From: Patescibacteria group bacterium
Lineage (GTDB): Bacteria; Patescibacteriota; Minisyncoccia; Phycocordibacterales; UBA1550
Direction of reading: 5' to 3'
DNA: 64,000 nt
Assembly: GCA_038057125.1 (NCBI GenBank)
Contig: JBBUDU010000003.1
Span: 15,046-79,045 of the forward strand
Below, one piece after another: positions 1-64,000 of this stretch (position 1 is its first letter; each line of letters opens with the position of its first letter). The notes beneath the pieces were generated by a model. The model searched no databases and had not been told where the DNA came from. It was given only the letters and a program-made list of their open reading frames with translations. The position numbers and the translations under genes were made by a program.

Positions 1-2
1 CA

Positions 3-1670
3 GTGGACACTCTTTCTGTGAGAGAATGCCTTGAAAATGGTAAGGAAGTCGACCATGAATACGATGATTACCGAGGGATACCCGTTTTTGGAGTATCCGT
101 CTGTCTCCCAGACGATGGGCTCGTGCTTGTTGTCGAAGTGGACAAGTCTGAGATTTTTGCTCCAATACAAACGCTTGTGAACACCACCGCTGTCGGCGGA
201 GGGACCGTTCTCTTTTTTGGTCTTATTATTGTTGTGATTTTTGTGCGCCGTCCACTAAGGATGATCGAAGAAATCGTCGCGGGTTTCGAGCGTGTAATAA
301 AGGGGGATTTGACTGCAGAGGTAAAGGTGCATACAAAAGATGAGCTAGGTTATCTTGCTACTATGTTCAACAAGATGGTTCTTTCAATACGACAGAATCA
401 GAAAATTCTGCAGGAGTCAAACAGCAAGCTCGAAAAAAATGAGAGCGCTTTAATGGTGGATATTAAGGAGCATGAAAAGCAAGGTAAGGTCCTCGATGAC
501 GCAAGGCGTGCAACACAAAACCTCCTAGAGGATTCTGTGGAAGTGATGGAGAAGTCCCGAGCAGAAAGTAGTAAACTCCAGACAATCTTAGCTTCTGTTG
601 CAGACGGGATTGTGATTATCGACGGAAACCACATTGTCACATTAATGAATCCAAAGGCGGCTGTAATTTTTGCAATGCCTGTAACAGAGATTCTTGGAAA
701 AGATTTGCGCGAGATTATGAAGCTTTGCAGAGATAAGGTTCCTGTTGCCAAAGAAGAATGGCCGACAGAAGAAATGTTTCTTACGAAAAAAGAAGTCACA
801 ACAACCGTTGAGGATAATTTTTGTGTCACAACAAAAGGACGCGAAATACCGCTTCCGATATCGCTTTCCGTAGCGCCTCTTTCGGGTGGCGGACTCTCGG
901 GTGGTGTTATCGTAATTAGTGATTCGACGGCAGATCAGGAGCTCAATGAAGCGAAATCAGGATTCATTTCCGTTGCATCGCATCAGCTTCGTACACCGCT
1001 TACATCTATTCGCTGGTACTCCGAAATGCTCTTGTCTGAGGACGCCGGCACGCTAAACCCAGCTCAAAAAGATTTTATGAACGAAATTCACGGAGGCGCG
1101 GAGCGGTTGTATCAGACGGTGGATTTATTGCTTGGCATTTCTCGTGTTGAAAGCGGAAAGATTAAAACAGACAAGACCGCAATAGATATAGGTGTGTTTA
1201 CAGCGGAGATAAAAAAAGAGATCGAACCGCAGATGTATGAAAAGAAACTTGTGCTTACTATTGTTCCATCGGAACGAGACCCAGTCATTGTGTGGCTTGA
1301 TTCGCTCACGTTGCGCCAAGTTATCTTGAATCTTATTTCTAATGCGATTCGCTACACAAACGAGAACGGTATTATTGAAATAAAGTATTGGTTCGGCGAC
1401 AATGGAAAGGAAGTGGTTTATATGGTGCATGACAACGGCATTGGTATTTCTGAAAAAGAGCGCCCTCGTATTTTCTCAAAATTCTTCCGCGCGGAAAATG
1501 CGCGCTCGCAAGTCCCCGACGGTTCCGGCCTCGGCCTCTCGCTGGTGAAAGACTTGGTCGAATCATGGGGCGGTAAAGTGTGGTTTGAAAGCAAAGAAGG
1601 GGAGGGGACAACATTCTTCTTTACTGTTCCACTCACCACGCAAGTTGAGGGCGTAGATATTCCCAAATGA
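3..1670 (+). CDS. sensor histidine kinase, 5' end outside window (TM - HAMP - coiled coil - PAS - HisKA - HATPase_c)
   Basis: ORF is open at the window edge. Hydrophobic segment GGGTVLFFGLIIVVIFV is followed by HAMP-like RRPLRMIEEIV..GDL. H-box SVASHQLRTPLTSI, N-box LISNAIRYT, G-boxes HDNGIGI and GSGLGLSLV. Confidence 0.92.
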   Translation: MDTLSVRECLENGKEVDHEYDDYRGIPVFGVSVCLPDDGLVLVVEVDKSEIFAPIQTLVNTTAVGGGTVLFFGLIIVVIFVRRPLRMIEEIVAGFERVIKGDLTAEVKVHTKDELGYLATMFNKMVLSIRQNQKILQESNSKLEKNESALMVDIKEHEKQGKVLDDARRATQNLLEDSVEVMEKSRAESSKLQTILASVADGIVIIDGNHIVTLMNPKAAVIFAMPVTEILGKDLREIMKLCRDKVPVAKEEWPTEEMFLTKKEVTTTVEDNFCVTTKGREIPLPISLSVAPLSGGGLSGGVIVISDSTADQELNEAKSGFISVASHQLRTPLTSIRWYSEMLLSEDAGTLNPAQKDFMNEIHGGAERLYQTVDLLLGISRVESGKIKTDKTAIDIGVFTAEIKKEIEPQMYEKKLVLTIVPSERDPVIVWLDSLTLRQVILNLISNAIRYTNENGIIEIKYWFGDNGKEVVYMVHDNGIGISEKERPRIFSKFFRAENARSQVPDGSGLGLSLVKDLVESWGGKVWFESKEGEGTTFFFTVPLTTQVEGVDIPK

Positions 1671-2422
1671 TACCGATACATTTCACCGCCACTCTTTCTA
1701 AAAAGAAATTCATAGCGGAAAATACTGCGGAATTGACTTTTCTTGTTTCCAACCCCAATTTCTCTTTCACTGCGGGGCAGTACGTGTCCATTGAAATCCC
1801 TTCTCTTTCGGGCGCTACCGTACTGGACAGATATCACGATTTCTCTATAGCATCCTCTCCGAAAAACTCGAAAGAAATCTCCATCGCGTTTCGCGTGTCC
1901 AAAAGTATTTTCAAAACTGCGCTCCTTGCGCTTCCAGTAGGCGGAGTAGTCAACATTGATGGCCCCAAAGGTGCCCTCACCCTCCCTGAGCCTGAAAGGC
2001 CGGACATTAAGGGAGCCCAAGGTCCGGCCTTTGTGTCCCAAAATATCCCAATCATCTTCGTCGCTGGTGGCATCGGCATCACACCACTCCTTAGTATGAT
2101 AAGGTATGCGACTGAAACGAAGTCACCACAGCAAATAACTCTTTTGTATTGCAATAGCAGAAAGGAAACAACAGCATACGCCGAGGAACTGCACGCACTT
2201 GCACAAAAAAATCCGCATTTCACCCTTGTTTTATTGTTGGGGGTTCCGGTCGAAAAACTTTTTGCTCCCTATGTGCAAAATGCTAAAAAAACACCCAATA
2301 CGTTTTGGTATATTGTGGGTGCGCCTGCGATGGTAAGGAAAGTTGAGCAAATTCTTGGAGAATCTGGTATAATGAACACACAAATACGCATTGAAGAATT
2401 TTCAGGATACTTGCCCTCCTAA
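1667..2422 (+). CDS. FNR-type FAD/NAD(P)-binding oxidoreductase
   Basis: RYHDFSIASSP (RxYS-type flavin site) and GGIGITPLLSM (NAD(P)H site) are typical of ferredoxin-NADP reductase-like proteins. The ATG overlaps the kinase stop (ATGA). Confidence 0.8.
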   Translation: MIPIHFTATLSKKKFIAENTAELTFLVSNPNFSFTAGQYVSIEIPSLSGATVLDRYHDFSIASSPKNSKEISIAFRVSKSIFKTALLALPVGGVVNIDGPKGALTLPEPERPDIKGAQGPAFVSQNIPIIFVAGGIGITPLLSMIRYATETKSPQQITLLYCNSRKETTAYAEELHALAQKNPHFTLVLLLGVPVEKLFAPYVQNAKKTPNTFWYIVGAPAMVRKVEQILGESGIMNTQIRIEEFSGYLPS

Positions 2423-2463
2423 CTTTCTAAACGGCTAAAAGTTTGGCGGGTGAAGTCCCTCCA

Positions 2464-2472
2464 TGTTACAAT
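2464..2472 (+). promoter_or_regulatory. extended -10 promoter TGTTACAAT (PAS gene)
   Basis: TGnTAnnnT form. The 15-mer catgttacaatagta (2462-2476) is identical to 3101-3115. ATG lies 14 nt after the hexamer. Confidence 0.6.
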
Positions 2473-2486
2473 AGTATAATACCAAT

Positions 2487-3041
2487 ATGATGAATCCTAT
2501 TAACAACTATCAGTCGAAACAACCTGACATAGGCCCGGATGTGTATAGCGCAATCATCGAAGCACTTTCAGAAAACGCCATTTTTTCTTTAACTGACGAA
2601 AAAGGAGATATTGTTTTTGTAAACAATAAATTTATCGAGATATCTCAATACGCAGTTGATGAGCTCCTTGGGCAAAACCACCGTATCCTAAAGTCTGGGC
2701 ACCAACCGCAGGAGATATTTGTTGACCTCTGGGCGACCATCTCGCGTGGCAAAATCTGGCGCGGTGAAATTAAAAACCGCGCAAAAGACGGCAGCTATTA
2801 CTGGGTCGATGCGACAATCGTCCCTATTCCTGGACCAGACGGGAAGCCAAAAAATTATGCAGCGCTCAGAACCATTATTAATGACAAAAAAGAAATTGAA
2901 GCAAAAAATAAAAAATATGTAGAAGATCTTGAAAAAATAAATAAGTTCACCGTAGACAGGGAACTGAAAATGATAGAATTAAAAAAGGAAATAAAAAAGT
3001 TGGAAGAAAAATTAGCAAAAGGTCTCAAGGTCGGGCCTTAA
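2487..3041 (+). CDS. stand-alone PAS/PAC sensor protein with C-terminal K/E-rich coiled coil
   Basis: PAS/PAC-like core: LLGQNHRILKSG ... IWRGEIKNRAKDGSYYWVDATIVPI. The tail EIEAKNKKYVEDLEKINKF..LKKEIKKLEEKL is coiled-coil-like. Confidence 0.8.
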   Translation: MMNPINNYQSKQPDIGPDVYSAIIEALSENAIFSLTDEKGDIVFVNNKFIEISQYAVDELLGQNHRILKSGHQPQEIFVDLWATISRGKIWRGEIKNRAKDGSYYWVDATIVPIPGPDGKPKNYAALRTIINDKKEIEAKNKKYVEDLEKINKFTVDRELKMIELKKEIKKLEEKLAKGLKVGP

Positions 3042-3067
3042 TGCACCCGCACCCAAGGCCCGACCTT
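3027..3067 (+). terminator. 13-bp-stem hairpin overlapping the PAS gene stop
   Basis: aaggtcgggcctt / aaggcccgacctt with a 15-nt loop. No U-tract. Confidence 0.45.
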
Positions 3068-3102
3068 TGTGCATCATGAATTCTTGTTAATTATTCTGCT
3101 CA

Positions 3103-3111
3103 TGTTACAAT
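3103..3111 (+). promoter_or_regulatory. extended -10 promoter TGTTACAAT (first receiver gene)
   Basis: Same 15-mer as at 2462-2476. ATG lies 13 nt after the hexamer. Confidence 0.6.
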
Positions 3112-3124
3112 AGTAAAAACAATT

Positions 3125-3511
3125 ATGTATTCCAACACAAATCCCAAAACAATTCTCCTTCTTGAAGATGACAAAGCGCTCAATCGCGCAGTGGTACTCA
3201 AACTCGAGCAATGGGGAAATCGCGTCATTTCGACAATGCGCGCGGAGGATGCGCTTGGGGTATTGCGCTCGGAGCATCCGCAGATAGACATCATTTGGCT
3301 TGACCTACTTCTTCCGGGGATGAACGGTATTGAATTTCTTGCTGAAATAAGGAAGAATCCGGAATGGAAAGATATTAAAGTAGTTATTTGCTCGGTTTCC
3401 GGCCGTGAAGAGTCAAAGGAGATAGCTCGTGGACTCGGCGTAGTTGATTATTTGGTGAAAAGCGACTACAGTTTGGATGTAATTGTGGGTAAAGTTTTGA
3501 GTTACGCATAA
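3125..3511 (+). CDS. single-domain response regulator (CheY-like receiver)
   Basis: Acidic pocket LLLEDD, phospho-acceptor Asp in IIWLDLLLPGMNG, conserved Lys in DYLVKS. 128 aa with no output domain. Confidence 0.9.
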   Translation: MYSNTNPKTILLLEDDKALNRAVVLKLEQWGNRVISTMRAEDALGVLRSEHPQIDIIWLDLLLPGMNGIEFLAEIRKNPEWKDIKVVICSVSGREESKEIARGLGVVDYLVKSDYSLDVIVGKVLSYA

Positions 3512-3526
3512 TAACTATTATATTAC

Positions 3527-3907
3527 ATGGCAGAAAACAAGAAAAAAGTTTTGATTGCGGAGGATGACGAGCACATTTCAAAAGTGTATGAAATCAAGCT
3601 CGCCAAAGAAGGATTTGCAACTTCCCTCGCGCGTGACGGTGAAGAGGCAGTCGCAAAAATTACCGCGGAAAAGCCCGATATCGTTTTGTTGGATTTGATG
3701 CTTCCGAAGAAGGATGGTTTTGGCGTTCTTGAGGACATCAAAAAAAACCCCGCGCTTGCGAATATTCCCATTATCGTTCTTTCAAACCTCGGACAAAAGA
3801 GCGACCAAGACCGCACCCTTGCCCTAGGCGCAAAAGAATACTTAGTAAAAGTAGACAACCCGATTCAGGATGTGATAGATAAAGTGAAGGGGTATTTGTC
3901 CTCCTAA
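3527..3907 (+). CDS. single-domain response regulator (CheY-like receiver)
   Basis: LIAEDDEH, DIVLLDLMLPKKDG, VLSN, EYLVKV receiver signature. 126 aa with no output domain. Confidence 0.9.
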   Translation: MAENKKKVLIAEDDEHISKVYEIKLAKEGFATSLARDGEEAVAKITAEKPDIVLLDLMLPKKDGFGVLEDIKKNPALANIPIIVLSNLGQKSDQDRTLALGAKEYLVKVDNPIQDVIDKVKGYLSS

Positions 3908-3930
3908 CTTTTTGCCTATGGCAAAAAGTT
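3906..3930 (+). terminator. hairpin after the second receiver gene
   Basis: aactttttgcc tat ggcaaaaagtt. Overlaps the stop codon. No U-tract. Confidence 0.45.
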
Positions 3931-3964
3931 ATCCACACCCTACTTGTGTTATTCAAACAGCACC

Positions 3965-3973
3965 TGCTATACT
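3965..3973 (+). promoter_or_regulatory. extended -10 promoter TGCTATACT (pilin operon)
   Basis: TGnTATACT lies 35 nt upstream of the pilin ATG, downstream of the hairpin at 3906-3930. Confidence 0.55.
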
Positions 3974-4008
3974 ATTAAACATAGCAATTTAAATAATTAA
4001 TTATAAAT

Positions 4009-4725
4009 ATGATTTCCATGAATTTTAAGAAAGAGCGTAAGGGTGGTTTTACACTCCTCGAGCTCTTGATTGTCGTTTCCATTATCGCAATTTTGTCAGT
4101 AGCGCTCATCTTCGTTATCAACCCAGCAGAAACTTTGAAAAAGTCCCGTGACGCTAACCGTATCTCGGATTTGAGCGCAATGAAAACCGCACTCGGCCTT
4201 TATACAACGAGCACGACGACGCCATACCTAGGTGGTCTTGCTAGTAACAATGGCTGCAAGTCGGCTCCTACGAGCGCATGGGTTGGTGCTGGTACGCCTA
4301 AGATATTCTATTCGCTCCCTGGTGCTAGCGCTGTTACAGACACCTCACTTGACAATTCAACTGGCATCACTGTTGCATCTTCGACAGCCACAGCAACATA
4401 TACTCTCACAGACGGTACTGGTTGGATACCTGTTAATTTTGATTCGCTCATTGGTGGTTCCCCAATTTCAAACCTTCCAATTGACCCAGTAAATTCACTT
4501 GGGACAGATACGGCAGCATCCATCTCAACATCAACCCTTGCTTATAGATATGCTTGCTCAATAACTCCGCTCGCCTACGAGATTGACGCAGTCTTTGAAA
4601 GTGGAACGTACACTACTGGTTCTGATAACAAACTTTTAAAGGACGGCGGCGACAGCGATAATTATTACGAAGTGGGTACTAACCTTAGAATTCTTGGAGT
4701 TGGTACGTCAACAGTAATGTTCTAG
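4009..4725 (+). CDS. type IV pilin-like protein (major pilin candidate, paralog 1)
   Basis: Class III signal and N-methylation motif KGGFTLLELLIVVSIIAILS with Glu+5. T/S/A-rich globular part. C-terminal KDGGDSDNYYEVG is shared with the next gene. Confidence 0.88.
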   Translation: MISMNFKKERKGGFTLLELLIVVSIIAILSVALIFVINPAETLKKSRDANRISDLSAMKTALGLYTTSTTTPYLGGLASNNGCKSAPTSAWVGAGTPKIFYSLPGASAVTDTSLDNSTGITVASSTATATYTLTDGTGWIPVNFDSLIGGSPISNLPIDPVNSLGTDTAASISTSTLAYRYACSITPLAYEIDAVFESGTYTTGSDNKLLKDGGDSDNYYEVGTNLRILGVGTSTVMF

Positions 4726-4749
4726 CCATTATTATCTTAACTCATCATT

Positions 4750-5466
4750 ATGATTTCATTAAATTCAAAAAATAGGAGCGAAGGAACAAAAGGAGGCTTC
4801 ACCCTCCTTGAGCTCCTCATCGTTATCTCTATTATCGCTATATTGTCCATCGCTCTCGTGTTCCTTTTGAACCCTGCGGAAACCTTGAAGAAAGCACGCG
4901 ACGCTCAGCGTATCTCAGACTTGAAGGCAGTAAAAACCGCGCTCGGAATCATGCTCACAGCATCTTCAACGCCAAGTCTTGATTCTGGAGGGGCTATGTG
5001 TTCAACGAACACGGTGGGTACGATACAGACACCTAAAATTGCATACAGTTCATTAGCGGCTGTGGTCGGAGCATCAACAGTGAGCGGTTCAGATATCAAT
5101 GGCGTGGCATTCAACACAGCTGCATATGTGTCTGCAACCCAAGGAAAGGTAGACGGTAGTGGCTGGATTCCAGTAAATCTCAAGGCGCTTACAGGAGGTA
5201 CACCAATCTCAAGCTTCCCCTTGGACCCCGTAAACACGGTGGCAGGTACAGCAACGACTACTGACCTTGTATATCGCTATGCGTGCCAAAACCTTTCACT
5301 CACTTCAAAACCATCATTCGTGTTTGAGCTCAATGCCCGCCTTGAGAGTAGTGCGTATACTGTAGAGGACAACAAGATGTCAAAAGACGGCGGGGACAAT
5401 GACAATTACTACGAAGCAGGAAACAGTTTGAACATATTGCCAACAAGCACAGGACCACAATTCTAA
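4750..5466 (+). CDS. type IV pilin-like protein (major pilin candidate, paralog 2)
   Basis: KGGFTLLELLIVISIIAILS prepilin motif. Collinear similarity to the 4009-4725 product (NPAETLKK.RDA.RISDL, GWIPVN, PLDPVN, KDGGDNDNYYEAG). Confidence 0.88.
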   Translation: MISLNSKNRSEGTKGGFTLLELLIVISIIAILSIALVFLLNPAETLKKARDAQRISDLKAVKTALGIMLTASSTPSLDSGGAMCSTNTVGTIQTPKIAYSSLAAVVGASTVSGSDINGVAFNTAAYVSATQGKVDGSGWIPVNLKALTGGTPISSFPLDPVNTVAGTATTTDLVYRYACQNLSLTSKPSFVFELNARLESSAYTVEDNKMSKDGGDNDNYYEAGNSLNILPTSTGPQF

Positions 5467-5487
5467 CTAACTCAATCAGTTTTCTTT

Positions 5488-5529
5488 AAAACACCCAGCC
5501 TGTCCATAGACAGGCTGGGTGTTTTTTTG
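5488..5529 (+). terminator. strong intrinsic terminator after the two pilin genes
   Basis: acacccagcctgtc cata gacaggctgggtgt followed by tttttt. Confidence 0.9.
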
Positions 5530-5543
5530 TTATCATTTCTTAA

Positions 5544-6191
5544 ATGTCCTTCGTATTTATTTTCAACAACATAAACAACATATTTCTCGCAGTATGGTCT
5601 GTTTTGATAATACTTGTCGCCTTACGCTTTTTTTACCCAGCTTGGGTTAAAAATGTCTCTTATACATGGTTTGTCGTAGCGGCGATATCTATACATTTTT
5701 TTTATGGGGCACTTGTAACATGGGGGCAATACTATGTATGGGCAAATGGAAATACTTTTACTCAATCACTCCTATCCGCACATCTTCCAGTGGAGGCACC
5801 GCTTCCTAGCGCGATTGAATGGACCCGTCCGTACTTTGAGCAACCGCTCGGATATTTTTCATATTATGTTTTCGGACGATTGTGGCTAAACATAATTATA
5901 TTGTTTCTTATATCTGGGTTCTTTTACTCCGTTCTTAAATTATGGAGTTTTTACAAAGGTGGATTTTTACCAAATGGCCCTGAAATCATTCTGGCGCTTC
6001 TTCTTATCTCTGGTTATCCAGGAATCCTTGTTCTTGTACCACTCGGTTTTATTATGTCGATTATCTGGTTTACAATTTTGTATTTCAAAAACCGAACGAC
6101 AGTTGTACCACCAATGTACATTGAGCCCGTTTTTCTCATCGCAACCCCAGCCGTATTATTCTTCAGTAAAACAATCTTGAGCTATTTGTAG
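5544..6191 (+). CDS. polytopic membrane protein, unknown function
   Basis: 215-aa ORF with about 6 hydrophobic segments. No prepilin-peptidase (GxGD) motif seen. Follows the strong terminator at 5488-5529. Confidence 0.6.
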   Translation: MSFVFIFNNINNIFLAVWSVLIILVALRFFYPAWVKNVSYTWFVVAAISIHFFYGALVTWGQYYVWANGNTFTQSLLSAHLPVEAPLPSAIEWTRPYFEQPLGYFSYYVFGRLWLNIIILFLISGFFYSVLKLWSFYKGGFLPNGPEIILALLLISGYPGILVLVPLGFIMSIIWFTILYFKNRTTVVPPMYIEPVFLIATPAVLFFSKTILSYL

Positions 6192-6230
6192 AATCTTTTT
6201 ACTCTAATTAACCAAAACATGTATTTAGTG

Positions 6231-6284
6231 TCTATCACTATCATCTATTCGTGGCTATAGCCACGAATAGATGATAGTGATAGA
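6231..6284. repeat. perfect 54-bp palindrome (27-bp arms, no loop), upstream flank of cassette A
   Basis: tctatcactatcatctattcgtggcta | tagccacgaatagatgatagtgataga, verified base by base. Shares the core ACTATCATCTAT with the hairpin at 6913-6956. Confidence 0.95.
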
Positions 6285-6290
6285 ATGATC

Positions 6291-6314
6291 AAATATCGAA
6301 AATGAAATATCGAA
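6291..6314 (+). repeat. direct repeat AAATATCGAA x2 (period 14) between the upstream palindrome and the cassette A start codon
   Basis: aaatatcgaa at 6291-6300 and at 6305-6314. Confidence 0.85.
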
Positions 6315-6323
6315 TAATATAAA

Positions 6324-6878
6324 ATGTTGAATAATTACGATAAAGGCGAGCTCGCCAAAGAGATCCTCATTGGTCTAGCTGCAGGTGGTTTTATTGTTGC
6401 GTGCCTTGCAATGCCAGGACTCACGAAAATCATACCTCTTTTTAAACCAAGTGGAGCAAGAGACAGGTATAGACTAAATCAAGCATTCCAGAAACTTCAC
6501 AATAAAAAACTAATAAGTATTTATACTAAGAATGGTAATGAGGTTGTAGAAATTACTAAGGCAGGTCAAAAAAAGGTTCTTCTGTACAATCTTGATGATA
6601 TGAGACTCATTGTACCCAAGAAATGGGATGGATGGTGGAGGATTGTGATGTTTGATATACCTGAATCAAAACGTCGTGGGCGTGACGCGGTGAGCAGGAA
6701 GATTAAGGAGCTTGGCATGTATCCTATTCAAAAGTCTGTTTTTGTATCGCCGTACATCTGTAAGAATGAGGTTGATTTCATAGGAGAGTTTTTTAATGTG
6801 CGAGAACATATTATTTATATCAAAGCCAAAGAGATAGAAGGCGTACGTGAATTAAAGGAATATTTTGGTATTTTATGA
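6324..6878 (+). CDS. winged-helix + Cas2/PaaX-like domain protein (cassette A)
   Basis: N-terminal hydrophobic stretch ILIGLAAGGFIVACLAMPGL and a wHTH-like middle part (LHNKKLISIYTKNGNEVVEITKAGQKK). The C-terminal WRIVMFDIPESKRRGRDAVSRKIKELGMYPIQKSVFVSPY resembles the Cas2/VapD/PaaX beta-alpha-beta core (xxxYDI..RRR..v.k.L...G...Q.SVF). Paralog of the 15690-16292 gene. Confidence 0.7.
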   Translation: MLNNYDKGELAKEILIGLAAGGFIVACLAMPGLTKIIPLFKPSGARDRYRLNQAFQKLHNKKLISIYTKNGNEVVEITKAGQKKVLLYNLDDMRLIVPKKWDGWWRIVMFDIPESKRRGRDAVSRKIKELGMYPIQKSVFVSPYICKNEVDFIGEFFNVREHIIYIKAKEIEGVRELKEYFGIL

Positions 6879-6883
6879 GTATA

Positions 6884-6909
6884 ATAAAACTCACCGCATA
6901 AAACTCACC
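6884..6909 (+). repeat. direct repeat ATAAAACTCACC x2 (period 14) between the cassette A stop codon and the downstream hairpin
   Basis: ataaaactcacc at 6884-6895 and at 6898-6909. Confidence 0.85.
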
Positions 6910-6912
6910 CCC

Positions 6913-6956
6913 TACTATCATCTATCTGAAGCTATAACTTCAGATAGATGATAGTA
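6913..6956. repeat. 19-bp-stem hairpin, downstream flank of cassette A
   Basis: tactatcatctatctgaag (6913-6931) / cttcagatagatgatagta (6938-6956) with loop ctataa. It can extend through flanking cccc/gggg with one mismatch. Confidence 0.95.
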
Positions 6957-7084
6957 TGGGGAAAAGCTAATCCATTGATTTATCCACAGTTATTTTAGAA
7001 GGGTTATCGCAAATCACGAGTTCATCTTGGAACTAGAATATACTCGTCTTGGACGTGAACTTTTTGCGTGATATACTATTACTA

Positions 7085-8800
7085 ATGCATATCGCGCAAG
7101 AAAAGTTGAAATCAATAGTGATGGAGTCTGGACTCGTGAATGAGGCGGATTTTACATCGGCTGTTGAGGAGTCTCGTCGGTCAGGACAGACTGTTTCAAA
7201 TGTTTTAATAGGCGGAGGTAAAGTCCCCGAAGATTATTTTGTCGAGCTTTTGAGTCCATACTATGGCGTGCCGGTAGTAAATTTGAAAAAAGAAGGACAA
7301 ACAATAGACTCCAGTGTTCTCGAGCTCATTTCCGAAGTGTATGCAAAATCCAAAAACATAGTCCTCTTTGCGTATGATAAAGAAAAAGGGATTGTAAAAG
7401 TTGCGATGCTGGACCCGTTTGACTACGACACCATTGAATACATCCGCGCAAAATTAAATGTGTGGGTTGAGCCTTACCTCACTACCTTCACAAGCTTGCG
7501 CTACGGACTCAAACATTACAAGAAAAAAGTCGGTGTTGATTTTAGTCAAGTAATTTCTGAAAACATTGAGCAATCGCTTGCCCTAACCGAAGAAAAAGAT
7601 GTTTCAAAAACCGCCACATCGGTGCCTATCGTCAGTATTTTAGACAATGTGATAGACCACGCCGTGGCTCTTTCTACTTCAGATATTCACTTTGAACCGC
7701 TTGAACACGAGCTCCTCGTGCGCTTTCGCATAGACGGCATTATGCAGGAAATTTTAACATTGCCAAAAGCTATTGCGCCTATCCTTGTAGCTCGCGTAAA
7801 AATCCTCGGCAGTATGCAAATAGATGAACATCGCATGCCGCAAGACGGACGTTTTCGTTTTGAAATGGATGACGGCGGGAACATAGACGTTCGAGTAAAT
7901 ATTATGCCTATTTTCCACGGAGAGAAAGTTGAAATGCGTATTCTAAAAAGTTCTGCTCGGCCACTTACTCTCAAAGACCTTGGCATGTCGGACGAGGGAA
8001 TTATAATTCTCAACAACGAAATCAAAAAGCCTCACGGAATGATTCTTGTTACGGGTCCAACAGGTCACGGAAAAACCACAACACTTTATGCGGTACTTCA
8101 TATTTTGAATACGCCATCGGTAAACATTACCACCATTGAAGATCCTATAGAGTACGAGTTTCCGCGCGTGAACCAAACTCAAGTAAATCCAAAAGCGGGG
8201 ATTACTTTTGCAAACGGTCTCCGCGCTCTCCTTCGTCAAAACCCCGACATCCTTATGATCGGTGAAATTCGTGACAACGAAACAGTCGAGATTGCCATCC
8301 ACGCGGCGCTCACGGGGCACCTTGTGTTGTCGTCACTTCATACCAACGACGCCCCATCTGCGCTTCCTCGCCTCCTAGACATGGGTGCGCCGGCGTTCCT
8401 ACTCTCCTCAACAGTAAATATGGTCATCGCACAGCGTCTCGTGCGTCGTATTTGCACCTCGTGCATCGAATCCTATCCCGCAAGCCCTGAAATAATGCGT
8501 CTTATAAAAGCTCAGATAGAGCTTGCGGGGGACACGGTGGCAAGCGTTCCCACGACGCTTTTTCGTGGAAAGGGATGCAAAGTTTGCGGAAATTCGGGTT
8601 TTCAGGGACAGGTTGGCATCTTTGAGCTCTTTCGTATCAACGACTCTGTCCGTGAAATGATTCTCCGCGAGGCCCCTATTTCAGAAGTGCGAAAGAAAGC
8701 AATCGAAGATGGTATGACAACAATGTTTGAGGATGGTCTCACTAAAGTCGAAAAAGGAGTAACGACCATTGAAGAGATACTCAGAGTTGTTAAGGAGTAA
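7085..8800 (+). CDS. pilB: type IV pilus assembly ATPase (PilB/GspE family)
   Basis: Walker A GPTGHGKTT, Walker B/Asp box DILMIGEIRD, His box LTGHLVLSSLHTND, tetracysteine CTSC...CKVC. The ORF track starts at a TTG at 7049. The ATG at 7085 is preferred but uncertain. Confidence 0.93.
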   Translation: MHIAQEKLKSIVMESGLVNEADFTSAVEESRRSGQTVSNVLIGGGKVPEDYFVELLSPYYGVPVVNLKKEGQTIDSSVLELISEVYAKSKNIVLFAYDKEKGIVKVAMLDPFDYDTIEYIRAKLNVWVEPYLTTFTSLRYGLKHYKKKVGVDFSQVISENIEQSLALTEEKDVSKTATSVPIVSILDNVIDHAVALSTSDIHFEPLEHELLVRFRIDGIMQEILTLPKAIAPILVARVKILGSMQIDEHRMPQDGRFRFEMDDGGNIDVRVNIMPIFHGEKVEMRILKSSARPLTLKDLGMSDEGIIILNNEIKKPHGMILVTGPTGHGKTTTLYAVLHILNTPSVNITTIEDPIEYEFPRVNQTQVNPKAGITFANGLRALLRQNPDILMIGEIRDNETVEIAIHAALTGHLVLSSLHTNDAPSALPRLLDMGAPAFLLSSTVNMVIAQRLVRRICTSCIESYPASPEIMRLIKAQIELAGDTVASVPTTLFRGKGCKVCGNSGFQGQVGIFELFRINDSVREMILREAPISEVRKKAIEDGMTTMFEDGLTKVEKGVTTIEEILRVVKE

Positions 8801-8811
8801 CAAAACAAATT

Positions 8812-10032
8812 ATGGCTATATTTATTTACGAAGCAACAAATCGCGAAGGGAGAGTGGTCCACGGAGAATACGAGGGAATGACGCACGATGAAACGGTGCA
8901 ATACCTCATCAAGCGCGACCTCACCCCGATTTCTGTTGAAGCACTGCACTCGGCTGGAAGTAAAAAAAATCTTCTTTCCATTCAGTTTTTTGACAGCATC
9001 GGGCCTATGGATATTATGTTTCTTGTCCGCAATCTTTCTGCGACAGTAACTGCGGGACTCTCTATCGTAGAGGCGCTGGACATTTTGATAGGGGACGCGG
9101 AAAAAGCATCGATGAAAAGGATTCTTCAAGAAGTACAAGCGCTCATAAAAAACGGACAGACACTTTCAAAAGGTTTTGAGAGGCACGCCCACTTGTTCCC
9201 GTCTATTTTTATGGGAATGCTCCGCGCCGGTGAGATGTCTGGACAGCTCGATAAAACACTCGTCGAGCTTAGCAAGTACTTAAGCAAAGAATACAACCTG
9301 CGCGCGAAAGTTAAGTCTGCGCTTATGTATCCAATAATCCTTCTTGTCGCTTCATCTGGCGTGGTGGCCATGCTCCTTATGTTTGTCCTACCTCGCCTCA
9401 CAAAAGCATTCGCTTCAAGCGGAGTGGAACTCCCATGGGTTACAAAGTTTTTCCTTGGGCTTTCGAATATGCTCACATACAGCTATACACTTGACCTCGT
9501 TGTTCTTGGATTTCTTTTTTATTTTTTTCTTTATTTTCGAAATACGCGCATGGGAAAAAAGTTGTTCTTTTTTCTTCTTTCGCATCTACCGGTTGCGAGC
9601 GACCTCATAAAGAAAATTGCGCTCGTGCGCTTTTCACGCACATTTGGCAATCTTCTCGGAAGCGGTATCTCTGCGCTGGAGGCACTCGATCTTTCATCTC
9701 AGTCTATTGGAAATCAAATCTACACTAAGGCTCTTTCATCTGTATCTGTCGACATACAAAACGGCATGCCAATTTCTAAAGCCCTTGAAAAATTTCCTGC
9801 CCTCTTCCCTCGGCTTCTCATAAGCCTCATTATTGTCGGTGAACGCACGGGAACGCTCCACGAGATTCTCGGCACATTTTCAGATTTCTTTGAAGAAGAG
9901 GTCGATAATAAACTGAAAGATCTTACCGTGATTCTTGAGCCGATACTCCTTCTTATTATGGGACTCCTTGTCGGCGCGATTGCGGTGTCTATTATTCTTC
10001 CTATTTATCAGCTTGTCGGTAATTTCGTTTAA
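8812..10032 (+). CDS. pilC: type IV pilus platform protein (PilC/GspF family)
   Basis: 406 aa with two T2SSF-like repeats and 3-4 TM segments. AAGGAG SD upstream. Immediately follows pilB. Confidence 0.9.
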   Translation: MAIFIYEATNREGRVVHGEYEGMTHDETVQYLIKRDLTPISVEALHSAGSKKNLLSIQFFDSIGPMDIMFLVRNLSATVTAGLSIVEALDILIGDAEKASMKRILQEVQALIKNGQTLSKGFERHAHLFPSIFMGMLRAGEMSGQLDKTLVELSKYLSKEYNLRAKVKSALMYPIILLVASSGVVAMLLMFVLPRLTKAFASSGVELPWVTKFFLGLSNMLTYSYTLDLVVLGFLFYFFLYFRNTRMGKKLFFFLLSHLPVASDLIKKIALVRFSRTFGNLLGSGISALEALDLSSQSIGNQIYTKALSSVSVDIQNGMPISKALEKFPALFPRLLISLIIVGERTGTLHEILGTFSDFFEEEVDNKLKDLTVILEPILLLIMGLLVGAIAVSIILPIYQLVGNFV

Positions 10033-10038
10033 TACAAT

Positions 10039-10530
10039 ATGAACGCTCGTTCCCAAAACGGACTTGTCCGCACGAGTTTTTTGAGGAAAAATTCTGGCGG
10101 ATTTTCACTTCTAGAACTCCTCATAGTTTTGGGGATTACGTCGCTACTCTTGGCGGCTGGTAGCGGTGTGTATCGCAATTTTGGTAAGAATGTGGAACTT
10201 ACTTCCACCTCGCAGGCTATGTCTGCGGATATGCGCCAGATGCAGTCGAAAGCGATGACGGGTGAGAGCAGTCTAAGGTGGGGAGTGAGCCTCATAAATA
10301 GCACCGACGATCGTTATGACCTCTTCTCGCTCACAGACGCTGGAGTGTACGCCACAGACACTACAATCTATCTTCCCAAAAGTATCACATTTTCCGACCC
10401 GACCGAAGGTACTGTCAAAAACATTATTTTCAGCAAGATTTCTGGTAGTACTACTGCCACCACCACGACCATCACATCCGAAGGTTCAATAGCAACAACC
10501 ACAATATCCAGCGTTGGAACTATATATTAG
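10039..10530 (+). CDS. pseudopilin / minor pilin
   Basis: Prepilin motif SGGFSLLELLIVLGITSLLL after a 20-aa basic leader. T-rich C-terminus. Confidence 0.8.
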   Translation: MNARSQNGLVRTSFLRKNSGGFSLLELLIVLGITSLLLAAGSGVYRNFGKNVELTSTSQAMSADMRQMQSKAMTGESSLRWGVSLINSTDDRYDLFSLTDAGVYATDTTIYLPKSITFSDPTEGTVKNIIFSKISGSTTATTTTITSEGSIATTTISSVGTIY

Positions 10531-10531
10531 T

Positions 10532-11035
10532 ATGAAATCTACCAATCAAAATAATTACGCGTTTGTAGATAGCCAAAATGTTAACTTGGCTATCCGTTCG
10601 CTCGGATGGAAATTGGATTTCGCGCGGTTCCGCGTCCATCTAAAGGAAAAATATGGCGTAACGAAAGCTTTTTTGTTTGTTGGTTATGTAGAGAGTAATA
10701 ATGATTTATATATCTCTTTACAGTCAGCAGGGTTTCTATGCATTTTTAAGCCTACACTTGAATATAAGGATGGAACAACTAAGGGTAATTGTGATGCCGA
10801 GTTAGTCCTTCGTGCAATGATAGAGTATCCAAACTACGAAAAAGCAGTGATTGTGACGGGTGACGGGGACTTCTATTGCCTGATACAGTACTTGATAGAA
10901 AAAGATAAATTTGAGCGTGTTATTATTCCAAACTTTTTTAAATACTCAGCTCTTTTAAAGAGGTTTGGACGAAAACAATTAGATTTTATGAACGAATTAA
11001 GAAACAAACTAGAGTATAAAAAAAGGACCCCGTAG
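10532..11035 (+). CDS. NYN-domain (LabA/DUF88-like) predicted RNase
   Basis: NYAFVDSQNVNL ... FLFVGY ... GNCDAELVL ... VIVTGDGDFYCLIQYL matches the NYN/LabA acidic motifs. The ATG is 2 nt after the pseudopilin stop. Confidence 0.8.
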   Translation: MKSTNQNNYAFVDSQNVNLAIRSLGWKLDFARFRVHLKEKYGVTKAFLFVGYVESNNDLYISLQSAGFLCIFKPTLEYKDGTTKGNCDAELVLRAMIEYPNYEKAVIVTGDGDFYCLIQYLIEKDKFERVIIPNFFKYSALLKRFGRKQLDFMNELRNKLEYKKRTP

Positions 11036-11060
11036 GGACGGAATCCTACGGGGGACTTTT
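11027..11060 (+). terminator. hairpin at the NYN gene stop
   Basis: ccccgtagg gacggaat cctacgggg then gactttt. Confidence 0.55.
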
Positions 11061-11112
11061 CGTGGTGATAGGTACAGTATACACCTAACAAAAAAGATGT
11101 CAATAAGGTAAA

Positions 11113-11799
11113 ATGAGTAGGCAAGCAGAAACACAAATGAAAAACATTAAGCATTCAACATTCAACATTCAACATTCAACCCAACGCGGGGCCCTTCTCC
11201 TAGAGCTCCTCATAGTGATTGCTATTCTCGCTATCATTCTCTCTGTCGGGAGTCAGGCGATGCTTGTCTCTATGCAAAGCGGTAAGGTCTCGGGCGAGCG
11301 TGATGTGGCGACCGCGCTTGCGAATGAGGCGCTTGAAGCGGTGAGGGGAGTCACGGAGGAAAAGTGGCAGAATCTTTACAACTTAACAGGCAAGGGTACG
11401 ACGCACTACTTTGCATCATCAACTGTGTCCGCAGGAAAGTGGACACTCACTGCCACGTCCACCGCCACAGATGAGCTAGTGGTTATGAATGGAATCACAT
11501 ATACACGTTATGTGATTGTTGATAATGTGAGTCGCGATGCAACATCGCGGGCGATTGTAACTTCCGGAGGAGAAGACGATCCATCCACCCAAAAAGTCAC
11601 AGTAACAGTCTCGTGGCCAAATGCTGACACCGTTACGATTTCTGATTATTTTTTCCGTTGGAGAAACAAGGTGTGTAGCCAGACAAGTTGGGCTGGAGCA
11701 GGTGGTACAGCGAACGGTATTGAGGCGTGCGGAACAAATAGATACGACACAATAGATAGCACGGCCACCACTTCAGATGGTACGCTTCAGCTGATATAA
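11113..11799 (+). CDS. pseudopilin / minor pilin with long leader
   Basis: QRGALLLELLIVIAILAIILS prepilin-like motif after a 24-aa leader. The leader coding region carries (ATTCAAC)x4. Confidence 0.75.
   Translation: MSRQAETQMKNIKHSTFNIQHSTQRGALLLELLIVIAILAIILSVGSQAMLVSMQSGKVSGERDVATALANEALEAVRGVTEEKWQNLYNLTGKGTTHYFASSTVSAGKWTLTATSTATDELVVMNGITYTRYVIVDNVSRDATSRAIVTSGGEDDPSTQKVTVTVSWPNADTVTISDYFFRWRNKVCSQTSWAGAGGTANGIEACGTNRYDTIDSTATTSDGTLQLI
11153..11180 (+). repeat. tandem heptanucleotide repeat (ATTCAAC)x4 inside the pseudopilin leader coding region
   Basis: attcaac repeats at 11153, 11160, 11167 and 11174. It is preceded by a degenerate unit, attaagc. Confidence 0.95.
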
Positions 11800-11804
11800 T
11801 ATAA

Positions 11805-14519
11805 GTGATGAAAAACTATTTGCCTAAAAAACGCGCAATTTTGAAAAATTTCAGATTTTTTCTGGTTGCGATGCTGGTTTCTTCATGGATTTTTTCTGGT
11901 TGGCCACAGATTTTTGATTTTCCACCAAAAATTCCACAAACGCTGGCGGCGCTACCGACCTTTGTCGCTGCTGGCGCTGTAACGAAAGCTGCAGGAGCTA
12001 TCACGCCGGGCATGCCGAGCGGAGTCTTAACGAATGACGTTTTGCTTCTCTTCATTGAAACGCAGGACCAGTCCATTACCGTATCGGGCGGGACGGAAAC
12101 TTGGACGGCGGTTACCGGCTCGCCGATTACGGGAGCTGTTGGAACGGATCTTACAGTTTTTTGGGCCAGAGCATCGCAGGACGCCCCGACGTCTCCGACC
12201 ACAAGCGACTCCGGTGATCATCAGCTTGCCGTCATCTTGGCGGCCCGTGGTGTTATTACCTCCGGCGATCCATGGGATGTTGTCGCAACCGGCACAGCAG
12301 GCTCCGGCACAGCAGTGTCTTTCCCGAGTGTAACCACAACAGTTGTTGACACGATGATTATTCATGCCATCGCCGGTGATGGTCCGGACGGCAACAGCAC
12401 CGCGAACCTTTCCGGAGAAACAAATAGCGCACTAACCAATCTTGTCGAACGGAGCGATGAAAGAGTAAATACGGGAGGGGGCGGATTGCTCGGTACATAC
12501 TCAGGAGAGAAAGCATCAACAGGTTCAACTGGCAACACCACTGCCACGCTTGCCAACGCGGCGACGCAGGCGATGATAACTATTGCATTAAAACCTGCCC
12601 CTTCGACTATTACCGTCGGTACCACCGGTACTCAAACTGCCAATATGAACATCCCCTCAACCAACCAATATGTTGGCGGCGCGTGGACTTTTGTCAGAAA
12701 CGAAAGCACGGCAGATGTTACTTCAATAACTGTCAGCGAAACCGATGCTTCGCTTGTTGCTCAAACTTACCTTGCCAATCTGGATTTATATTACGAAACT
12801 GCTGCAACCTGTACCTATAACGGCACGGAAACTCTATTTGGGACGGATACCGCGTTTGACGCTTCAGAAGATGCGGTAATTACGGGAACGATGGCTGTCG
12901 GCACTTCGCAGGTGTGCGTGTATGCGGTAGTGGATGTTGTTACCGGCGCGCCTGATGCTGATACTTTTGACTTGGAAATTACTAATCCATCCACGGAAGT
13001 GGTAGTTTCGGCTGGCGTTGTGAGTCCGGCTACTGCTGTGGCTATTGCAGGAGCGACAACGATTAACTTATTGCCAAATGTTTTTCAAGACCATTATCGC
13101 TGGAGAAATGACAATGGCCCGCAGGGCGACACTGCACAAACCCTTTATTTTAACCCGACGGGTAATGGTTTTGGGACGGTAGATTTCGCGCTTGTTGTCG
13201 GTTGTACGGCAGGTAGTGAGTGGGATTGCGTGGATGACGACACGGCTGATACTTCAAGCGCGGCGCCGACAAGTGATACAGAAACCTCCGAACTACTCCT
13301 CGCCGCCGTTACCGATTATTACACTTTAGCCAACGACGCTCTCCCATCTGGCGCAACAGTGACCCAGTTGGATATCACCGTTGCCGGGGCCGATGATATT
13401 GGGAATCCGAATACAAGCATTACTTTGGGATATTGCGTAAATATAGCCAGCGACGCGGTTGAATGCGGTGTAGCCGACGCGATGGGGTCGGCTCAAGCCA
13501 TCACTGGGGCAGACCAGACCAAAACTTACCAAGTTACCGGGTTAAGTATCAATGCAACTCGGATGAATGCAATGGAACTGGTGCTTACCGGTAGCGGCGC
13601 AAAAGCGTCAATTTCCACTTTATATGTTTTGGTAACTTATACAGTTCCCGAAGCCACTTGGGCGCAAGCCGAAGATGCCGTCCACACAGGTCTTGCCAAG
13701 AGCACCAACATCCGCCTCCGCTTTCAGGCAGATAATACTGGCGGTAGCGCTTCAAACTATAATTACCGTTTGGAATATGCGGCACAAAGCGGGACTTGTG
13801 ACACCGCATATTCCGGGGAAAGCTATGTCGCGGTGCCCGATGTCGCAAACACCGAACACTTTGATATGACTTTGAGCGGCAGTAGTTTGTATGTTGACGG
13901 CGACCCGACTACGGCTAAATTGACTGCCGACGCGCTCACCTTTGTTGCCGGCGATACCGTAGAAAGCACTTCAAATCAATCAGGTGCAATCACATTAGGC
14001 AACAATCAATACACTGAACTGGAATATGTTTTTCAGGCGAACAGCAATGCAACCGACGGCGGAGTGTATTGTTTTCGCAATACGAACGCTGGCACAGCTT
14101 TGAATTCTGCCGATGTGATGGCACAAGTTACTTTAGCCGGTGGCGGTGCTTCATTAAAAAATGCGACTGGGACGGTAGCCTCGGCAGTCTTTGATACGGT
14201 TGTCGATGGGGCGGGATATAATTCAATAATGTGGGATGGAACACTCAATAGTGGTGCTGTGCGCTTCCAGTTTGCCGCATCCGCATCAAGTACTGGACCG
14301 TGGGATTATTACGGTGGCACGACATGTGGTGCGCTTGATTGGTTTTCTGCACCGACTCCTGGCACTCCAGTAGAACTCAAGGGCACAGCATGCCAAAATG
14401 CTTGGAAAAACAAGCGATACTATCGGTATAAGGTACAGCTTTGTTCTTTGTCAACTTGCGACGGGCAGGGCTCTACAACTCCTGTTGTAAATAAAATAGT
14501 AGTCAATTGGGCACCGTAA
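11805..14519 (+). CDS. large T/A/G-rich surface protein with N-terminal membrane anchor (pilus-associated adhesin candidate)
   Basis: 904-aa ORF. N-terminal basic segment plus hydrophobic FFLVAMLVSSWIFSGW. HYRWRNDNGPQG motif and ..IRLRFQADNTGG.. beta-sandwich-like modules. GTG at 11805 or ATG at 11808. Lies between pseudopilin genes. Confidence 0.7.
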   Translation: MMKNYLPKKRAILKNFRFFLVAMLVSSWIFSGWPQIFDFPPKIPQTLAALPTFVAAGAVTKAAGAITPGMPSGVLTNDVLLLFIETQDQSITVSGGTETWTAVTGSPITGAVGTDLTVFWARASQDAPTSPTTSDSGDHQLAVILAARGVITSGDPWDVVATGTAGSGTAVSFPSVTTTVVDTMIIHAIAGDGPDGNSTANLSGETNSALTNLVERSDERVNTGGGGLLGTYSGEKASTGSTGNTTATLANAATQAMITIALKPAPSTITVGTTGTQTANMNIPSTNQYVGGAWTFVRNESTADVTSITVSETDASLVAQTYLANLDLYYETAATCTYNGTETLFGTDTAFDASEDAVITGTMAVGTSQVCVYAVVDVVTGAPDADTFDLEITNPSTEVVVSAGVVSPATAVAIAGATTINLLPNVFQDHYRWRNDNGPQGDTAQTLYFNPTGNGFGTVDFALVVGCTAGSEWDCVDDDTADTSSAAPTSDTETSELLLAAVTDYYTLANDALPSGATVTQLDITVAGADDIGNPNTSITLGYCVNIASDAVECGVADAMGSAQAITGADQTKTYQVTGLSINATRMNAMELVLTGSGAKASISTLYVLVTYTVPEATWAQAEDAVHTGLAKSTNIRLRFQADNTGGSASNYNYRLEYAAQSGTCDTAYSGESYVAVPDVANTEHFDMTLSGSSLYVDGDPTTAKLTADALTFVAGDTVESTSNQSGAITLGNNQYTELEYVFQANSNATDGGVYCFRNTNAGTALNSADVMAQVTLAGGGASLKNATGTVASAVFDTVVDGAGYNSIMWDGTLNSGAVRFQFAASASSTGPWDYYGGTTCGALDWFSAPTPGTPVELKGTACQNAWKNKRYYRYKVQLCSLSTCDGQGSTTPVVNKIVVNWAP

Positions 14520-14528
14520 AAATAGAAT

Positions 14529-15059
14529 ATGGAATATAGAAAATTGAAAATAGCGATGGCAGGACAAAATCGAGGAACAAGCTTACTTGAGCTTTTGCTT
14601 TACATTGCCATACTTGCGGGGCTGATGATTGTTGTTACGGATGCATTTACTTCGCTCTCAAAAGGACGCGGACAATCGCAAGCAAAGAGTGAGGTCAATG
14701 CTGCTATTCGTTTTGCAACAGAGAAAATTCGTCAGGACCTAAAAGGCGCAAGTGTGGTCACAACACCAATTTTAGGCACTGCATCGTCAACATTAAATCT
14801 TACCGCAAGCAGTACAGTAATAATTTATGATGTTTCTTCCGGTCAGCTTCGCCGCAAGGAAGGAGCCGGCGCCTATGTCGCCGTAACTGGGTCGAATATT
14901 ACCGTATCGACTCCTACATTTACCCGCCTTGAAAATCGCAATACCTTTCTTGGCGCTACCACCACCGCGATACAAATTGCGATGGCGATGAGTTATAATT
15001 CATCTAGCACAGACTGGAGATATTCCGCTTCACTTCGTACGGCAGTAACTTTGAGATAA
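14529..15059 (+). CDS. pseudopilin / minor pilin
   Basis: NRGTSLLELLLYIAILAGLMIVV prepilin-type motif with Glu+5. 176 aa. Confidence 0.8.
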   Translation: MEYRKLKIAMAGQNRGTSLLELLLYIAILAGLMIVVTDAFTSLSKGRGQSQAKSEVNAAIRFATEKIRQDLKGASVVTTPILGTASSTLNLTASSTVIIYDVSSGQLRRKEGAGAYVAVTGSNITVSTPTFTRLENRNTFLGATTTAIQIAMAMSYNSSSTDWRYSASLRTAVTLR

Positions 15060-15068
15060 AATATAATT

Positions 15069-15500
15069 ATGAAAACTCCCTCTACTCGCGGTGTCGCAAC
15101 TCTTCCTACGGTGATGGTCATAGGCATTATAGCTCTTGCCGTGGCGGTTGGAGTAACCGCAGTGGCACTTACGGAGTCGTTTATCTCACAAGCGGGGATT
15201 CAGTCCAACAAAGCGCTTTTTTATGCTGAGGCTGGCGCTCGTGATGCTCTCATTCGCGTGGCACGTGACAAGACTTTTGCCACAACATCATACAATATTG
15301 ATTTTACAACAGATGCTTCTGGATGTAGTGGCTTATGGAACGGATGCGCGACAATAGCGGTATCATCCACCACTCCCCAAACCGCCACCTCTACAGGAGC
15401 AGTGGGAGCCACCAAGCGCACACTGGTGGTTAGTATCGCCCAATCTACTGACGGTGAAATAGCCACCAGTACGACTACATGGAGCGAATTCACTAACTAG
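15069..15500 (+). CDS. PilX-like minor pilin / pilus assembly protein
   Basis: N-terminal RGVATLPTVMVIGIIALAVAVGV hydrophobic helix followed by ALFYAEAGARDAL, as in the PilX N-terminal family. Last gene of the pilus operon. Confidence 0.6.
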   Translation: MKTPSTRGVATLPTVMVIGIIALAVAVGVTAVALTESFISQAGIQSNKALFYAEAGARDALIRVARDKTFATTSYNIDFTTDASGCSGLWNGCATIAVSSTTPQTATSTGAVGATKRTLVVSIAQSTDGEIATSTTTWSEFTN

Positions 15501-15527
15501 TTTAAAGTATCTTATCGTATTTTTAAA

Positions 15528-15569
15528 AATACATGTCCATGCTGAACTAGGCCAGCATCGACATGTATT
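15528..15569 (+). terminator. 17-bp-stem hairpin (one mismatch) ending the pilus operon
   Basis: aatacatgtccatgctg / cagcatcgacatgtatt with loop aactaggc. Confidence 0.55.
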
Positions 15570-15633
15570 AGTTTATCAATTAGAACCTGCCCACTATATT
15601 ACCGCTGGTATAAAATATATCACTCGTATAATA

Positions 15634-15673
15634 ATTGCATAATAAGTTAACGGTCGTTAACTTATTATGCAAT
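15634..15673. repeat. 19-bp-stem hairpin, upstream flank of cassette B
   Basis: attgcataataagttaacg (15634-15652) / cgttaacttattatgcaat (15655-15673). A perfect TATAAT at 15627-15632 sits immediately upstream. Confidence 0.95.
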
Positions 15674-15689
15674 AGGTATCAAGTGGTGT

Positions 15690-16292
15690 ATGATTAAATA
15701 TAGTATGAAAAGCGCAGAGCTAAAACTCAAAAAGAAGATACGAAATTCAAAAATTCAAAAGGTTCTGTTGAATACCCTCTATATCGCTGGTGTTTTAGGC
15801 GTAGCAGTCGTTGCTCCAAAGATGCTATCGCTCTTAAAGCATCTTGATCCCCAAAAGAAAGGAAGCAGAAAATCAAGTGTGAATACTGCAATTAAGAGAC
15901 TTCAAGAGAAGGGGTTGGTTGTCTGGGAGAAGTCTGGTAATGGTATTTTTTTGAGATTAACAAACGAAGGAGAGAGAACACTTAAATTTATTGAGCGCAA
16001 TGAGTTTAAGATTACTAAACCTAAAAAATGGGACGAGAAATGGAGAGTTATAATTTTTGATATAAAAGAAACGAAGAGGGGACTCAGAGATAAATTTAGG
16101 AGAACACTTGTGCGAATAGGATTTCTAAAGTTACAGGATAGTGTTTGGGTGTACCCATATAATTGTGAGGAGCTGATGACCTTATTGAAAGCAGATTTTA
16201 TGATGGGAAAGGAAATTTTGTACATAATTGCTGACTCTATTGAGAACGATAAATGGGCGAAGAACCATTTCGGTCTTAAAACACCTAAGTAG
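15690..16292 (+). CDS. winged-helix + Cas2/PaaX-like domain protein (cassette B)
   Basis: Same architecture as the 6324-6878 product: hydrophobic VLLNTLYIAGVLGVAVVAP, wHTH-like IKRLQEKGLVVWEKSGNGIFLRLTNEGERTL, then KKWDEKWRVIIFDIKETKRGLRDKFRRTLVRIGFLKLQDSVWVYPY. Confidence 0.7.
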   Translation: MIKYSMKSAELKLKKKIRNSKIQKVLLNTLYIAGVLGVAVVAPKMLSLLKHLDPQKKGSRKSSVNTAIKRLQEKGLVVWEKSGNGIFLRLTNEGERTLKFIERNEFKITKPKKWDEKWRVIIFDIKETKRGLRDKFRRTLVRIGFLKLQDSVWVYPYNCEELMTLLKADFMMGKEILYIIADSIENDKWAKNHFGLKTPK

Positions 16293-16314
16293 AACCGCCA
16301 ATATAAAATATACA

Positions 16315-16356
16315 TTCTGCATAATAAATTCACGACCGTGAACTTATTATGCAGAA
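16315..16356. repeat. 20-bp-stem hairpin (one mismatch), downstream flank of cassette B
   Basis: ttctgcataataaattcacg (16315-16334) / cgtgaacttattatgcagaa (16337-16356). Shares TGCATAATAA.TT.ACG with 15634-15673. Confidence 0.95.
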
Positions 16357-16605
16357 GATGGTACAAATGGCGCTTCAGTGTATACGGAAAACTACGCATC
16401 TAGCAGTGTTTCTATATACAGCCGCGCTCGTGGTACTGTGTGGACAGAAGCTACCAATTAGTTTCTTTTTATGTTTTTGTGATGATTATAGAACTCCAGT
16501 AATATTGATGTCTGTCGCCGTGATGTTTTTTGTTTTCTACTATTCCAAATACGCCACTTGGCGAGTGTTTTGACCTATATGTAGAATATTGTTAAGATTC
16601 TTTAT

Positions 16606-17586
16606 ATGAAGATATATACGGCAGGAGATAGGATGATAAAAATGTTCCCGACTGCAAGGCCACATGAAACTGTGGGTGAGATTGAGCGACAGCTCGTGCG
16701 TGAGGCAAAAAGATTTGAGACTATAAATTATATCTATATAACAAACGAGAAAAATCTTCTTTTAGGAGTAATTTCCTTGAAAGAAATTTTTAGCGCGGAT
16801 AAAAATTTGGCAGTTAGGGATTTAATGGCAACAAAACTCGTGACTGCTCACTTTAGAGCTCATCAGGAAAAAGTTGCAAATCTCGCGTTAAAGCACAATC
16901 TAAAAGCAATACCTGTCACTGACAAGGAAGGTCTACTCCTAGGCATTGTTCCGTCTGATATAATATTAAAGATTCTTCACGAGGAGCACAGTGAAGACCT
17001 TTTGCGTTCTGCGGGTGTCGTGATTTCTAGAGATCCAGCAAAAAGCATCATTTCCGCGCCACCGTTGCTTTATTTTAGAAATCGTATTCCATGGTTAGTT
17101 TTGGGGCTTGGAGGCGGTGTGGTTGTTGCCTCTATCTTGGGCGCATTTGAGGACGCAATGCGAGAAATGCTTACGCTAGTCGCGTTTATTCCGGCAATTG
17201 TTTATATGTCTGATGCCGTTGGTTCTCAAACTCAAACAATTTTTATACGGAGTCTCGCAATTGACCCAGCGATGAAGATTAAAAAATATCTCGCTAGAGA
17301 AATGATTGTAGGAGTTGCAATCGCATTATTTTTGAGTGTTTTGATAGGCACGATATCGTTCATTTGGTGGGAGCCGGAGATACTGGCGTTGATTCTCGGA
17401 TTTTCGTTTTTTACCACAATTATTGTCGCTATTGCGGTCGGCCTCCTTCTTCCATGGATTTTCTTGCGAACTAAAATTGATCCAGCAATAGCGACTGGAC
17501 CGCTCTCAACCGTTATTAGGGATATTCTAGGTATTGTTATTTATTTCACGGTCGCTTCCATAATGATAAAAAGTTTTGCCGCGTAA
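16606..17586 (+). CDS. mgtE: magnesium transporter MgtE family (CBS pair + MgtE membrane domain)
   Basis: CBS-like LLGVISLKEIF and LLGIVPSDIILKIL. C-terminal MgtE TM domain with PAIVYMSDAVGSQT and ATGPLSTVIRDILG. Confidence 0.85.
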   Translation: MKIYTAGDRMIKMFPTARPHETVGEIERQLVREAKRFETINYIYITNEKNLLLGVISLKEIFSADKNLAVRDLMATKLVTAHFRAHQEKVANLALKHNLKAIPVTDKEGLLLGIVPSDIILKILHEEHSEDLLRSAGVVISRDPAKSIISAPPLLYFRNRIPWLVLGLGGGVVVASILGAFEDAMREMLTLVAFIPAIVYMSDAVGSQTQTIFIRSLAIDPAMKIKKYLAREMIVGVAIALFLSVLIGTISFIWWEPEILALILGFSFFTTIIVAIAVGLLLPWIFLRTKIDPAIATGPLSTVIRDILGIVIYFTVASIMIKSFAA

Positions 17587-17612
17587 AAATAATTTTTGCG
17601 AGTTAATGTAAA

Positions 17613-18881
17613 TCAGTAAATTTGCGGATTGCCGCCTGCATTATTTCCTGCAATAAATCCCGTCGTCCAGCAGATTTGTAGACTAAAACCACCAGAGGGA
17701 CGGTCAAAGTCAAGGATGTCGCCAGCGAGGTACAGATTCTCAATTTTCATCGAGCGCATTGTTTTAAAATCTATTTCTGCAAGAGCGACACCGCCTGATG
17801 AGACGATTGCCTTTTCTGCAGCAAGAAGTCCAGTTGGGGTAAGCGTTAAATTCTTCAAGAGCTTTACGGTTGCTAGACGTGATGTACGCGGAAGTTTGTT
17901 TACAAAGATTTCCGGGTCTTCGCCTGCAAGCTCTATGATAATTTTCGCGAGGCGAGGCGGTATGAAACCAGAAAGCGCGTTTATCCATTTTTTATTTTGT
18001 GCCTTTGAAAGGTACGAGAGAAGCTTTTCATCGAGAAGTGTTTGGTCGATGGACGGAAATAAGTCGAGATTTAGAGATACAGGACCTTCGCGCAATGCTT
18101 CGCCAATAGTTTGGCTCATGTTTAGAACGAGCGGTCCAGAAAGTCCGAAATGAGTGAAAAGAATTTTGCCGATTTTTGTATCGCGCTTCACAGAGTTTTC
18201 AATAAGCGTAATACCCACATTCGCGAGTGAAAGTCCTTGCATCTGCTTTACCCACGGCTCTTGTATTTTGACCGGCACCAATGCTACGTCAGGAGTGCGT
18301 ATAGTATGTCCAAGTAAAGCACACCATTTAAAACCGTCGCCCGACGAGCCTGTTTCGGGGCGCGCAGTGCCACCAGTAGTGAACACAAATGTTTTTGCGG
18401 AGATAATGGCGTCCTTAGTCTCCACATTTACAACTACATTTTTTGACGACTTTATTTTGACGACAGGGAAGCCGGCAAGGACTTTTACTCCGGAATTTTT
18501 AATTTCACGCACCAAAACATCCCACACGCTTTGCGCAGTGTTGCTCTGTGGAAATACGCGGTTTTCCGCTTCGGTTTTTGTGAGCATTCCACGCGATTCA
18601 AAAAAGTTAATCGTATCGCTGGCGCTCCATTTTGAAAAAGGCGATAGAAGAAATTTGCCTTTCTTCCCGTATTTTTGCGCAAGAGCGCGATTGTCAAATG
18701 TTGCGTTGGTCACATTGCATCTTCCACCGCCGGTAATAAGAAGCTTTTTTCCGAGTGTCTTGTTTTTCTCCACAAGGATGACCTTTGCGCCACCTTTTGC
18801 GGCGGTAATTGCCGCGAGCATACCGGCAGGTCCGCCACCTATGACCGCGACATCGCAGGCAAGCTCTCTCTTATTTTCCAT
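17613..18881 (-). CDS. HI0933/BaiN-like NAD(P)/FAD-dependent oxidoreductase
   Basis: DVAVIGGGPAGMLAA dinucleotide fold, LITGGGRCNVTN, C-terminal LYLAGDILDFDRPSGGFSLQICWTTG. Confidence 0.85.
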   Translation of the reverse strand: MENKRELACDVAVIGGGPAGMLAAITAAKGGAKVILVEKNKTLGKKLLITGGGRCNVTNATFDNRALAQKYGKKGKFLLSPFSKWSASDTINFFESRGMLTKTEAENRVFPQSNTAQSVWDVLVREIKNSGVKVLAGFPVVKIKSSKNVVVNVETKDAIISAKTFVFTTGGTARPETGSSGDGFKWCALLGHTIRTPDVALVPVKIQEPWVKQMQGLSLANVGITLIENSVKRDTKIGKILFTHFGLSGPLVLNMSQTIGEALREGPVSLNLDLFPSIDQTLLDEKLLSYLSKAQNKKWINALSGFIPPRLAKIIIELAGEDPEIFVNKLPRTSRLATVKLLKNLTLTPTGLLAAEKAIVSSGGVALAEIDFKTMRSMKIENLYLAGDILDFDRPSGGFSLQICWTTGFIAGNNAGGNPQIY

Positions 18882-18944
18882 CCTTGTATTTTACACTATT
18901 TCTCGTATACTACCCATTGAATTGAAAGTTTACAAACTTAATGT

Positions 18945-19364
18945 ATGCCAACTCCAAAACTCCGAGAAGTGAAATATAAAGTGAAAAAGTCAAACTCCGG
19001 ACTCGGTCTTTTTGCGCTGGAACCGATTAAGCGTGGTACATGGATTATCGAATACGTCGGCAAGATACTTCGTGGTAAAGAAATAACACAGCATCCGGCA
19101 AATAAATACCTTTTTGAAACAAGTAATCGGCGTATGATAGATGGAAGTATGCGTTCAAACACTGCAAGGTACATCAACCACTCCTGCAAGCCAAATTGCT
19201 CGATTGAAATTTTTGGTGGACGCGTATTCGTTAAAGCGATTAAACGCATTTTGCCGGAGAGTGAGCTTACATACGACTATGGAAAGGAATATATCGAAGA
19301 ATATATAAAACCATACGGTTGTCGCTGTGCGCCGTGCAAGACTCCGTCCGGGTCGGAATTATGA
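18945..19364 (+). CDS. SET-domain protein (putative lysine methyltransferase)
   Basis: RYINHSCKPNC and ELTYDYG SET signatures plus a post-SET Cys cluster CRCAPC. Confidence 0.85.
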   Translation: MPTPKLREVKYKVKKSNSGLGLFALEPIKRGTWIIEYVGKILRGKEITQHPANKYLFETSNRRMIDGSMRSNTARYINHSCKPNCSIEIFGGRVFVKAIKRILPESELTYDYGKEYIEEYIKPYGCRCAPCKTPSGSEL

Positions 19365-20600
19365 AGTTTTTGTACTCGTTTGCGTTGATACAAATATTGC
19401 CCATGCAATAGCGCACAAAAGTCCGGCAACAATAAGCGGTGATGAAGGAGACAGAGCAGCTGCAACAAAACCAGAAAGTACAGGAGGAATCATCGAGGCG
19501 ACTGCGTTTATACTGCTTGCAATACCCATAATCTCGCCCTGAGCTTCTTTGGGGGCGCTCCTGCTCAAAAGCCCGGAAAGGTTTGACATAGTGAAACCGT
19601 TTGAGATGGAAAAGAACGGCGTGATGAGGAAAAGTTCCCACGGCGCGCCAGTTAGAGTTTGAAGTACCACAAACACGGCTGCACCCAGTATACTTTTTTC
19701 AAGAATAGTGCGCTCATTCCAGCGTCTGGTTGCCCTTCGTATTAGGAACCCCTGCGTTATGGCAATCCAAACTCCTACATACGCAAAATAAATTCCGATT
19801 GACTGACTAGTAAAACCAAAATGGTCAAAAAGAAAGATTCCAGCAAAAGTAGTGTAAAAGGTGAATCCTGCATTGTAAAAAAATGATGTTAGAAAAAGTG
19901 GTCTTAGTGTTGGCATGCGATACGCTCGCATGATATTTTTTATCCCACGAGCCAATTCTAATGGTTTTTTTGTACGCACCAAGTGGGTCTCCTTGAAAAA
20001 TCGTGAGACGAAAATAATGTTGATAATTGCGAGTATTGAAGCAAACCAAAATGGCGTTGATGCACCAAAGTATGGAGATAATGTATGGTCGGAGAGAATT
20101 CCGCCAATAAATGGTCCGACAATAAAGCCTAGCCCAAACGCCGCGCCGATGAGCCCGAAATTTTTCGCGCGCTCAGCTGGCGGGGTAATATCGGCTATAG
20201 TTGCCTGCGCGACGGGGATGATGGCTGTTACGAATCCGTGAATCAAGCGTGTTACAAAAAGAAGCGCTACGCTTTTTATTGCGATACTTGTTCCCATTAA
20301 AATCTGAGCGGCGAGCGTTCCTATGAGGGATATAATAATTATTTTTTTGCGTCCGTGTTGGTCCGAGAGTTCACCAAGTATTGGTGCCGCAAAAAACTGC
20401 CCCAAGAAAAAAAGTCCAACAAGGAGTCCCGTCAGAATGTATCCTGTTTGAACACTCACTCCGCTTGCGAGCATGAAAAATTGCGACGACGGATCAGCAA
20501 AGAGGGAAGGGAGCACTGGAATGATAACCCCAAATCCAAGCAAGTCAAAAAATATGGTGACGAAAATTATAAAAAGCGGAGACTTAAGCTTAGACCGCAT
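19359..20600 (-). CDS. MFS transporter (drug:H+ antiporter-like)
   Basis: About 12 hydrophobic segments and an MFS loop motif LSDQHGRKK. The ATG at 20600 is preferred over the TTG at 20633, which lies inside the cspA terminator. Confidence 0.85.
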   Translation of the reverse strand: MRSKLKSPLFIIFVTIFFDLLGFGVIIPVLPSLFADPSSQFFMLASGVSVQTGYILTGLLVGLFFLGQFFAAPILGELSDQHGRKKIIIISLIGTLAAQILMGTSIAIKSVALLFVTRLIHGFVTAIIPVAQATIADITPPAERAKNFGLIGAAFGLGFIVGPFIGGILSDHTLSPYFGASTPFWFASILAIINIIFVSRFFKETHLVRTKKPLELARGIKNIMRAYRMPTLRPLFLTSFFYNAGFTFYTTFAGIFLFDHFGFTSQSIGIYFAYVGVWIAITQGFLIRRATRRWNERTILEKSILGAAVFVVLQTLTGAPWELFLITPFFSISNGFTMSNLSGLLSRSAPKEAQGEIMGIASSINAVASMIPPVLSGFVAAALSPSSPLIVAGLLCAIAWAIFVSTQTSTKTS

Positions 20601-20632
20601 GAATGGAAGTATAACGCATTTAGTGTAAAACA

Positions 20633-20666
20633 AAACCCCGCCTCTCCATGGAGAGGCGGGGTTTTG
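20633..20666 (-). terminator. intrinsic terminator of cspA
   Basis: aaaaccccgcctctccatggagaggcggggtttt, symmetric with A/T tracts on both sides. Confidence 0.85.
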
Positions 20667-20675
20667 TGAGCAGTG

Positions 20676-20873
20676 CTATACGCGCTCTACGTTTACTGCG
20701 CTCATCCCTTTCGGAGAATCCTCAGTTTCAAAAGTAACTTTATCACCCTCGCGAATGTCGTCAAATGCGACACCTACGAGTGAGTTTGAGTGGAAGAACA
20801 AGTCCTTCTGCATTCCCTCTGCGGTGATAAAACCAAAACCTTTGTCAGTAACCTTTTTTACGATACCTTTCAT
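20676..20873 (-). CDS. cold-shock protein (CspA family)
   Basis: 65 aa. RNP1 KGFGFI and RNP2-like DLFFH motifs. Confidence 0.93.
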   Translation of the reverse strand: MKGIVKKVTDKGFGFITAEGMQKDLFFHSNSLVGVAFDDIREGDKVTFETEDSPKGMSAVNVERV

Positions 20874-20964
20874 AAATTTAATTTATTTAGCTTAACCCGA
20901 TTAATATACAAAAATATAGACAGACCTAGTTTAGTTTACGGCCAAGCTTTTGAGGCGAAGCCGT

Positions 20965-20993
20965 GAATCTACTGTTTCAGAATCATAAGATTC
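20965..20993. promoter_or_regulatory. GAATCTACTGTTTC + GAATCATAAGATTC tandem sites upstream of cspA
   Basis: GAATC-N4-GATTC palindrome at 20980-20993, preceded by a one-mismatch copy at 20965-20978. Lies in the 5' region of the minus-strand csp gene. Confidence 0.5.
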
Positions 20994-21106
20994 TAAAACG
21001 CGACTCTTCCTACAACCCCTACTACTTTTGTAGATACAGCTTAGCATACCTCAATAAAAAAGTCAACCCCAAATTTGGGTTTTGGCAGCCGTGCCGTGTT
21101 TAAAGG

Positions 21107-22003
21107 CTACTTTGCTCTCTGGTCGTAGTATTTAAAAATCGCCTTGATGCCTGCTAGATTTCTTTCCCACTCGACAGTTTCATGAGTTTTGAGCTCCACT
21201 GTAATCGCTGGAACATTGATTGAAGCTAGCCACCCCTCGGCATCACCGGAAATTTCGTACTGGTCAAATGATTTCACAGCTCTGTATCCCGAAGCTTCTG
21301 CGTATGCGTTCATTATGTCTAGTGTCTGGGGGAGAATACCGCGCATACATTCAGATGCATACACAGAATTTGCTTTGCTGTGCCAAAAGATTGCGCCATC
21401 GGGATTATATGCTAATACGAAATCTCGAATAGCCGATGCTTCTGGCTCAGAAAATGCTTTTGATCCAGCACTAACAATTTTATTCTTCCACGTACTTTTT
21501 GGTTTCCATTTGCAGGCAAAATTGCGATTGAGGTCAACTCCACGCGCATTGAAACGCCCAGTGCCCGCAACTTGCTCGATGACTGGCACATCATTTACAT
21601 CAAAGCGGCCTTCTTTTTTAATTACGCGGTAGACCCCGTCCGGATTTGCGGATGGAATCACCGCGATAGTTAAATTTGTGGGAATTATCTCAGGATTCTC
21701 TTTTAAATAATCTATAAATTGATACGCTAAAACGACACTGTTCCATTCATATCCACCATGAATACCCCCGACAAACATTAGATTAGTTGCTCCTTTGCCG
21801 TATATATATGCCTCAATATCACGCCCTTCCACAGATTTGCCGATGACTCTGTGCTCCACTTGAACAGACTTTGGCTCTGTCGGTTTTATCGGTAATAGAG
21901 CGGGCTCTTTTTTATACAGACCGCTGATTGCAAATGTGAAAGCGCCAAGCACCCCAACAACGCCAATTATTATGAGGATTGGTTTCGCAGAACTCACTCT
22001 CAT
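21107..22003 (-). CDS. M14-family zinc carboxypeptidase (secreted/anchored), paralog 1
   Basis: Signal-anchor sequence, GGIHGGYEWNS (HxxE zinc site), DLNRNF, and TVELKTHE near the C-terminus. Confidence 0.8.
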   Translation of the reverse strand: MRVSSAKPILIIIGVVGVLGAFTFAISGLYKKEPALLPIKPTEPKSVQVEHRVIGKSVEGRDIEAYIYGKGATNLMFVGGIHGGYEWNSVVLAYQFIDYLKENPEIIPTNLTIAVIPSANPDGVYRVIKKEGRFDVNDVPVIEQVAGTGRFNARGVDLNRNFACKWKPKSTWKNKIVSAGSKAFSEPEASAIRDFVLAYNPDGAIFWHSKANSVYASECMRGILPQTLDIMNAYAEASGYRAVKSFDQYEISGDAEGWLASINVPAITVELKTHETVEWERNLAGIKAIFKYYDQRAK

Positions 22004-22902
22004 TATTTAGAGTAGTGCTTTAGCATTGCTTTAATACCTGCAAGATTTTTACTCCACTCAGTGTCCTCGTGTGTAGTAAGAAGCACGCTGATTGCTGGGA
22101 CATTTTTCTTTGCAAGCCAATTTACCATATCGCCAGTTATTTTATAGAAATCAAAACTAGCGTATTCTTTGTATTTGGATGCAGTCGCGTAGATGTTTGT
22201 AAGTATTTTTGTTTCAGGCAAAACCCCATTATCGCAACTTGAAGAAAATACTCCAGAAGCGGAACTATACCAAACAACAACGGCTGCTGGGTTGCTGGCC
22301 TCTATATAATTTTTGAACGCCTGACTTTCTGGCTCAGAAAAAACTTTATTTCCGCCACTCACTGTTGTGTCTTTCCAGAGACCTTTTGGTTTCCAGTCGC
22401 AGTCGAAGTTACGGTTGAGGTCTACGTCATTTCCATTAAAGCGACCAGATGTCACTGTCTCTTTTGAGCTTGATACATCTGCTTTTGCAAAGCGACCTTC
22501 CTTGCCGACGACTTTGTTTAGACCATCAGGGTTTAAGACAGGAATGACCGTAACTTTTAGGTTCGCGGGGATAATGGTGGGATTTGCTGATAGGTAATCC
22601 ATGAGTTCGTATGCTAGAAGAGCGGTGTTCCATTCATATCCGCCATGGATACCGCCGACAAACAATAGCTCCTTGGCGCCAGTACCATAGTGATAGGCTG
22701 TAATGGGGCGTTTTTCAACAGATGTCCCTAGAACAGACTTTGTTGTATCGACTGGTTTCTGAGTTCCTGTCTGAACAGAGCTCGTAGCCGTAACGTTATT
22801 TTGTACAACCTGTGCTAACTCAGGTGATTTTTTGGTTAAAAAATAAACACCCAAAACGATAATAACGATACTAACAGCAATGATTATTATTATTTTTTTC
22901 AT
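22003..22902 (-). CDS. M14-family zinc carboxypeptidase (secreted/anchored), paralog 2
   Basis: GGIHGGYEWNT, DLNRNFDC, LAGIKAMLKHY. Collinear with the adjacent paralog. Stop and start share base 22003. Confidence 0.8.
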   Translation of the reverse strand: MKKIIIIIAVSIVIIVLGVYFLTKKSPELAQVVQNNVTATSSVQTGTQKPVDTTKSVLGTSVEKRPITAYHYGTGAKELLFVGGIHGGYEWNTALLAYELMDYLSANPTIIPANLKVTVIPVLNPDGLNKVVGKEGRFAKADVSSSKETVTSGRFNGNDVDLNRNFDCDWKPKGLWKDTTVSGGNKVFSEPESQAFKNYIEASNPAAVVVWYSSASGVFSSSCDNGVLPETKILTNIYATASKYKEYASFDFYKITGDMVNWLAKKNVPAISVLLTTHEDTEWSKNLAGIKAMLKHYSK

Positions 22903-22940
22903 ATGTATATTTTATCACAAATATCTTTGTGTAACAATGC

Positions 22941-22977
22941 AAAGAAAATCGCCCAGCCACTAGAGTGGCTGGGCGAT
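22941..22977 (-). terminator. intrinsic terminator of the 22980-23285 gene
   Basis: atcgcccagccac taga gtggctgggcgat. A U-tract follows on the minus strand. Confidence 0.85.
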
Positions 22978-22979
22978 GG

Positions 22980-23285
22980 CTAACGAATATGTTCCGCAAA
23001 TTTTCTTTCGAGTTTTTCGCGAGTGTCGCTTGGGCTATTTGTATAGATATGTAAATACTGAACTGCCTGTGTTCCGCAAACAATAATCCTCCATCCTCCA
23101 TGAATTGGTTCAAATTTCATCCCGAAACGCCCGCTCTTTGATCGCTTGATAATTCCAAGTGAAATTTTCTTCACTTCCGGAAATGAGTTTAGGAGTTCCG
23201 CAACCCTTCGTGCCGCTTCTGTGACTGTAGTATGCCTGCAGAACTTTCCTCCGCCTATGTGTCCTTTGCGCTTTCCGTTTGCCAT
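22980..23285 (-). CDS. small basic hypothetical protein
   Basis: 101-aa ORF with its own strong intrinsic terminator (22941-22977). I vaguely recall a DUF2103-like pattern (CRHTTVT..VKKISLGII) but cannot verify it. Confidence 0.5.
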   Translation of the reverse strand: MANGKRKGHIGGGKFCRHTTVTEAARRVAELLNSFPEVKKISLGIIKRSKSGRFGMKFEPIHGGWRIIVCGTQAVQYLHIYTNSPSDTREKLERKFAEHIR

Positions 23286-23391
23286 TGTAATCGCCTATTG
23301 TGATTGTCTATTGCGAAGTATCACAAAAAACCACCATTTTGTCAATTGCATTTATGTAGAGAATTTACCGCAGGCGTTGTTTGCCGAATCT

Positions 23392-24174
23392 TTAGAGAGA
23401 TACTGTGATTTCGTTTGAATATACTCCGCATGATCCGCCGAGATATTCGCAAACTCTTGCATAGTATGTTCCAGCGCCATTGAACGCGTCAAGTGTTGCG
23501 CTTGAAGAACCAGTGTCTGATGCGTAGAAGTATTTGTCGTTGTCTCGTGTTGGGTATGTTGGGTTTGGATTCTTTGACCAAACGATTTTAAACCCTTCTT
23601 TTGAATAGCCGACAGGTGACCACTTTACTGTATTCCCAGACTTGACTTCAAGGGCGATAGAAGTAACCGTTCCCGCATTGCTAGTAGTTTCCTTTTTTTT
23701 ATATTCATTTTCACCTTTTTTAATCAAGAAATCTTTTTGGCATTTAAGATTTTTGATTGAGGTTCTCACTTCCGCATTGAGTTCACCAGTTTGATTAAGA
23801 CCGCCGTCCTTTTGGAAGGTTATGAGTGCGGCTTTTGTGATTTTTCCAAAATAACCTGTCGGTTTATGTTTAAAGTAACCTTTTTCTTTTAAGAAATTTT
23901 GAAGACCACCCACATATTCTTTTAGTCCGTCATCTTCTCCGTCACCGATAGACAAGTCAATATCAGCAAGAACGCACTGAACTTTATTTTTTCTAATTTC
24001 TTCAAGTTGATTTTGAAGTTTTGTTATTAAAGCAACAAGTTCTTCTTCCGAATAGCTTGAAACAGAGGTTGTTGTTCCAGAGGTTGTTTCTCGCGTTTCG
24101 CTCATGGCGAAAGCAAACACTGGGGATATCAATAAAGTCGATGCCACAAGATATACAAAAGATTTTTTTATCAT
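23392..24174 (-). CDS. secreted peptidoglycan-binding-domain protein
   Basis: Signal peptide. PG_binding_1-like LQNFLKEKGYFKHKPTGYFGKITKAALITFQKDGGLNQTGELN. C-terminal beta-rich domain. Confidence 0.7.
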   Translation of the reverse strand: MIKKSFVYLVASTLLISPVFAFAMSETRETTSGTTTSVSSYSEEELVALITKLQNQLEEIRKNKVQCVLADIDLSIGDGEDDGLKEYVGGLQNFLKEKGYFKHKPTGYFGKITKAALITFQKDGGLNQTGELNAEVRTSIKNLKCQKDFLIKKGENEYKKKETTSNAGTVTSIALEVKSGNTVKWSPVGYSKEGFKIVWSKNPNPTYPTRDNDKYFYASDTGSSSATLDAFNGAGTYYARVCEYLGGSCGVYSNEITVSL

Positions 24175-24288
24175 TTTTTTATTGAATTATTAATGCTCAC
24201 AATGTTGAAGACGGCTTCAAGGCGCCTTTCTTACATGGATGTTATTATATCACATGATCGCTTAATTGTACCATACAAAGTAAAATCC

Positions 24289-24330
24289 AAAACACCTCCG
24301 CCTGTCAGCTGACAGGCGGAGGTGTTTTTA
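24289..24330 (-). terminator. 36-bp perfect palindrome terminator
   Basis: aacacctccgcctgtcag|ctgacaggcggaggtgtt flanked by A and T runs. Confidence 0.8.
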
Positions 24331-24502
24331 TGAGAAATTCTGAACCTTAGTCAGCGCGAAGGCAAGTTATAAACACATTTACAGTTACTGGAAGGAAAAA
24401 TGTGAGATAGTCAGGATATGGAGTATCGGGACCGACTCCACTAAATCTAGTATTAGAGTTAGCTGATAACCCTAACTGGCTCCGCGGGTAGGCCCAAGGC
24501 AC

Positions 24503-24516
24503 GAATCTGCTGATTC
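24503..24516. promoter_or_regulatory. GAATCTGCTGATTC palindrome, identical to 63293-63306
   Basis: Exact 15-mer GAATCTGCTGATTCG is shared with 63293-63307. Lies in the noncoding region downstream of the amidase gene. Confidence 0.5.
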
Positions 24517-24562
24517 GGGATCGCCTGTTCCAGTCGACCATCCCGCGGGGAACAGAAGTATG

Positions 24563-24590
24563 AAAAAATCCCCACAAGGGGGGTGTTTTC
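24563..24590 (-). terminator. short GC hairpin + U6 on the minus strand (amidase 3' end)
   Basis: Minus strand reads CACCCCCCUUGUGGGGAUUUUUU. Confidence 0.5.
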
Positions 24591-24758
24591 AAACTTTGCT
24601 CGAATGGAGGGGCGCATTTCGAACATTTGACTGGATTGGAGAGTTCAGTAATGCTGAGTTTCACCTAAACGCAATCAATAACCTAATCCTGCTCGCTTAA
24701 AATACTCACTATTTAGACGAGTTGGCTATTAAGAGACAGTCAGCTAGTTCTCGGTTCT

Positions 24759-25430
24759 CTATCTCGGTTTGCCACCCTTAGTAGATGTCTTGTTAGTGAA
24801 ATAACTTTCAAGACCAGCAAATTGTGCACCTACTTCCTTTCCGACCTGCGTTACCTGATTGTAACGATATTGTTCAGCTTCTACATCATTCGTAATGTAG
24901 TATGCCTCTGTTAATGCTGAGATGAGGTGATTATAAACGGTAATACCATATCCACCACTCAAATACCCCTCGTCTTGATTGGTGAGCGGTACAAGTGCGT
25001 CGTGGAGTGCTTTTGCGAGTGGAATGTCTTGCTTTTCATTGTAAATCACAAGTGTCCCGTCGTGAGATGCATCAGAACTTCCATTGTGATGAATTGAAAC
25101 TAAGATGTCACATTTTCTTCCTGCTGCTAGTTGGCACTTATCAATAGCAATTTGGACTCTGTCTTTTCTGCTTGCAATAGTTTCGTCTCCCTCTCGTGTC
25201 AAAACTACTTTGGCTCCGGCGGTCTCCAACTTTGACTTGAGTGCAAGAACGACTGCAAGATTTACGTCTTTTTCTGCAACAGTGTAGGCGGTATTCACTG
25301 CACCTGTCTCTGTACCGCCGTGTCCTGCGTCAAGAGCAATAAGTGTGCCGTCAAATGGTACGATTGCTTGGGCAACTAAAAGCGGAACAGCGAGGACTAA
25401 CGCGAGGAGAGATAAATATTTCTTCTTCAT
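24759..25430 (-). CDS. N-acetylmuramoyl-L-alanine amidase (Amidase_3 family), secreted
   Basis: Signal peptide. IALDAGHGG..TGA, DILVSIHHNG and TEAYYITN are typical of Amidase_3/CwlD-like enzymes. Confidence 0.85.
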   Translation of the reverse strand: MKKKYLSLLALVLAVPLLVAQAIVPFDGTLIALDAGHGGTETGAVNTAYTVAEKDVNLAVVLALKSKLETAGAKVVLTREGDETIASRKDRVQIAIDKCQLAAGRKCDILVSIHHNGSSDASHDGTLVIYNEKQDIPLAKALHDALVPLTNQDEGYLSGGYGITVYNHLISALTEAYYITNDVEAEQYRYNQVTQVGKEVGAQFAGLESYFTNKTSTKGGKPR

Positions 25431-25534
25431 AATTATATGGTAGTTAGTTTATAAGATAGCTCCTCAATGGGGCGCAAAAGCTATGCATTTATAATACCAT
25501 ATTGCCAAACAAAAAAGCCACCTTGGTTTTTTTG

Positions 25535-25724
25535 TGCTCCGCGGGTAGGCCCGAGGCATGATTGCCGGGTTTTGGTTGAAATTTGAGCGGGTAGGGAGCG
25601 GTCCCGAGTTACTAAGTCGCTACGCTTATAAGTACTCGCGACCCCGGCTCAGTGTTGCTTCGCAACATCTTCCGCCCTTCGATCCCTAACAGAAGCCGAG
25701 CAGTCGGCTTCTTCCCGCGGAGCA
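25535..25724 (-). ncRNA. unclassified ~190-nt structured element closed by GCTCCGCGGG/CCCGCGGAGC
   Basis: The 10-bp terminal stem is identical to the tRNA-Asn 3' end. Internal hairpins: agaagccga/tcggcttct, gttgc/gcaac, ggca/tgcc, gccggg/cccggc. Lies between the tRNA terminator and the amidase promoter. Strand and class are unknown. Confidence 0.4.
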
Positions 25725-25755
25725 AAAAAATGAAAAGCCCCCAGAAGAGGGGGCG
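25724..25755 (-). terminator. intrinsic terminator downstream of tRNA-Asn
   Basis: Minus strand reads GCCCCC UCUUCU GGGGGC UUUUCAUUUUUUU. Confidence 0.8.
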
Positions 25756-25767
25756 TTCATTTTATTG

Positions 25768-25839
25768 CTCCGCGGGTAGGGATCGAACCTACGACCAAGC
25801 GATTAACAGTCGCTTGCTCTACCACTGAGCTACCGCGGA
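25768..25839 (-). tRNA. tRNA-Asn (GTT)
   Basis: Reverse complement folds as a cloverleaf: TCCGCGG TA GCTC AGTGGTA GAGC A AGCGA CTGTTAA TCGCT TGGTC GTAGG TTCGATC CCTAC CCGCGGA G. Anticodon GTT. CCA is not encoded. Confidence 0.93.
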
Positions 25840-25878
25840 ATATTTAATTTTGACTTCAGCGGTAATTCAGTGTTTCTA

Positions 25879-25931
25879 CGACTGTTAAACAGTCGCTTGG
25901 CTAATTTCTATTGCCACTGAGCTACCGCGGA
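25879..25931 (-). pseudogene. partial duplicate of the tRNA-Asn 5' half
   Basis: Repeats aacagtcgcttg (25888-25899 vs 25805-25816) and ccactgagctaccgcggaatattta (25913-25937 vs 25822-25846), with an insertion in the D-loop region. No T-arm or 3' acceptor. Confidence 0.75.
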
Positions 25932-26063
25932 ATATTTAGAGTGTAAAGCACTACCCATTACAGTAGTGGAATACAGGTTGCATAATAGCAAAATTTGGAA
26001 AAATTGCAAAATTTTGATATGATGCAAACTTATTTAATTTTAAATTTGGCGATTCTTATGATA

Positions 26064-27497
26064 ATGAAAAAGACGAAGATTGTAGCGACTATTGGACCCG
26101 CATCTGAGAGTGAGGCGATGCTAACTAGCCTCGTAAGGGCAGGAATGAACGTTTGCCGTCTAAACTTTTCGCATGGCGCTCACGAGGAGCACTTTGAAAA
26201 GGTGAAGAATATTAGAGCTGTTGCTAAAAGGCTTGGCACTAACACAGCAATCCTCCAGGATTTGTCTGGTCCTAAAATCCGTATCGGTGACTTTTATCAA
26301 GACTCCGTAATTCTCAAAAAAGGAGATATCTTTACACTCACGACGAAGGCGTGTGTTGGAGATGAGACAAAGGCGTTCGTAAACTACGCAACTCTGCCAA
26401 AAGAAATTAAAAAGAGCGATTCGATTCTTCTTGATGACGGCAAAAAACACCTTGAGGTGATTTCTGTTCTAGGTACTGAAATCAAGTGCCGCATTATTGT
26501 GGGAGGCGAGACCAAGGGTCGTCGCGGAGTAAATCTCCCCGGCGTATCGCTCAAAATTAGTTGCCTTACTGCGAAAGACAAAAAAGATGTTCTATTTGGC
26601 ATTAAACACAAAGTTGATTATGTGGCGCTTTCTTTTGTGCGCCGCGCATCGGATATTCGCGAGCTTCGAGCAATCCTAACAAAAGCAAAATCAACGGCAA
26701 AGATAATCGCTAAAATAGAAACACATGAGGCAATACAAAATATTGATGCAATTATTGCCGAGACAGACGGTGTGATGGTGGCTCGAGGAGACCTTGCTGT
26801 GGAGGTTCCCGCACAGGAAGTGCCAATTCTTCAAAAAATGATAATAGAGAAGTGTAATATGGCAGGAAAGCCGGTTATTGTGGCAACACAGATGATGGAA
26901 TCGATGATTAAATCTCCTGTGCCTACGCGTGCCGAGGTTTCCGATGTCGCGAACTCAATTCTCGATGGAGCAGATGCGGTGATGCTTTCAGAAGAAAGCG
27001 CGCTCGGAGAGTATCCTGTTGAAGCGGTTGCTATGATGGCGAAGGTTGCTCTAACTTCAGAAAAAAATTATCCGCACCGAGAGGCACTTTATGGCGATAT
27101 TCTTTCTCCAAAAAGTAACGGTATTTATAGTGACAGAAATGTCGTAGATGCTGTTACTTTTTCCGTTGTGAGTACAGCAGAGGCTGTTGGCGCAAAATTA
27201 ATCATTGCGCTTACGGAGTCTGGTCTTACTGCCCGGATGGTTTCGCGTTATCGCCCGGCTCAGCCTGTTATTGTAATGAGCCAAAATGATTATGTGGTAC
27301 GCCAGCTTGAACTTGTGTTTGGATGTTTTCCGGCACGCATTGACCACTTTACAACGACCACCGAAGTAATGAAGGTTGTCCGCGCATATGTGCTCAAACA
27401 TAAACTTGCAAAGAAAGGGGATAAAGTTGTCGTAGCAGCTGGGGTGCCATTTGGACACGTGGGTGGCACAAATATGATAATGGTGGAGGTGATATAG
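26064..27497 (+). CDS. pyk: pyruvate kinase
   Basis: MKKTKIVATIGPAS, NFSHG, MVARGDLAVE, VATQMMESM. Start chosen at the ATG giving MKKTKIV. The upstream in-frame extension is not conserved-looking. Confidence 0.92.
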   Translation: MKKTKIVATIGPASESEAMLTSLVRAGMNVCRLNFSHGAHEEHFEKVKNIRAVAKRLGTNTAILQDLSGPKIRIGDFYQDSVILKKGDIFTLTTKACVGDETKAFVNYATLPKEIKKSDSILLDDGKKHLEVISVLGTEIKCRIIVGGETKGRRGVNLPGVSLKISCLTAKDKKDVLFGIKHKVDYVALSFVRRASDIRELRAILTKAKSTAKIIAKIETHEAIQNIDAIIAETDGVMVARGDLAVEVPAQEVPILQKMIIEKCNMAGKPVIVATQMMESMIKSPVPTRAEVSDVANSILDGADAVMLSEESALGEYPVEAVAMMAKVALTSEKNYPHREALYGDILSPKSNGIYSDRNVVDAVTFSVVSTAEAVGAKLIIALTESGLTARMVSRYRPAQPVIVMSQNDYVVRQLELVFGCFPARIDHFTTTTEVMKVVRAYVLKHKLAKKGDKVVVAAGVPFGHVGGTNMIMVEVI

Positions 27498-27549
27498 TCA
27501 CTACGCGGAACAATTGACAACTGACACCGTTTCGCGGACAATTAAACAT

Positions 27550-27777
27550 ATGTACATCAGGGTCCGCGTGGCGGCAGATGCCAAAAAGGAATCATTTGTG
27601 AAAAGCGCCAGTGATTCTTTTTTGATATCAGTAAAAAAGCCAGCAGAACAAAATCTTGCAAATAAGCGAGTACTCGAGCTTATTGCAGAGCACTTTGGAA
27701 TAGTATCAAAACAAATCCGCATTATTTCCGGACACCATTCACCGGGGAAAATCTTGTCTATTCCTGACAGGAAATGA
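27550..27777 (+). CDS. DUF167 (YggU-like) protein
   Basis: MYIRVRV..DAKKESF...PAEQNLANKRVLELIAEHFGI....IRIISGHHSPGKIL matches the YggU/DUF167 pattern. Confidence 0.75.
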   Translation: MYIRVRVAADAKKESFVKSASDSFLISVKKPAEQNLANKRVLELIAEHFGIVSKQIRIISGHHSPGKILSIPDRK

Positions 27778-27783
27778 TATACT
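27775..27783 (+). promoter_or_regulatory. extended -10 TGATATACT, 6 nt before the hpf ATG (leaderless-type)
   Basis: Motif and spacing read directly from the sequence. Confidence 0.5.
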
Positions 27784-27789
27784 GCAAAT

Positions 27790-28161
27790 ATGAAGATTAA
27801 AATAACAACAACAAATATCGAACTTACACACACCATTGAATCATATGTTGAGGAGAAAATGCGAAGTGTCGAGAAGTTTGCAATACCGCACAAGAGCGAG
27901 GACCCTATTATGGAAGTCGAAATTGGAAAAACGACCAATCACCATAACTCGGGCGATGTATTTCGCGCGGAGGTAAATATGCGCGTACGTGGCAAGTATT
28001 TTCGAGCGACATCTGAAAAGAGCGATTTGTACGCAGCAATAGACGATGTGCGAAATGAGCTTGTTCGCGAGCTTTCTTCGCACAAAGACAAAGCGCGCAC
28101 GCTCTTTCGAAAAGGTGCGGGAATTATTAAAAATATGCTCCGTTTCGGCAGCGAAAAATAG
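27790..28161 (+). CDS. hpf: ribosome hibernation promoting factor (HPF/RaiA, short form)
   Basis: MKIKITTTNIELTHTIESYVEEKM... is the S30AE-family N-terminus. 123 aa. Confidence 0.85.
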   Translation: MKIKITTTNIELTHTIESYVEEKMRSVEKFAIPHKSEDPIMEVEIGKTTNHHNSGDVFRAEVNMRVRGKYFRATSEKSDLYAAIDDVRNELVRELSSHKDKARTLFRKGAGIIKNMLRFGSEK

Positions 28162-28175
28162 TTTATCATAATCTT

Positions 28176-28841
28176 ATGAGTACAAAAAATATTATTTTTA
28201 TTACCATTGCGATAATTTTCATTTCTGGTATCGTGTGGATTGGTGGTAAAGGAAAAGTACCAAATCCTCCGGTAGTAACAGAAAATAAAACCGCGACAAC
28301 AACAGAAAACAGACCAGTGGAAAAAGCAGAGGTAAAACCAATATCTAATTCGACAAAATCTATGACAACCGCAATAATAACTACCAACAAGGGCGCGATT
28401 ACCATTGAGTTTTTTGCCGCGACAAAGCCAAAAACAGTTGAGAATTTCGTAAACCTCGCAAAAAAAGGGTTTTATAATGGCACACGTTTTCATCGCGTCA
28501 TCAAGGGTTTTATGGTTCAAGGCGGTGACCCACTTTCAAAGGATACGAGCAAGATGAGCGCATGGGGGACTGGTGGTCCTGGGTATCAGTTTGCAGATGA
28601 GATTGGCACGGACAATAAAAATATAATCGGTACAATCGCAATGGCTAACTCCGGCCCCAACACAAACGGCAGTCAGTTTTTCATCAATGTCACAAACAAC
28701 AATTTCCTCGACACTAAACACACTGTTTTCGCGCGTGTAACGGCAGGAATGAGCGTAGTAACCGCAATCGAGAATACCAAGACTGGACCAAATGATCGCC
28801 CCATTGAAGATATGATCATCGAGAAAATAGAAGTACGATAG
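28176..28841 (+). CDS. membrane-anchored cyclophilin-type peptidyl-prolyl isomerase
   Basis: N-terminal TM, then FHRVIKGFMVQGGDP and AMANSGPNTNGSQFFI cyclophilin signatures. Confidence 0.92.
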   Translation: MSTKNIIFITIAIIFISGIVWIGGKGKVPNPPVVTENKTATTTENRPVEKAEVKPISNSTKSMTTAIITTNKGAITIEFFAATKPKTVENFVNLAKKGFYNGTRFHRVIKGFMVQGGDPLSKDTSKMSAWGTGGPGYQFADEIGTDNKNIIGTIAMANSGPNTNGSQFFINVTNNNFLDTKHTVFARVTAGMSVVTAIENTKTGPNDRPIEDMIIEKIEVR

Positions 28842-28870
28842 TATTACTAAAACTTAATTAAATTTCATAT

Positions 28871-29206
28871 ATGACATATACGCCAAAAATGCCAAAAATG
28901 GAAATGCCACTCACTGGTCATTCAGAAAAATCCCAAAAATCTGACCATGAGCTTCTTCTAAAAACTCTTGATGTGTTAACAAAAAAAAGTCCGGAATGCG
29001 CAGAAGCTTTGTCGTCGTTATCAGATGAAGAAAAATCTGAGATAGAAAATAATTTGAACATGCTCGGTCATTCGTGGACTGTATTTAATGTAGTTGATTC
29101 ATCTTCCGCACCGCAAGTACTTGAGAAAATAAAAGCATTTCAAAGTACTCAAGATATAAATATCCGCAAAAAAATAATTTCTGAAATAGTTGATTTACTA
29201 GAGTAA
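28871..29206 (+). CDS. hypothetical protein
   Basis: 111-aa acidic ORF with no recognisable motif. Its 3' end overlaps fmt convergently. Confidence 0.4.
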   Translation: MTYTPKMPKMEMPLTGHSEKSQKSDHELLLKTLDVLTKKSPECAEALSSLSDEEKSEIENNLNMLGHSWTVFNVVDSSSAPQVLEKIKAFQSTQDINIRKKIISEIVDLLE

Positions 29207-30076
29207 GATCTTCTGTCCTCGCAAAAATTCTTCATAGGACATCTCGCGCTTTCCCTCCGGAATGACGCGATCGAGAATGAGCGCGCCACTGTCTATATGT
29301 GCTTCAGTTACGACTACGCGCACATCTTTTTCGTTGCGTTTGGTTGTGAAGTACGCACGTGGCCATGTGTCGAATGCTTGAATTTTCCTGTACATTTGCA
29401 TTGGGTCGTCATCGAGATATATTTGCCCAATGCCACTTGTCATTTTTTTTGTAAACGTGGCGTGCTCGTGGTCTTGCTCTTTTGGAGTAATGGCATTCGA
29501 GACCCAAAGTGGAATTGTTTTGGCAAGAAGTTTACCACCTAGAATACCGAGCATCTCTTCAAGCTCTCGCCCTTTCGGCGGCCAGTTCGCTACAGTAATT
29601 TTTTCTTGCGAGATAATAGGACCGTGGTCAACTTGCTCGTCGATAAGCATGATGGTCGCGCCTGTCTCGTGTGATGTTCCCAAAATGATGTCCGACAGAA
29701 TTCCACTTTGTATGGGTGATGCCCCGCGGAGCTCTGGCAAAAGGGATGGATGTACATTGAGTGTGCCGTATTTAGGAAGGTCGAGAATTGCCCGTGGAAC
29801 AATTTTGCCATAAGAGGCGATAACGAAGAGTTCAAAATCCAAAGTCGAAAGTCGCAAGCAAAACGGAGAATCTAGTTTCTCGGGTTCGAGAGTGGGGATA
29901 TTGTGCGCGTCTGCCCAAACTTTTACTTCGCTTGGAGACATCTCAAGCCCGCGACCTTTTTTCCTCGGCGGGGCGGTAATAATGAGAGAGGGGAGGATAC
30001 CGCTTTGCGCCAGCTCGTCGAGAATGATGACTGAAAAACGTGATGTCCCCCAGAATGCTAGTTTTAATTCTTTCAT
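29198..30076 (-). CDS. fmt: methionyl-tRNA formyltransferase
   Basis: FWGTS.FSV..L, NVHPSLLPELRGASPIQ motif. Upstream partner of def. Confidence 0.9.
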   Translation of the reverse strand: MKELKLAFWGTSRFSVIILDELAQSGILPSLIITAPPRKKGRGLEMSPSEVKVWADAHNIPTLEPEKLDSPFCLRLSTLDFELFVIASYGKIVPRAILDLPKYGTLNVHPSLLPELRGASPIQSGILSDIILGTSHETGATIMLIDEQVDHGPIISQEKITVANWPPKGRELEEMLGILGGKLLAKTIPLWVSNAITPKEQDHEHATFTKKMTSGIGQIYLDDDPMQMYRKIQAFDTWPRAYFTTKRNEKDVRVVVTEAHIDSGALILDRVIPEGKREMSYEEFLRGQKILL

Positions 30077-30077
30077 T

Positions 30078-30668
30078 TTATTTTCGCGACTCTTCTACTC
30101 GCCTTATTTTTTGTTCTTCAGCAGTAATTTTTTCCATATTGCGGGCTGTGTCAATAAAGAGCACACCATCAAGATGGTCAGTCTCGTGTTGAAAAATCTG
30201 CGCCAAGAGCCCGCTTCCGCCTCGTGTGAATACTTTTCCATTTTCATCATATGCGCGGACAGTTGTTTTTTGGCTGCGGGCAACTTCGCCGTAGAGAAAG
30301 CGTATGGATAGACACCCTTCGGGCAGCCATACTTTTTTGCGTGAGAGTTTTGTTATAACGGGATTAATAAAAACCATATTCGAATGCATGGTTTTTTTCT
30401 GCGTAGGAGATTTCGTTTCTGTGATTTTTTCGAATTTATGTAAAGAATCCTTATCGGTGTATTCAAATGCGCGGTGTGATACGACAAAAATTCGAAGCGG
30501 TACGCCGATTTGCGGGGCCGCAATCGCCACACCATCCTCTTCTTTTTCAAGAGTCGCCGTCATATCGGCGAGAATCTTTTTTAGGCGCGGAGAGGTAAAA
30601 TCCTTTGGGTTTACTGGCTCGGCTTTTTCACGAAGTACTGGAGCTTCTTTTTGGACGATTTTTACCAT
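30078..30668 (-). CDS. def: peptide deformylase
   Basis: GVAIAAPQIG, PEGCLSI, QHETDHLDG metal-site motifs. Confidence 0.93.
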   Translation of the reverse strand: MVKIVQKEAPVLREKAEPVNPKDFTSPRLKKILADMTATLEKEEDGVAIAAPQIGVPLRIFVVSHRAFEYTDKDSLHKFEKITETKSPTQKKTMHSNMVFINPVITKLSRKKVWLPEGCLSIRFLYGEVARSQKTTVRAYDENGKVFTRGGSGLLAQIFQHETDHLDGVLFIDTARNMEKITAEEQKIRRVEESRK

Positions 30669-30701
30669 AACTCAATTAGCATAGCGTATTTCAGCTCTTT
30701 T

Positions 30702-32699
30702 TTAAAGCAGATGGTCTGGGTTTACTTCGATAGTAAATTGTGTGGGGAGCACGCGGAGTTTGGCGAGGAGGTCATCGTTTGGCCAATTATCTTTAGCGAG
30801 TTTCAAAATCATGTGCATGCGGAAAATGTTCTTTGGTTCTTTTGCTATAGTGCCAGGCACGACCGGCGTGTAACTTCCCAAAAAAGTTTTGAGCCGTTCC
30901 ATTTCTCCTAGAATATCGCCACGCTTGCCTCGAAGTGTTATTTTTATAATAGTGCTATATGGGGGATAAGAAAACTCTTTGCGGAGAGAGAGTTCATTTT
31001 CAGTAAAATCCAGGAGATTTCCCGCAAGGGCTTGTTTTAAGATAGTTGTATCGTCTGCGCGAGTTTGGACTGCAAGTGTTTTTGCAGTTTTTTCACGAAG
31101 GACAAGAACAAGCGCGAAAATACGTTCTGACATACGAATGTCTGGGATTGCAAATAGCGAGTCAATGGAGACAATGATGGTGTGATCGATAGTTTTTAAC
31201 AGCGGAATAGCCATCGGAGTTCCAATGAGAATGCCACCGCGAGACTTTTCAAATTGCGCAATGATTTTTTTTGCCTGTGTTCGTGTTTTTGCATGGTCTC
31301 CGTCCAAAACAAAACGCGGAGTATTTGGAAAAAGGCTAGCCACTTCATCGTACACACGGTCAATCCCTATACCGACACCTTGGAGTTTCCAGCCACCGCA
31401 GTTTGGACAGGTTTCGTTTACGTTATTTTCGGGGACGCGTGTAAACCCGCATCCATGACAAATAAAAATGTTGGCAGTATTTCCGGCAGTTTCCTTCTTG
31501 TGAACCACAAGCGGCGTGTCACACTGAGGGCACCGCACCAGCGTCCCGCAGTCTCCGCATGCGGTCACTGGCGCAAGTCCTTTTCGTGATGCGAGCAAAA
31601 ACACTTTTTCACCGAGTTCAGATGCATCTTGAATAAGTTTTTGTGCCTCATCGTTTATCACAATCATCTTTCTTTTTCCTGTGGTTTCTCGTATGGATTT
31701 TTCTTCTATGCGTGGATCCATCAGGATTGTTTTCGTATCACTCTCTGCTCTTGCGGAAATTCGCCCAAATTCGCCGACGGATCCATTCCCAATCCTTTCA
31801 TGTGTCTCCGCGCGAAGTATCGGTGCTCCTATGATAAATGCGCTATCGCATGCGCGCGCGTAATCCTCTACAAAAACGCGTAAATCGAGAAGCGGACGAG
31901 ACACCATTTTCCATGAGTGTGAGTGTTCTTCGTCAAGAATAATTGTTTTGAAGTAGCGTGGTATGCCTAAGTATTGCGCCGTGCCCACAATGAGGATTGC
32001 GTGCTTATCTTTTGTGGCATTTTGCCAGCCCATAAGAACTCGCTTTTTAGTGTAACTGCTGTGAAATGCAAACGTGTAATCTTCAATACCGCGCCCAAGC
32101 TCTGATGATACAGACAAAACATCTTCTTCGGTTGGCACGCATACAAAAATAGATTCGTTGCGCGCAAATGATTCTCGAACATGACGCTTGTATGCACCAT
32201 AACGCCTCTCTGTGTCGCCTTGAATTGCAAGTATTTCAAAACGATTTCGAACCAGCTGGTTAGAAAAAGTTTTGGGCTCACCCGTAAAAATTTTTCTTTG
32301 AAAAACTTTGGCGGGTTCATCAAGCGCGTTCTCAAGATACGCATCGAGGACTATTTTGGGTGTCAGCGCGAGAAGTGTTTCGCCAAACTTTTGTGCTGAA
32401 AAATTTGCAGTTTCTTCCACTGATTTTAAAAATTCCGGCAACCAAATACGGCGTGGTTTTGCGCGTGTGATTTTTCGTACCGCATAATCGGAAGATTTCA
32501 GTGCGCTTTTTTCATCTGATACATCTCGCGACGAAAGGACAATAGCGGGCACTTCACGAGTGCGTATCGGCACCAGCACAGCCATCCCCACGGCAATAGG
32601 CTCTTTTGAAAAATATGTTAATGAGCTTTTTAACGCTCCTCGCACTATTGGGGCGACGGTGATAATTTTCATACCTTCATAGTACTCGAAAGTATTCAA
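30702..32699 (-). CDS. priA: primosomal protein N' (PriA helicase)
   Basis: ILDEEHSHSW DEXH box. Cys-rich zinc region CGDCGTLVRCPQCDTPLV...CHGCG...CPNCG. Confidence 0.9.
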   Translation of the reverse strand: MNTFEYYEGMKIITVAPIVRGALKSSLTYFSKEPIAVGMAVLVPIRTREVPAIVLSSRDVSDEKSALKSSDYAVRKITRAKPRRIWLPEFLKSVEETANFSAQKFGETLLALTPKIVLDAYLENALDEPAKVFQRKIFTGEPKTFSNQLVRNRFEILAIQGDTERRYGAYKRHVRESFARNESIFVCVPTEEDVLSVSSELGRGIEDYTFAFHSSYTKKRVLMGWQNATKDKHAILIVGTAQYLGIPRYFKTIILDEEHSHSWKMVSRPLLDLRVFVEDYARACDSAFIIGAPILRAETHERIGNGSVGEFGRISARAESDTKTILMDPRIEEKSIRETTGKRKMIVINDEAQKLIQDASELGEKVFLLASRKGLAPVTACGDCGTLVRCPQCDTPLVVHKKETAGNTANIFICHGCGFTRVPENNVNETCPNCGGWKLQGVGIGIDRVYDEVASLFPNTPRFVLDGDHAKTRTQAKKIIAQFEKSRGGILIGTPMAIPLLKTIDHTIIVSIDSLFAIPDIRMSERIFALVLVLREKTAKTLAVQTRADDTTILKQALAGNLLDFTENELSLRKEFSYPPYSTIIKITLRGKRGDILGEMERLKTFLGSYTPVVPGTIAKEPKNIFRMHMILKLAKDNWPNDDLLAKLRVLPTQFTIEVNPDHLL

Positions 32700-32791
32700 A
32701 AGAAAAACTATCAGGACTGTGGTATTACATCACGCAATATTCATTTGGTAAAATGACGACTCGCATAGTAAGATGATACCTACATCAGTCT

Positions 32792-34081
32792 ATGAGCAAT
32801 AATTTTGTTATTAAAGGATTGGGTGGAGAGCACAATCTCCACGGCACTGTCCGCGTGACCGGCGCAAAAAATGCCGCACTCAAGGCTATTGCCGCGACCG
32901 TTCTTTTTCGTGATACAGTTACTCTCACCAACATTCCCGAAATAAGCGACTCGTTTCGTATGTTTGATCTTTTGAAAGACATGGGAGCGAATGTTGTGAA
33001 TACGCATCGTGGTGCGTACACTGTTTTTGTTCCAAAGTCTTTTGCAACAGAACTTTCTACTGGTATCGCGAAAAGAATGCGCGCATCTATCGTGTTGACC
33101 GGTCCTATACTTGCGCGATATAAAAAAGTTTCTTTTCCTCACCCTGGCGGTTGCGTTATTGGAGCTCGACCTCTCGATTTGTTTGTAGATGGTTTTGAAA
33201 AGATGGGCGCAAAGGTAACGATAAAAGACGACTCATATATTGTTGAGGCAAAGGGCGGATTGCGCGGCGCAGAATTTTTCCTAAAAAACCAGAGCGTCAC
33301 GGTTACTGAAACATTTATGATGGCTGGCGTGCTTGCAAAAGGAACTACGACAATTAAAAACGCCGCAACGGAGCCCGAGATTGCCGACCTCGCAAACTTC
33401 TTGAATAAATGTGGCGCAAAGATTTCCGGTGCAGGCACGCCAACAATTACTATCAAGGGAGGAAAACTTTTGGAGGGCAAAGGGCATCCGTATAAAACAA
33501 TGCCCGACCGCATTGAAGCTGGAAGTTTCCTAATCCTCGGCGCACTTGCTGCCAGAGAGCTTCATATTACGAATTGTAACCCTTTGCACCTCGAGTCGCC
33601 AATTGAAATATTGCGTAGCGCAGGTGTATCAGTTGAAATAAAGAAAAGTGAAATGATTGTGCGCGCACCGTCGCACCTAAAGCCTGTTGATATTAAAACC
33701 CACGAGTACCCCGGCTTTCCGACAGACCTACAGGCGCCGATGACAGTGCTTCTTACACAAGCAGATGGAGAGAGCACTGTTTTTGAAACTATTTTTGAAG
33801 GACGCCTAAACTACACTGAGTCATTGTCTTCTATGGGAGCGTCTATTACGATGATGGACCCGCATCGCGCGCTTGTTCGCGGAAAGTCTTTACTTCACGG
33901 TCGCAAACTCCAGAGTCCCGACTTGCGCGCAGGTCTCGCATTCGTCATTGCGGCAATAGTTGCAAAAGGGGAGTCGGTCATACATAATGTGGACACTACA
34001 ATAGACCGCGGGTACGAGAATGTGGAAAACCGTTTACGTGCCATTGGTGTTGACATAGAACGCGTAGATGAATCAGCATAA
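32792..34081 (+). CDS. murA: UDP-N-acetylglucosamine 1-carboxyvinyltransferase
   Basis: VRVTGAKNAALK, GGCVIGARPLDLF (catalytic Cys loop), PGFPTDLQAP. Confidence 0.93.
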   Translation: MSNNFVIKGLGGEHNLHGTVRVTGAKNAALKAIAATVLFRDTVTLTNIPEISDSFRMFDLLKDMGANVVNTHRGAYTVFVPKSFATELSTGIAKRMRASIVLTGPILARYKKVSFPHPGGCVIGARPLDLFVDGFEKMGAKVTIKDDSYIVEAKGGLRGAEFFLKNQSVTVTETFMMAGVLAKGTTTIKNAATEPEIADLANFLNKCGAKISGAGTPTITIKGGKLLEGKGHPYKTMPDRIEAGSFLILGALAARELHITNCNPLHLESPIEILRSAGVSVEIKKSEMIVRAPSHLKPVDIKTHEYPGFPTDLQAPMTVLLTQADGESTVFETIFEGRLNYTESLSSMGASITMMDPHRALVRGKSLLHGRKLQSPDLRAGLAFVIAAIVAKGESVIHNVDTTIDRGYENVENRLRAIGVDIERVDESA

Positions 34082-34085
34082 TTTT

Positions 34086-35099
34086 ATGGGATTTTTTGTA
34101 ACAAAAATTGGTATAGATCTCGGCACGGCGAATACGCTTGTGTTTATTCCGGGTAAGGGTGTGGTGCTCAACGAACCATCTGTGGTCGCGGTGAACCAGC
34201 AGGACAATCGCATCATGGCGGTTGGCGCTGAAGCAAAACAAATGATTGGGCGCACACCTGACAATATCATTGCGTATCGTCCCATGAAAGATGGCGTTAT
34301 TGCGGACTATCGCGTGACCGAAGCAATGATTCGTTACTATATGAGCAAGGCTCTTGGGAAATGGAATATTTTAAAGCCCGATGTTATGGTTTCTGTGCCA
34401 GCCGGAGTTTCTTCAACAGAGCGTCGCGCAGTTATTGAGGCGACTATCAAAGCAGGCGCAAAAAATGTGTACGTGGTCAAGGAGCCTATTCTCGCGGCTA
34501 TTGGAGCGGGTATTCCTATTTACGAGGCGCGCGGACATATGGTCGTGGACATCGGCGGCGGCACAACTGATGTTGCAGTAATTTCCCTCGGCGGAATCGT
34601 CGCGTCAACTTCAGTAAAATGCGCTGGAAACAAAATAGACCATGCTATTGCCGACCATATTAAAAAAACATTTAATCTTGCCATTGGAGACCGCACCGCA
34701 GAAGAGGTAAAGGTGCGAATCGGGTCAGCTATTCCCGTTGATGACGAGCTCCTCCTCACTATAAAAGGGCGCGATTATGTTACTGGGCTTCCTCGGCAAG
34801 CGTCGGTGACAACCAACGAAATCGTGAAAGCGATTGACCGTGAACTTCGCGAGATTATTCGCGCAATCAAAGATGTTCTTCAGGAGACACCACCAGAGCT
34901 TGCGGCGGATATTATTGATCAGGGAATTATTATGACTGGTGGTTCATCCCAGCTCCGTAATTTCCCTGAATTAGTACTGCGTCGCACAGGAGTGAAAGCG
35001 GTTCTTGCTGAAGAAGCGCTCTACTGCGTAGTAAAGGGTACTGGTATAGCACTTGAGCACCTCGATACATACAAGAAAAGTATCCTCGCCAAAAAATAA
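34086..35099 (+). CDS. mreB: rod-shape determining protein MreB
   Basis: IGIDLGTANTLVF, VVDIGGGTTDVAVISLGG, actin-fold phosphate motifs. The ATG at 34086 clears the murA stop. Confidence 0.93.
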   Translation: MGFFVTKIGIDLGTANTLVFIPGKGVVLNEPSVVAVNQQDNRIMAVGAEAKQMIGRTPDNIIAYRPMKDGVIADYRVTEAMIRYYMSKALGKWNILKPDVMVSVPAGVSSTERRAVIEATIKAGAKNVYVVKEPILAAIGAGIPIYEARGHMVVDIGGGTTDVAVISLGGIVASTSVKCAGNKIDHAIADHIKKTFNLAIGDRTAEEVKVRIGSAIPVDDELLLTIKGRDYVTGLPRQASVTTNEIVKAIDRELREIIRAIKDVLQETPPELAADIIDQGIIMTGGSSQLRNFPELVLRRTGVKAVLAEEALYCVVKGTGIALEHLDTYKKSILAKK

Positions 35100-35151
35100 T
35101 CACACGTCGCGTATTTATTCTTTCCAAATCTAAATTCCATATTCTACCTAA

Positions 35152-35856
35152 ATGGACCATATCTTCGAACATTATAAAAAAACAGGGTACTTGCACCACG
35201 CTCACATTATAGAAGGCGCGTATGCTGACATTGTGCCAAAGCTTCTTTTCTCTATTTCCAAAAATTTGGGTATCGAAACAAAAGGTAATCCGGATTTATC
35301 AGTTAAACTTTATGAATCGCTTGGTATTGATGAGGCTCGCGAGCTCAAAGACGCGCAGACGCGAGCTGCCTTTGGCGGTGGGCGCAAAATCTTTATCAGT
35401 GGCGCTGAATCATTCACCCATGAAGCGCAAAACGCACTTTTAAAAACATTTGAAGAGCCTACAGAAGGAACTCACTTTTTTATTATTATTCCGCGTGCGG
35501 AAATGCTTTTGCCTACACTTCTATCGAGAGTGCTGGTTGTATCCGGAAAAAGTGTACCTGAGGATGATGCAAAAAAACTGGCGGAGAAATTTATTGATTC
35601 ATCGCTTGAAGACCGTTTTGTGATTGCAAAAAAAATGGCTGACAAAAAAGATCGCGAGACAGCCGACCGCGAGCTTTTTCGCCGTATGCTCGACCACATT
35701 GAACGCATTTTATACACACGAACAGTAGGCAATAAAGACGACACTACGAGCAATATTTTTCGTGAGATTTTTCACGCGAAAACATACCTTGCCAATCGTG
35801 GCTCCTCTCCAAAGATGCTTCTTGAACACATCGCTATCGTTTTACCAGTTAAGTAA
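35152..35856 (+). CDS. holB: DNA polymerase III delta-prime-like clamp-loader subunit
   Basis: HAHIIEG, AQNALLKTFEEP, TLLSRV clamp-loader box motifs. 234 aa. Confidence 0.75.
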   Translation: MDHIFEHYKKTGYLHHAHIIEGAYADIVPKLLFSISKNLGIETKGNPDLSVKLYESLGIDEARELKDAQTRAAFGGGRKIFISGAESFTHEAQNALLKTFEEPTEGTHFFIIIPRAEMLLPTLLSRVLVVSGKSVPEDDAKKLAEKFIDSSLEDRFVIAKKMADKKDRETADRELFRRMLDHIERILYTRTVGNKDDTTSNIFREIFHAKTYLANRGSSPKMLLEHIAIVLPVK

Positions 35857-35899
35857 GTTATCTTGATTCTGAACGGTTTTCGTGTTATTATGGCGATAA

Positions 35900-36127
35900 A
35901 TGAAAGCACACAAGAAAAACATGAAGGAAGTACCTGTGCTTATTTCTGTTTCGGAATTCTTGGAGTCCTATAACAAAAACATGCCGTCCGGCTGGCCTCG
36001 CGCTAGTGCTGTGCTTTTGCAAAAGTTTAGAGATGCGCACACAACGCTCTTTACGCACGGCGACCTCTGGTCCCTCGACCAGCACCGAAAGAAAATGATG
36101 GATTGGCTTCCCCGCAACTCCGATTAA
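35900..36127 (+). CDS. hypothetical small protein
   Basis: 75-aa ORF followed directly by a hairpin terminator (36126-36153). No family recognised. Confidence 0.4.
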   Translation: MKAHKKNMKEVPVLISVSEFLESYNKNMPSGWPRASAVLLQKFRDAHTTLFTHGDLWSLDQHRKKMMDWLPRNSD

Positions 36128-36153
36128 AAAAACATCTTCCACGATGTTTTTTT
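36126..36153 (+). terminator. hairpin terminator after the 35900-36127 ORF
   Basis: aaaaaaacatc ttccac gatgttttttt. Confidence 0.7.
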
Positions 36154-36174
36154 GTTTGTGCTAGAATTGAAGCT

Positions 36175-37674
36175 ATGTTTATTACAAAAACGATATTTCT
36201 TAATTATGTCTTCTGCGCAAAGAATACATGGCTCAAGCTTCACAAACCAGAGCTTTTAGAAAAGTTCACATTGTCTGCTTTTGAACAGAATTTAATGGAG
36301 CAGGGAAATGATGTCGAGAAAGAAGCACGCAAACTTTTTCCACACGGTCTGGAGGTAACAGAAAAAGGAGATAATGCTGTAGATAAAACAATGTCGCTTA
36401 TGGCAGAAAAAACCCCGGCTATTTTCCAGGCTACATTTATCGTAGATGGATTTATGGTGCGAAATGACGTTCTCGTGTGGGATCAAAAAAATAATTGTTG
36501 GGATTTGTATGAAATAAAGGGCACGAATTCGATCAAAGAAGGAGGAACAGACCACAACCACATCGATGATCTCACTTTCCAAGCGTCAGTACTTAATCGC
36601 GCTGACGTGCCAGTCGGGCGATATTTCCTTGTGCATTTAAATAAAGATTATGTTCGTTTTGGGGCACTAAATATAGAAGAACTTTTTTTGATCGAAGAAC
36701 AGACTGAAAAAGTCCTTGCTGGGCTTCCCCTCGTTGAAGAACAAATGAAAACCGCAAAGGAATATCTGACAAGTAATAAAGAGCCAATCAATGGTTGCGA
36801 GTGTATTTACAACGGCAGAAGCCGTCACTGCACGACATTTAAATATTCAAATCCTGCCGTACCAGAGTATTCAGTGCACGACATATCGCGTATCGGTAGC
36901 AGTAAAAAGAAATTAGAGACTTTGATTGAATCAAAAATATACGCGCTCGAAGACGTGCCGGAAGGCATGGAACTCTCTGATATTCAAATAAACCAAATAG
37001 CGGTACATCGCCGAAAAAGGGAGATGGTTGATATTGACGGGATTAGTAGCGAGCTAAAGGATCTAAAATTTCCACTTTACTTTTTTGACTACGAAACATA
37101 CGCGCCTGCTTTGCCTGCTTTTGATGGGTATAGTCCGTATCAACGAATCCCATTCCAGTTTTCTTTGCACATTTTGGAGAAACCCGACACCGAGATGACT
37201 CACGTGGAGTATCTCCATAAAGAGCTAAGCGACCCGTCGGAGCACGTTGCGCGCCTACTTGAGAAGCATATTGGCGCAGTGGGAACTGTCATTGCTTGGA
37301 ACAAATCATTTGAAGCGGGCGTAAACAAAGAGCTCGCGCTCCGCATGCCTCTGCACAAGGTTACAATGGACCGTGTGAACAATATGCTCTACGACCTCAT
37401 GGATGTATTCAAAAAGCAACATTTTGTGCACCCTGAGTTTCGAGGCAGTACATCTATTAAAAAAGTCTTACCTGCCCTTGTGCCAGAGCTTTCCTATAAA
37501 GACCTCGATATAAAAGAAGGCGGACAAGCGTCGAATGCATGGTGGGAAATGCTTTCGCCTAAAACTTCACCGGAAGTAAGTGCAAAAATAGCAAAGGATT
37601 TAAAAATTTATTGCGCGCTCGACACATACGCAATGTATGCAATATGGGAGAAACTACACAAGATGATCCGTTAG
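36175..37674 (+). CDS. DUF2779-like protein (PD-(D/E)XK-type nuclease N-terminal region + RNase H-like C-terminal region)
   Basis: MFITKTIFLNYVFCAKNTWL, DLYEIKG, Cys cluster CECIYNGRSRHC, C-terminal FFDYETY...IAWNKSFE...YCALDTYAMY (DEDD-like exonuclease motifs). Family call is from memory of the DUF2779 architecture. Confidence 0.65.
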   Translation: MFITKTIFLNYVFCAKNTWLKLHKPELLEKFTLSAFEQNLMEQGNDVEKEARKLFPHGLEVTEKGDNAVDKTMSLMAEKTPAIFQATFIVDGFMVRNDVLVWDQKNNCWDLYEIKGTNSIKEGGTDHNHIDDLTFQASVLNRADVPVGRYFLVHLNKDYVRFGALNIEELFLIEEQTEKVLAGLPLVEEQMKTAKEYLTSNKEPINGCECIYNGRSRHCTTFKYSNPAVPEYSVHDISRIGSSKKKLETLIESKIYALEDVPEGMELSDIQINQIAVHRRKREMVDIDGISSELKDLKFPLYFFDYETYAPALPAFDGYSPYQRIPFQFSLHILEKPDTEMTHVEYLHKELSDPSEHVARLLEKHIGAVGTVIAWNKSFEAGVNKELALRMPLHKVTMDRVNNMLYDLMDVFKKQHFVHPEFRGSTSIKKVLPALVPELSYKDLDIKEGGQASNAWWEMLSPKTSPEVSAKIAKDLKIYCALDTYAMYAIWEKLHKMIR

Positions 37675-37677
37675 ATT

Positions 37678-37932
37678 ATGCCTTACTTCGTTTACATTCT
37701 TGAATGTGCGGACGGTACGCTTTATGCGGGAAGTACGAATGACCTCGAAAAAAGGATGCATAAGCATAATAATCTAAAAAGCGCCGCACACTATACGAAA
37801 ATTCGTAGACCCGTGACTTTAAAATATTCCGAATCTGTACCAGATTTTGCCACCGCCCGAGCTCGCGAAGCCGAGTTTAAAAGATGGAGTAGAGCAGAGA
37901 AGTTAGACTTCATAAGCTCGCAAGTGATATAA
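37678..37932 (+). CDS. GIY-YIG nuclease-domain protein
   Basis: YFVYILECADGTLYAGSTNDLEKRMHKHN....A.YT..RRPV.L.Y.E matches the GIY-YIG (UPF0213/SLX1-like) pattern. 84 aa. Confidence 0.85.
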   Translation: MPYFVYILECADGTLYAGSTNDLEKRMHKHNNLKSAAHYTKIRRPVTLKYSESVPDFATARAREAEFKRWSRAEKLDFISSQVI

Positions 37933-37933
37933 T
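37925..37933 (+). promoter_or_regulatory. extended -10 TGATATAAT, 6 nt before the bcp ATG (leaderless-type)
   Basis: Consensus TATAAT with TGn. Overlaps the end of the GIY-YIG gene. Confidence 0.55.
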
Positions 37934-37939
37934 GTAAAT

Positions 37940-38392
37940 ATGATAAAAACAGGAGAAAAAGTGCCACTAGATATAATTGTTTCAGATACAGATGGAGTAC
38001 TCACATCTTTACGAGATTTTCTTGGTTCATATGTTGTTTTGTACACATATCCTAAGGACGAAACTCCCGGGTGCGTCAAAGAAGCTTGCAGTATTCGCGA
38101 TGTGTACGCAGAATTCAAGGCGCTCGGAATCAATGTTATTGGTATTAGTCCAGACAACAAAGAGTCACATAAAAAATTTGCGGAACATCACGCTCTTCCT
38201 TTTCCACTTTGGACAGATACAAAACATGAACTTCTAAGCGAGCTCGGCGTTTGGTCATTCACTGGCGTCGATCGCACCACATTTTTAATAGACAAAGAGG
38301 GAACTGTGGCGCATGTCTGGGAGAAAGTAAAACCTGAAGGTCATGGGGAAGCAGTACTTAGTTATGTTACCAACATCATTCACTCAAAATGA
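37940..38392 (+). CDS. bcp: peroxiredoxin (Bcp-type thiol peroxidase)
   Basis: YVVLYTYPKDETPGCVKEACSIRD peroxidatic Cys motif and thioredoxin fold. Confidence 0.88.
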   Translation: MIKTGEKVPLDIIVSDTDGVLTSLRDFLGSYVVLYTYPKDETPGCVKEACSIRDVYAEFKALGINVIGISPDNKESHKKFAEHHALPFPLWTDTKHELLSELGVWSFTGVDRTTFLIDKEGTVAHVWEKVKPEGHGEAVLSYVTNIIHSK

Positions 38393-38802
38393 TGCCTCGT
38401 GAGAAATTTGAACAAATAGTACTTGATGAGCTCGCAAAAGTCCCAGAGAGATTTCAAAAGAAACTAAAAAATATTGTTTTTGTTGTCGAAGAAGAAGTTT
38501 CCGATGACACACGCGCGCAAAATAATTTAAAAAACGGAGAAGAACTACTTGGTCACTATCAAGGAGTTCCGCTTTCTTTTCGAGGTGACAGCTACGGTAT
38601 TGGCATGACTCTTCCGGATGTGATTACGATATACCAGCGCCCGACAGAGGATGAAGCAGGAGGGGACATTACAAAAATTCGCTCTATTGTCCGCGAAACA
38701 GTTTTTCATGAAGTTGCGCACTATTTGGGAATGAGCGAGGCGGAAGTATCAGAGTGGGAAGCAAAGCAAGAGTTGATAGATTCTGATATACTAAAAAAAT
38801 GA
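38389..38802 (+). CDS. zinicin-like metallopeptidase-family protein (DUF1025)
   Basis: HEVAHYLG zinc motif near the C-terminus. LGHYQG...ITIYQRP pattern is typical of the family. Start overlaps the bcp stop (ATGA). Confidence 0.75.
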   Translation: MMPREKFEQIVLDELAKVPERFQKKLKNIVFVVEEEVSDDTRAQNNLKNGEELLGHYQGVPLSFRGDSYGIGMTLPDVITIYQRPTEDEAGGDITKIRSIVRETVFHEVAHYLGMSEAEVSEWEAKQELIDSDILKK

Positions 38803-39143
38803 GTAAACTTATAAAAAGCTTTTTTTGGGCAATCGGGGGTGTGCGGACTGTATGGCGTGAAGAGATAAACTTCCGCATCGAAGCCACTATTAGCGTTATC
38901 GTTTTAGTGCTGGCCTTTTATCTAAATTTTTTGATACTGGAATGGATTATTATCATTGGATGTATGGGTGCCGTACTTTCTGCTGAAATAATCAACACTG
39001 CTGTTGAGGATTTGTGCAACAAAGTTGAGCCTAACACTGACCCAATAATCGGAAAAATCAAGGACATGATGGGCGGGTTTGTACTCGTCGTATGCACCAC
39101 CTCGGCAATTATCGGCGTAATAGTTTTTTCTAATTACCTCTGA
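38799..39143 (+). CDS. dgkA: diacylglycerol/undecaprenol kinase (DgkA family)
   Basis: 114 aa, 3 TM segments. EINFRIE and SAEIINTAVEDLCN match DAGK_prokar motifs. Confidence 0.85.
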   Translation: MSKLIKSFFWAIGGVRTVWREEINFRIEATISVIVLVLAFYLNFLILEWIIIIGCMGAVLSAEIINTAVEDLCNKVEPNTDPIIGKIKDMMGGFVLVVCTTSAIIGVIVFSNYL

Positions 39144-39860
39144 CTACAGCCCGATACTTTTTTTGAGTGTGTCTAGCTCTACTCCTACAATGTCTCTATA
39201 AGCGCCTTCTTTTAGATTTCCAATAACGATGTTCATAATACGCACACGAGTGAGCTCGATGACTTTATATCCTTCGGCAGCGCACATACGACGAATTTGA
39301 TGTTTCTTACCTTCAGTAAGTATGATACGAAAAATAGTTTCTCCAGACAGTCGTGCCTTGGCGGGTTTTGTCTTGTAATTCTCTATTAAAATACCGCGCT
39401 CAATATGGCGTATAAAGGTGTCCGTAATTTTCTTATCTACTTTTACTAAATATTCTTTTTCATGAGCGCGAGACGGCGAGAGAACTCGATCAGTCAATCT
39501 TCCATCATTTGTGAGGATGATAAGCCCCTGTGAATCTTTGTCGAGTCGCCCAAGCGGAAATAGTCCCCTTAGAGCTGGGAGCGATGATTTTATACTCTCG
39601 CCCTCTTTTTGTGTATCTGTTGAAATTCCACGTGGTTTAAAGTAAGCAATATAACGATGCCCCTCTTCAATTTTGGAAATAACTTTTGGAGAAACTTCGA
39701 CCACGTCGTTGCTTGATGTTACCTTGTCGCCAAGTACCGCAATTTTGCCGTTTATTTTCACAAAACCTTTCGTAATGATCTCGTCGGCACCACGGCGCGT
39801 TGAAAATCCTTTGTGGGCAAGGTAGCGGTTGATGCGAACTGGAAAGGTGAGTGGTTCCAT
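39144..39860 (-). CDS. RsuA/RluB-family pseudouridine synthase with S4 domain
   Basis: N-terminal S4 (RINRYLAHKGFSTRRGADEII..G.V.ING), catalytic GRLDKDSQGLIILTND, KEYLVKV. Confidence 0.9.
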   Translation of the reverse strand: MEPLTFPVRINRYLAHKGFSTRRGADEIITKGFVKINGKIAVLGDKVTSSNDVVEVSPKVISKIEEGHRYIAYFKPRGISTDTQKEGESIKSSLPALRGLFPLGRLDKDSQGLIILTNDGRLTDRVLSPSRAHEKEYLVKVDKKITDTFIRHIERGILIENYKTKPAKARLSGETIFRIILTEGKKHQIRRMCAAEGYKVIELTRVRIMNIVIGNLKEGAYRDIVGVELDTLKKSIGL

Positions 39861-39978
39861 TGGACACGAACTATACCACTATCTAAAGAAAAAATCAAGG
39901 TTTTGCGCGAGATGGGAGTTTTGACAATGATAAGATATTTATCCACATGTGATTTTTACATTTTTATTTTTCAAAGCG

Positions 39979-39987
39979 TGTTACAAT
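39979..39987 (+). promoter_or_regulatory. extended -10 TGTTACAAT upstream of the 40002-40195 structured element and the GT4 gene
   Basis: Same 9-mer as at 2464 and 3103. Predicted TSS ~39994, so the structured element would be transcribed as a 5' leader. Confidence 0.55.
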
Positions 39988-40001
39988 AAGAACAAGCGAT
40001 C

Positions 40002-40195
40002 AGAATCTATTTAAATTCTAATCGCCACAAAATATAAATTTCCGCATATATGCGGGCTTGTCTTCTAGAACCCAAAAATTCCTGCTGCAAAATACTTATC
40101 TTTCGTCGACACATTTTTATGTGCCTCCTCGAGCTTCGTGTTTTTCGCTAGAAATTTTTTAGTTCTAGTAAGACATTAGAATTTAAATAGGTTCT
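40002..40195 (+). other. ~194-nt AT-rich structured element closed by a 21-bp stem (structured 5' leader or MITE-like element)
   Basis: agaatctatttaaattctaat (40002-40022) pairs with attagaatttaaataggttct (40175-40195); the only non-Watson-Crick pair is T.G. Nested 13-bp helix 40059-40071/40162-40175 and hairpin ccgcatatatgcgg (40042-40055). Confidence 0.75.
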
Positions 40196-40205
40196 TACAA
40201 AAAAT

Positions 40206-41438
40206 ATGCGCGTACTTATGTTCGGGTGGGAATTTCCTCCTCATAACAGTGGTGGCCTCGGCACCGCGTGTTTTGGACTTACGCGCGCGCTCGCGGCGCG
40301 AAAAATCGAAGTCCTTTTTGTACTCCCAAAAAAAGTTGGCGTTTCAGCCGACTTTATGAATATTCTTTTTGCGGACTCTCGTAAGGTAAAATTTTTGGAA
40401 ATTGAAACACCACTTAAACCATATGTTACCTCCGATGGTTACATACACGAACGAGATAAAATATTGTCGGATATTTATGGGAACACGCTCATGCAAGAAG
40501 TACGTCGCTACGCTATGCGCGCGCGCGAAATCGCAAAGAAGGAAAAGTTTGACATCATTCACGCGCACGACTGGCTTTCATTTCTCGCAGGCGTTGAAGC
40601 AAAAAAAGTTTCCGGCAAACCGCTCATCCTGCACATGCACGCAACAGAGTTTGACCGCACTGGGGGACAGGGGGTGAATCAGGATGTTTATAATATTGAA
40701 CGAGATGCAATGAACTATGCCGATGGCATTATCGCGGTCAGCAATTTTACCAAACAAAAAATTGTAGAACATTACGGCATTCCCGCTTCAAAAATCGAAG
40801 TGGTACACAACGGAATCGATGAATGTGATTATACAGATATTCCAAATAAGCTTTCGGAACTCAAACGGGCAGGACAAAAGATAGTCCTTTTTGTAGGACG
40901 CATTACAATCCAAAAAGGTCCCGAGTATTTTATTCGCGCGGCAAAGCGTGTTCTTGAAGTAAAACCAAACACTTTGTTTCTCATTGCAGGGAGCGGAGAC
41001 ATGGAGAGGCAAATGATGCTTGAGGCGGCGTACCTTGGAATTTCTGACCATGTTATTTTTGCTGGATTCCTACGTGGGGACGACCTGAATGCCGTGTACA
41101 GCGTAGCTGATCTTTTTGTGATGCCGTCTGTGTCGGAGCCATTCGGTATTACACCACTCGAGTCCATTATTGCAGGCGCGCCCGTGCTTATTTCGAAGCA
41201 GTCTGGTGTGTCCGAAGTCCTTACTCACGCGCTCAAAACGGATTTTTGGGATACGGAAGATATGGCGAACAAAATACTTGGTGTAATTTCACATCGCTCG
41301 CTTTGGCAGACTCTCTGGGGAAATAGTCGAGAAGAAGTGAAAAAAGTAACATGGGATGCGGCTAGCAAAAAGTGTATCGACTATTATGAAAAAATACTTT
41401 GTGACTGCGGGGTAGCTTCTGATGTACGGTATATCTGA
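40206..41438 (+). CDS. GT4-type glycosyltransferase (glycogen/alpha-glucan synthase-like)
   Basis: FPPHNSGGLGTA N-terminal motif. VGRITIQKG and PSVSEPFGITPLES are the GT-B C-terminal motifs. Confidence 0.85.
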   Translation: MRVLMFGWEFPPHNSGGLGTACFGLTRALAARKIEVLFVLPKKVGVSADFMNILFADSRKVKFLEIETPLKPYVTSDGYIHERDKILSDIYGNTLMQEVRRYAMRAREIAKKEKFDIIHAHDWLSFLAGVEAKKVSGKPLILHMHATEFDRTGGQGVNQDVYNIERDAMNYADGIIAVSNFTKQKIVEHYGIPASKIEVVHNGIDECDYTDIPNKLSELKRAGQKIVLFVGRITIQKGPEYFIRAAKRVLEVKPNTLFLIAGSGDMERQMMLEAAYLGISDHVIFAGFLRGDDLNAVYSVADLFVMPSVSEPFGITPLESIIAGAPVLISKQSGVSEVLTHALKTDFWDTEDMANKILGVISHRSLWQTLWGNSREEVKKVTWDAASKKCIDYYEKILCDCGVASDVRYI

Positions 41439-41444
41439 TATACT
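41436..41444 (+). promoter_or_regulatory. extended -10 TGATATACT, 8 nt before the GH57 ATG
   Basis: Motif and spacing read directly. Lies in the GT4 gene 3' end. Confidence 0.45.
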
Positions 41445-41452
41445 ATTACTTT

Positions 41453-42688
41453 ATGGCATCAATTTGTTTTTATTTTCAAGTACATCAGCCATTCCGCGTG
41501 AAGGACTATCGCGTGTTTGATATTGGGCGAGATAGCGAGTACTTCAATGATGACTCCGACCGTTCAATTAACAACAAAAAAATTCTCAACAAAGTAGCCG
41601 GAAAGTGCTATTTGCCGACAAATGCAATTTTGCTTGAACTATTGAATAAACATCCGGAGTTTAAAGTAAGTTTTTCTTTTTCTGGAGTTTTTCTTGAGCA
41701 ACTTGAAATGTTTAGCCCGGAAACGCTCGAATCATTTCAAAAACTTGTTGCAACGGGAAGGGTGGAGGTCTTGTCAGAGACATATCACCACTCGCTCTCT
41801 TTTCTTTATTCGGCAGATGAATTTCGCCGTCAGGTAAAAATGCATCGAGAAAAAATTAAAGAACTTTTCGGCGTCACGCCGACCGTTTTTCGACACACTG
41901 AGCTGATTTACAACAATGAGCTTGCTCTAGAGATTGAGAAGATGGGATACAAAGGTATTATCGCGGAGGGAGCCGATCATGTTTTGGGGTGGAAAAGTCC
42001 AAACTTTTTGTACCGTCCGCGCGGCACACAGAATTTGAAACTCATGCTTAAAAACTACCGTCTTTCGGATGACATAGCGTTTCGTTTTTCGTCAAAAGAT
42101 TGGGCTGACTTTCCTCTTACTGCGCCCAAGTTTGCCAATTGGGCAAATCAGGTGAACGGCAACGGTAATGTTATCAATCTCTTTATGGACTACGAAACAT
42201 TTGGCGAACATCAATGGGAAGACACCGGCATTTTTAATTTTCTTCGGCACCTGCCAGGGGAAATTTATAAGCATCAGGACAATGATTTCGTAACACCATC
42301 GGAGGCAATCGCGCGTTATGAGGCGGTAGGAGAGCTTGATGTGCACAACTTTATGTCGTGGGCAGATGTCGAGCGCGACCTATCTGCATGGCTTTCAAAC
42401 CCTATGCAGCATGACGCCATACAAAGTGTTTACAAACTTGAAGAAGATGTACTGGCAACATGCGATGATAAGCTCATCAGCGATTGGCGAAAACTCCAGA
42501 CCTCGGACCATTTTTATTATATGTGCACCAAGTGGTTTAATGACGGCGATGTGCATAAATATTTCAACCCCTACAATACGCCCTACGAAGCATTCATCGC
42601 GTATATGAATGTACTACAAGACCTTCGTCTACGTGTTGTGGGGCATCCGTCATACGCAAAAAAGATTAAGGTCAAGGAGTTGTCATAA
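41453..42688 (+). CDS. glycoside hydrolase family 57 protein
   Basis: ICFYFQVHQPFR N-terminus, ETYHHS, DYETFGEHQW are typical GH57 regions. Confidence 0.85.
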   Translation: MASICFYFQVHQPFRVKDYRVFDIGRDSEYFNDDSDRSINNKKILNKVAGKCYLPTNAILLELLNKHPEFKVSFSFSGVFLEQLEMFSPETLESFQKLVATGRVEVLSETYHHSLSFLYSADEFRRQVKMHREKIKELFGVTPTVFRHTELIYNNELALEIEKMGYKGIIAEGADHVLGWKSPNFLYRPRGTQNLKLMLKNYRLSDDIAFRFSSKDWADFPLTAPKFANWANQVNGNGNVINLFMDYETFGEHQWEDTGIFNFLRHLPGEIYKHQDNDFVTPSEAIARYEAVGELDVHNFMSWADVERDLSAWLSNPMQHDAIQSVYKLEEDVLATCDDKLISDWRKLQTSDHFYYMCTKWFNDGDVHKYFNPYNTPYEAFIAYMNVLQDLRLRVVGHPSYAKKIKVKELS

Positions 42689-42730
42689 AAATCCCTATAC
42701 AAAAGTAAGGTGTGGGGGTATACTTTGTAT

Positions 42731-44725
42731 ATGTCTAAGTCCCTTTCTCTTGGTAATGGAAATATTCTTGTCTGTACGGACAAGCGCGCGCAGGTGCGTG
42801 ATTTTTATTTTCCATATGTGGGACTGGAAAATCATGTTGGCGGGCACTACACGCATCGCATCGGTGTTTTTGCCGATTACCAGCTCAATTGGTTTGACCA
42901 CTCAAACTGGGACATACAAATTCGTTTTGACGGAGAGTCTTTGATCGGCAAAACTGTCGCAAAAAACGCGACGCTCGGTGTAACGCTTAATTTTTCAGAC
43001 GCAGTCTATAATGAGAAAAATATTTTCCTGCGGGAGGTAAAAGTGACGAATGATTCTAATCGCGCTCGAACGATAAAACTTTTCTTCGGGCATGAGTTTG
43101 AGATATATGAATCGCACCGCGGAGACACGGCATATTTTGATCCGAAGAATCATGTGGTTATTCACTACAACGGCAAACGAGTGTTTTTGATAAATGGCTC
43201 CTCCGAAAAAGGCAGCTTCGATGACTACACGACAGGCATATTTAAAATAGAAGGGAAAGAAGGAAGTTTCAAAGATGCCGAAGACGGCCAGCTTTCGAAA
43301 AATTTAATTGAGCACGGACCATCGGACTCAGTAGTTGGTTTTTATGTTGACCTAGCGCCTCACGAATCAAAGACTATCTACTACTGGATGGCATCGGCTA
43401 AGTCTATCAAGGACGCTATTGAGCTAAATTCCTATGTAATTGAAAAAAAACCGGAGCATTTGCTTCGTACCACACACGACTATTGGCACGCATGGGTCAA
43501 TAAATACAACTTTACTTTTTACGGACTTACACAAGACGAAATAGCGCTTTTTAAGAGTTCCCTTCTTACTATTCGCTCGCACGCAGACAACAGAGGGGCT
43601 ATTATCGCATCGGCGGATTCTGACATGCTTCAAAACGGCCGTGATACATATAGCTATATGTGGCCTCGTGACGGCGCATTTTCTGCAATGGCTTTTGATA
43701 TGGCCGGTGACTTTAATGTCGCAGAAAGATTTTTTGATTTTTGTGATCGCGTCATTACCGAAGACGGATACTTTATGCACAAGTATCGCCCAGATGAATC
43801 TTTAGGAAGTTCATGGCATCCATGGATGCGAAACGGGAAGATGGAGCTTCCGATTCAGGAAGATGAAACCGCGCTCGTGCTCATTGCCCTATGGAGGCAT
43901 TATTCCCAGTCAAAAGATCTTGAGTTTATCGAAAAAGTTTACAATACCCTCGTAAAACGCGCGGCGGATTTTATGGTTTCATATCGTGATCCTAAAACAC
44001 GCCTCCCAAAAGCATCTTACGACCTCTGGGAAGAAAAGTTTGGAATTCATACATTTACGGCGGCCTCTGTGTACGGAGCGCTCATCTGCGCGGCGAAGTT
44101 TGCAAAACTTTTGGGTAAAGTAAAAAGCGAGCAGATCTATACTAGCACCGCATTTGAGATTCGTCAGTCAATCCTGACTTATTTGTATGACGAGAGCAAA
44201 GGGATATTTGTAAAAATGCTTAATGTTGCGGAGAATGGAACTCTTGATTACGATCGAACTCTAGATATGTCTAGTGTTTATGGTATCTTTGCGTTTGGTG
44301 TTCTCGATGTTGATGACCCGCGTCTTGCACGAGCAATAAAACAAGTAGAGGAGCGAATTCTCGTAAAAACTGCCATTGGTGGCATTGCTCGGTACGAAGG
44401 AGACATCTATTTTCGTGATACGACGAGAGTACCGGGAAACCCATGGATTATTACGACGATGTGGCTCGCACAATACTATATTGCGCGCGCCAAAACCGAA
44501 GCGGACTTTGCGCCAGTACACCAGTGGCTTGGATGGGCAGTAAAACACGTTGGTGCGTCGGGTGTTTTTTCAGAACAGCTCCACCCATATAGCGGCGCAC
44601 AGCTTTCCGCAACGCCTCTCACATGGAGTCATTCCGAATATATTATGACTATTATAAAATATCTCGACCGACTCGAAGAACTCGGAATTTGCTTAAAATG
44701 CAACCCGCTGTATACTGAGAACTAA
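42731..44725 (+). CDS. glycoside hydrolase family 15 (glucoamylase/glucodextranase-like)
   Basis: LSLGNGNILV N-domain start, SYMWPRDGAF, DLWEEKFG, NPWIITTMWLAQYY and TWSHSEY motifs of GH15. Confidence 0.88.
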   Translation: MSKSLSLGNGNILVCTDKRAQVRDFYFPYVGLENHVGGHYTHRIGVFADYQLNWFDHSNWDIQIRFDGESLIGKTVAKNATLGVTLNFSDAVYNEKNIFLREVKVTNDSNRARTIKLFFGHEFEIYESHRGDTAYFDPKNHVVIHYNGKRVFLINGSSEKGSFDDYTTGIFKIEGKEGSFKDAEDGQLSKNLIEHGPSDSVVGFYVDLAPHESKTIYYWMASAKSIKDAIELNSYVIEKKPEHLLRTTHDYWHAWVNKYNFTFYGLTQDEIALFKSSLLTIRSHADNRGAIIASADSDMLQNGRDTYSYMWPRDGAFSAMAFDMAGDFNVAERFFDFCDRVITEDGYFMHKYRPDESLGSSWHPWMRNGKMELPIQEDETALVLIALWRHYSQSKDLEFIEKVYNTLVKRAADFMVSYRDPKTRLPKASYDLWEEKFGIHTFTAASVYGALICAAKFAKLLGKVKSEQIYTSTAFEIRQSILTYLYDESKGIFVKMLNVAENGTLDYDRTLDMSSVYGIFAFGVLDVDDPRLARAIKQVEERILVKTAIGGIARYEGDIYFRDTTRVPGNPWIITTMWLAQYYIARAKTEADFAPVHQWLGWAVKHVGASGVFSEQLHPYSGAQLSATPLTWSHSEYIMTIIKYLDRLEELGICLKCNPLYTEN

Positions 44726-44749
44726 TTTAGTTTAATTAAGTTAAATAAA

Positions 44750-45175
44750 ATGACACCAGTTCATTCAGAGCCATCACCAGTAACACCACGCGATGAAATA
44801 GGTTTTAGAAAGATATATTCTGATTTAGTACGTAACCAAAAAATAACAACTATATTTCGTCCCGGAGAACGAACATGCAACCTCAACAAGGGGTTTTGCG
44901 AAGAGGAAATAGTTGATATAAAAATTATCGACAAGGTTGGGGCGGATTGGGCGACTCTGCCGCCAGAAACAATTTCTTTCAATCAAAAAGCTCAAATCTT
45001 GAGTGTTGATAACAGGGAAATAGGTTCTCTCGTTGTTGATGATTTTCGTGGATCTAGTCCTGATATTTTTGACAAACAATCTCTTGTTTATAATCTTGGT
45101 GTAATTTATAATCTTTCCCCATCTGAACTCGCTGATGATTGTATTGTTACAAAAACAACGTTTATTTATTTGTAA
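44750..45175 (+). CDS. hypothetical protein
   Basis: 141-aa ORF, last gene of the GT4-GH57-GH15 string. No confident family. Confidence 0.45.
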   Translation: MTPVHSEPSPVTPRDEIGFRKIYSDLVRNQKITTIFRPGERTCNLNKGFCEEEIVDIKIIDKVGADWATLPPETISFNQKAQILSVDNREIGSLVVDDFRGSSPDIFDKQSLVYNLGVIYNLSPSELADDCIVTKTTFIYL

Positions 45176-45241
45176 AAGTACCCGAGCTTTTCTTTGCCAA
45201 CTTTACTATTTCGTGATACGCTCAAAAAAGAAGTTCATAAT

Positions 45242-45312
45242 TATTAGCGACGTAGAGTGAGAGAAGTGAGAAAGTAATCTTTAACACTTCCGAGCCGAGG
45301 AGCTAATATAAG
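45242..45312 (+). repeat. ~71-nt conserved hairpin element, copy 1 (5' of the shikimate dehydrogenase-like gene)
   Basis: TATTAGC GACGTAGAGTGAGA [GAAGTGAGAAAG TAAT CTTTAACACTTC] CGAGCCGAGGA GCTAATA TAAG. Its ends are identical to the reverse complement of 55555-55625. Confidence 0.85.
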
Positions 45313-45361
45313 GGTAACTACCGCTTTTATTGCACACACAATGGAAAAAGGAGAAAATTTT

Positions 45362-46387
45362 ATGGAAAATCAGGATCAATTTTGTAACGGCTTGCTTCGG
45401 TTTGCAAAAGAACCAGTTAAAAACTTAGATTCTTTGTCAGACCTTGAAAGTCATGCTCATTACGGTATAGCCTTGATTGAACATGATTATCCGGGAAAAA
45501 CCCCAGCGATGTGGAATGCTGCGTATAAGCATTTCGGCATAGATGGGGCTGTGGCGATGATGGTCGGTGATCCTAAAGATACTGTCGGGATTCTTAGCAC
45601 GCTCAAGGCGGATCCAAAATATATCGGCGGAGGAGCAGGTGTTGGGTTCAAGGATGTGGCTTTTGATTATGTCGATGAGCTTGATCCTTTGGCAAAAGCC
45701 ATTGGGGCTATCAATCTCATTCAGAAACTTCCTTCCGGAGAACTCAAGGGGTGGAATACTGACGGGATTGGATACCGACAAAGCCTCGAGAAACTTCTTG
45801 AACAAAAAGGAGAGACTCTTGGAAATACTAAGATCGTCATGCTTGGCGCGGGCGGAACAGGCAACGCTGTTGCGATTGCTCTCGCGGAAAAAGGAGCTGA
45901 GATTGTTATTATTAATAGGACGTTGGAAAAAGCGGAAGAGCTTGCTCGTCGCATTAACAAATTTATCGGCGAGAATCGTGCAAGAGCTATGGGCGAAAAT
46001 GCAATAGCAAAGGAAGTTCTTGATGCTTCGGTAATAATTAATGTTTCTACAAAGGGAGCAACTGGTGCATTTGAGGCATATTCCGCTCTTGCGAAAGCTG
46101 TACTTCCTGCTACCGTTGAAAACATCTCCGAAAATCTGAGATTGTCTGAAAATATTTTTGCTCGCATTCCTACAGATGCAATCTTGAGTGATGTTGTCAT
46201 GCGCAGTACGCCTAGTCCTTTTTTGGAAGGAGCGTTTGCTCATGGATTCGAAACGCTCGACGGTATTCCTATGGTAATTAACCAAGGCGTAGAAGCATTT
46301 CTGATTATTCATGGTAAAGAAATCGGCGATAGTGACAATGTTCGGAGCCAATTGCGAGAAATTATGCAAAAAGCTGCAAATATGTAA
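45362..46387 (+). CDS. shikimate/quinate dehydrogenase-family protein
   Basis: YGIALIEHDY..KTPAMWNAAY, GGGAGVGFK, GAINLI, GWNTDGIGY, MLGAGGTGNAVAIAL Rossmann motif. The ATG at 45362 has an AAGGAG SD 8 nt upstream. An alternative ATG lies at 45341. Confidence 0.8.
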   Translation: MENQDQFCNGLLRFAKEPVKNLDSLSDLESHAHYGIALIEHDYPGKTPAMWNAAYKHFGIDGAVAMMVGDPKDTVGILSTLKADPKYIGGGAGVGFKDVAFDYVDELDPLAKAIGAINLIQKLPSGELKGWNTDGIGYRQSLEKLLEQKGETLGNTKIVMLGAGGTGNAVAIALAEKGAEIVIINRTLEKAEELARRINKFIGENRARAMGENAIAKEVLDASVIINVSTKGATGAFEAYSALAKAVLPATVENISENLRLSENIFARIPTDAILSDVVMRSTPSPFLEGAFAHGFETLDGIPMVINQGVEAFLIIHGKEIGDSDNVRSQLREIMQKAANM

Positions 46388-46400
46388 ATTTTGTATTTTT

Positions 46401-46432
46401 AGGGTCGCACCTTTGGTGCGACCCTATTTTTA
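46401..46432 (+). terminator. intrinsic terminator after the shikimate dehydrogenase-like gene
   Basis: agggtcgcacc ttt ggtgcgaccct then attttta. Confidence 0.8.
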
Positions 46433-46448
46433 TGATAATATAGAAAAT

Positions 46449-47288
46449 ATGTATATTTTATTTGATATTGGAGGTACAAAAATGCGCGTTGTTTCGGCCG
46501 ACCGAAAAAAATTTCTTGCAGAGCCAGTTGTTATTACAACTCCAAAAGATTTTGACGAAGGGATAGAAACGCTGAAGCGTATCATTAACAATCTTGCCAG
46601 CGGTTCGCCAATCGAAGCTATTGTTGGCGGGATTGCGGGCCCACTCAATCCTGAAAAGACGATGCTTGCGCGAAGTCCAAACCTAAGTGGCTGGGTGGGA
46701 CACGATATCAAAAGTGCTCTTGTAGAGACCTATAAGGCCCCTGTATCATTAGAAAATGATGCCGCGCTCGTTGGTCTTGGTGAAGCAAATTATGGCGCAG
46801 GGCGAGATAAATCCGTTGTTGTTTACATTACCATAAGTACTGGAGTAGGCGGTGTACGCATCGTAAATGGAAACATTGATCAGAATGCGCTTGGTTTTGA
46901 GCCAGGACACCAAATAATTGATCCGGATAATAGTCTGTGTCCGACGTGCGTTGGGAATGACCTTGAAGCATATGTATCCGGTACTGCTGTTGAAAAGCGT
47001 TTTGGCAAAAAACCATTTGAGATTAACGACGCTCTAGTGTGGGATGAACTAGCAAAATTCCTAGCATACGGGCTCAACAACACCATCGTGCATTGGTCTC
47101 CGGATATTGTCGTCCTCGGAGGCTCAATGATGAAAGAAGTTGGCATACCCGTTCCTGCGGTTACAAAACACCTTGCGGAAATAATGAAGATATTTCCAAA
47201 CATTCCACCGATAGTAAAAGCTGAACTCGCAGATTTTGGCGGACTCTACGGAGCGCTTTCATACGCTCGCTCGCATTATTACTACTAA
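46449..47288 (+). CDS. ROK-family sugar kinase (glucokinase-like)
   Basis: MYILFDIGGTKMRV ATP motif, ENDAALVGLGE, GVGGV, CPTC zinc-type motif. The ATG at 46449 follows the terminator at 46401-46432. Confidence 0.85.
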   Translation: MYILFDIGGTKMRVVSADRKKFLAEPVVITTPKDFDEGIETLKRIINNLASGSPIEAIVGGIAGPLNPEKTMLARSPNLSGWVGHDIKSALVETYKAPVSLENDAALVGLGEANYGAGRDKSVVVYITISTGVGGVRIVNGNIDQNALGFEPGHQIIDPDNSLCPTCVGNDLEAYVSGTAVEKRFGKKPFEINDALVWDELAKFLAYGLNNTIVHWSPDIVVLGGSMMKEVGIPVPAVTKHLAEIMKIFPNIPPIVKAELADFGGLYGALSYARSHYYY

Positions 47289-47357
47289 AGTCCCACTATA
47301 AAAAGAAAAACCCCCGCGTGAGCAGGGTTTTTGAAGTAAAGTATTACAAAAATATTT

Positions 47358-47546
47358 ACGGTTTGGGAGCGGCCTATACTTTTTTGGGATAGATCCCCAT
47401 GTCTTTCGGCCCATGACTACATTTTCACGGAGCGTTAAACTTTTGAAATTAGCGATGTCTTCTGGTATAGGATTTCCCCATGGAAGTTTGTTATTATTTC
47501 CGATTCCGCGATTTCTGTCCATTGCCGCTACTAGAATAATTGCCAT
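47358..47546 (-). pseudogene. folA: truncated dihydrofolate reductase remnant
   Basis: The first ~63 aa (MAIILVAAMDRNRGIGNNNKLPW...VVMGRKTWGSIPKKYRPLPNRK) align with the DHFR N-terminus. Similarity then stops, and the frame runs into the ROK terminator and gene end. Confidence 0.7.
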
Positions 47547-47548
47547 AA

Positions 47549-48875
<1,327 letters not shown>

Positions 48876-48985
48876 TGCAACTTACTGTAACCTGTTAAGG
48901 AAATTACAAAAATGGCCATTATGAATATTACGAACCATCTGCACCGTTCACATCTTAGCCAGAACTCTGCGAGATTTTTCATTCC

Positions 48986-49189
48986 TCATCCTACAATTTG
49001 TCGAGACGAGAATGCCGCAATTACACCAAGAGTAAATACAACACCTAGTACCCCAAGAACCCTCCACTTCTCTTCTTCTTTAATATTTATGCGAATAATG
49101 GGAGCAATGAAACATGCAAAAACGAGTATCACGATACACCACGCAATATAATCCCACGAAAACAAAAACTGACAGAACTTTATCAGCAT
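48986..49189 (-). CDS. small two-TM membrane protein (hypothetical)
   Basis: 67-aa ORF with two clear hydrophobic helices separated by RINIKEEEKWR. No family assignment. Confidence 0.4.
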   Translation of the reverse strand: MLIKFCQFLFSWDYIAWCIVILVFACFIAPIIRINIKEEEKWRVLGVLGVVFTLGVIAAFSSRQIVG

Positions 49190-49237
49190 AAACCCCTCCG
49201 ATTTAGCGACACAATCCTTACTAAAACTACCATTTTA

Positions 49238-49246
49238 TGATATATT
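49238..49246 (+). promoter_or_regulatory. extended -10 TGATATATT, 10 nt before the uvrB ATG
   Basis: Motif and spacing read directly. Confidence 0.5.
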
Positions 49247-49256
49247 GTCAACCTCA

Positions 49257-51269
49257 ATGCCTACTTTCAACTTAAAATCAGATTGGCCACCCGCGGGGGA
49301 CCAGCCAAAGGCAATCAAGGAGCTTTTGAGTGGAATTGCAAAAGGCATGCGCGCGCAGACCTTGCTTGGCGTGACTGGTTCTGGTAAAACCTTCACAATG
49401 GCGAATGTCATCGCCTCTGTCGGCAAGCCGACACTTGTCATTGCGCACAACAAAACCCTCGCGGCACAGCTTGCTCAGGAATACAAAGAATTTTTTCCCA
49501 ATAATGCGGTGCATTATTTTGTTTCCTACTACGATTATTATCAGCCCGAGGCATACATGCCGACGACAGATACCTATATCGAAAAGGACGCGCAAATCAA
49601 CGAAGAGATAGACCGCCTTCGCCACGCCTCCACACAGGCGCTCCTCACGCGTCGAGATGTCATCATCGTGGCATCGGTTTCATGTATTTACGGTTTAGGA
49701 AGTCCAGCCGAATATGAGAAAGAAAATATGAAGATTACAGTAGGGCAAAAAATCGATCGTAAAGAATTGATGCAAAAGCTTATAGCGATTCATTTTACTC
49801 GCACGAATGCAGACCTTACCCCCGGAACATTTCGTTCTATCGGAGCGCTCATTGAGATAATGCCAGTGTCTGAAAAGATAGTGTGGAGTGTTACACTTGG
49901 AATGAATGGTATACAGTCGATCAATAAGGTTGATCCAGTGTCACAAAAAATTATAGATGTACCTAAGTCATTTTTTATTTTTCCTGCGAAGCATTTTATT
50001 ACCAACAAAGCCGAAAAAGACCGCGCGATAAAAGCCATTAAAGCAGAGCTCACGACACAGCTCAAAAAATTCGAAAAAGATGGCAAGCTTCTAGAAGCAG
50101 AGCGTTTAAAGCGTCGCACCACATACGACCTTGCAATGATTCGCGAAGTTGGATACTGTAATGGCATCGAAAACTACTCGCGCCATATGTCAGGTCGCGC
50201 GGAAGGATCTGCGCCAGACACACTACTTTCATATTTCCCGCGTACAAAAAGTGGCAAACCTGACTTTCTTACAATCATTGATGAGTCTCACGTAACGATA
50301 CCGCAAATTGGTGGAATGTATGCCGGCGACCAATCCCGCAAAAAAACATTGGTAGAGTTTGGCTTTCGTTTGCCGTCTGCAATGGACAATCGCCCGCTTC
50401 GCTCAGAGGAATTTCATGAACGTGTAGGACAAATGATTTTCACTTCTGCAACTCCGTCCGTTTACGAGAAAGAAAACAGCGAGCAAGTGGTTGAGCAGGT
50501 AATTCGTCCGACCGGACTCATCGATCCGGAGATTTCTATTCGACCGATACTGGAGAAGGGAGAGTATAAGGGCCAGATTCAGGACTTCATCGCCGAAACA
50601 AAAACTGCGGTTAAAAAAGGCGGGCGGGTAATTGCCACCACGCTCACCAAAAAAATGGCGGAGGACCTTTCGGAATATTTAAAAGGGGAGGGGATAAAGG
50701 CCGAGTATCTGCACAGCGATATTAAAACACTTGAGCGTATTCAAATCTTGACCTCATTTCGCAAGGGGATATTCGACTGCCTTGTAGGTGTAAACCTTCT
50801 TCGTGAAGGGCTCGACTTGCCCGAAGTCACCCTTATCGGTATTCTCGATGCCGACAAAGAAGGATTTCTTCGCTCCGAAACTTCGCTTATTCAGATAATA
50901 GGCCGCGCGGCGCGAAATGTTCTAGGGCGCGTGATTCTTTATGCCGAGACTATCACGGGGTCCATAGAGCGCGCCGTAAGCGAAACAAACCGCCGACGCG
51001 GTATTCAGGTGGCACACAACAAAAAGCATGGCATCACTCCAAAAACTATTATCAAACAAATAAAAGACATTACCGAACACCTCGAGACCGACCATATGAA
51101 AGCAGTGAGGATTAATCTCGATATCGACGCTCAAGTCTTCGCAAAAAATCCCGAAAAACTTATTAAACTTAAAGAAAAAGAAATGTCCAAAGCGGTGAAA
51201 GAACTCGATTTTGAGACAGCGGCAATCTTGCGGGATGAGATAAAACTACTCAAAGGAAATATACAATAG
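49257..51269 (+). CDS. uvrB: excinuclease ABC subunit B
   Basis: [18 protein letters not shown], beta-hairpin region [11 protein letters not shown]-terminal UVR domain [11 protein letters not shown]. The ATG at 49257 is preferred over the TTG at 49245. Confidence 0.95.
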
Positions 51270-51296
51270 CTCAAATGTGTGGTATTCTTGCATACT

Positions 51297-53861
51297 ATGT
51301 CAGAAAACAAGAAACAGAAGGCATTAGACAAAATCACCGTTCGTGGCGCTCGAACACACAATCTGAAAAATATCAGCTTGGAAATTCCACGAGATAAAAT
51401 GATTGTTTTTACAGGACTCTCGGGCTCTGGAAAGTCTTCGCTTGCTTTTGACACTATCTTTGCCGAGGGTCAGCGTCGGTATGTTGAATCTCTATCGGCA
51501 TACGCACGGCAATTTTTGAATCAAATGCAAAAGCCCGATGTTGATGAAATCACCGGACTTTCTCCGTCTATTTCAATTGACCAAAAGTCGCACTCATCAA
51601 ATCCGCGCTCGACTGTCGCGACCATTACAGAAGTCTACGACTATTTGCGCGTGCTGTATGCGCGTATCGGCAAGCCACATTGCCTTGTATGCGGTACTGA
51701 AATTAAACGCCTCGGCAATGAAGAGATTTTGAATTTTATAATGGATGAAGTCAGGGGTGTCGCAGGGAAAAAGGCAACCTCAATGCGTATTTTTGCACCG
51801 CTTGTTCGCGGACGCAAAGGGGAATACTATCAACTCCTGTATGACCTTCTCGGAAAAGGATACTTGATGGTGCGCATTGACGGCGTTATGCACAATCTCC
51901 GCGAGAAAATTGAGCTTTCAAAAACAAAGAAACACGAAATTGATGTTCTTGTTGATGAAATTTTGCTTACCGATTTCAAAGGAAAAGAAAAAGGGCGTGA
52001 GAGGCTAGGCGAAGCCGTGGAAAAGGCGCTTGATGAATCTCAAAGCTTGGTTCGTATTGTATTTGCAGACAAGAAGTGGGACATAAAGGACTTTATAATG
52101 TCCAACCGTTTTGCATGTCCAAATGATGGTTTTTCATATCCTGAAATAGAGCCGAGACTTTTTTCATTCAACTCGCCATACGGCGCATGCGCTCTTTGTA
52201 ATGGCCTCGGTACGAAACATTTCTTTGGAAACGAGAACTGTCCAGACTGCGAAGGCGCGCGCCTTCGCAAAGAAGCACTCAGTGTTTTTGTAAGTGGGAA
52301 AAATATTGTCGAATTGGTAAATATGTCCATCAAAGATGCGTCAGATTTTTTTGCGAACTTAAAAATTTCCGCGCGTGATAAAGATATTTCCGTGCCGGTA
52401 ATAAAAGAAATTCAAAATCGCCTTTCGTTTATGTTGGAGGTAGGGTTGAATTATCTGACTCTGAGCCGTCGCGCGGGGACGCTTTCCGGAGGGGAGGGTC
52501 AGCGTATTCGCCTAGCGTCTCAGCTTGGTTCACGCCTTGTTGGGGCACTTTATGTACTCGACGAACCAACCATCGGCCTACATCAACGTGACAATGACCG
52601 GCTAATCAAAACCCTCAAAGATCTTCGTGATATGGGTAACACTATTATCGTTGTCGAGCACGATGAGGATACTATTTTTGCGGCAGACTATATGGTTGAC
52701 ATCGGACCCGGCGCCGGCGTGCACGGTGGGGAAATCGTGGTTTCAGGTGACCTTGATGAGCTCATTACAAATACAAAAAAATACAAATCACTTACACTCG
52801 ATTATTTGCGTGGTGATGTTTCCGTAGCTATTCCCAAAAGGCGCGACATCGATAAAGGACACCTTCGCATTCGCGAAGGAACTGTTTTCAATATTAAACG
52901 TTTGAATGTTGATATACCACTAGGTAAACTCGTTGCCATTACGGGTGTGTCTGGGTCTGGGAAGTCAACTTTAATGTACGAGCTTATCCATAAAAATTTA
53001 CAAGCGCGATTAGAGCGTCGTTATCGTACCAACGATATTTATAATTGCGAAGGTTTTACTGGCACAGAATACCTTTCACGTACTGTACTTATTGACCAAT
53101 CGGCAATAGGCCGCACACCGCGCTCAAACCCTGCAACATACACCGGCTCATTTACCTATATGCGCGATCTCTTTGCCGAGACAGCCGAGGCGCGCTTGCG
53201 TGGCTGGGGACCGGGGCGTTTTTCATTCAACGTAAAGGGCGGTCGTTGCGAGACTTGCCAAGGCAACGGCACTATAGCAGTCGAGATGCATTTTCTGCCA
53301 ACGGTGTATGTTACATGCGATGTGTGTCGCGGGAAGCGTTTTGAAAAAGACACCCTCGAAATAAAATACAAAAAGAAAAATATTTACGAGGTACTCGAAA
53401 TGACAGTTGAGGAAGCACTCAAATTTTTCGAAGACATTCCTTCGATTTATGATCGACTGAAAACTTTAAGTGATGTTGGTCTTGGATATCTTAAACTTGG
53501 GCAGTCCGCAACAACACTTTCTGGCGGAGAGGCTCAACGCGTAAAAATATCATCCGAGCTTTATCGTCCGCATGTAGAGAAAACAATTTACCTGTTGGAC
53601 GAACCAACCGTCGGCCTTCACTACGAAGATGTTCGCAAACTAATTGAAATCTTGCAAAAGCTTGTCGACAAGGGCAACAGCGTGATCCTCATCGAGCACA
53701 ATATGGATATCATAAAGAGTGCGGACTATGTAATAGATATTGGCCCCGAAGGCGGGGAGGGTGGTGGACAAATAGTGGCGCGCGGAACCCCCGAGCAAAT
53801 CGCCGCAAGTCCAAACTCGCACACTGGCAAGTATTTAAAGAGAATCTTGAAAAGAAAATAG
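51297..53861 (+). CDS. uvrA: excinuclease ABC subunit A
   Basis: Two ABC modules ([18 protein letters not shown]; [16 protein letters not shown]) and zinc fingers CPDC / [12 protein letters not shown]. Confidence 0.95.
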
Positions 53862-53884
53862 CCACTGATTAAGTGGCTATTTAT
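53858..53884. terminator. hairpin between convergent uvrA and the 53892-54221 ORF
   Basis: atagccac tgattaa gtggctat. Confidence 0.55.
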
Positions 53885-53891
53885 GGTGGAT

Positions 53892-54221
53892 TTATTTTCT
53901 TTGTGGAGTATGGAAAATATCAACAGCCACCAGATCAGAGGGCGCGGTGTATCCGTTTAGGTTCTTGTTCCAACTGGCAAATTCTTCAACAAAAACGCAC
54001 GCCGCATGCTCATTGTAACAAGACCAAATCGGGTCGTAATCCACAAGACCAGAATCAATCAATGAAATGAGTATCTCCGACGCTTCTTGTTCAAGAAGCT
54101 TTGGCGCATATAAGGCATCAAGCTGGAAATTGTTTTCCAATGTGTGATAAATAATTTTAAAGATCTCGGGAAAGATAGCTTTTATGGTTTCTGCTTCTTT
54201 GAACCGGAGGCTTCCGATCAT
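53892..54221 (-). CDS. hypothetical protein
   Basis: ORF between uvrA and uvrC on the opposite strand. Start set at MIGSLRFKE to leave a divergent promoter gap with uvrC. No family recognised. Confidence 0.4.
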   Translation of the reverse strand: MIGSLRFKEAETIKAIFPEIFKIIYHTLENNFQLDALYAPKLLEQEASEILISLIDSGLVDYDPIWSCYNEHAACVFVEEFASWNKNLNGYTAPSDLVAVDIFHTPQRK

Positions 54222-54283
54222 TTCGTTCCCCTTGTATATTGTCCTTGTATAACTATATACTAACATCATAAAAATCGCAAAAT

Positions 54284-55543
54284 ATGAAAAAACTGACAAA
54301 AAAACTCCCAGATTGTCCCGGTGTCTATATATTTCGAGGGCCCAAACGCGCAATTTTTTACATTGGCAAGGCAACATCGCTTCGCACGCGTGTTGCGAGC
54401 TATTTTCGCAGTGACCTCATTTCCACACGCGGTCCAATCATTTTGGGAATGATAGAGTCTGCGCAGACTGTAGATTTTATCGAAACTGACTCTGTGCTTG
54501 AAGCGCTTATCCTTGAGGCGCATCTCATCAAAAAACATCAGCCACCGTACAATACCAAAGAAAAAGATAATAAAAGTTTCAACTATGTCATTGTCACAAA
54601 AGAGGACTTCCCGCGGGTACTGACCATGCGCGGGCGCAACTTGGAAACCCGACATCCAAGTGAAATAAAATATTCTTTCGGGCCATTTCCGCAAGGAAGT
54701 GTTTTGCGCGAAGCGCTAAATATCGTTCGTAAGATTTTCCCGTTTCGCGATAGGTGCCTGCCCGCCACTGCGCATCGCTCCACAATCGGAGCAGAGATGC
54801 GATGGCAGGCGGGTAAGTCGGAGTCGGGCAAGCCGTGCTTCAATGCACAAATAGGTCTTTGCCCTGGGGTGTGTGCTGGCGCAATCTCACGATTGGAGTA
54901 TGCAAAAACAATCATGCGTATCAAATTGTTCTTTGAGGGAAAAAAGAAAACTCTTATTGTCGGACTTAAAAAAGAAATGGGAATCGCGGCAAAAGGTTTA
55001 AAGTTCGAAGATGCCGGTCGAATCAAAAAAATGATTTTCGCGCTCAATCATATTCAAGACATCGCACTTATTAAAGCTTCCTCGAGTACTATCCTTGGGG
55101 AAGCGGGTTTCCGTATCGAAGCTTACGACGTCGCCCATATTTCCGGCACAAGTGTGGTTGGAGGAATGGTTGTTGTGGAGGACAACGAACCCAAAAAGAG
55201 CGACTACAGAAAATTTAAAATCCGTACGAGTACCAACGACGACAATGCCTCGCTTCGCGAAATACTTGAGCGTCGTTTTGCGCACGCTGAGTGGCCAATG
55301 CCAAAACTTATTGTCGTAGACGGCGGTATAGCTCAAGTGAATACAGCCGAACGCGCTCTAAAAGAATACGGAATAGCAATTCCCGTTGTTGGAGTTGTAA
55401 AAGACGAGCACCATAAACCGAAAAATATCCTTGGCGACAAAGCCGTTGCATCCGCCCATGATCGGGCAATTCTTCTCGCCAACAGCGAAGCCCACCGGTT
55501 TGCAGTGGGCTTCCATAGGAAGATTCGTGGCAAACTAAAATAA
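54284..55543 (+). CDS. uvrC: excinuclease ABC subunit C, short form lacking the C-terminal (HhH)2 region
   Basis: GIY-YIG N-terminus (PGVYIFRG...IFYIGKATSLRTRV), UVR domain (FEDAGRIKKMIFALNHI), RNase H-like endonuclease region (EAYDVAHISGT). Ends at 419 aa. Confidence 0.88.
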   Translation: MKKLTKKLPDCPGVYIFRGPKRAIFYIGKATSLRTRVASYFRSDLISTRGPIILGMIESAQTVDFIETDSVLEALILEAHLIKKHQPPYNTKEKDNKSFNYVIVTKEDFPRVLTMRGRNLETRHPSEIKYSFGPFPQGSVLREALNIVRKIFPFRDRCLPATAHRSTIGAEMRWQAGKSESGKPCFNAQIGLCPGVCAGAISRLEYAKTIMRIKLFFEGKKKTLIVGLKKEMGIAAKGLKFEDAGRIKKMIFALNHIQDIALIKASSSTILGEAGFRIEAYDVAHISGTSVVGGMVVVEDNEPKKSDYRKFKIRTSTNDDNASLREILERRFAHAEWPMPKLIVVDGGIAQVNTAERALKEYGIAIPVVGVVKDEHHKPKNILGDKAVASAHDRAILLANSEAHRFAVGFHRKIRGKLK

Positions 55544-55554
55544 AAGCACTTCGT

Positions 55555-55625
55555 CTTATATTAGCTCCTCGGCTCGAAAATACAAAAGATTACTTTTGTA
55601 TTTTGCTCGCTCTACGTCGCTAATA
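55555..55625 (-). repeat. ~71-nt conserved hairpin element, copy 2 (overlaps the last codons of the YqeY-like gene, between convergent uvrC and yqeY)
   Basis: 22-nt exact match (55555-55576 = reverse complement of 45291-45312) and 16-nt exact match (55610-55625 = reverse complement of 45242-45257). Central perfect 12-bp stem aaaatacaaaag/cttttgtatttt with loop atta. Confidence 0.85.
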
Positions 55626-56070
55626 GTTCGTCTACCACCGCTTTCACATCGCCACCGTCTGCCTTCCCTGCAAGTTCTTTCATAATAGCACCGGTGAGCT
55701 GACCTGCTTTTGATTTGTCTGTCACGCCGAGCGCTTCTTTTTTTATGAGCGCAATCTTTTTAATCTCTTCGCGGGACATCAAAGTAGGCAGGTACTTTTC
55801 AAGAATTACAAGTTCTGCTTTTTCGCTTTCCGCGAGTTCCGGGCGACCGCCATTTATAAATTGTTCAATGGAATCCTTGCGTTGATTTGCTAGGCGCTTG
55901 ATGACCCTGAGTACGCCGGCATCATCAAGCATGTCTTGTGGGGTTTTACCCGTCGCCACGAGCTCATTGGTAAATGTTGAAATCATATTTCGCACCACTG
56001 AAAGTCGCACCGCATCTTTCGCCATCATGGCGGGTTTTATCTCAGATTTTATTTGTTCGTGTAGTGACAT
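55612..56070 (-). CDS. GatB/YqeY-domain protein
   Basis: MSLHEQIKSEIKPAMMAKD..RLSVVRNM..., ERKDSIEQF-like NQRKDSIEQF and KYLP match the YqeY family. Confidence 0.85.
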   Translation of the reverse strand: MSLHEQIKSEIKPAMMAKDAVRLSVVRNMISTFTNELVATGKTPQDMLDDAGVLRVIKRLANQRKDSIEQFINGGRPELAESEKAELVILEKYLPTLMSREEIKKIALIKKEALGVTDKSKAGQLTGAIMKELAGKADGGDVKAVVDELLAT

Positions 56071-56132
56071 GGATGAAAAAATATTACTAATTAATCCTTA
56101 CATTGTACGGGTTTTTAACATTATAACCAGTA

Positions 56133-56162
56133 TTGACATTTAAACACAAAGTATGCTATAAT
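56133..56162 (+). promoter_or_regulatory. near-consensus sigma70-type promoter TTGACA-N18-TATAAT with TGn (GGDEF gene)
   Basis: ttgaca at 56133-56138 and tgctataat at 56154-56162. Confidence 0.65.
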
Positions 56163-56215
56163 TGTTTTAGTAATAAATTCGTTCTTAAATTAACAAAACA
56201 CGACAGGAGGCTGTA

Positions 56216-56761
56216 ATGGTATTAACTTTAGAGAAAGCACTCCTCCAAATTGAAAACCTGGAAACCAAGGTAAGAGAACTAAAGGAGCTCTCCTTGGACG
56301 ATCTAACCGGTCTTCCGCGAAGAAAAGTTTTTCAGACGGTGGTTGAGGAAGAGATACTCCGCTGTAAGCGCTCGAAAAAAACTTTTTCAATTCTTGTTAC
56401 TGATCTAAATGAACTGAGTACTGTCAACAATACTCACGGACATCCGGCAGGGGATCAAATGATCATATCCTTCGCAAAACTTCTCAAACATTCTTTGAGA
56501 GATTGCGATATTGTTGCACGCATCGGAGGCGATGAGTTCATGGTGTTTCTTCCGGACCAAAACGAAAAGCACGCTCGTACCGTAATAAAACACCTCCTTC
56601 TGGCATTTGAGCCAGGCAAGGAATTAACTCTACCGTATTTCCGTGGTGCGGCAATAGGCGCTGCAACATTCGGAAAAGAACATTCAAGTTTTGAAAAGAT
56701 GTACAAAGCTGCCGATAAAGCACTGTATGTGCACAAAAAAGCTATAAAAAATCTGGTCTAA
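56216..56761 (+). CDS. GGDEF-domain diguanylate cyclase with short N-terminal coiled coil
   Basis: DDLTGLPRR, NNTHGHPAGDQ and RIGGDEFMVFL (intact GGDEF active site). No RxxD I-site obvious upstream of GGDEF. Confidence 0.88.
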   Translation: MVLTLEKALLQIENLETKVRELKELSLDDLTGLPRRKVFQTVVEEEILRCKRSKKTFSILVTDLNELSTVNNTHGHPAGDQMIISFAKLLKHSLRDCDIVARIGGDEFMVFLPDQNEKHARTVIKHLLLAFEPGKELTLPYFRGAAIGAATFGKEHSSFEKMYKAADKALYVHKKAIKNLV

Positions 56762-56772
56762 AAAGCTTAATA

Positions 56773-56806
56773 ACGGACTACCAAGAAATTGGTGGTCCGT
56801 TTTTCT
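56773..56806 (+). terminator. intrinsic terminator of the GGDEF gene
   Basis: acggactacca agaaat tggtggtccgt (one U.G pair) followed by ttttt. Confidence 0.8.
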
Positions 56807-56836
56807 TTTATCTGCCTCTGTAGTAGAATGATACAT

Positions 56837-57034
56837 ATGGAACAAGAAATTTTGGAACGAATAAAAGCTCAGGAGGAGCTTTTACAAAAAATATATGTGT
56901 CTACGGAAAAAACACGTAAGTATTTTATGTGGACGCTTATTATAAGCGTTGCCGTAGTCATTCTTCCACTCATCGGGCTTATGGCCATAATCCCTTCATT
57001 TCTTTCAACAGCTGGAAGTGCGTATGGAATTTAA
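56837..57034 (+). CDS. small membrane protein (hypothetical)
   Basis: 65 aa, one TM (MWTLIISVAVVILPLIGLMAIIPSFL). TAGAAT -10 element 7 nt upstream of the ATG. Stop is 2 nt before the rmuC ATG. Confidence 0.5.
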   Translation: MEQEILERIKAQEELLQKIYVSTEKTRKYFMWTLIISVAVVILPLIGLMAIIPSFLSTAGSAYGI

Positions 57035-57036
57035 TC

Positions 57037-58152
57037 ATGTCATTAATAACATTCATTATTATTGGGCTTGTGCTCGGCGTCATTGTCGCAATAGCAATAG
57101 TGACATTCTTTCGTAAAAATACGGGCGCTCAATCGGCACAGCAAGGCGAGGCATTTCTCCTGATTCAAAATCAACTTAGTAATTTTCAAGGACAGCTTGG
57201 AGATTTTATGAAAACAGTTGACGCGAAAGTAGGCTCGTCAAACAAGGAAATGCAACAGGCGGTGCACATGCAGTTTAGCGAATCACAAAAGCTTATTCGA
57301 GAAATTAACGAGCAAGTCGAGAGAAATCTAAGCAACGTTGCCAAAGAAATGACAGCAGCAAACGAAACAAGCAAGCAAGTTCTCGGCATTACTGACCAAC
57401 TTCAAAACCTCGAAAAAGTACTCACCCACCAAAAGCAGAGGGGCAACTTGGGCGAGGCGGCGCTTGAGCTTATTCTCTCAAATATCTTGCCACCTACGGC
57501 GTATAAGCTTCAGTATCAATTCAAAGGCGGGGAGACTGTCGATGCGGTTATTGTCACAAAAGACGGGCTAATTCCCGTTGATGCAAAGTTTTCACTCGAC
57601 AATTACAACCGAGTGGTAAACGAAACAGACCAAGCCCGCAAAGAGGAGCTCGAGAAAGATTTTAGAAATGACCTCAAAAAACGCATCGATGAAACGGCAA
57701 AATATGTGCGACCGTCTGAAGGAACACTTCCGTTTGCGTTTATGTTTATTCCTGCCGAGGGAATATATTATGACCTATTAATAAACGAAGTTGGTTCAGT
57801 AAAGGTGAACACTAGAAGTCTCATCGACTATGCAACAAATGAAAAGAAAGTGATTATTGTATCACCGACTACTTTTGCGGCATATTTACAGTCGGTACTT
57901 TATGGTTTCCGCGCATTCAAAATCGAGGAGTCTGCACAGCTCATTATCGGGCGTGTTGAGGAACTTCGCAAGCATCTTGTTGCTTACGAAGAATATATGA
58001 AGAAGCTCGGTAACACGCTTGGAACCACGGTAAATCACTACAATATGGCGTATAAAGAACTCAAAAAAGTAGACAAGGATATGGTAAAAATTACAGGTGA
58101 GACGGCAAGCATTGACCCGCTACTTATCGAAAAACCGGTGATTGAGGAATAG
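57037..58152 (+). CDS. rmuC: DNA recombination protein RmuC
   Basis: N-terminal TM, long coiled coil, RGNLGEAALE, VDAKFSLDNY, MFIPAEGIYY, VSPTTF are RmuC family motifs. Confidence 0.88.
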   Translation: MSLITFIIIGLVLGVIVAIAIVTFFRKNTGAQSAQQGEAFLLIQNQLSNFQGQLGDFMKTVDAKVGSSNKEMQQAVHMQFSESQKLIREINEQVERNLSNVAKEMTAANETSKQVLGITDQLQNLEKVLTHQKQRGNLGEAALELILSNILPPTAYKLQYQFKGGETVDAVIVTKDGLIPVDAKFSLDNYNRVVNETDQARKEELEKDFRNDLKKRIDETAKYVRPSEGTLPFAFMFIPAEGIYYDLLINEVGSVKVNTRSLIDYATNEKKVIIVSPTTFAAYLQSVLYGFRAFKIEESAQLIIGRVEELRKHLVAYEEYMKKLGNTLGTTVNHYNMAYKELKKVDKDMVKITGETASIDPLLIEKPVIEE

Positions 58153-58165
58153 TAACCTGAATAAA

Positions 58166-58197
58166 AAAACCCGGAAACAAAAAGGGTGTTTCCGGGT
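58166..58197 (-). terminator. 11-bp-stem hairpin whose U-tract lies on the minus strand
   Basis: acccggaaaca aaaaggg tgtttccgggt. The A7 run upstream on plus equals U7 downstream on minus. Confidence 0.65.
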
Positions 58198-58409
58198 GGC
58201 CATGCCTTTTGGGTAAAAGTGGTGGCCGAAGGTTGCTAGCGCGCAGCGCCAAGGGAGGATAAACGCCGCAGTCAAACTAGCAATTTGATAATAGCAGAAT
58301 AGCTTTATTTTGTCAATATTACATAGTATTACATAGGACAGTCCTTGGTAGTATCCGCGAGTACGGAGGGGCTTGCTATTTCTTTTGTTTCGTGTAAAAT
58401 ACAGGAACT

Positions 58410-58727
58410 ATGAATTTTGCAGTAATACAAACAGGCGGTAAGCAATACAAGGTCGCTACGGGAGAAAGCCTCGTTATTGAGAAGCTTCCAGGCGAACCCA
58501 AAATAGGCGACAAGATAGTATTTGATAAAGTACTACTTGTGAACAATGGCTCAAAAACACTCGTTGGCGCGCCAACAGTGGCTGGTGCCACGGTTCACGC
58601 AACCCTCGCAGAGGAAGGTAAGGGAAAGAAAGTCATTGTTATCCGTTACCGCAACAAGTCGCGCTATTTCAAAAAGAACGGCCATCGCCAGCCATTTATG
58701 AAAGTAACGATTGACGCGATCAAGTAG
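58410..58727 (+). CDS. rplU: 50S ribosomal protein L21
   Basis: MNFAVIQTGGKQYKV...GHRQPF..V is the L21 signature. No rpmA follows. Confidence 0.93.
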   Translation: MNFAVIQTGGKQYKVATGESLVIEKLPGEPKIGDKIVFDKVLLVNNGSKTLVGAPTVAGATVHATLAEEGKGKKVIVIRYRNKSRYFKKNGHRQPFMKVTIDAIK

Positions 58728-58733
58728 CTAAAT

Positions 58734-58762
58734 AAAAAACCGGCTTTAATGCCGGTTTTTTT
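58734..58762. terminator. bidirectional terminator between rplU and recR
   Basis: aaaaaa ccggc tttaat gccgg ttttttt. Confidence 0.8.
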
Positions 58763-58773
58763 ATTTATATATT

Positions 58774-59385
58774 CTAACTTCTGTTCTTAAGCGCGTGTCG
58801 CAAGGTGTCGCCATCGGAGTATTCGAGTTCTGTGCCGGTGGAAAGGCCACGACCAAGTGCCGTGATGGTAATGCCGAGCTTTTTTGCGACTGGAGATAAG
58901 ACTTTAGTAACATACTCACGCGTGAAATCACTTTCTGGGTTTACTGAAAGCGCGAGAATTATTTCGGAAAGTCCGTCGGAGGCGCCATTTTCAATTCGCT
59001 CCAAAAGCTCATGAATGCGAATTTTTGAAGCCAGGTCGCGTTCAAGAACGGGGATTGTTCCGCCCAAAATAAAATAGCGCCCCGCATAGCTGTCACTCCG
59101 ACGCACACTTTCAAAATCAGCATCCTTTTCAACTACCATAAGCGTTGCACTGTCTCTATCGTCGATACATACATTGCAAAGCGTGCCTGTTCCCGCCCGT
59201 GGATAAAAACGGAAACATTCGGAACACTGGGCAATTGATTTTTTGAGCTCAGCAATTTCTCGGGCAAGCGTGTCAACAAAGTACGGATCTTCTGAGAGGA
59301 GAAAATACACAAAACGCTTCGCTTGGCGTGTGCCAATACCGGGGAATTTCATAAATGCTTGCGCGAGAGAATCAATGTTGCTCAT
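58774..59385 (-). CDS. recR: recombination protein RecR
   Basis: FPGIGTRQAKR HhH, C4 zinc finger CSECFRF...CNVC, Toprim VVEKDAD. Confidence 0.92.
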   Translation of the reverse strand: MSNIDSLAQAFMKFPGIGTRQAKRFVYFLLSEDPYFVDTLAREIAELKKSIAQCSECFRFYPRAGTGTLCNVCIDDRDSATLMVVEKDADFESVRRSDSYAGRYFILGGTIPVLERDLASKIRIHELLERIENGASDGLSEIILALSVNPESDFTREYVTKVLSPVAKKLGITITALGRGLSTGTELEYSDGDTLRHALKNRS

Positions 59386-59388
59386 AAG

Positions 59389-60789
59389 TTAAAATTCTTC
59401 AATGTTAGCTCTTGTTTTTTGGCTCGCGCCGTAGTCGTGTTGTTTGTCGATAGAAAGGAATGTTGATTTTTCTTCGTCAAAATAAAGCTCTACGAAACCA
59501 ACTGGCCCGTTCCTGTGCTTTTCTACCAAAATTTCAGCAATATTCGGCCTGTCCGAATTTTTGTCTTGTTTGTCTTCACGGTGAATAAACATTACCACAT
59601 CGGCATCTTGCTCAATGGATCCAGAATCGCGAAGGTCAGATAGGCGAGGCTTGCCTCCGCGCGACTCCACCGCGCGCGAGAGCTGTGATAGGGCGATAAC
59701 AGGCACGTCGAGGTCTTTTGCAAGGTTCTTCAGAGAGCGAGAGATTTCCGTCACTTGATTTACCATGGAATCATACTGTTTCGCAGTACTCATGAGCTGA
59801 AGGTAATCTACAATGATGAGCCCGAGACCATGTTCGCTCTTGAGTTTGCGCGCCGCGGAACGCATTTTCATAATAGTGTTACCGGATTGGTCGTCGATAA
59901 AAATTGGCGCTTTGGAAAGCTTCTCAAGAGAACCGCGAATTTTATCAAAATCTTCATCAAGAGAGAGTTTTCCAGTGCGAAGCTTCCAAGCATTTACACG
60001 AGACTCAGCAGAAAGCATACGGTCTACAAGTTGTTGCGTATTCATTTCGAGAGAGAAAATACCGACCGGCACATTGTGTTGTATTGCCGCCTGACGCGCA
60101 ATGTCGAGCGCAAGCGTCGTCTTACCCATCGATGGGCGAGCAGCAAGTATGACTAGGTCGCCCTTTTGAAAGCCAGAGAGAAGGGTGTCGAGGGCAGGGA
60201 ATCCGCTTGGGATACCGCGAAGCCCTGCACCTCCCTTGTGCATCGTGTCGAGGCGCTCCCATGCTTCTCCGAGTGTGTCTTTAATGTTTACGAATTTTTT
60301 TGTAACACTCGCATTGGTAATCGAGTAAATCTTTTTCTCGGCCTCATCGAGTACTGTTTCTATTTCATCAGCTTCATTATAGCCGAGCTCGGAAATATGT
60401 TCGGCGGCTTCGATGAGTGTGCGAAGAACATGTTTACGCTGAATCATCTCCGCGTAATATTTTGCATTAGACGAAGAGGGGACTCCGTCGACGAGCTCGG
60501 CAAGATAGCTTCCACCACCGATATTGTCAAACTTTCCACGCTCTTTTAATCGCGCTGAAACAGAAAGAAGGTCGATGGGTTCGTGGCGCGAGTGAAGCTC
60601 GAGCATTGCGTCAAAAACGATGCGGTGTTTATCCACATAGAAAGAATCGCGCGTCACGACATCGCCCACGTCATAGATTCCGTCAGGACGGAGCATAAGC
60701 GAGCCCAGAAGCGCCTTTTCGGAATCGATATTTTGTGGAGGGATCCGAAGATCGCGTGATTTGAATTTTCTGTCTGCCATAAATTGCAT
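59389..60789 (-). CDS. dnaB: replicative DNA helicase DnaB
   Basis: PPQNIDSEKALLGS N-terminus, Walker A AARPSMGKTT, IIVDYLQLM, SQLSRAVE. An alternative ATG lies at 60780. Confidence 0.93.
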   Translation of the reverse strand: MQFMADRKFKSRDLRIPPQNIDSEKALLGSLMLRPDGIYDVGDVVTRDSFYVDKHRIVFDAMLELHSRHEPIDLLSVSARLKERGKFDNIGGGSYLAELVDGVPSSSNAKYYAEMIQRKHVLRTLIEAAEHISELGYNEADEIETVLDEAEKKIYSITNASVTKKFVNIKDTLGEAWERLDTMHKGGAGLRGIPSGFPALDTLLSGFQKGDLVILAARPSMGKTTLALDIARQAAIQHNVPVGIFSLEMNTQQLVDRMLSAESRVNAWKLRTGKLSLDEDFDKIRGSLEKLSKAPIFIDDQSGNTIMKMRSAARKLKSEHGLGLIIVDYLQLMSTAKQYDSMVNQVTEISRSLKNLAKDLDVPVIALSQLSRAVESRGGKPRLSDLRDSGSIEQDADVVMFIHREDKQDKNSDRPNIAEILVEKHRNGPVGFVELYFDEEKSTFLSIDKQHDYGASQKTRANIEEF

Positions 60790-60880
60790 TGTAGCATGCT
60801 GGCAAATACCGCTGAACTTGATTCTGTGGGCAGAATGGTGGAAAAACAGTGCAAAACAAATTACGACACAAAACCAGTCT

Positions 60881-62218
60881 CTAATTGATTAATTTTGAGA
60901 TTTTAGGGCCTTTATCGGTGTCTGAAATGTCCCATCCCAATGAATTGATTTCATCACGTACTTTATCTGACTTTACCCAATCTTTATTTTTACGCGCTTC
61001 TTCACGCGTGTGGACGAGTTGCAGAATATTCGCTGGAGCAGTTTCTCTTTTACGATGAGCGAGTACAAGTCCAAATACTCGATCAAAGTCTAAAAGCGTC
61101 GCTGTCTTGGTTGTATCCGAAAGAGAAGCGTCTTTTGCGACTTCCCATGCAAGCGCGAGAGCTCGAGATGTATCAAGATCATTTACTATAAAATCCTCAA
61201 AACGTTTTTGGTAGTCTTTATTCACTGTGCCGATTTCTTCACCAATATGGTCATTGAGTTTACGGAGAGCGTTTTGCGCGCCCTCGAGTGCTTCCCATGT
61301 AAAATTGAGCTTCGAACGATAATGCGCACCCAGCACAAAATATCGAAAGGCGAGTGGGGAGTATCCGCGCTCAGTAATAGTTTTAAGCGTGATTATATTT
61401 CCGAGCGACTTGGACATTTTTTGTCCGTCAATCATCATAAATTCCGTATGAACCCAAACACGAGCAAAGAGCTTGCCATTTACCGCTTCCGACTGCGCAA
61501 TTTCGTTGGTATGGTGGGGGAAAATGAGGTCCACTCCACCTGTATGAATATCTATTGTTTCCCCAAGCGTGTCGTGCGCCATTTCAGAACATTCAATATG
61601 CCAGCCGGGGCGACCACGACCAAAGGATGCATCATATGCAGTCCCGCTGTCTTCTGGTGTCTCAAATTTCCAAAGCGCAAAATCTCGAGGAGATTTTTTA
61701 TCTTGCGTGTTTTCTACGCGCGATTCGGTTTCGGCATTTAGGTCGAGGTGTGCGAGGGCTCCGTAATTTTTTGATTTCTCAACTTCGAAATACACACCGT
61801 CTGAAGCAGTGTACGCGTAATTATTTCGAATGAGTTTTTCAATCATCACAACCATACCGCCAATATGCTCCGTAGCACGAGGTATCTTGTGCGGAATAAG
61901 TATGTTCAGTGCTTTAAAGTCAGCGAGTAAAAAATTAGTATATTCGCGAGCAAGCGCATGGATAGACACTCCTTCCTCTACGCCACGGGCAATCATTTTG
62001 TCATCAACGTCGGTGATATTCATCGCTTGGAGCACCTCGTAGTCCGCGTATTCAAGAGTACGACGAAGAATATCGTTTACAATAAACGCGCGGTGGTTAC
62101 CAATATGAGCAAAGTCGTACACGGTGGGCCCGCAGTGATACATTCGCACTTCGCGTCCATGGAGCGGAGCGAGCACCTCAGTGTTTCTTGTGAGAGTATT
62201 AAAGAGTTTTACATCCAT
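60881..62218 (-). CDS. cysS: cysteinyl-tRNA synthetase
   Basis: CGPTVYDFAHIGNHR (HIGH-class motif), KMSKSLGN, zinc-binding Cys/His positions. Confidence 0.93.
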   Translation of the reverse strand: MDVKLFNTLTRNTEVLAPLHGREVRMYHCGPTVYDFAHIGNHRAFIVNDILRRTLEYADYEVLQAMNITDVDDKMIARGVEEGVSIHALAREYTNFLLADFKALNILIPHKIPRATEHIGGMVVMIEKLIRNNYAYTASDGVYFEVEKSKNYGALAHLDLNAETESRVENTQDKKSPRDFALWKFETPEDSGTAYDASFGRGRPGWHIECSEMAHDTLGETIDIHTGGVDLIFPHHTNEIAQSEAVNGKLFARVWVHTEFMMIDGQKMSKSLGNIITLKTITERGYSPLAFRYFVLGAHYRSKLNFTWEALEGAQNALRKLNDHIGEEIGTVNKDYQKRFEDFIVNDLDTSRALALAWEVAKDASLSDTTKTATLLDFDRVFGLVLAHRKRETAPANILQLVHTREEARKNKDWVKSDKVRDEINSLGWDISDTDKGPKISKLIN

Positions 62219-63126
62219 TTCTTAAAGAATTTGAAGTAGCCAAATAGCAGTGTACCGATAACACCCATTGCGATGATTGTGATAAAAAATGCACTAGGAT
62301 TATTTTCAAGAGGAGTATTAATAAAACTCATTCCGAACAGCTGTCCTATAAACGTAAGTGGAAGTAATATGAACGCAGTGATTGTAAGCGTTTTCATGAT
62401 GTCATTTGTCTTTGTCGTGAGTAGGGAGTCATTTGTGTCACGAAGGTCGAGCACGGTTTCGCGGTGTCCGTCGAGAATCGAAGAAACTTTGTAAAACTCG
62501 CCGACGATGGTGTGTAGGTAATAAGAAAACTCTTTGCCAAAAAATTTAGCGCCGGCAACCTCAAATGACTCCAAGACTTCTTTGTGAGGGCGAAGTATTT
62601 GCTTAAAGTTGAGGAGGTCGCGATTTATGTGGGAGATGGAGTTTACCATATCACGCTCTTTTCCGCTGAAAATTTTTGATTGGATTTCGTTGAAGTCGTG
62701 ATTAATATGATCAAGCTCGGTATCGAGCATCTTATAGAGATCTTTCAAGATATAAAAAAGAATGAACCCTGCATGCTCGCGGATGTTCAATTTGTCGAGA
62801 ATTGAATTTACCTCGAATACTTTTGAAAATTCGTGAAGTTGATCCACTAGGCCGTAATGCGCAGTAATAATAAACTTCTTTCCAATAACAAAATCAATTT
62901 CTTGGTCCTTTCCACCGTCATGTTTGTGTGTAATGGTAGGGAAATGCAATATGAGATAAATAAAATCATTATAAAGATCAACTTTGGGACGAAGTGTTGG
63001 CCCCAAAAGCTCGTCGGCGACCAGCGGATGAATAGCAAACTCTTCCATCAAGGATCGAACTTCTTCTTGCGTTGGTGACTGCACATCGACCCAAACGAGG
63101 TCCTTGTAGGTGTATCGGGAAATCAT
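62209..63126 (-). CDS. corA: CorA-family divalent cation transporter (GMS variant of the GMN motif)
   Basis: Cytoplasmic CorA-like domain and two C-terminal TM segments with LFGMSFINTP where CorA normally has YGMNF. An alternative upstream ATG lies at 63144. Confidence 0.8.
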   Translation of the reverse strand: MISRYTYKDLVWVDVQSPTQEEVRSLMEEFAIHPLVADELLGPTLRPKVDLYNDFIYLILHFPTITHKHDGGKDQEIDFVIGKKFIITAHYGLVDQLHEFSKVFEVNSILDKLNIREHAGFILFYILKDLYKMLDTELDHINHDFNEIQSKIFSGKERDMVNSISHINRDLLNFKQILRPHKEVLESFEVAGAKFFGKEFSYYLHTIVGEFYKVSSILDGHRETVLDLRDTNDSLLTTKTNDIMKTLTITAFILLPLTFIGQLFGMSFINTPLENNPSAFFITIIAMGVIGTLLFGYFKFFKKWM

Positions 63127-63166
63127 TACTTTACAGTGTAACATATTTTTAAATGTTCAACAGCGT

Positions 63167-63307
63167 CCAAGAGTCTACGGCCAAGAGTCTGCGCCCTAGA
63201 GTCTGCGCCCCAGGCGTGAGGTCTGCTGACTCAGAATTTAGTAATTCAGAATCTACTGATGTTTATGGCAAAGCCACGATTCTGCTGAATCGGAATCTGC
63301 TGATTCG
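63167..63307. repeat. cluster of ~7 degenerate TCTGC(T/G)G-core repeats, including two GAATC/GATTC palindromes
   Basis: ccaagagtctacgg, ccaagagtctgcgcc, ctagagtctgcgcc, gaggtctgctgac, cagaatctactgat, GATTCTGCTGAATC (63278-63291), GAATCTGCTGATTC (63293-63306). Sits in the corA/ctp divergent intergenic region. Confidence 0.8.
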
Positions 63308-63362
63308 TCAACATTCTATCCGTATTGACCAGACGAGAAACTTTTGCGATACTACAGAAGAT

Positions 63363-64000
63363 ATGAAATCATCTGTCAGTGAAAGAGCGCTCATCGTTCT
63401 CGTAATTATCGGGATTGTCGGAGCTTTTGGAGCAGGTATGCAAGTTGGTCAAAAACAGAGCGTATCTGCGTCCCTTCAGGTCTCTGAAGTTGCATCTCCT
63501 GACAGTCTAGACCTTGCCCCTATGCAAAAAGTCCTCGATATTTTAAATAGCAGATTCATAGCAACAACCGCCTCATCATCCGTGCCGAGCGACAAAGACA
63601 AGGTATGGGGGGCTGTAGCAGGCTTGACCGCTGCATATGGCGACCCATACACGGTCTTTTTCCCACCCAAAGAAACGGAGGAATTTGAAGAAGAGGTTCG
63701 TGGAAATTTCGAAGGTGTCGGAATGGAGATTGCCTTCAAAGACAAGATACTCACTGTTGTCGCGCCTCTCAAGGGCACGCCCGCAGAACGCGCTGGGGTA
63801 AAGTCTGGCGATCAAATCTTAAAGATTGACAAAATCTTTACAAATGGCCTGACAGTTGAAGAAGCAGTTAAACACATTCGTGGACCTCGCGGAAGCTTTG
63901 TCACTATTGTGGTGAAACGAAATGGGGGAGTTCTGGATATTAAAATAGAGCGCGATGTTATAAACATACCGACTATCGAAACCAAGCTCCGCGAGGATGG
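63363..64000 (+). CDS. ctp: S41 C-terminal processing peptidase (3' end outside window)
   Basis: Not in the supplied ORF track because it runs off the window. My own translation from the ATG at 63363 gives a signal anchor, then FEGVGMEI, and the PDZ segment PLKGTPAERAGVKSGDQILKID. Confidence 0.85.
   Translation, partial: MKSSVSERALIVLVIIGIVGAFGAGMQVGQKQSVSASLQVSEVASPDSLDLAPMQKVLDILNSRFIATTASSSVPSDKDKVWGAVAGLTAAYGDPYTVFFPPKETEEFEEEVRGNFEGVGMEIAFKDKILTVVAPLKGTPAERAGVKSGDQILKIDKIFTNGLTVEEAVKHIRGPRGSFVTIVVKRNGGVLDIKIERDVINIPTIETKLRED

Follow-up and report, generated by a model that had tools for sequence, protein, structure and literature searches.

The window analysed here, a stretch of 64,000 nt (64 kb) from an ultra-small bacterium of groundwater, contains two genes that are each enclosed by a pair of long palindromes, and the question raised by this locus is what ties such a gene to the palindromes on either side of it. 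The preliminary description, made from the sequence of the window alone, presented the second of these units (cassette B) as a hairpin–gene–hairpin arrangement around a strongly diverged paralog of the gene of cassette A. Both points held: gene B does lie between two palindromes, and its product is 29% identical to that of the similarly flanked gene A over 179 residues (E 7e-27). The features of the two cassettes are listed in Table 1.

Table 1. Features of cassettes A and B and of the intervals next to them (positions in the window)
Feature	Position	Strand	Description
Upstream palindrome A	6231..6284		54 bp, perfect, centre GCTATAGC
Gene A	6324..6878	+	184 aa, paralog of B
Downstream palindrome A	6908..6961		54 bp, 93% symmetric, centre GCTATAAC
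Extra hairpin between pilin gene and cassette B	15528..15569		Probably outside the unit; possibly a decayed palindrome
TATAAT of the preliminary description	15627..15632	+	Present; unsupported as promoter
Upstream palindrome B	15634..15673		19-nt arms, 100% complementary, centre CG-GT-CG; putative cognate site and operator
TATGAT	15687..15692	+	Likely −10 of the gene B promoter; 13 bp past the palindrome, 12 bp before ATG 15705
Gene B	15705..16292	+	195 aa; alternative in-frame ATG at 15690
Downstream palindrome B	16315..16356		20-nt arms, 95% complementary, one A.C mismatch, centre CG-AC-CG; putative second cognate site

An open reading frame does extend from 15690 to 16292, as previously described, but the family alignments and an identical database protein of 195 aa both begin at the ATG at 15705. 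The start at 15705 is favoured on these grounds, and a start at 15690 appears less likely. Because the ATG is placed at 15705, the gap between the upstream palindrome and the gene is 31 nt, rather than the 16 nt originally given; the downstream gap of 22 nt was correct. Sequence comparisons and a structural model indicate that the product is a "mini-PaaX", with a probable PaaX-type winged helix at the N terminus (residues ~20–100) followed by a Cas2-like PaaX_M domain (residues ~112–185) and no ligand domain. The Pfam PaaX_M model (PF20803) matched B with an E value of 1.1e-20 (73.9 bits, cut-off 24) and is precomputed on nearly all its homologs; the PaaX winged-helix model (PF07848) scored 17.2 bits, under its cut-off of 24.8. 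There was no Pfam match in B to the PaaX_C ligand domain (PF08223), and the protein stops ~15 residues past PaaX_M. In sequence searches the top match was PaaX (8A39), and Cas2 (3EXC) was also found (E 0.022); the profile alignment to 8A39 covers residues 59–154, including the recognition helix, and starts only at residue 59. The AF2 model, which is of low confidence in its N-terminal part, matched PaaX 8A39 best with Foldseek, followed by Cas2 5ZYF and 3EXC, and also matched PadR. The NCBIfam models for PaaX (TIGR02277: 60 bits, cut-off 264.55) and Cas2 (TIGR01573: 24.0 bits for B and 23.2 bits for A, cut-off 24.5) were not reached. An N-terminal hydrophobic stretch of B was considered as a membrane anchor and dropped; by eye it was judged to be the first helices of the winged helix, on the basis of N-terminal sequence motifs of PaaX.

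The family to which B belongs is large (798 clusters at 50% identity, E ≤ 1e-30; more than 550 loci among species genomes) and is found in Paceibacteria, within the candidate phyla radiation (CPR), with several paralogs per genome in genomes of less than 1 Mb that have very few regulators. Its members are currently labelled "Cas2" or "PaaX", and both labels mislead for this family. A search of the literature on PaaX or Cas2-like proteins with palindromes or in CPR returned nothing on it. Neither cas1 nor a CRISPR array was present in the window or in the neighbourhoods inspected, and no paa gene was found near the window locus or among 155 neighbours of 82 homologs. The neighbours of family genes are unrelated housekeeping genes, apart from the pilin-side orthologs, and no conserved target gene adjoined family members among the neighbours surveyed. 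A dedicated type IV pilus regulator was rejected, as only the close orthologs (L006–L009 and L214) adjoin pilin genes. A phage-borne or viral element was also rejected, no relative being present in the IMG/VR viral contigs, as was integration at tRNA genes, which were close by at no more than a few of 60 loci.

The sequence core said to be common to the two B hairpins was borne out, with TGCATAATAARTTMAC matched four times, once per arm (0.31 expected by chance), a number reached in 0 of 100 shuffles. Folded as single strands, the palindromes gave −16 (upstream) and −14.5 kcal/mol (downstream), with z values of about −9. The compensated change between them (TTAAC/GTTAA to TTCAC/GTGAA) was present as described, together with the uncompensated G-to-A change in the left arm that leaves an A.C pair on the plus strand. 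In the 78%-identical ortholog L214, the upstream flank carries the same sequence as the upstream B palindrome of the window and the downstream flank the matching CTCAC variant, such that the same upstream/downstream difference is found (TTAAC versus CTCAC). However, the compensated change is no argument for selection on a hairpin or cruciform, as had been proposed, because the half-sites of a two-fold symmetric homodimer predict the same pattern. Stem mismatches across 65 palindromes (G.T 13, A.C 8, other 16) had no strand bias, and we found no evidence of hairpin or RNA selection on the palindromes. An RNA hairpin with G.U wobble was rejected on this basis. The broader possibility that the palindromes act as 5′ and 3′ UTR hairpins, bound or cut by the Cas2-like domain as an RNase, is in our view highly improbable. 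Some Cas2 and VapD proteins have been reported to be RNases, and the lone mismatch of the downstream B hairpin would be a G.U pair on the minus strand, but this reading is opposed by the lack of strand bias. It is opposed also by the search of Rfam 15, which gave only generic miRNA-precursor hairpin matches far below threshold, in cassette A only, so a known RNA family was rejected.

The cassette architecture proved to be a trait of the family: around 82 family genes, 74 strong palindromes were located no more than ~140 bp from a gene end, versus 56, mostly canonical terminators, in the other ~440 kb. The palindromes are ~40 bp long, and a family-type centre was found in at least one flank of 68 of the 82 genes. 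The centres are conserved across the family (CG-RY-CG or GCTATAGC), whereas the arms are locus-specific: the upstream and downstream copies of one locus had a median arm identity of 0.90, compared with 0.40 for different loci, and paralogs within one genome had different arms. The claim that each paralog has its own matched pair of palindromes is thus upheld. However, the B core is not wholly unrelated to that of cassette A, as had been stated, since A and B represent two centre classes of one architecture. In cassette A, both copies have the outer arm ACTATCATCTAT and their inner arms differ by compensated changes. Symmetry was 94–100% up to position 18 from the centre and fell to background by positions 21–23; it was strictest at positions 11–17, although these are variable in sequence, and mismatches gathered at positions 5–8. 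Some palindromes were perfectly symmetric over whole stretches of 34–64 bp, which exceeds the need of a dimeric regulator.

It is very unlikely that the palindromes do no more than terminate transcription or insulate a stand-alone gene, having no specific tie to the protein. On the minus strand the downstream B palindrome was called terminator-like, and canonical terminators of the source genome are also perfect palindromes of 38–40 bp. Nevertheless, neither B palindrome was called terminator-like on the gene strand, and the gene-flanking palindromes as a group differed from the others both in the frequency of a T-rich tail (3/72 versus 11/56) and in median GC content (0.36 versus 0.43). The extra hairpin upstream of cassette B exists, but its previously proposed role as the end of the pilus operon was not upheld: it has no T-run, was not called terminator-like and is absent from L214. 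The downstream copy of the family palindrome was found in 18 of 32 cases in which the next gene was convergent and in 14 of 44 in which it was co-directional. Since it is at least as frequent before convergent genes, a role merely as operator for the next gene was rejected.

The covariation between protein and site that the preliminary description had proposed to look for was found, the arms varying with the winged helix and the centres with the Cas2-like domain. In partial Mantel tests, which together with the pair counts given below remove shared ancestry only in part, outer-arm distances were associated with the winged helix when the Cas2-like domain was controlled (r 0.19, p 0.0005) and much less with the Cas2-like domain when the winged helix was controlled (r 0.06, p 0.13). 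The reverse was observed for the centre (r 0.14, p 0.0005 for the Cas2-like domain; r 0.02, p 0.31 for the winged helix, each with the other domain controlled). The alignment column with the highest mutual information (0.66 bits) was residue 150, which is D in 25/27 genes with the GCTATAGC centre and N in 30/41 genes with the CG-RY-CG centre, and which differed as D versus non-D in 21 of the 26 closest cross-class pairs. Outer arms therefore track the winged helix and centres the Cas2-like domain, with residue 150 following the centre type; gene B of the window is an exception, combining D150 with a CG-RY-CG centre. Independent terminators would neither share arms across a gene nor covary with residues of its protein, and the winged-helix covariation fits the reading of duplex DNA, which counts against an element acting at the RNA level. 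Since the palindromes flank the gene family-wide and one residue tracks their centre, the protein most likely binds them.

The likely −10 hexamer of gene B is a TATGAT that the window shares with L214 and L008, 9–13 bp past the upstream palindrome. In many homologs a TATAAT-N6-ATG follows the right arm of their upstream palindrome or, in several of them, lies within it, and −10-like hexamers are enriched past upstream palindromes and not past downstream ones. An mRNA started from such a −10 would lack a full 5′ hairpin, a further point against UTR hairpins. A TATAAT does abut the upstream B hairpin, as previously noted, but a consensus scan gave it no −35 partner and it lacks conservation among orthologs, so its proposed role as a promoter is not supported. 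The autorepression geometry suggested on that basis remains plausible, but in a form in which the palindrome covers the −35 side of the promoter and transcription does not start inside it.

We therefore favour, at a probability of roughly 0.55, a model in which a homodimer of the mini-PaaX binds its own ~40-bp palindromes, the upstream copy being an autoregulatory operator. The two winged helices of the dimer would read the locus-specific outer arms, at positions ~9–19 from the centre, and the conserved centre (CG-RY-CG in B, GCTATAGC in A) would lie beneath the Cas2-like dimer. Binding would repress the gene, because the upstream palindrome is located at the −35 side of its promoter. The unit would end with the downstream copy as a second cognate site, whose role might be to form a repression loop or to block transcription arriving from the convergent side. 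In this model binding, repression and the roles of the downstream and solo copies are inferred. The Asp of Cas2 β1 (D124) and the motif Q149-x-S151 are invariant in 82/82 family sequences, a hint of some catalytic function, which would be superfluous in a pure repressor.

The history of the orthologous sites links gene and palindromes further. Orthologs with 63–78% protein identity keep the position after the pilin genes, and both palindromes have changed in parallel. The pilin–MacB junction is occupied in L006, L009 and L214, empty and without a palindrome in L204, L208, L212 and L213, and, in L209, empty apart from a single degenerate palindrome of B-like type. Palindromes standing at the same position without the gene had been named as evidence against a link between the two; at the orthologous site, four relatives in which MacB directly follows the pilin lack both. 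Gene and palindromes were thus gained or lost as one unit at this site. The three states of the junction, the presence of three copies with duplicated flanking DNA in L018 and L165, and the otherwise unrelated housekeeping genes around family members would also suit an excisable cassette, in which site-specific or homologous recombination between the flanking palindromes moves the gene with one palindrome, solo palindromes being scars or landing sites. We consider this quite unlikely. No recombinase is encoded in the unit, and the position kept by orthologs over 63–78% identity implies that movement is rare at best. Most empty sites have no palindrome, no member was found in IMG/VR and there is no general adjacency to tRNA genes. 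The GT/AC centres of the upstream and downstream copies were inverted at 16 loci and direct at 9, which is indistinguishable from random and fits neither target-site duplication nor terminal inverted repeats; the polarity of the centres was accordingly rejected as a trace of inversion, of excision or of a duplicated target.

The palindromes also exist apart from the gene: in related organisms, identical copies of 36–40 bp stand alone behind the 3′ ends of ordinary genes. Their description as locus-specific was correct in that the arms of paralogs differ, but too strong in view of these solo copies. Solo copies match the upstream type of the window and L214 over 36 bp in L194, L101 and L123, the downstream type of L214 in L090 and L169, and the downstream type of L124 and L008 in L135, from the same sample. 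Placement past 3′ ends was convergent in 19 cases, tandem in 20 and divergent in 4, among matches to a metagenome pattern that selects palindromes by construction, hence also catches generic terminators, and that yielded some matches from non-CPR genomes. Solos thus follow the 3′ ends of housekeeping genes and almost never occupy divergent promoter regions, which would be unusual for a repressor regulon. Their location directly past stop codons, often between convergent genes, and the A and T runs beside some of them (L161, L194) would be expected of terminators, but in L111 and L194 a canonical terminator adjoins the palindrome. Tandem arrangements of a solo with palindromes whose arms are of another type are frequent (L111, L161, L122, L179). 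L111 has two palindromes where the syntenic site of the window, near 58160–58200, has none. The 64-kb window contains no solo copy, the genes neighbouring the L169 and L194 solo sites lie outside it, and only ~4 solos were found in 440 kb around 80 other family genes.

These solos raise the possibility of a partnership like that of REP sequences and RAYTs, in which the palindromes form a small, dispersed and slowly mobile population, and the protein of the vertically inherited, flanked gene recognises them and, by means of its Cas2-like nuclease fold, cuts or mobilises them. This would account for a gene that has its own palindrome type on either side, with types differing between paralogs, for arms shared between solo and gene-flanking copies, for solos past 3′ ends and in tandem with other types, and for the presence/absence difference between L111 and the window. 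The invariant D124 would also be explained, and perfect symmetry over as much as 64 bp points to a mechanism of copying, rather than to selection for binding alone. We nevertheless regard this reading as doubtful. The population is small, as the solo counts for the window and the 440 kb indicate, and the metagenome pattern behind it includes generic terminators. REP hairpins are imperfect and strand-specific, whereas the palindromes have perfect two-fold symmetry, and E. coli PaaX lacks the Cas2 motifs. PaaX_M proteins are not known to act as nucleases or in transposition. It would be a tentative suggestion, and an unlikely one at present, that CPR bacteria hold a second, independent invention of the REPIN–RAYT life-style, with a Cas2-fold and winged-helix protein that reads, and perhaps cuts and spreads, 40-bp palindromes while its gene stays put between two of them. 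If so, a free-standing Cas2-like protein would read palindromic repeats in a sequence-specific manner, which bears on the move of Cas2 to CRISPR repeats, and palindromes that are mobile partners would constitute a new kind of long-lived intragenomic replicator.

Under the regulator–operator model that we prefer, the data predict a recognition code with two parts, the outer arms being read by the winged helix and the type of centre by residue 150 of the Cas2-like domain. Should binding take place as proposed, these units would be the first family of self-contained regulator/operator pairs of CPR, and the Cas2 fold would take part in the sequence-specific reading of palindromes.

Comparison with known systems separates the units from several of them. 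Insertion sequences and transposons would be expected in identical copies, whereas the two copies in the window are 29%-identical paralogs, orthologs are syntenic, and each end is a complete palindrome with centres in either orientation (16 inverted, 9 direct). Intrinsic terminators have a GC-rich stem and a T-run, unlike the flanking palindromes (T-rich tail in 3/72, median GC 0.36). As proposed here, the mini-PaaX resembles the autoregulated MarR and PadR repressors, in which a winged-helix dimer covers a two-fold site over its own promoter and paralogs have specific operators. However, its site is twice as long, a second one lies past the stop codon, a third recognition zone at the centre tracks a non-HTH domain, and there is no conserved adjoining target. 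B shares with CRISPR Cas2 the ferredoxin-like fold, the β1 Asp and the Q-x-S-V-aromatic motif, but it is fused to a winged helix, scores just under the NCBIfam cut-off and has neither cas1 nor an array, its repeats (like those of A) being two palindromes around the gene rather than an array.

RAYTs are flanked by their own REPINs, with a specificity suggestive of co-evolution (PMC3337134). The two systems are alike in having a single-copy, vertically inherited gene with its own flanking palindromic repeats of paralog-specific types, and REPIN–RAYT repeats are dispersed in extragenic 3′ regions, sometimes clustered and subject to turnover, as the mini-PaaX solos of related contigs and of one shared sample may be. 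However, RAYTs are HUH/Y1 (IS200-like) transposases, whereas B has only winged-helix and PaaX_M domains, and REPs are imperfect hairpins with a GTAG or CGTC tag, whereas the palindromes described here are perfectly two-fold, have a conserved centre and are apparently of low copy number.

A further close counterpart is PaaX itself (8A39), the phenylacetyl-CoA-responsive repressor of E. coli and Pseudomonas, in which, as probably in B, a winged helix precedes a Cas2-like middle domain. In E. coli, the PaaX binding site is a 39-bp inverted repeat, TGATTC-N27-GAATCA, and the protein uses steric hindrance to repress its own promoter (PMC9493321); the B palindromes, as predicted sites, are of similar length (38–42 bp), the upstream one being 13 bp upstream of the conserved TATGAT. 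PaaX is ~310 aa long, with a C-terminal ligand domain and a link to paa genes, whereas the mini-PaaX is ~190 aa long and lacks both; conversely, the mini-PaaX retains D124 and Q149-x-S151, which are missing from E. coli PaaX. The PaaX site consists of two hexamers, whereas that of the mini-PaaX is palindromic throughout and is present on both sides of the gene; genomes contain several such paralogs, which differ in their arms.

The window is part of a metagenomic contig of 145 kb from Hainich groundwater, and its host, which is Paceibacteria/Yonathbacteria-like, belongs to the candidate phyla radiation (CPR). The hairpin-gene-hairpin architecture proposed in the preliminary description for gene B and its paralog, gene A, was confirmed, as both genes are framed by palindromes (those of A are 54 bp long and differ in sequence from those of B), and the sequence details listed there for cassette B all proved correct on re-inspection. 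The ORF starting at 15690 is present, but the identical database protein and all homologs begin at the second ATG (15705), giving 195 aa. Within the 64 kb, the core shared by the B palindromes is confined to their four arms (chance expectation 0.31), and single-strand folding gave -16 (upstream) and -14.5 (downstream) kcal/mol, with z about -9. The start-to-start spacing of the copies is similar in the two diverged cassettes (677 bp for 6237-6278/6914-6955 and 682 bp for 15636-15671/16318-16353). The right arm of the downstream B palindrome contains the ATG of a 74-aa ORF (16349-16573), a putative gene that the source assembly annotates and whose predicted product resembles a small membrane protein. 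Inside the pilin/pseudopilin row, a 173-aa ORF (10514-11035) overlapping the end of the preceding pseudopilin ORF has, by eye, what looks like a NYN/PIN-like nuclease domain.

Coordinates of cassette B, the adjacent hairpin and paralog A
Feature	Coordinates	Location	Characteristics
Third hairpin	15528-15569	between last pilin gene and cassette B	17-nt arms, 8-nt loop, no T-run
Upstream palindrome B	15634-15673		19-nt arms, perfect, centre GT
ORF of gene B	15690-16292	end of type IV pilus gene row	ORF call
Downstream palindrome B	16315-16356		20-nt arms, near-perfect, one mismatch, centre AC
Paralog A	6324-6878		29% identical to gene B

Pfam identified the central Cas2-like domain of PaaX (PF20803, E 1e-20) in protein B, preceded by weak winged-helix matches; the protein ends soon after this domain (PaaX_M), and the ligand-binding PaaX_C domain is therefore absent. 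With a family profile, E. coli PaaX (8A39) was matched over a stretch that begins at the recognition helix and extends through the Cas2-like domain; a Sulfolobus Cas2 (3EXC) was matched as well. The AlphaFold model was confident for the Cas2-like half and poor for the N-terminal half, and its best Foldseek matches were PaaX 8A39, the PaaX-like 3KFW and 3L09, PadR-type winged helices and Cas2 proteins. NCBIfam scores fell far under the PaaX cut-off and just under the Cas2 cut-off. The Cas2 beta1 aspartate (D124) and the Q149-x-S151-V-W motif are retained and are invariant in 82 family members, whereas E. coli PaaX lacks both. Protein B is, on these comparisons, a truncated new variant of the PaaX kind, which we call 'mini-PaaX'. 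At E values of 1e-30 or lower, the family forms 798 clusters when grouped at 50% identity. Over 550 loci were counted in species-representative genomes, of Paceibacteria or Parcubacteria in nearly every case, and a genome often has two or three. Annotation pipelines label its members 'Cas2' or 'PaaX', and our literature searches found no publication on it.

Palindromes with a score of 12 or more and a loop of up to 4 were surveyed in 80 homologous loci (these and the other loci compared are designated by L-numbers) and in the two cassettes of the window (81 sequences, 82 genes, about 466 kb). The survey gave 74 that lay no further than about 140 bp from a gene end, a zone adding up to roughly 24 kb, and 56, mostly GC-rich terminators with A/T runs, in the remaining ~440 kb. 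Two centre classes were distinguished, CG-RY-CG (GT/AC 35, AT 5, GC 3) and GCTATAGC (20), and 68 of the 82 genes had such a centre in at least one flank with relaxed detection. Counted from the centre, symmetry stays at 94-100% through position 18 and has dropped to background level by positions 21-23, which defines a unit length of 38-40 bp. It is strictest at positions 11-17, where the sequence nevertheless differs from locus to locus, and most mismatches are tolerated at positions 5-8. The upstream and downstream arms of one gene have a median identity of 0.90 (positions 5-19), against 0.40 for different genes, and arms also differ between paralogs in one genome, in agreement with the earlier claim that each paralog has its own matched pair. 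In L029 (JBBTTL010000035.1, gene 2501-3088), both flanking palindromes share the outer arms TTGGTGCA but have centres of different classes (GCGATAGC versus GCGGTCGC), so the centre type can differ within one pair. The family gene of L018 (LCOP01000030.1, 990-2232) is surrounded by three copies of one palindrome (starts 1000, 1410 and 2049), with a 136-bp duplication, a tRNA-Leu after copy 1 and a tRNA-like fragment after copy 3, an arrangement that suggests a palindrome-bounded segmental duplication. L165 (290-1300) also has a family gene with three palindrome copies, and the interval from the second to the third contains an AT-rich tandem array of three ~40-bp repeats.

Orthologs of B (63-78% identity) occupy the same position after the same pilin genes, and in L006, L009 and L214 a convergent gene for a MacB/FtsX permease comes next. 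In four relatives (L204, L208, L212 and L213) MacB directly follows the pilin gene, with neither a mini-PaaX gene nor a family-type palindrome at the junction, which has no spacer in L212 and L213, a canonical terminator in L208 and another repeat in L204. The pilin gene is followed directly by an FAD oxidase gene in L205 and L206, one extra gene intervenes in L207, and in L209 just one palindrome, degenerate and B-like, separates the pilin and MacB genes. Palindromes lacking the gene, which the preliminary description would have counted against a protein-site partnership, were thus essentially not encountered at this junction. Gene and palindromes are gained or lost here as a whole unit, and we consider it improbable that they constitute a recombinational cassette. 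The pilin-MacB spot of L204 (2963-3315) and L211 (3005-3156), from which the cassette is absent, holds a different repeated element of ~100 bp starting attattagcgacgtaga, present twice in L204 and once in L211.

The covariation between protein and palindrome that had been proposed as a check was found. In tests from which shared ancestry is only partly removed, outer-arm similarity tracked the winged helix with the Cas2-like domain controlled (partial r 0.19, p 0.0005), with no association in the converse test (r 0.06, p 0.13), and centre similarity tracked the Cas2-like domain with the winged helix controlled (partial r 0.14, p 0.0005), again with no association in the converse test (r 0.02, p 0.31). 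A dimer that placed its two winged helices on the outer arms and its Cas2-like core on the centre would be expected to give such a double dissociation. The alignment column most informative on centre class was residue 150 (MI 0.66 bits; runner-up 0.43), which is the x of LQ-x-SVW and lies in a hairpin turn of the Cas2-like domain. Of the genes with GCTATAGC centres, 25 of 27 have D at this position, and of those with CG-RY-CG centres, 30 of 41 have N, the rest of the latter having D (4), H (3), K (2), Q or R; B of the window, with D150 and a CG-RY-CG centre, is an exception. The centre classes are interleaved in the similarity tree, and the closest non-overlapping cross-class pairs contrast D with non-D in 21 of 26 cases, shared ancestry being here too only partly removed. 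In the best-supported account, with a probability of roughly 0.55 and functional steps that we infer, the 40-bp palindromes are bound by a dimer of the mini-PaaX that they flank, with the upstream copy serving as an autoregulatory operator. The downstream copy might, as a guess, form a repression loop or a roadblock. It lies before convergent neighbours in 18 of 32 cases and before co-directional ones in 14 of 44, and was rejected as the neighbour's operator because it is at least as frequent before the former.

The TATAAT at 15627-15632, read earlier as a promoter with transcription starting inside the palindrome, is present, but a consensus scan found no -35 partner and the orthologs have no counterpart. 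A TATGAT located 13 bp past the upstream B palindrome and 12 bp ahead of ATG 15705 recurs at the equivalent position in L214 and L008. Family-wide, -10-like hexamers follow upstream palindromes and not downstream ones, and in several homologs TATAAT-N6-ATG lies within the right arm itself, implying a putative leaderless message. The upstream palindrome therefore overlaps or abuts the core promoter. Autorepression by a putative upstream operator is plausible, whereas the geometry originally drawn for it was not upheld.

The compensated difference between the B copies is real and old; the 78%-identical ortholog L214 carries it too (TTAAC upstream, CTCAC downstream). It had been taken to argue for a hairpin or cruciform, but a two-fold symmetric homodimer site predicts the same compensation, mismatches within the stems are not biased towards wobble pairs for either strand (G.T 13, A.C 8, other 16) and Rfam gave no match above threshold, so a hairpin or cruciform is not singled out. 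RNA elements are a poor fit, and the least probable reading considered here. Plain terminators fit poorly too and are very improbable, since the flanking palindromes are AT-rich, only 3 of 72 have a T-rich tail (11 of 56 other palindromes), and a canonical terminator adjoins the palindrome in L111 and L194. The canonical bidirectional terminators of the host (5488-5525, 20630-20667 and 24289-24328; perfect palindromes of 38-40 bp whose stems are GC-rich and flanked by A4/T4) are of the same length as family palindromes but differ in composition and lack the conserved centre. The third hairpin, formerly assigned as the pilus-operon terminator, has no T-run, was not called as a terminator and is missing in L214; since its outer arms (ACATGTAT) are similar to GCTATAGC-class palindromes such as those of L018, it may have arisen by decay of a family-type palindrome.

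Copies of the palindromes occur away from the gene as well. A metagenome scan with AATAAG-N4-CGRYCG-N4-CTTATT, a pattern that selects palindromes by construction and hence also matched clearly generic terminators from other phyla, yielded 43 fully symmetric copies off contig ends without a family gene within 300 bp and 8 beside one. The solo copies lie just past the stop codon of an ordinary gene, and the gene arrangement around them is convergent in 19 cases, tandem in 20 and divergent in 4. Those of L194, L101 and L123 are identical over 36 bp to the upstream copy of the window and L214, those of L090 and L169 to the downstream copy of L214, and that of L135 to the downstream copy of L008/L124, from the same sample. 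L111, syntenic with the window at 51-58.7 kb (78% nucleotide identity), carries a tandem pair of palindromes at an intergenic position that is free of them in the window. Solo copies are sparse around family genes (some 4 in 440 kb), and the 64-kb window contains none. In L194, family-type palindromes (912-965 and 2811-2864) enclose a non-family gene for an FAD-linked oxidase (GlcD-like, 558 aa); one has a B-type CG-AC-CG centre and the other a GCTATAGC centre with a T-run. Some copies are perfectly symmetric across 50-64 bp, which is beyond what a simple operator explains. This long symmetry, the solo copies at 3' ends and their turnover between relatives, the clusters of palindromes with differing arms and the invariant Cas2 aspartate would suit a REPIN-RAYT-like system built on a different protein fold, a reading by analogy that we regard as possible if unlikely.

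What is new is a self-flanking pair of putative cognate palindromes across a large CPR family, with arms specific to each paralog and a predicted recognition code including a residue of the Cas2-like domain. The finding bears on CPR gene regulation, on annotation, since mini-PaaX proteins are neither Cas2 nor PaaX, and possibly on the way in which palindromic repeats are engaged by proteins with a Cas2 fold. A long symmetric site is in keeping with the PaaX kind. PaaX of E. coli represses its own promoter and recognizes an inverted repeat of 39 bp, TGATTC-N27-GAATCA (PMC9493321), which has the same span as the mini-PaaX palindrome. REPIN-RAYT systems (PMC3337134) offer five close parallels to the mini-PaaX palindromes, but their protein fold is different.

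Follow-up and report, generated by a model that had tools for sequence, protein, structure and literature searches.

Integron attC sites and the CTX-phage attP hairpin used by XerCD are folded single-strand recombination sites. They resemble the element described here in combining a conserved structure and strand selectivity with variable stem sequence; they also place the crossover inside a short helix, one strand of which comes from the neighbouring DNA, and have the boundary sequence repeated on both sides of the insert. Unlike attC, the element has no RYYYAAC/GTTRRRY boxes, arrays, cassette ORFs or nearby integrase, and its conserved part is a 25-nt sequence, not shape alone. Classical MITEs, enterobacterial ERIC and Neisseria Correia-type repeats are likewise small non-autonomous intergenic insertions that can be conserved across genera and can change the ends or expression of neighbouring genes, but the element has no terminal inverted repeats (5' AGCGACG... 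versus 3' ...GGAACC or ...GTGCTTT).

Terminal inverted repeats are also missing from IS200/IS605 ends and from the gene-less PATEs derived from them, which share with the element a single active strand and imperfect hairpins near the ends. IS200/IS605 elements, moved by the Y1 HUH transposase TnpA, read their target by pairing with a short internal sequence, including non-canonical A.A, and pass through a circular single-strand intermediate, leaving a sealed donor that keeps the target, as we infer for the element; IS608 inserts next to TTAC, the element next to TAYN (PMC3201880, PMC5027513). The guide of IS608 lies 5' of the hairpin foot, whereas the complement in the element lies 3' of the hairpin, within the ordinary helix P1. 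In further contrast to IS200/IS605, the element's own 3' end repeats the target and its left and right hairpins are dissimilar. No matching tnpA was found for it; the Y1 transposase genes seen, at two loci (L025, L050), have palindromes of their own on their flanks, unrelated to the element.

REP and REPIN sequences, moved by RAYT (TnpA-REP), are similarly short, multi-copy, intergenic, structured and gene-less, REPs being 20-40-bp simple palindromes with GTAG/CGTC tags that are usually lineage-specific (PMC3733652). In the element core, GTAG stands immediately before an extended imperfect palindrome, on its 5' side, and CGTC occurs in the complement of the core; however, the element spans 83-215 nt, has two helices and a big loop, keeps the same core across CPR classes and occurs mostly as singletons, not inverted doublets. 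RAYT-like genes are present in CPR metagenome-assembled genomes (MAGs), and the element was not found in the flanks of those seen. IS200/IS605-type PATEs, REPs and attC-like sites are the nearest comparisons, and membership tests placed the element in none of them.

The window, the whole 64,000-nt stretch of Patescibacteria DNA analysed here, holds two copies of the element, as the first-pass annotation had reported: copy 1 at 45242-45312 (+) and copy 2 at 55555-55625 (-), with exact 16- and 22-nt blocks common to both and a compensated stem. The 22-mer CGAGCCGAGGAGCTAATATAAG has two exact occurrences in the window, at 45291-45312 (+) and 55555-55576 (-), against 0 in 100 shuffles even with 3 mismatches allowed, and TATTAGCGACGTAGAG likewise occurs exactly twice. 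Both copies adopt an identical fold (-21.7 and -23.9 kcal/mol; z = -5.1 and -5.3): seven base pairs form the outer stem, and a large internal loop separates it from an inner hairpin whose loop is UAAU. Their opposite strands fold more weakly (z = -2.9 and -3.7). In the inner stem, 8 of 12 pairs are not the same in the two copies; copy 2 pairs at 12/12 positions and copy 1 at 10/12, around a 2x2 internal loop that agrees with the AG/AA interruption drawn earlier. The unit length of about 71 nt given at that stage was too short: the inserted segments run from 45246 to 45331 (86 nt) for copy 1 and from 55621 to 55539 on the minus strand (83 nt) for copy 2, and both segments take in a small hairpin on the 3' side and end in T(T)ATT. 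The features are as follows.

45241..45245, + strand: copy 1 5' direct repeat and target TTATT, with the same pentamer at 45327-45331; its last four bases double as the first four of the P1 5' strand
45242..45248, + strand: copy 1 P1 5' strand TATTAGC, pairing with 45302-45308 (P1 covaries across the family)
45249..45262, + strand: copy 1 invariant internal loop, 5' half, GACGTAGAGTGAGA (loop-column identity, given below)
45263..45290, + strand: copy 1 P2 hairpin, 12 positions per arm, 10 paired, loop TAAT (fold)
45291..45301, + strand: copy 1 invariant internal loop, 3' half, CGAGCCGAGGA (22-mer identity, family conservation)
45302..45308, + strand: copy 1 P1 3' strand GCTAATA; AATA within it is the internal complement of both direct repeats (fold, repeat comparisons)
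45305..45331, + strand: copy 1 3' hairpin P3, AATATAAGGG-TAACTA-CC(G)CTTTTATT, terminating in the 3' direct repeat TTATT (unit end set by the empty-site alignment)
55619..55625, - strand: copy 2 P1 5' strand TATTAGC, with the 5' direct repeat TATT at 55625-55622 (fold)
55605..55618, - strand: copy 2 invariant loop, 5' half, GACGTAGAGCGAGC, containing the current YqeY-like stop TAG (55614-55612)
55577..55604, - strand: copy 2 P2 hairpin, 12 bp, loop TAAT (fold)
55566..55576, - strand: copy 2 invariant loop, 3' half, CGAGCCGAGGA (22-mer identity)
55559..55565, - strand: copy 2 P1 3' strand GCTAATA (fold)
55539..55562, - strand: copy 2 3' hairpin, AATATAAGAC-GAA-GT(G)CTTTTATT, ending in the 3' repeat TATT (55542-55539), which overlaps the UvrC stop codon (55541-55543, + strand)

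An exact-pattern scan for both loop blocks gave at least 118 loci in Patescibacteria/CPR MAGs of many lineages. There are several loci per genome, some MAGs contributing multiple loci, and one MAG carries four copies that are 86-95% identical across about 150 nt. The common architecture consists of a 7-bp P1, an almost invariant asymmetric internal loop and a P2 of about 12 bp, followed by a variable 3' domain closed by helix P3; units measure 83-86 nt in the window and up to about 215 nt elsewhere. Conservation begins abruptly 2 nt before P1. The internal loop has the consensus 5' GACGUAGAGYGAGN / 3' CGAGCCGAGGA, and its columns show 98-100% identity over 109 distinct copies, apart from position 10 (Y) and position 14 (N). 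These figures overstate the conservation, as 103 of the 110 aligned copies had been collected through exact loop matches.

Across the 109 distinct copies, 93.6% of cells are paired (70% in shuffles), 426 cells carry double changes (95 in shuffles), and the covariation score is 0.61 against 0.18, with 0/500 shuffles as high; slid-partner controls were 37-50% paired. P2 is 96.6% paired, with both-side changes at 12/12 pairs, and the outer UAUUAGC/GCUAAUA pairing (P1) proposed in the first-pass annotation is real and covaries likewise. The stem covariation it had read as a sign of a functional hairpin is overwhelming with 110 relatives, and the hairpin is under selection. In P2, G-U/U-G (39) are commoner than A-C/C-A (10) in the family alignment, and therefore one defined strand is the structured strand. 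A suspected third copy at ~25451-25467 did not survive: the covariance model with filters off gave no detection there, BLAST gave a 9-mer match at noise level, and the collinear 8-mer TAACTACC leaves open at most a decayed 3' fragment. None of the RNA-family and literature resources searched describes the element.

Both window copies are lineage-specific inserts of 83-86 nt, and the empty sites are clean in relatives with 90-92% identical flanking proteins. Four relatives (83-92% identical in YqeY) lack the element where YqeY and UvrC meet, and two (90% and 69% identity) lack it in the spacer upstream of the shikimate dehydrogenase (DH)-like gene. At the copy 1 site, two relatives (L127, L128) have a single AT-rich copy of the repeat without the element. 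The MAG UBA12043 lacks the element at YqeY-UvrC (L120) and carries a copy elsewhere (L072). The flank TTATTT(T/A)A of the copy 2 site is ancestral and is also found in L119 and L123. An exact empty allele from the same species was searched for and not found, and the target duplication was therefore reconstructed from relatives with 83-92% identity in the flanking protein.

Through the insertion of copy 2, the YqeY-like gene acquired a new C-terminus and stop: it reads ...DELLAT* in the window, where relatives have ...DELF* or ...DELFI*. When the insert and one TATT are taken out in silico, the endings seen in relatives come back, ...DELF* for YqeY and ...GKLK* for UvrC. The overlap with the last YqeY-like codons, seen at first pass, is confirmed, with the TAG stop inside GACGTAGAG. 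Owing to copy 1, the spacer between a 141-aa ORF and the shikimate-DH-like gene grew to 165 nt, from 68 nt before.

At both ends of the unit stands a direct repeat of 4-8 nt, (T)T-A-Y-N, which reads TTATT in the window and TTTACT, TATA or TACG elsewhere. The repeat stops sharply at P1 position 4, past which matches drop as by chance. Its complement is an internal segment, AAUA or GAAA, that directly follows the core on the 3' side, and the variants TATT, TACT, TATA and TACG change together with this complement. Head-to-tail tandems have one common repeat (L019, L051, L054). Since T(T)ATT is complementary to the internal AAUA, the window units, when circularised in silico, fold into one continuous rod across the junction. 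The element is probably a short, gene-less and non-autonomous mobile element that folds as a single strand and selects its TTAYN targets through internal base pairing. No ORF lies inside the unit and no kb-scale version was found; no transposase appeared among the 40 of 68 window ORFs scanned against Pfam, and no mobilising enzyme was found, no protein family recurring beside the 118 loci listed.

A gene begins 32 nt downstream of copy 1, and the copy had been taken for a 5'-UTR element of the shikimate-DH-like gene exposing GAGGAG; however, GAGGAG is part of the invariant core, and that gene's own AAAGGAG ribosome-binding site is kept in relatives without the element. This proximity, the tandem arrangements and the mutual exclusion of P1 and the 3' hairpin over 3-4 bp would suit a cis-regulatory leader or riboswitch whose expression platform has the two helices compete for AAUA, a reading that is hardly credible and already largely refuted by orientation statistics. 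Over 122 instances, orientation relative to the neighbouring genes is near random (++ 24, -- 18, +- 14, -+ 13), in 51/112 cases the next gene downstream is encoded on the other strand, and copy 2 points towards the 3' end of a convergent gene. The genes downstream have unrelated housekeeping functions, and the same genes in relatives do without the element. Given this orientation, the family consists neither of 5'-UTR elements nor of terminators; the orientation and the lack of a conserved promoter at a fixed distance argue against a riboswitch, a terminator and a stand-alone sRNA gene. A role as terminators or mRNA-stabilising gene-end hairpins, perhaps one that the repeat took on secondarily by exaptation, is quite unlikely. 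The copies are intergenic, many directly behind stop codons or upstream terminator T-runs, and UUUUAUU follows the 3' hairpin, but the consensus scan called no intrinsic terminator at either window copy, and the earlier reading of copy 2 as a bidirectional terminator is not supported; 13 copies have divergent genes on their two sides, and a terminator role would leave the 25 invariant nucleotides of the loop unexplained.

The extreme loop conservation, the covarying helices and the G-U bias of one strand could also reflect a host structured RNA module (protein-binding or catalytic; sRNA or UTR), its family grown by duplication and its loop a 3D motif bound by a conserved CPR protein. The loop could be drawn as tandem G.A pairs plus a bulged-G (GUA/GA) module, motifs that are typical of RNA, and many copies finish with a hairpin and then a U-rich tract. 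We nevertheless regard this as unlikely: of the copies within co-directional gene pairs, about 40% are antisense to both neighbours, there is no conserved promoter, Rfam holds no matching family, both window copies are precise recent inserts with a flanking repeat, and tandem copies share one repeat. Strand asymmetry, a 3' end resembling a hairpin plus U-tract (a possible transcript end) and the perfect rod with central conserved loop formed by the in-silico circle would fit a retro-element or a small circular RNA that carries a ribozyme (retrozyme- or viroid-like); its cycle would run from transcription through processing at the repeat and circularisation into a rod to reverse transcription and re-integration. 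This is very unlikely, as Rfam self-cleaving ribozymes gave no match even at E <= 10, reverse transcriptase is not recurrent nearby, and the sharp 5' ends, short repeat and fixed boundary are unlike target-primed reverse transcription.

For the mobile element, the intermediate would be DNA, not RNA, and the strand written GACGUAGAG... would fold. Its circular or junction form would be a continuous rod in which the repeat and AGC pair with GCU and AAUA, and the invariant loop may serve a trans-acting strand-transfer enzyme as its site of recognition or catalysis. The AAUA segment would act as a guide, picking TTAYN targets via base pairing, and the target sequence would stand on both sides of the element after insertion; the nearest worked-out model is the peel-and-paste of a single-stranded DNA circle, as in IS200/IS605. 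The 25-nt near-invariance across CPR classes exceeds that of usual selfish repeats, and a host RNA-protein function would also fit it. The two window copies are recent insertions of a dispersed CPR mobile repeat.

Two sequences, the 22-mer CGAGCCGAGGAGCTAATATAAG and the 16-mer TATTAGCGACGTAGAG, are each present at exactly two places in the window, one on either strand; for the 22-mer, no occurrence is expected by chance. The segments considered here are:

45242-45312, plus strand: copy 1 of the element
55555-55625, minus strand: copy 2 of the element
25440-25470, minus strand: GAGGAGCTA, 10 nt, TAACTACC, collinear with the 3' portion of copy 1 (GAGGAGCTA, 9 nt, TAACTACC)
10137-10146 and 40501-40510, both minus strand: the 10-mer TAGCGACGTA of the element 5' end, within ORFs in both cases

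Both 71-mers adopt the same shape. An outer helix of 7 bp (P1, UAUUAGC/GCUAAUA) is followed by a big asymmetric internal loop (5' strand GACGUAGAGYGAGM, 3' strand CGAGCCGAGGA) and by an inner hairpin (P2) with 12 positions, closed by UAAU. Their folding energies lie ~5 standard deviations under those of shuffled sequences, and the complementary strands fold clearly more poorly. Eight of the 12 P2 pairs differ between the copies, yet all 12 positions pair in copy 2 and 10 pair in copy 1, where they flank a 2x2 internal loop. The hairpin with a compensated stem described in the first-pass annotation is thus confirmed, at the coordinates claimed and with the shared 22-mer and 16-mer. A composite transposon bounded by these inverted copies is rejected, as the intervening 10 kb carry housekeeping genes (shikimate dehydrogenase (DH)-like, ROK, TGT, UvrB, UvrA, UvrC). 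The third relative suspected at 25451-25467 could not be upheld as a copy, since it is missed by the covariance model with filters off and is one among dozens of 9-mer matches in BLAST. Judged by its collinearity, the segment at 25440-25470 may be a decayed 3' fragment of the element, non-significant by either method. The two ORF-internal 10-mer matches are probably due to chance.

The two window copies belong to a large family of mobile repeats that are structured and non-autonomous and occur in bacteria of the Candidate Phyla Radiation (CPR, Patescibacteria). R1, our covariance model of the element, recovers 110 copies when run on the first 99 loci plus the window. In the resulting alignment, 93.6% of cells are paired (70% in column shuffles), 426 cells carry double changes (95 in shuffles), and the covariation score is 0.61 against 0.18, with none of 500 shuffles scoring as high. 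Pairing falls to 37-50% when the 3' partner is displaced by 1-3 columns. Among 57 copies of equal length, P2 is 96% paired and 12 of 12 pairs show changes on both sides; P1 covaries as well (U-A to C-G, A-U to G-C, G-C to A-U). These data establish the structure of the element. Non-Watson–Crick combinations in P2 comprise 39 G-U and U-G against 10 A-C and C-A, indicating that the selected fold is that of the strand written GACGUAGAG....

Identity at the 25 loop positions is 98-100%, apart from Y at position 10 and N at position 14; an exact loop match had served to retrieve 103 of the 110 copies, which inflates these values. The seven copies found by R1 alone show single-substitution differences. 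We presume that the loop could be drawn as a continuous irregular helix composed of a tandem G.A, a C-G pair, a GUA/GA bulged-G module, two Watson–Crick pairs, a second tandem G.A, and a G-C pair. A K-turn was discarded by reasoning, as its position 2b would be U, not A. Long forms (L014 6700-6860, and loci L093, L102, L021, L115, and L046) carry a modular second domain: two GC-rich hairpins with CUCUG or CUUG loops, each after AAUACC, and in the middle a hairpin whose loop is of the GAGCGAAGCGAG type. Triloops of the form C-GAA-G are recurrent, and the 3' hairpin of copy 2 has one.

An exact-pattern scan of GTDB (one genome per species, loop halves 10-40 nt apart) located at least 118 loci with both halves. 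All named records among the matches listed are Patescibacteria/CPR, with Kaiser-, Yonath-, Nomura-, Vogel-, Zambryski-, and Campbellbacteria, Doudna-, Komeili-, and Buchananbacteria, one Shapirobacteria contig, and many metagenome-assembled genomes (MAGs) labelled Saccharibacteria. A few third-party assemblies in the same set are labelled Gammaproteobacteria, Roseivirgaceae, or Planctomycetia, assignments that we suspect to be mistaken. YqeY homologues place the window organism close to Candidatus Yonathbacteria. Several MAGs among the matches listed hold three to five loci each; one of them has four copies with 86-95% identity over 150 nt, plus a fifth that is a deletion derivative. The inserted unit, which measures 86 nt in copy 1 and 83 nt in copy 2, spans 83-215 nt across the family, and besides such short units no 13/14-nt partner helix indicative of a kb-scale or autonomous version was found within 8 kb in the sampled loci. 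Viral contigs of IMG/VR gave zero matches, which speaks against a phage origin. Neither Rfam 15 nor the searchable literature, queried by sequence and by topic, contains a description of the family, which as far as these sources show is undescribed.

Mobility of the element is demonstrated by two independent empty sites in relatives, with T(T)ATT on either side of the insertion. YqeY and UvrC are convergent, and in the relatives with 92, 90, and 87% YqeY identity they touch or overlap each other; the junction lacks the element in four relatives (92, 90, 87, and 83% YqeY identity). In the window, the two frames are 68 nt apart, and this distance is entirely element. The last codons and the stop of YqeY also derive from it (...DELLAT-stop, with the TAG within GACGTAGAG, against ...DELF-stop or ...DELFI-stop in relatives), and the UvrC end, ...GKLK-stop, equals that of relatives. 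Removal of 55621-55539, one unit including one TATT, yields GACGAAC-TATT-TTAGTTTGCC, which encodes exactly ...DELF-stop and ...GKLK-stop on opposite strands. For the two window sites, the expected empty-site junctions are this sequence or ATAATTATT-GCACACAC; the predicted empty allele of the YqeY-UvrC site had 0 matches in metagenomes. In the 83% relative (L125 2956-3020), another, unrelated GC-rich hairpin, CAGCCCAGGTAAGTGCCTGGGCTG, lies at the junction, suggesting that the site was independently hit by another insertion.

At the second site, the spacer upstream of the shikimate-DH-like gene is 165 nt long in the window and 68 and 82 nt long in relatives whose shikimate-DH-like proteins are 90% and 69% identical, where it is element-free with alignable flanks. 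The extra sequence is 45246-45331, with TTATT at both sides. The related MAG UBA12043 has no element at YqeY-UvrC (L120) and carries a copy elsewhere (L072), and in the head-to-tail tandems of three loci (L019, L051, L054) the units share a single repeat. The 141-aa ORF and the 348-aa shikimate-DH-like ORF (44750-46387) correspond to single proteins of 470-500 aa in many other CPR genomes; the gene is split in this clade, and as element-free relatives are also split, the split is older than the element.

The 5' starts of the unit (TTTATT-AGC, TTTACT-GGC, TACG-AGC) are repeated over 4-8 nt by its 3' ends (...CCTTTATT, ...CTATATT, ...GGTTTACT, ...CCTTACG). This similarity stops sharply after P1 position 4, with further matches declining at the chance rate. 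The end of the P1 3' strand (AAUA, or GAAA if an A.A mismatch is allowed) is complementary to the boundary repeat, and its bases are also the first of P3, the helix closing the variable 3' domain. P1 and the base of P3 thus compete for 3-4 bases in an integrated copy. A circularised unit would contain one repeat, and P1 and P3 would merge into a junction-spanning helix (...CUUUUAUU.AGC / GCU.AAUAUAAG...); at the junction of a circle or tandem, ...CTTTTATT would run directly into AGCGACG.... When circularised, both window units fold computationally as one rod with the invariant loop at its center, and this rod may represent the form of the circularised unit.

Several roles in gene expression were weighed against this mobile-element reading. 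By crude ORF calls on the matches listed, 61 downstream genes share the orientation of the element and 51 oppose it; for upstream genes the numbers are 60 and 45 (context counts ++ 24, -- 18, +- 14, -+ 13). No recurrent neighbor protein family emerges among 796 ORFs, the largest clusters being release factors, ValRS, pilins, and FtsE. The downstream orientations and the unrelated housekeeping neighbors argue against a riboswitch or other 5'-UTR cis-regulator. The GAGGAG exposed in copy 1 is part of the invariant loop and no ribosome-binding site of the downstream gene, which has its own AAAGGAG in element-free relatives. Nor does an intrinsic terminator fit the upstream orientations, and a consensus scan calls none at either window copy, so that the bidirectional terminator proposed for copy 2 is not borne out. 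Conservation sets in abruptly two bases 5' of P1 (consensus T-T-T-A-Y-T), and information content is ~zero from -45 to -3, with no promoter at a fixed upstream distance. A stand-alone sRNA gene is rejected on these grounds, since information rises at the TTTAYT boundary, not before. Copy 1 contains a sigma-70-like match at 45281-45309 (TTAACA, 17 nt, TAATAT), the -10 of which spans the P1 3' strand and the next base. It could drive outward transcription; an embedded promoter is no family trait, as it is unconserved in TAC-type and short-P2 members. Searches against Rfam 15 returned one tRNA and nothing else in the window at the gathering threshold, two chance-level matches for the copy 1 region at E <= 10, tRNAs and nothing more in 16 long-form loci, and no relevant match for the full L014 unit at E <= 10.

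Among known mobile systems, the single-strand peel-and-paste of IS200/IS605 would be the nearest pathway for the features of the element. In that system, excision releases the top strand as a circle and leaves the target in the donor, and an internal guide reads the target TTAC (PMC3201880, PMC5027513). The element lacks inverted repeats, has one structured strand with hairpins near both ends, adjoins at its left end a fixed tetranucleotide that pairs internally, A.A included, and shows clean empty sites and tandems at its own end. PATEs, the gene-less derivatives of IS200/IS605, insert 3' of a fixed tetra- or pentanucleotide that pairs with an internal guide, lack inverted repeats, and have hairpins at both ends. 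In the element, the target T-A-Y-N and the internal complement covary. The geometry is not that of IS608: the element has its complement 3' of the hairpin, where a regular helix is formed, and the target recurs at its 3' end. From these features we infer a single-strand, guide-directed mechanism. Orientation relative to co-directional genes (24 same, 18 opposite) is, in 8-kb blocks, uninformative on the bias toward the lagging-strand template that marks PATEs. No cognate Y1 TnpA with element ends was found in ~1 Mb of CPR DNA (118 8-kb loci), and a Pfam scan of 40 of the 68 window ORFs detected no transposase, recombinase, or reverse transcriptase (the other 28 being mostly ORFs of the 8.8-15.5 kb pilus region and short ORFs). 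The one point in favor of a retro-element or ribozyme route to mobility, which we hold to be very improbable, is the circular rod; self-cleaving ribozymes (hammerhead, twister, hatchet, pistol, HDV-like, hairpin) gave no Rfam match at E <= 10 in the copy 1 region or the L014 unit. A DDE-derived MITE is dismissed because the element has no terminal inverted repeats. Integron attC sites have the R''/R' boxes RYYYAAC / GTTRRRY and stand in cassette arrays next to intI. The element might be likened to attC and CTX-type folded sites in that shape is conserved, one strand would be active, and crossover would fall in a short helix partly supplied by the neighbor. It is no attC site, as P1 is TATTAGC/GCTAATA or TACTGGC/GCCAGAA and the copies stand singly and dispersed, without an integrase that recurs beside them among the matches listed.

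Querying with E. coli RayT gave one weak match, a genuine Y1_Tnp gene with a homologue in a second locus:

L025 7028-7702, minus strand: RAYT-like Y1_Tnp gene in a CPR MAG, flanked by the palindrome CGTCAAGGTGAGTCCTTGACC, unrelated to the element
L050 4370-5077, plus strand: RAYT-like Y1_Tnp gene in a CPR MAG, flanked by the palindrome AACCAGCAAGGCGACGCCTTGCTGGTT, unrelated to the element

REP sequences are palindromes of 20-40 bp that bear an unpaired tag, GTAG or CGTC, and have copies on the flanks of the RAYT gene (PMC3733652). One of the two palindromes is CGTC-tagged in this sense. The RAYT-like genes and their own palindromes are a second, separate REP-like system in these genomes, and two such genes per 118 8-kb loci is about the chance rate. 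The element shares a GTAG at the foot of its extended hairpin and differs in its 83-215-nt unit and in architecture; with the RAYT-like genes flanked by other repeats, membership in REP/RAYT is rejected. Further genes noted in the window are:

6324-6878 and 15690-16292: paralogous ORFs with a PaaX_M 'Cas2-like' domain, flanking a type IV pilus / T2SSE ATPase cluster
18945-19364: a 139-aa SET-domain protein in this CPR genome

CPR genomes are tiny and streamlined, and few repeats and little mobile DNA are thought to occur in them. Finding there a structured repeat in many lineages, with a core as conserved as a ribozyme or ribosomal motif, is unexpected. The element rewrites gene ends, supplying the stop of the YqeY-like gene and overlapping that of UvrC, so gene callers and ncRNA screens will be misled; covariation alone would wrongly point to a riboswitch. 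For population genomics of CPR bacteria, its polymorphic insertions are a source of strain-level markers, and the element itself is a handle on a strand-transfer or RNA-binding activity in almost entirely uncultured organisms. A bolder reading, which we consider rather unlikely, is that of a CPR-restricted, guide-directed mobile class, in which an ssDNA or RNA circle would form the rod, the 25-nt loop-E-like core would be catalytic or dock a conserved CPR strand transferase, and TTAYN would be chosen through Watson–Crick pairing with the element's own AAUA/GAAA. If this holds, the family would amount to a naturally programmable insertion system of minimal size, with no relationship to IS200/IS605 TnpA. 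If the AAUA/GAAA pairing sets the target, ~85 nt would be small enough for reprogramming and a direct test.
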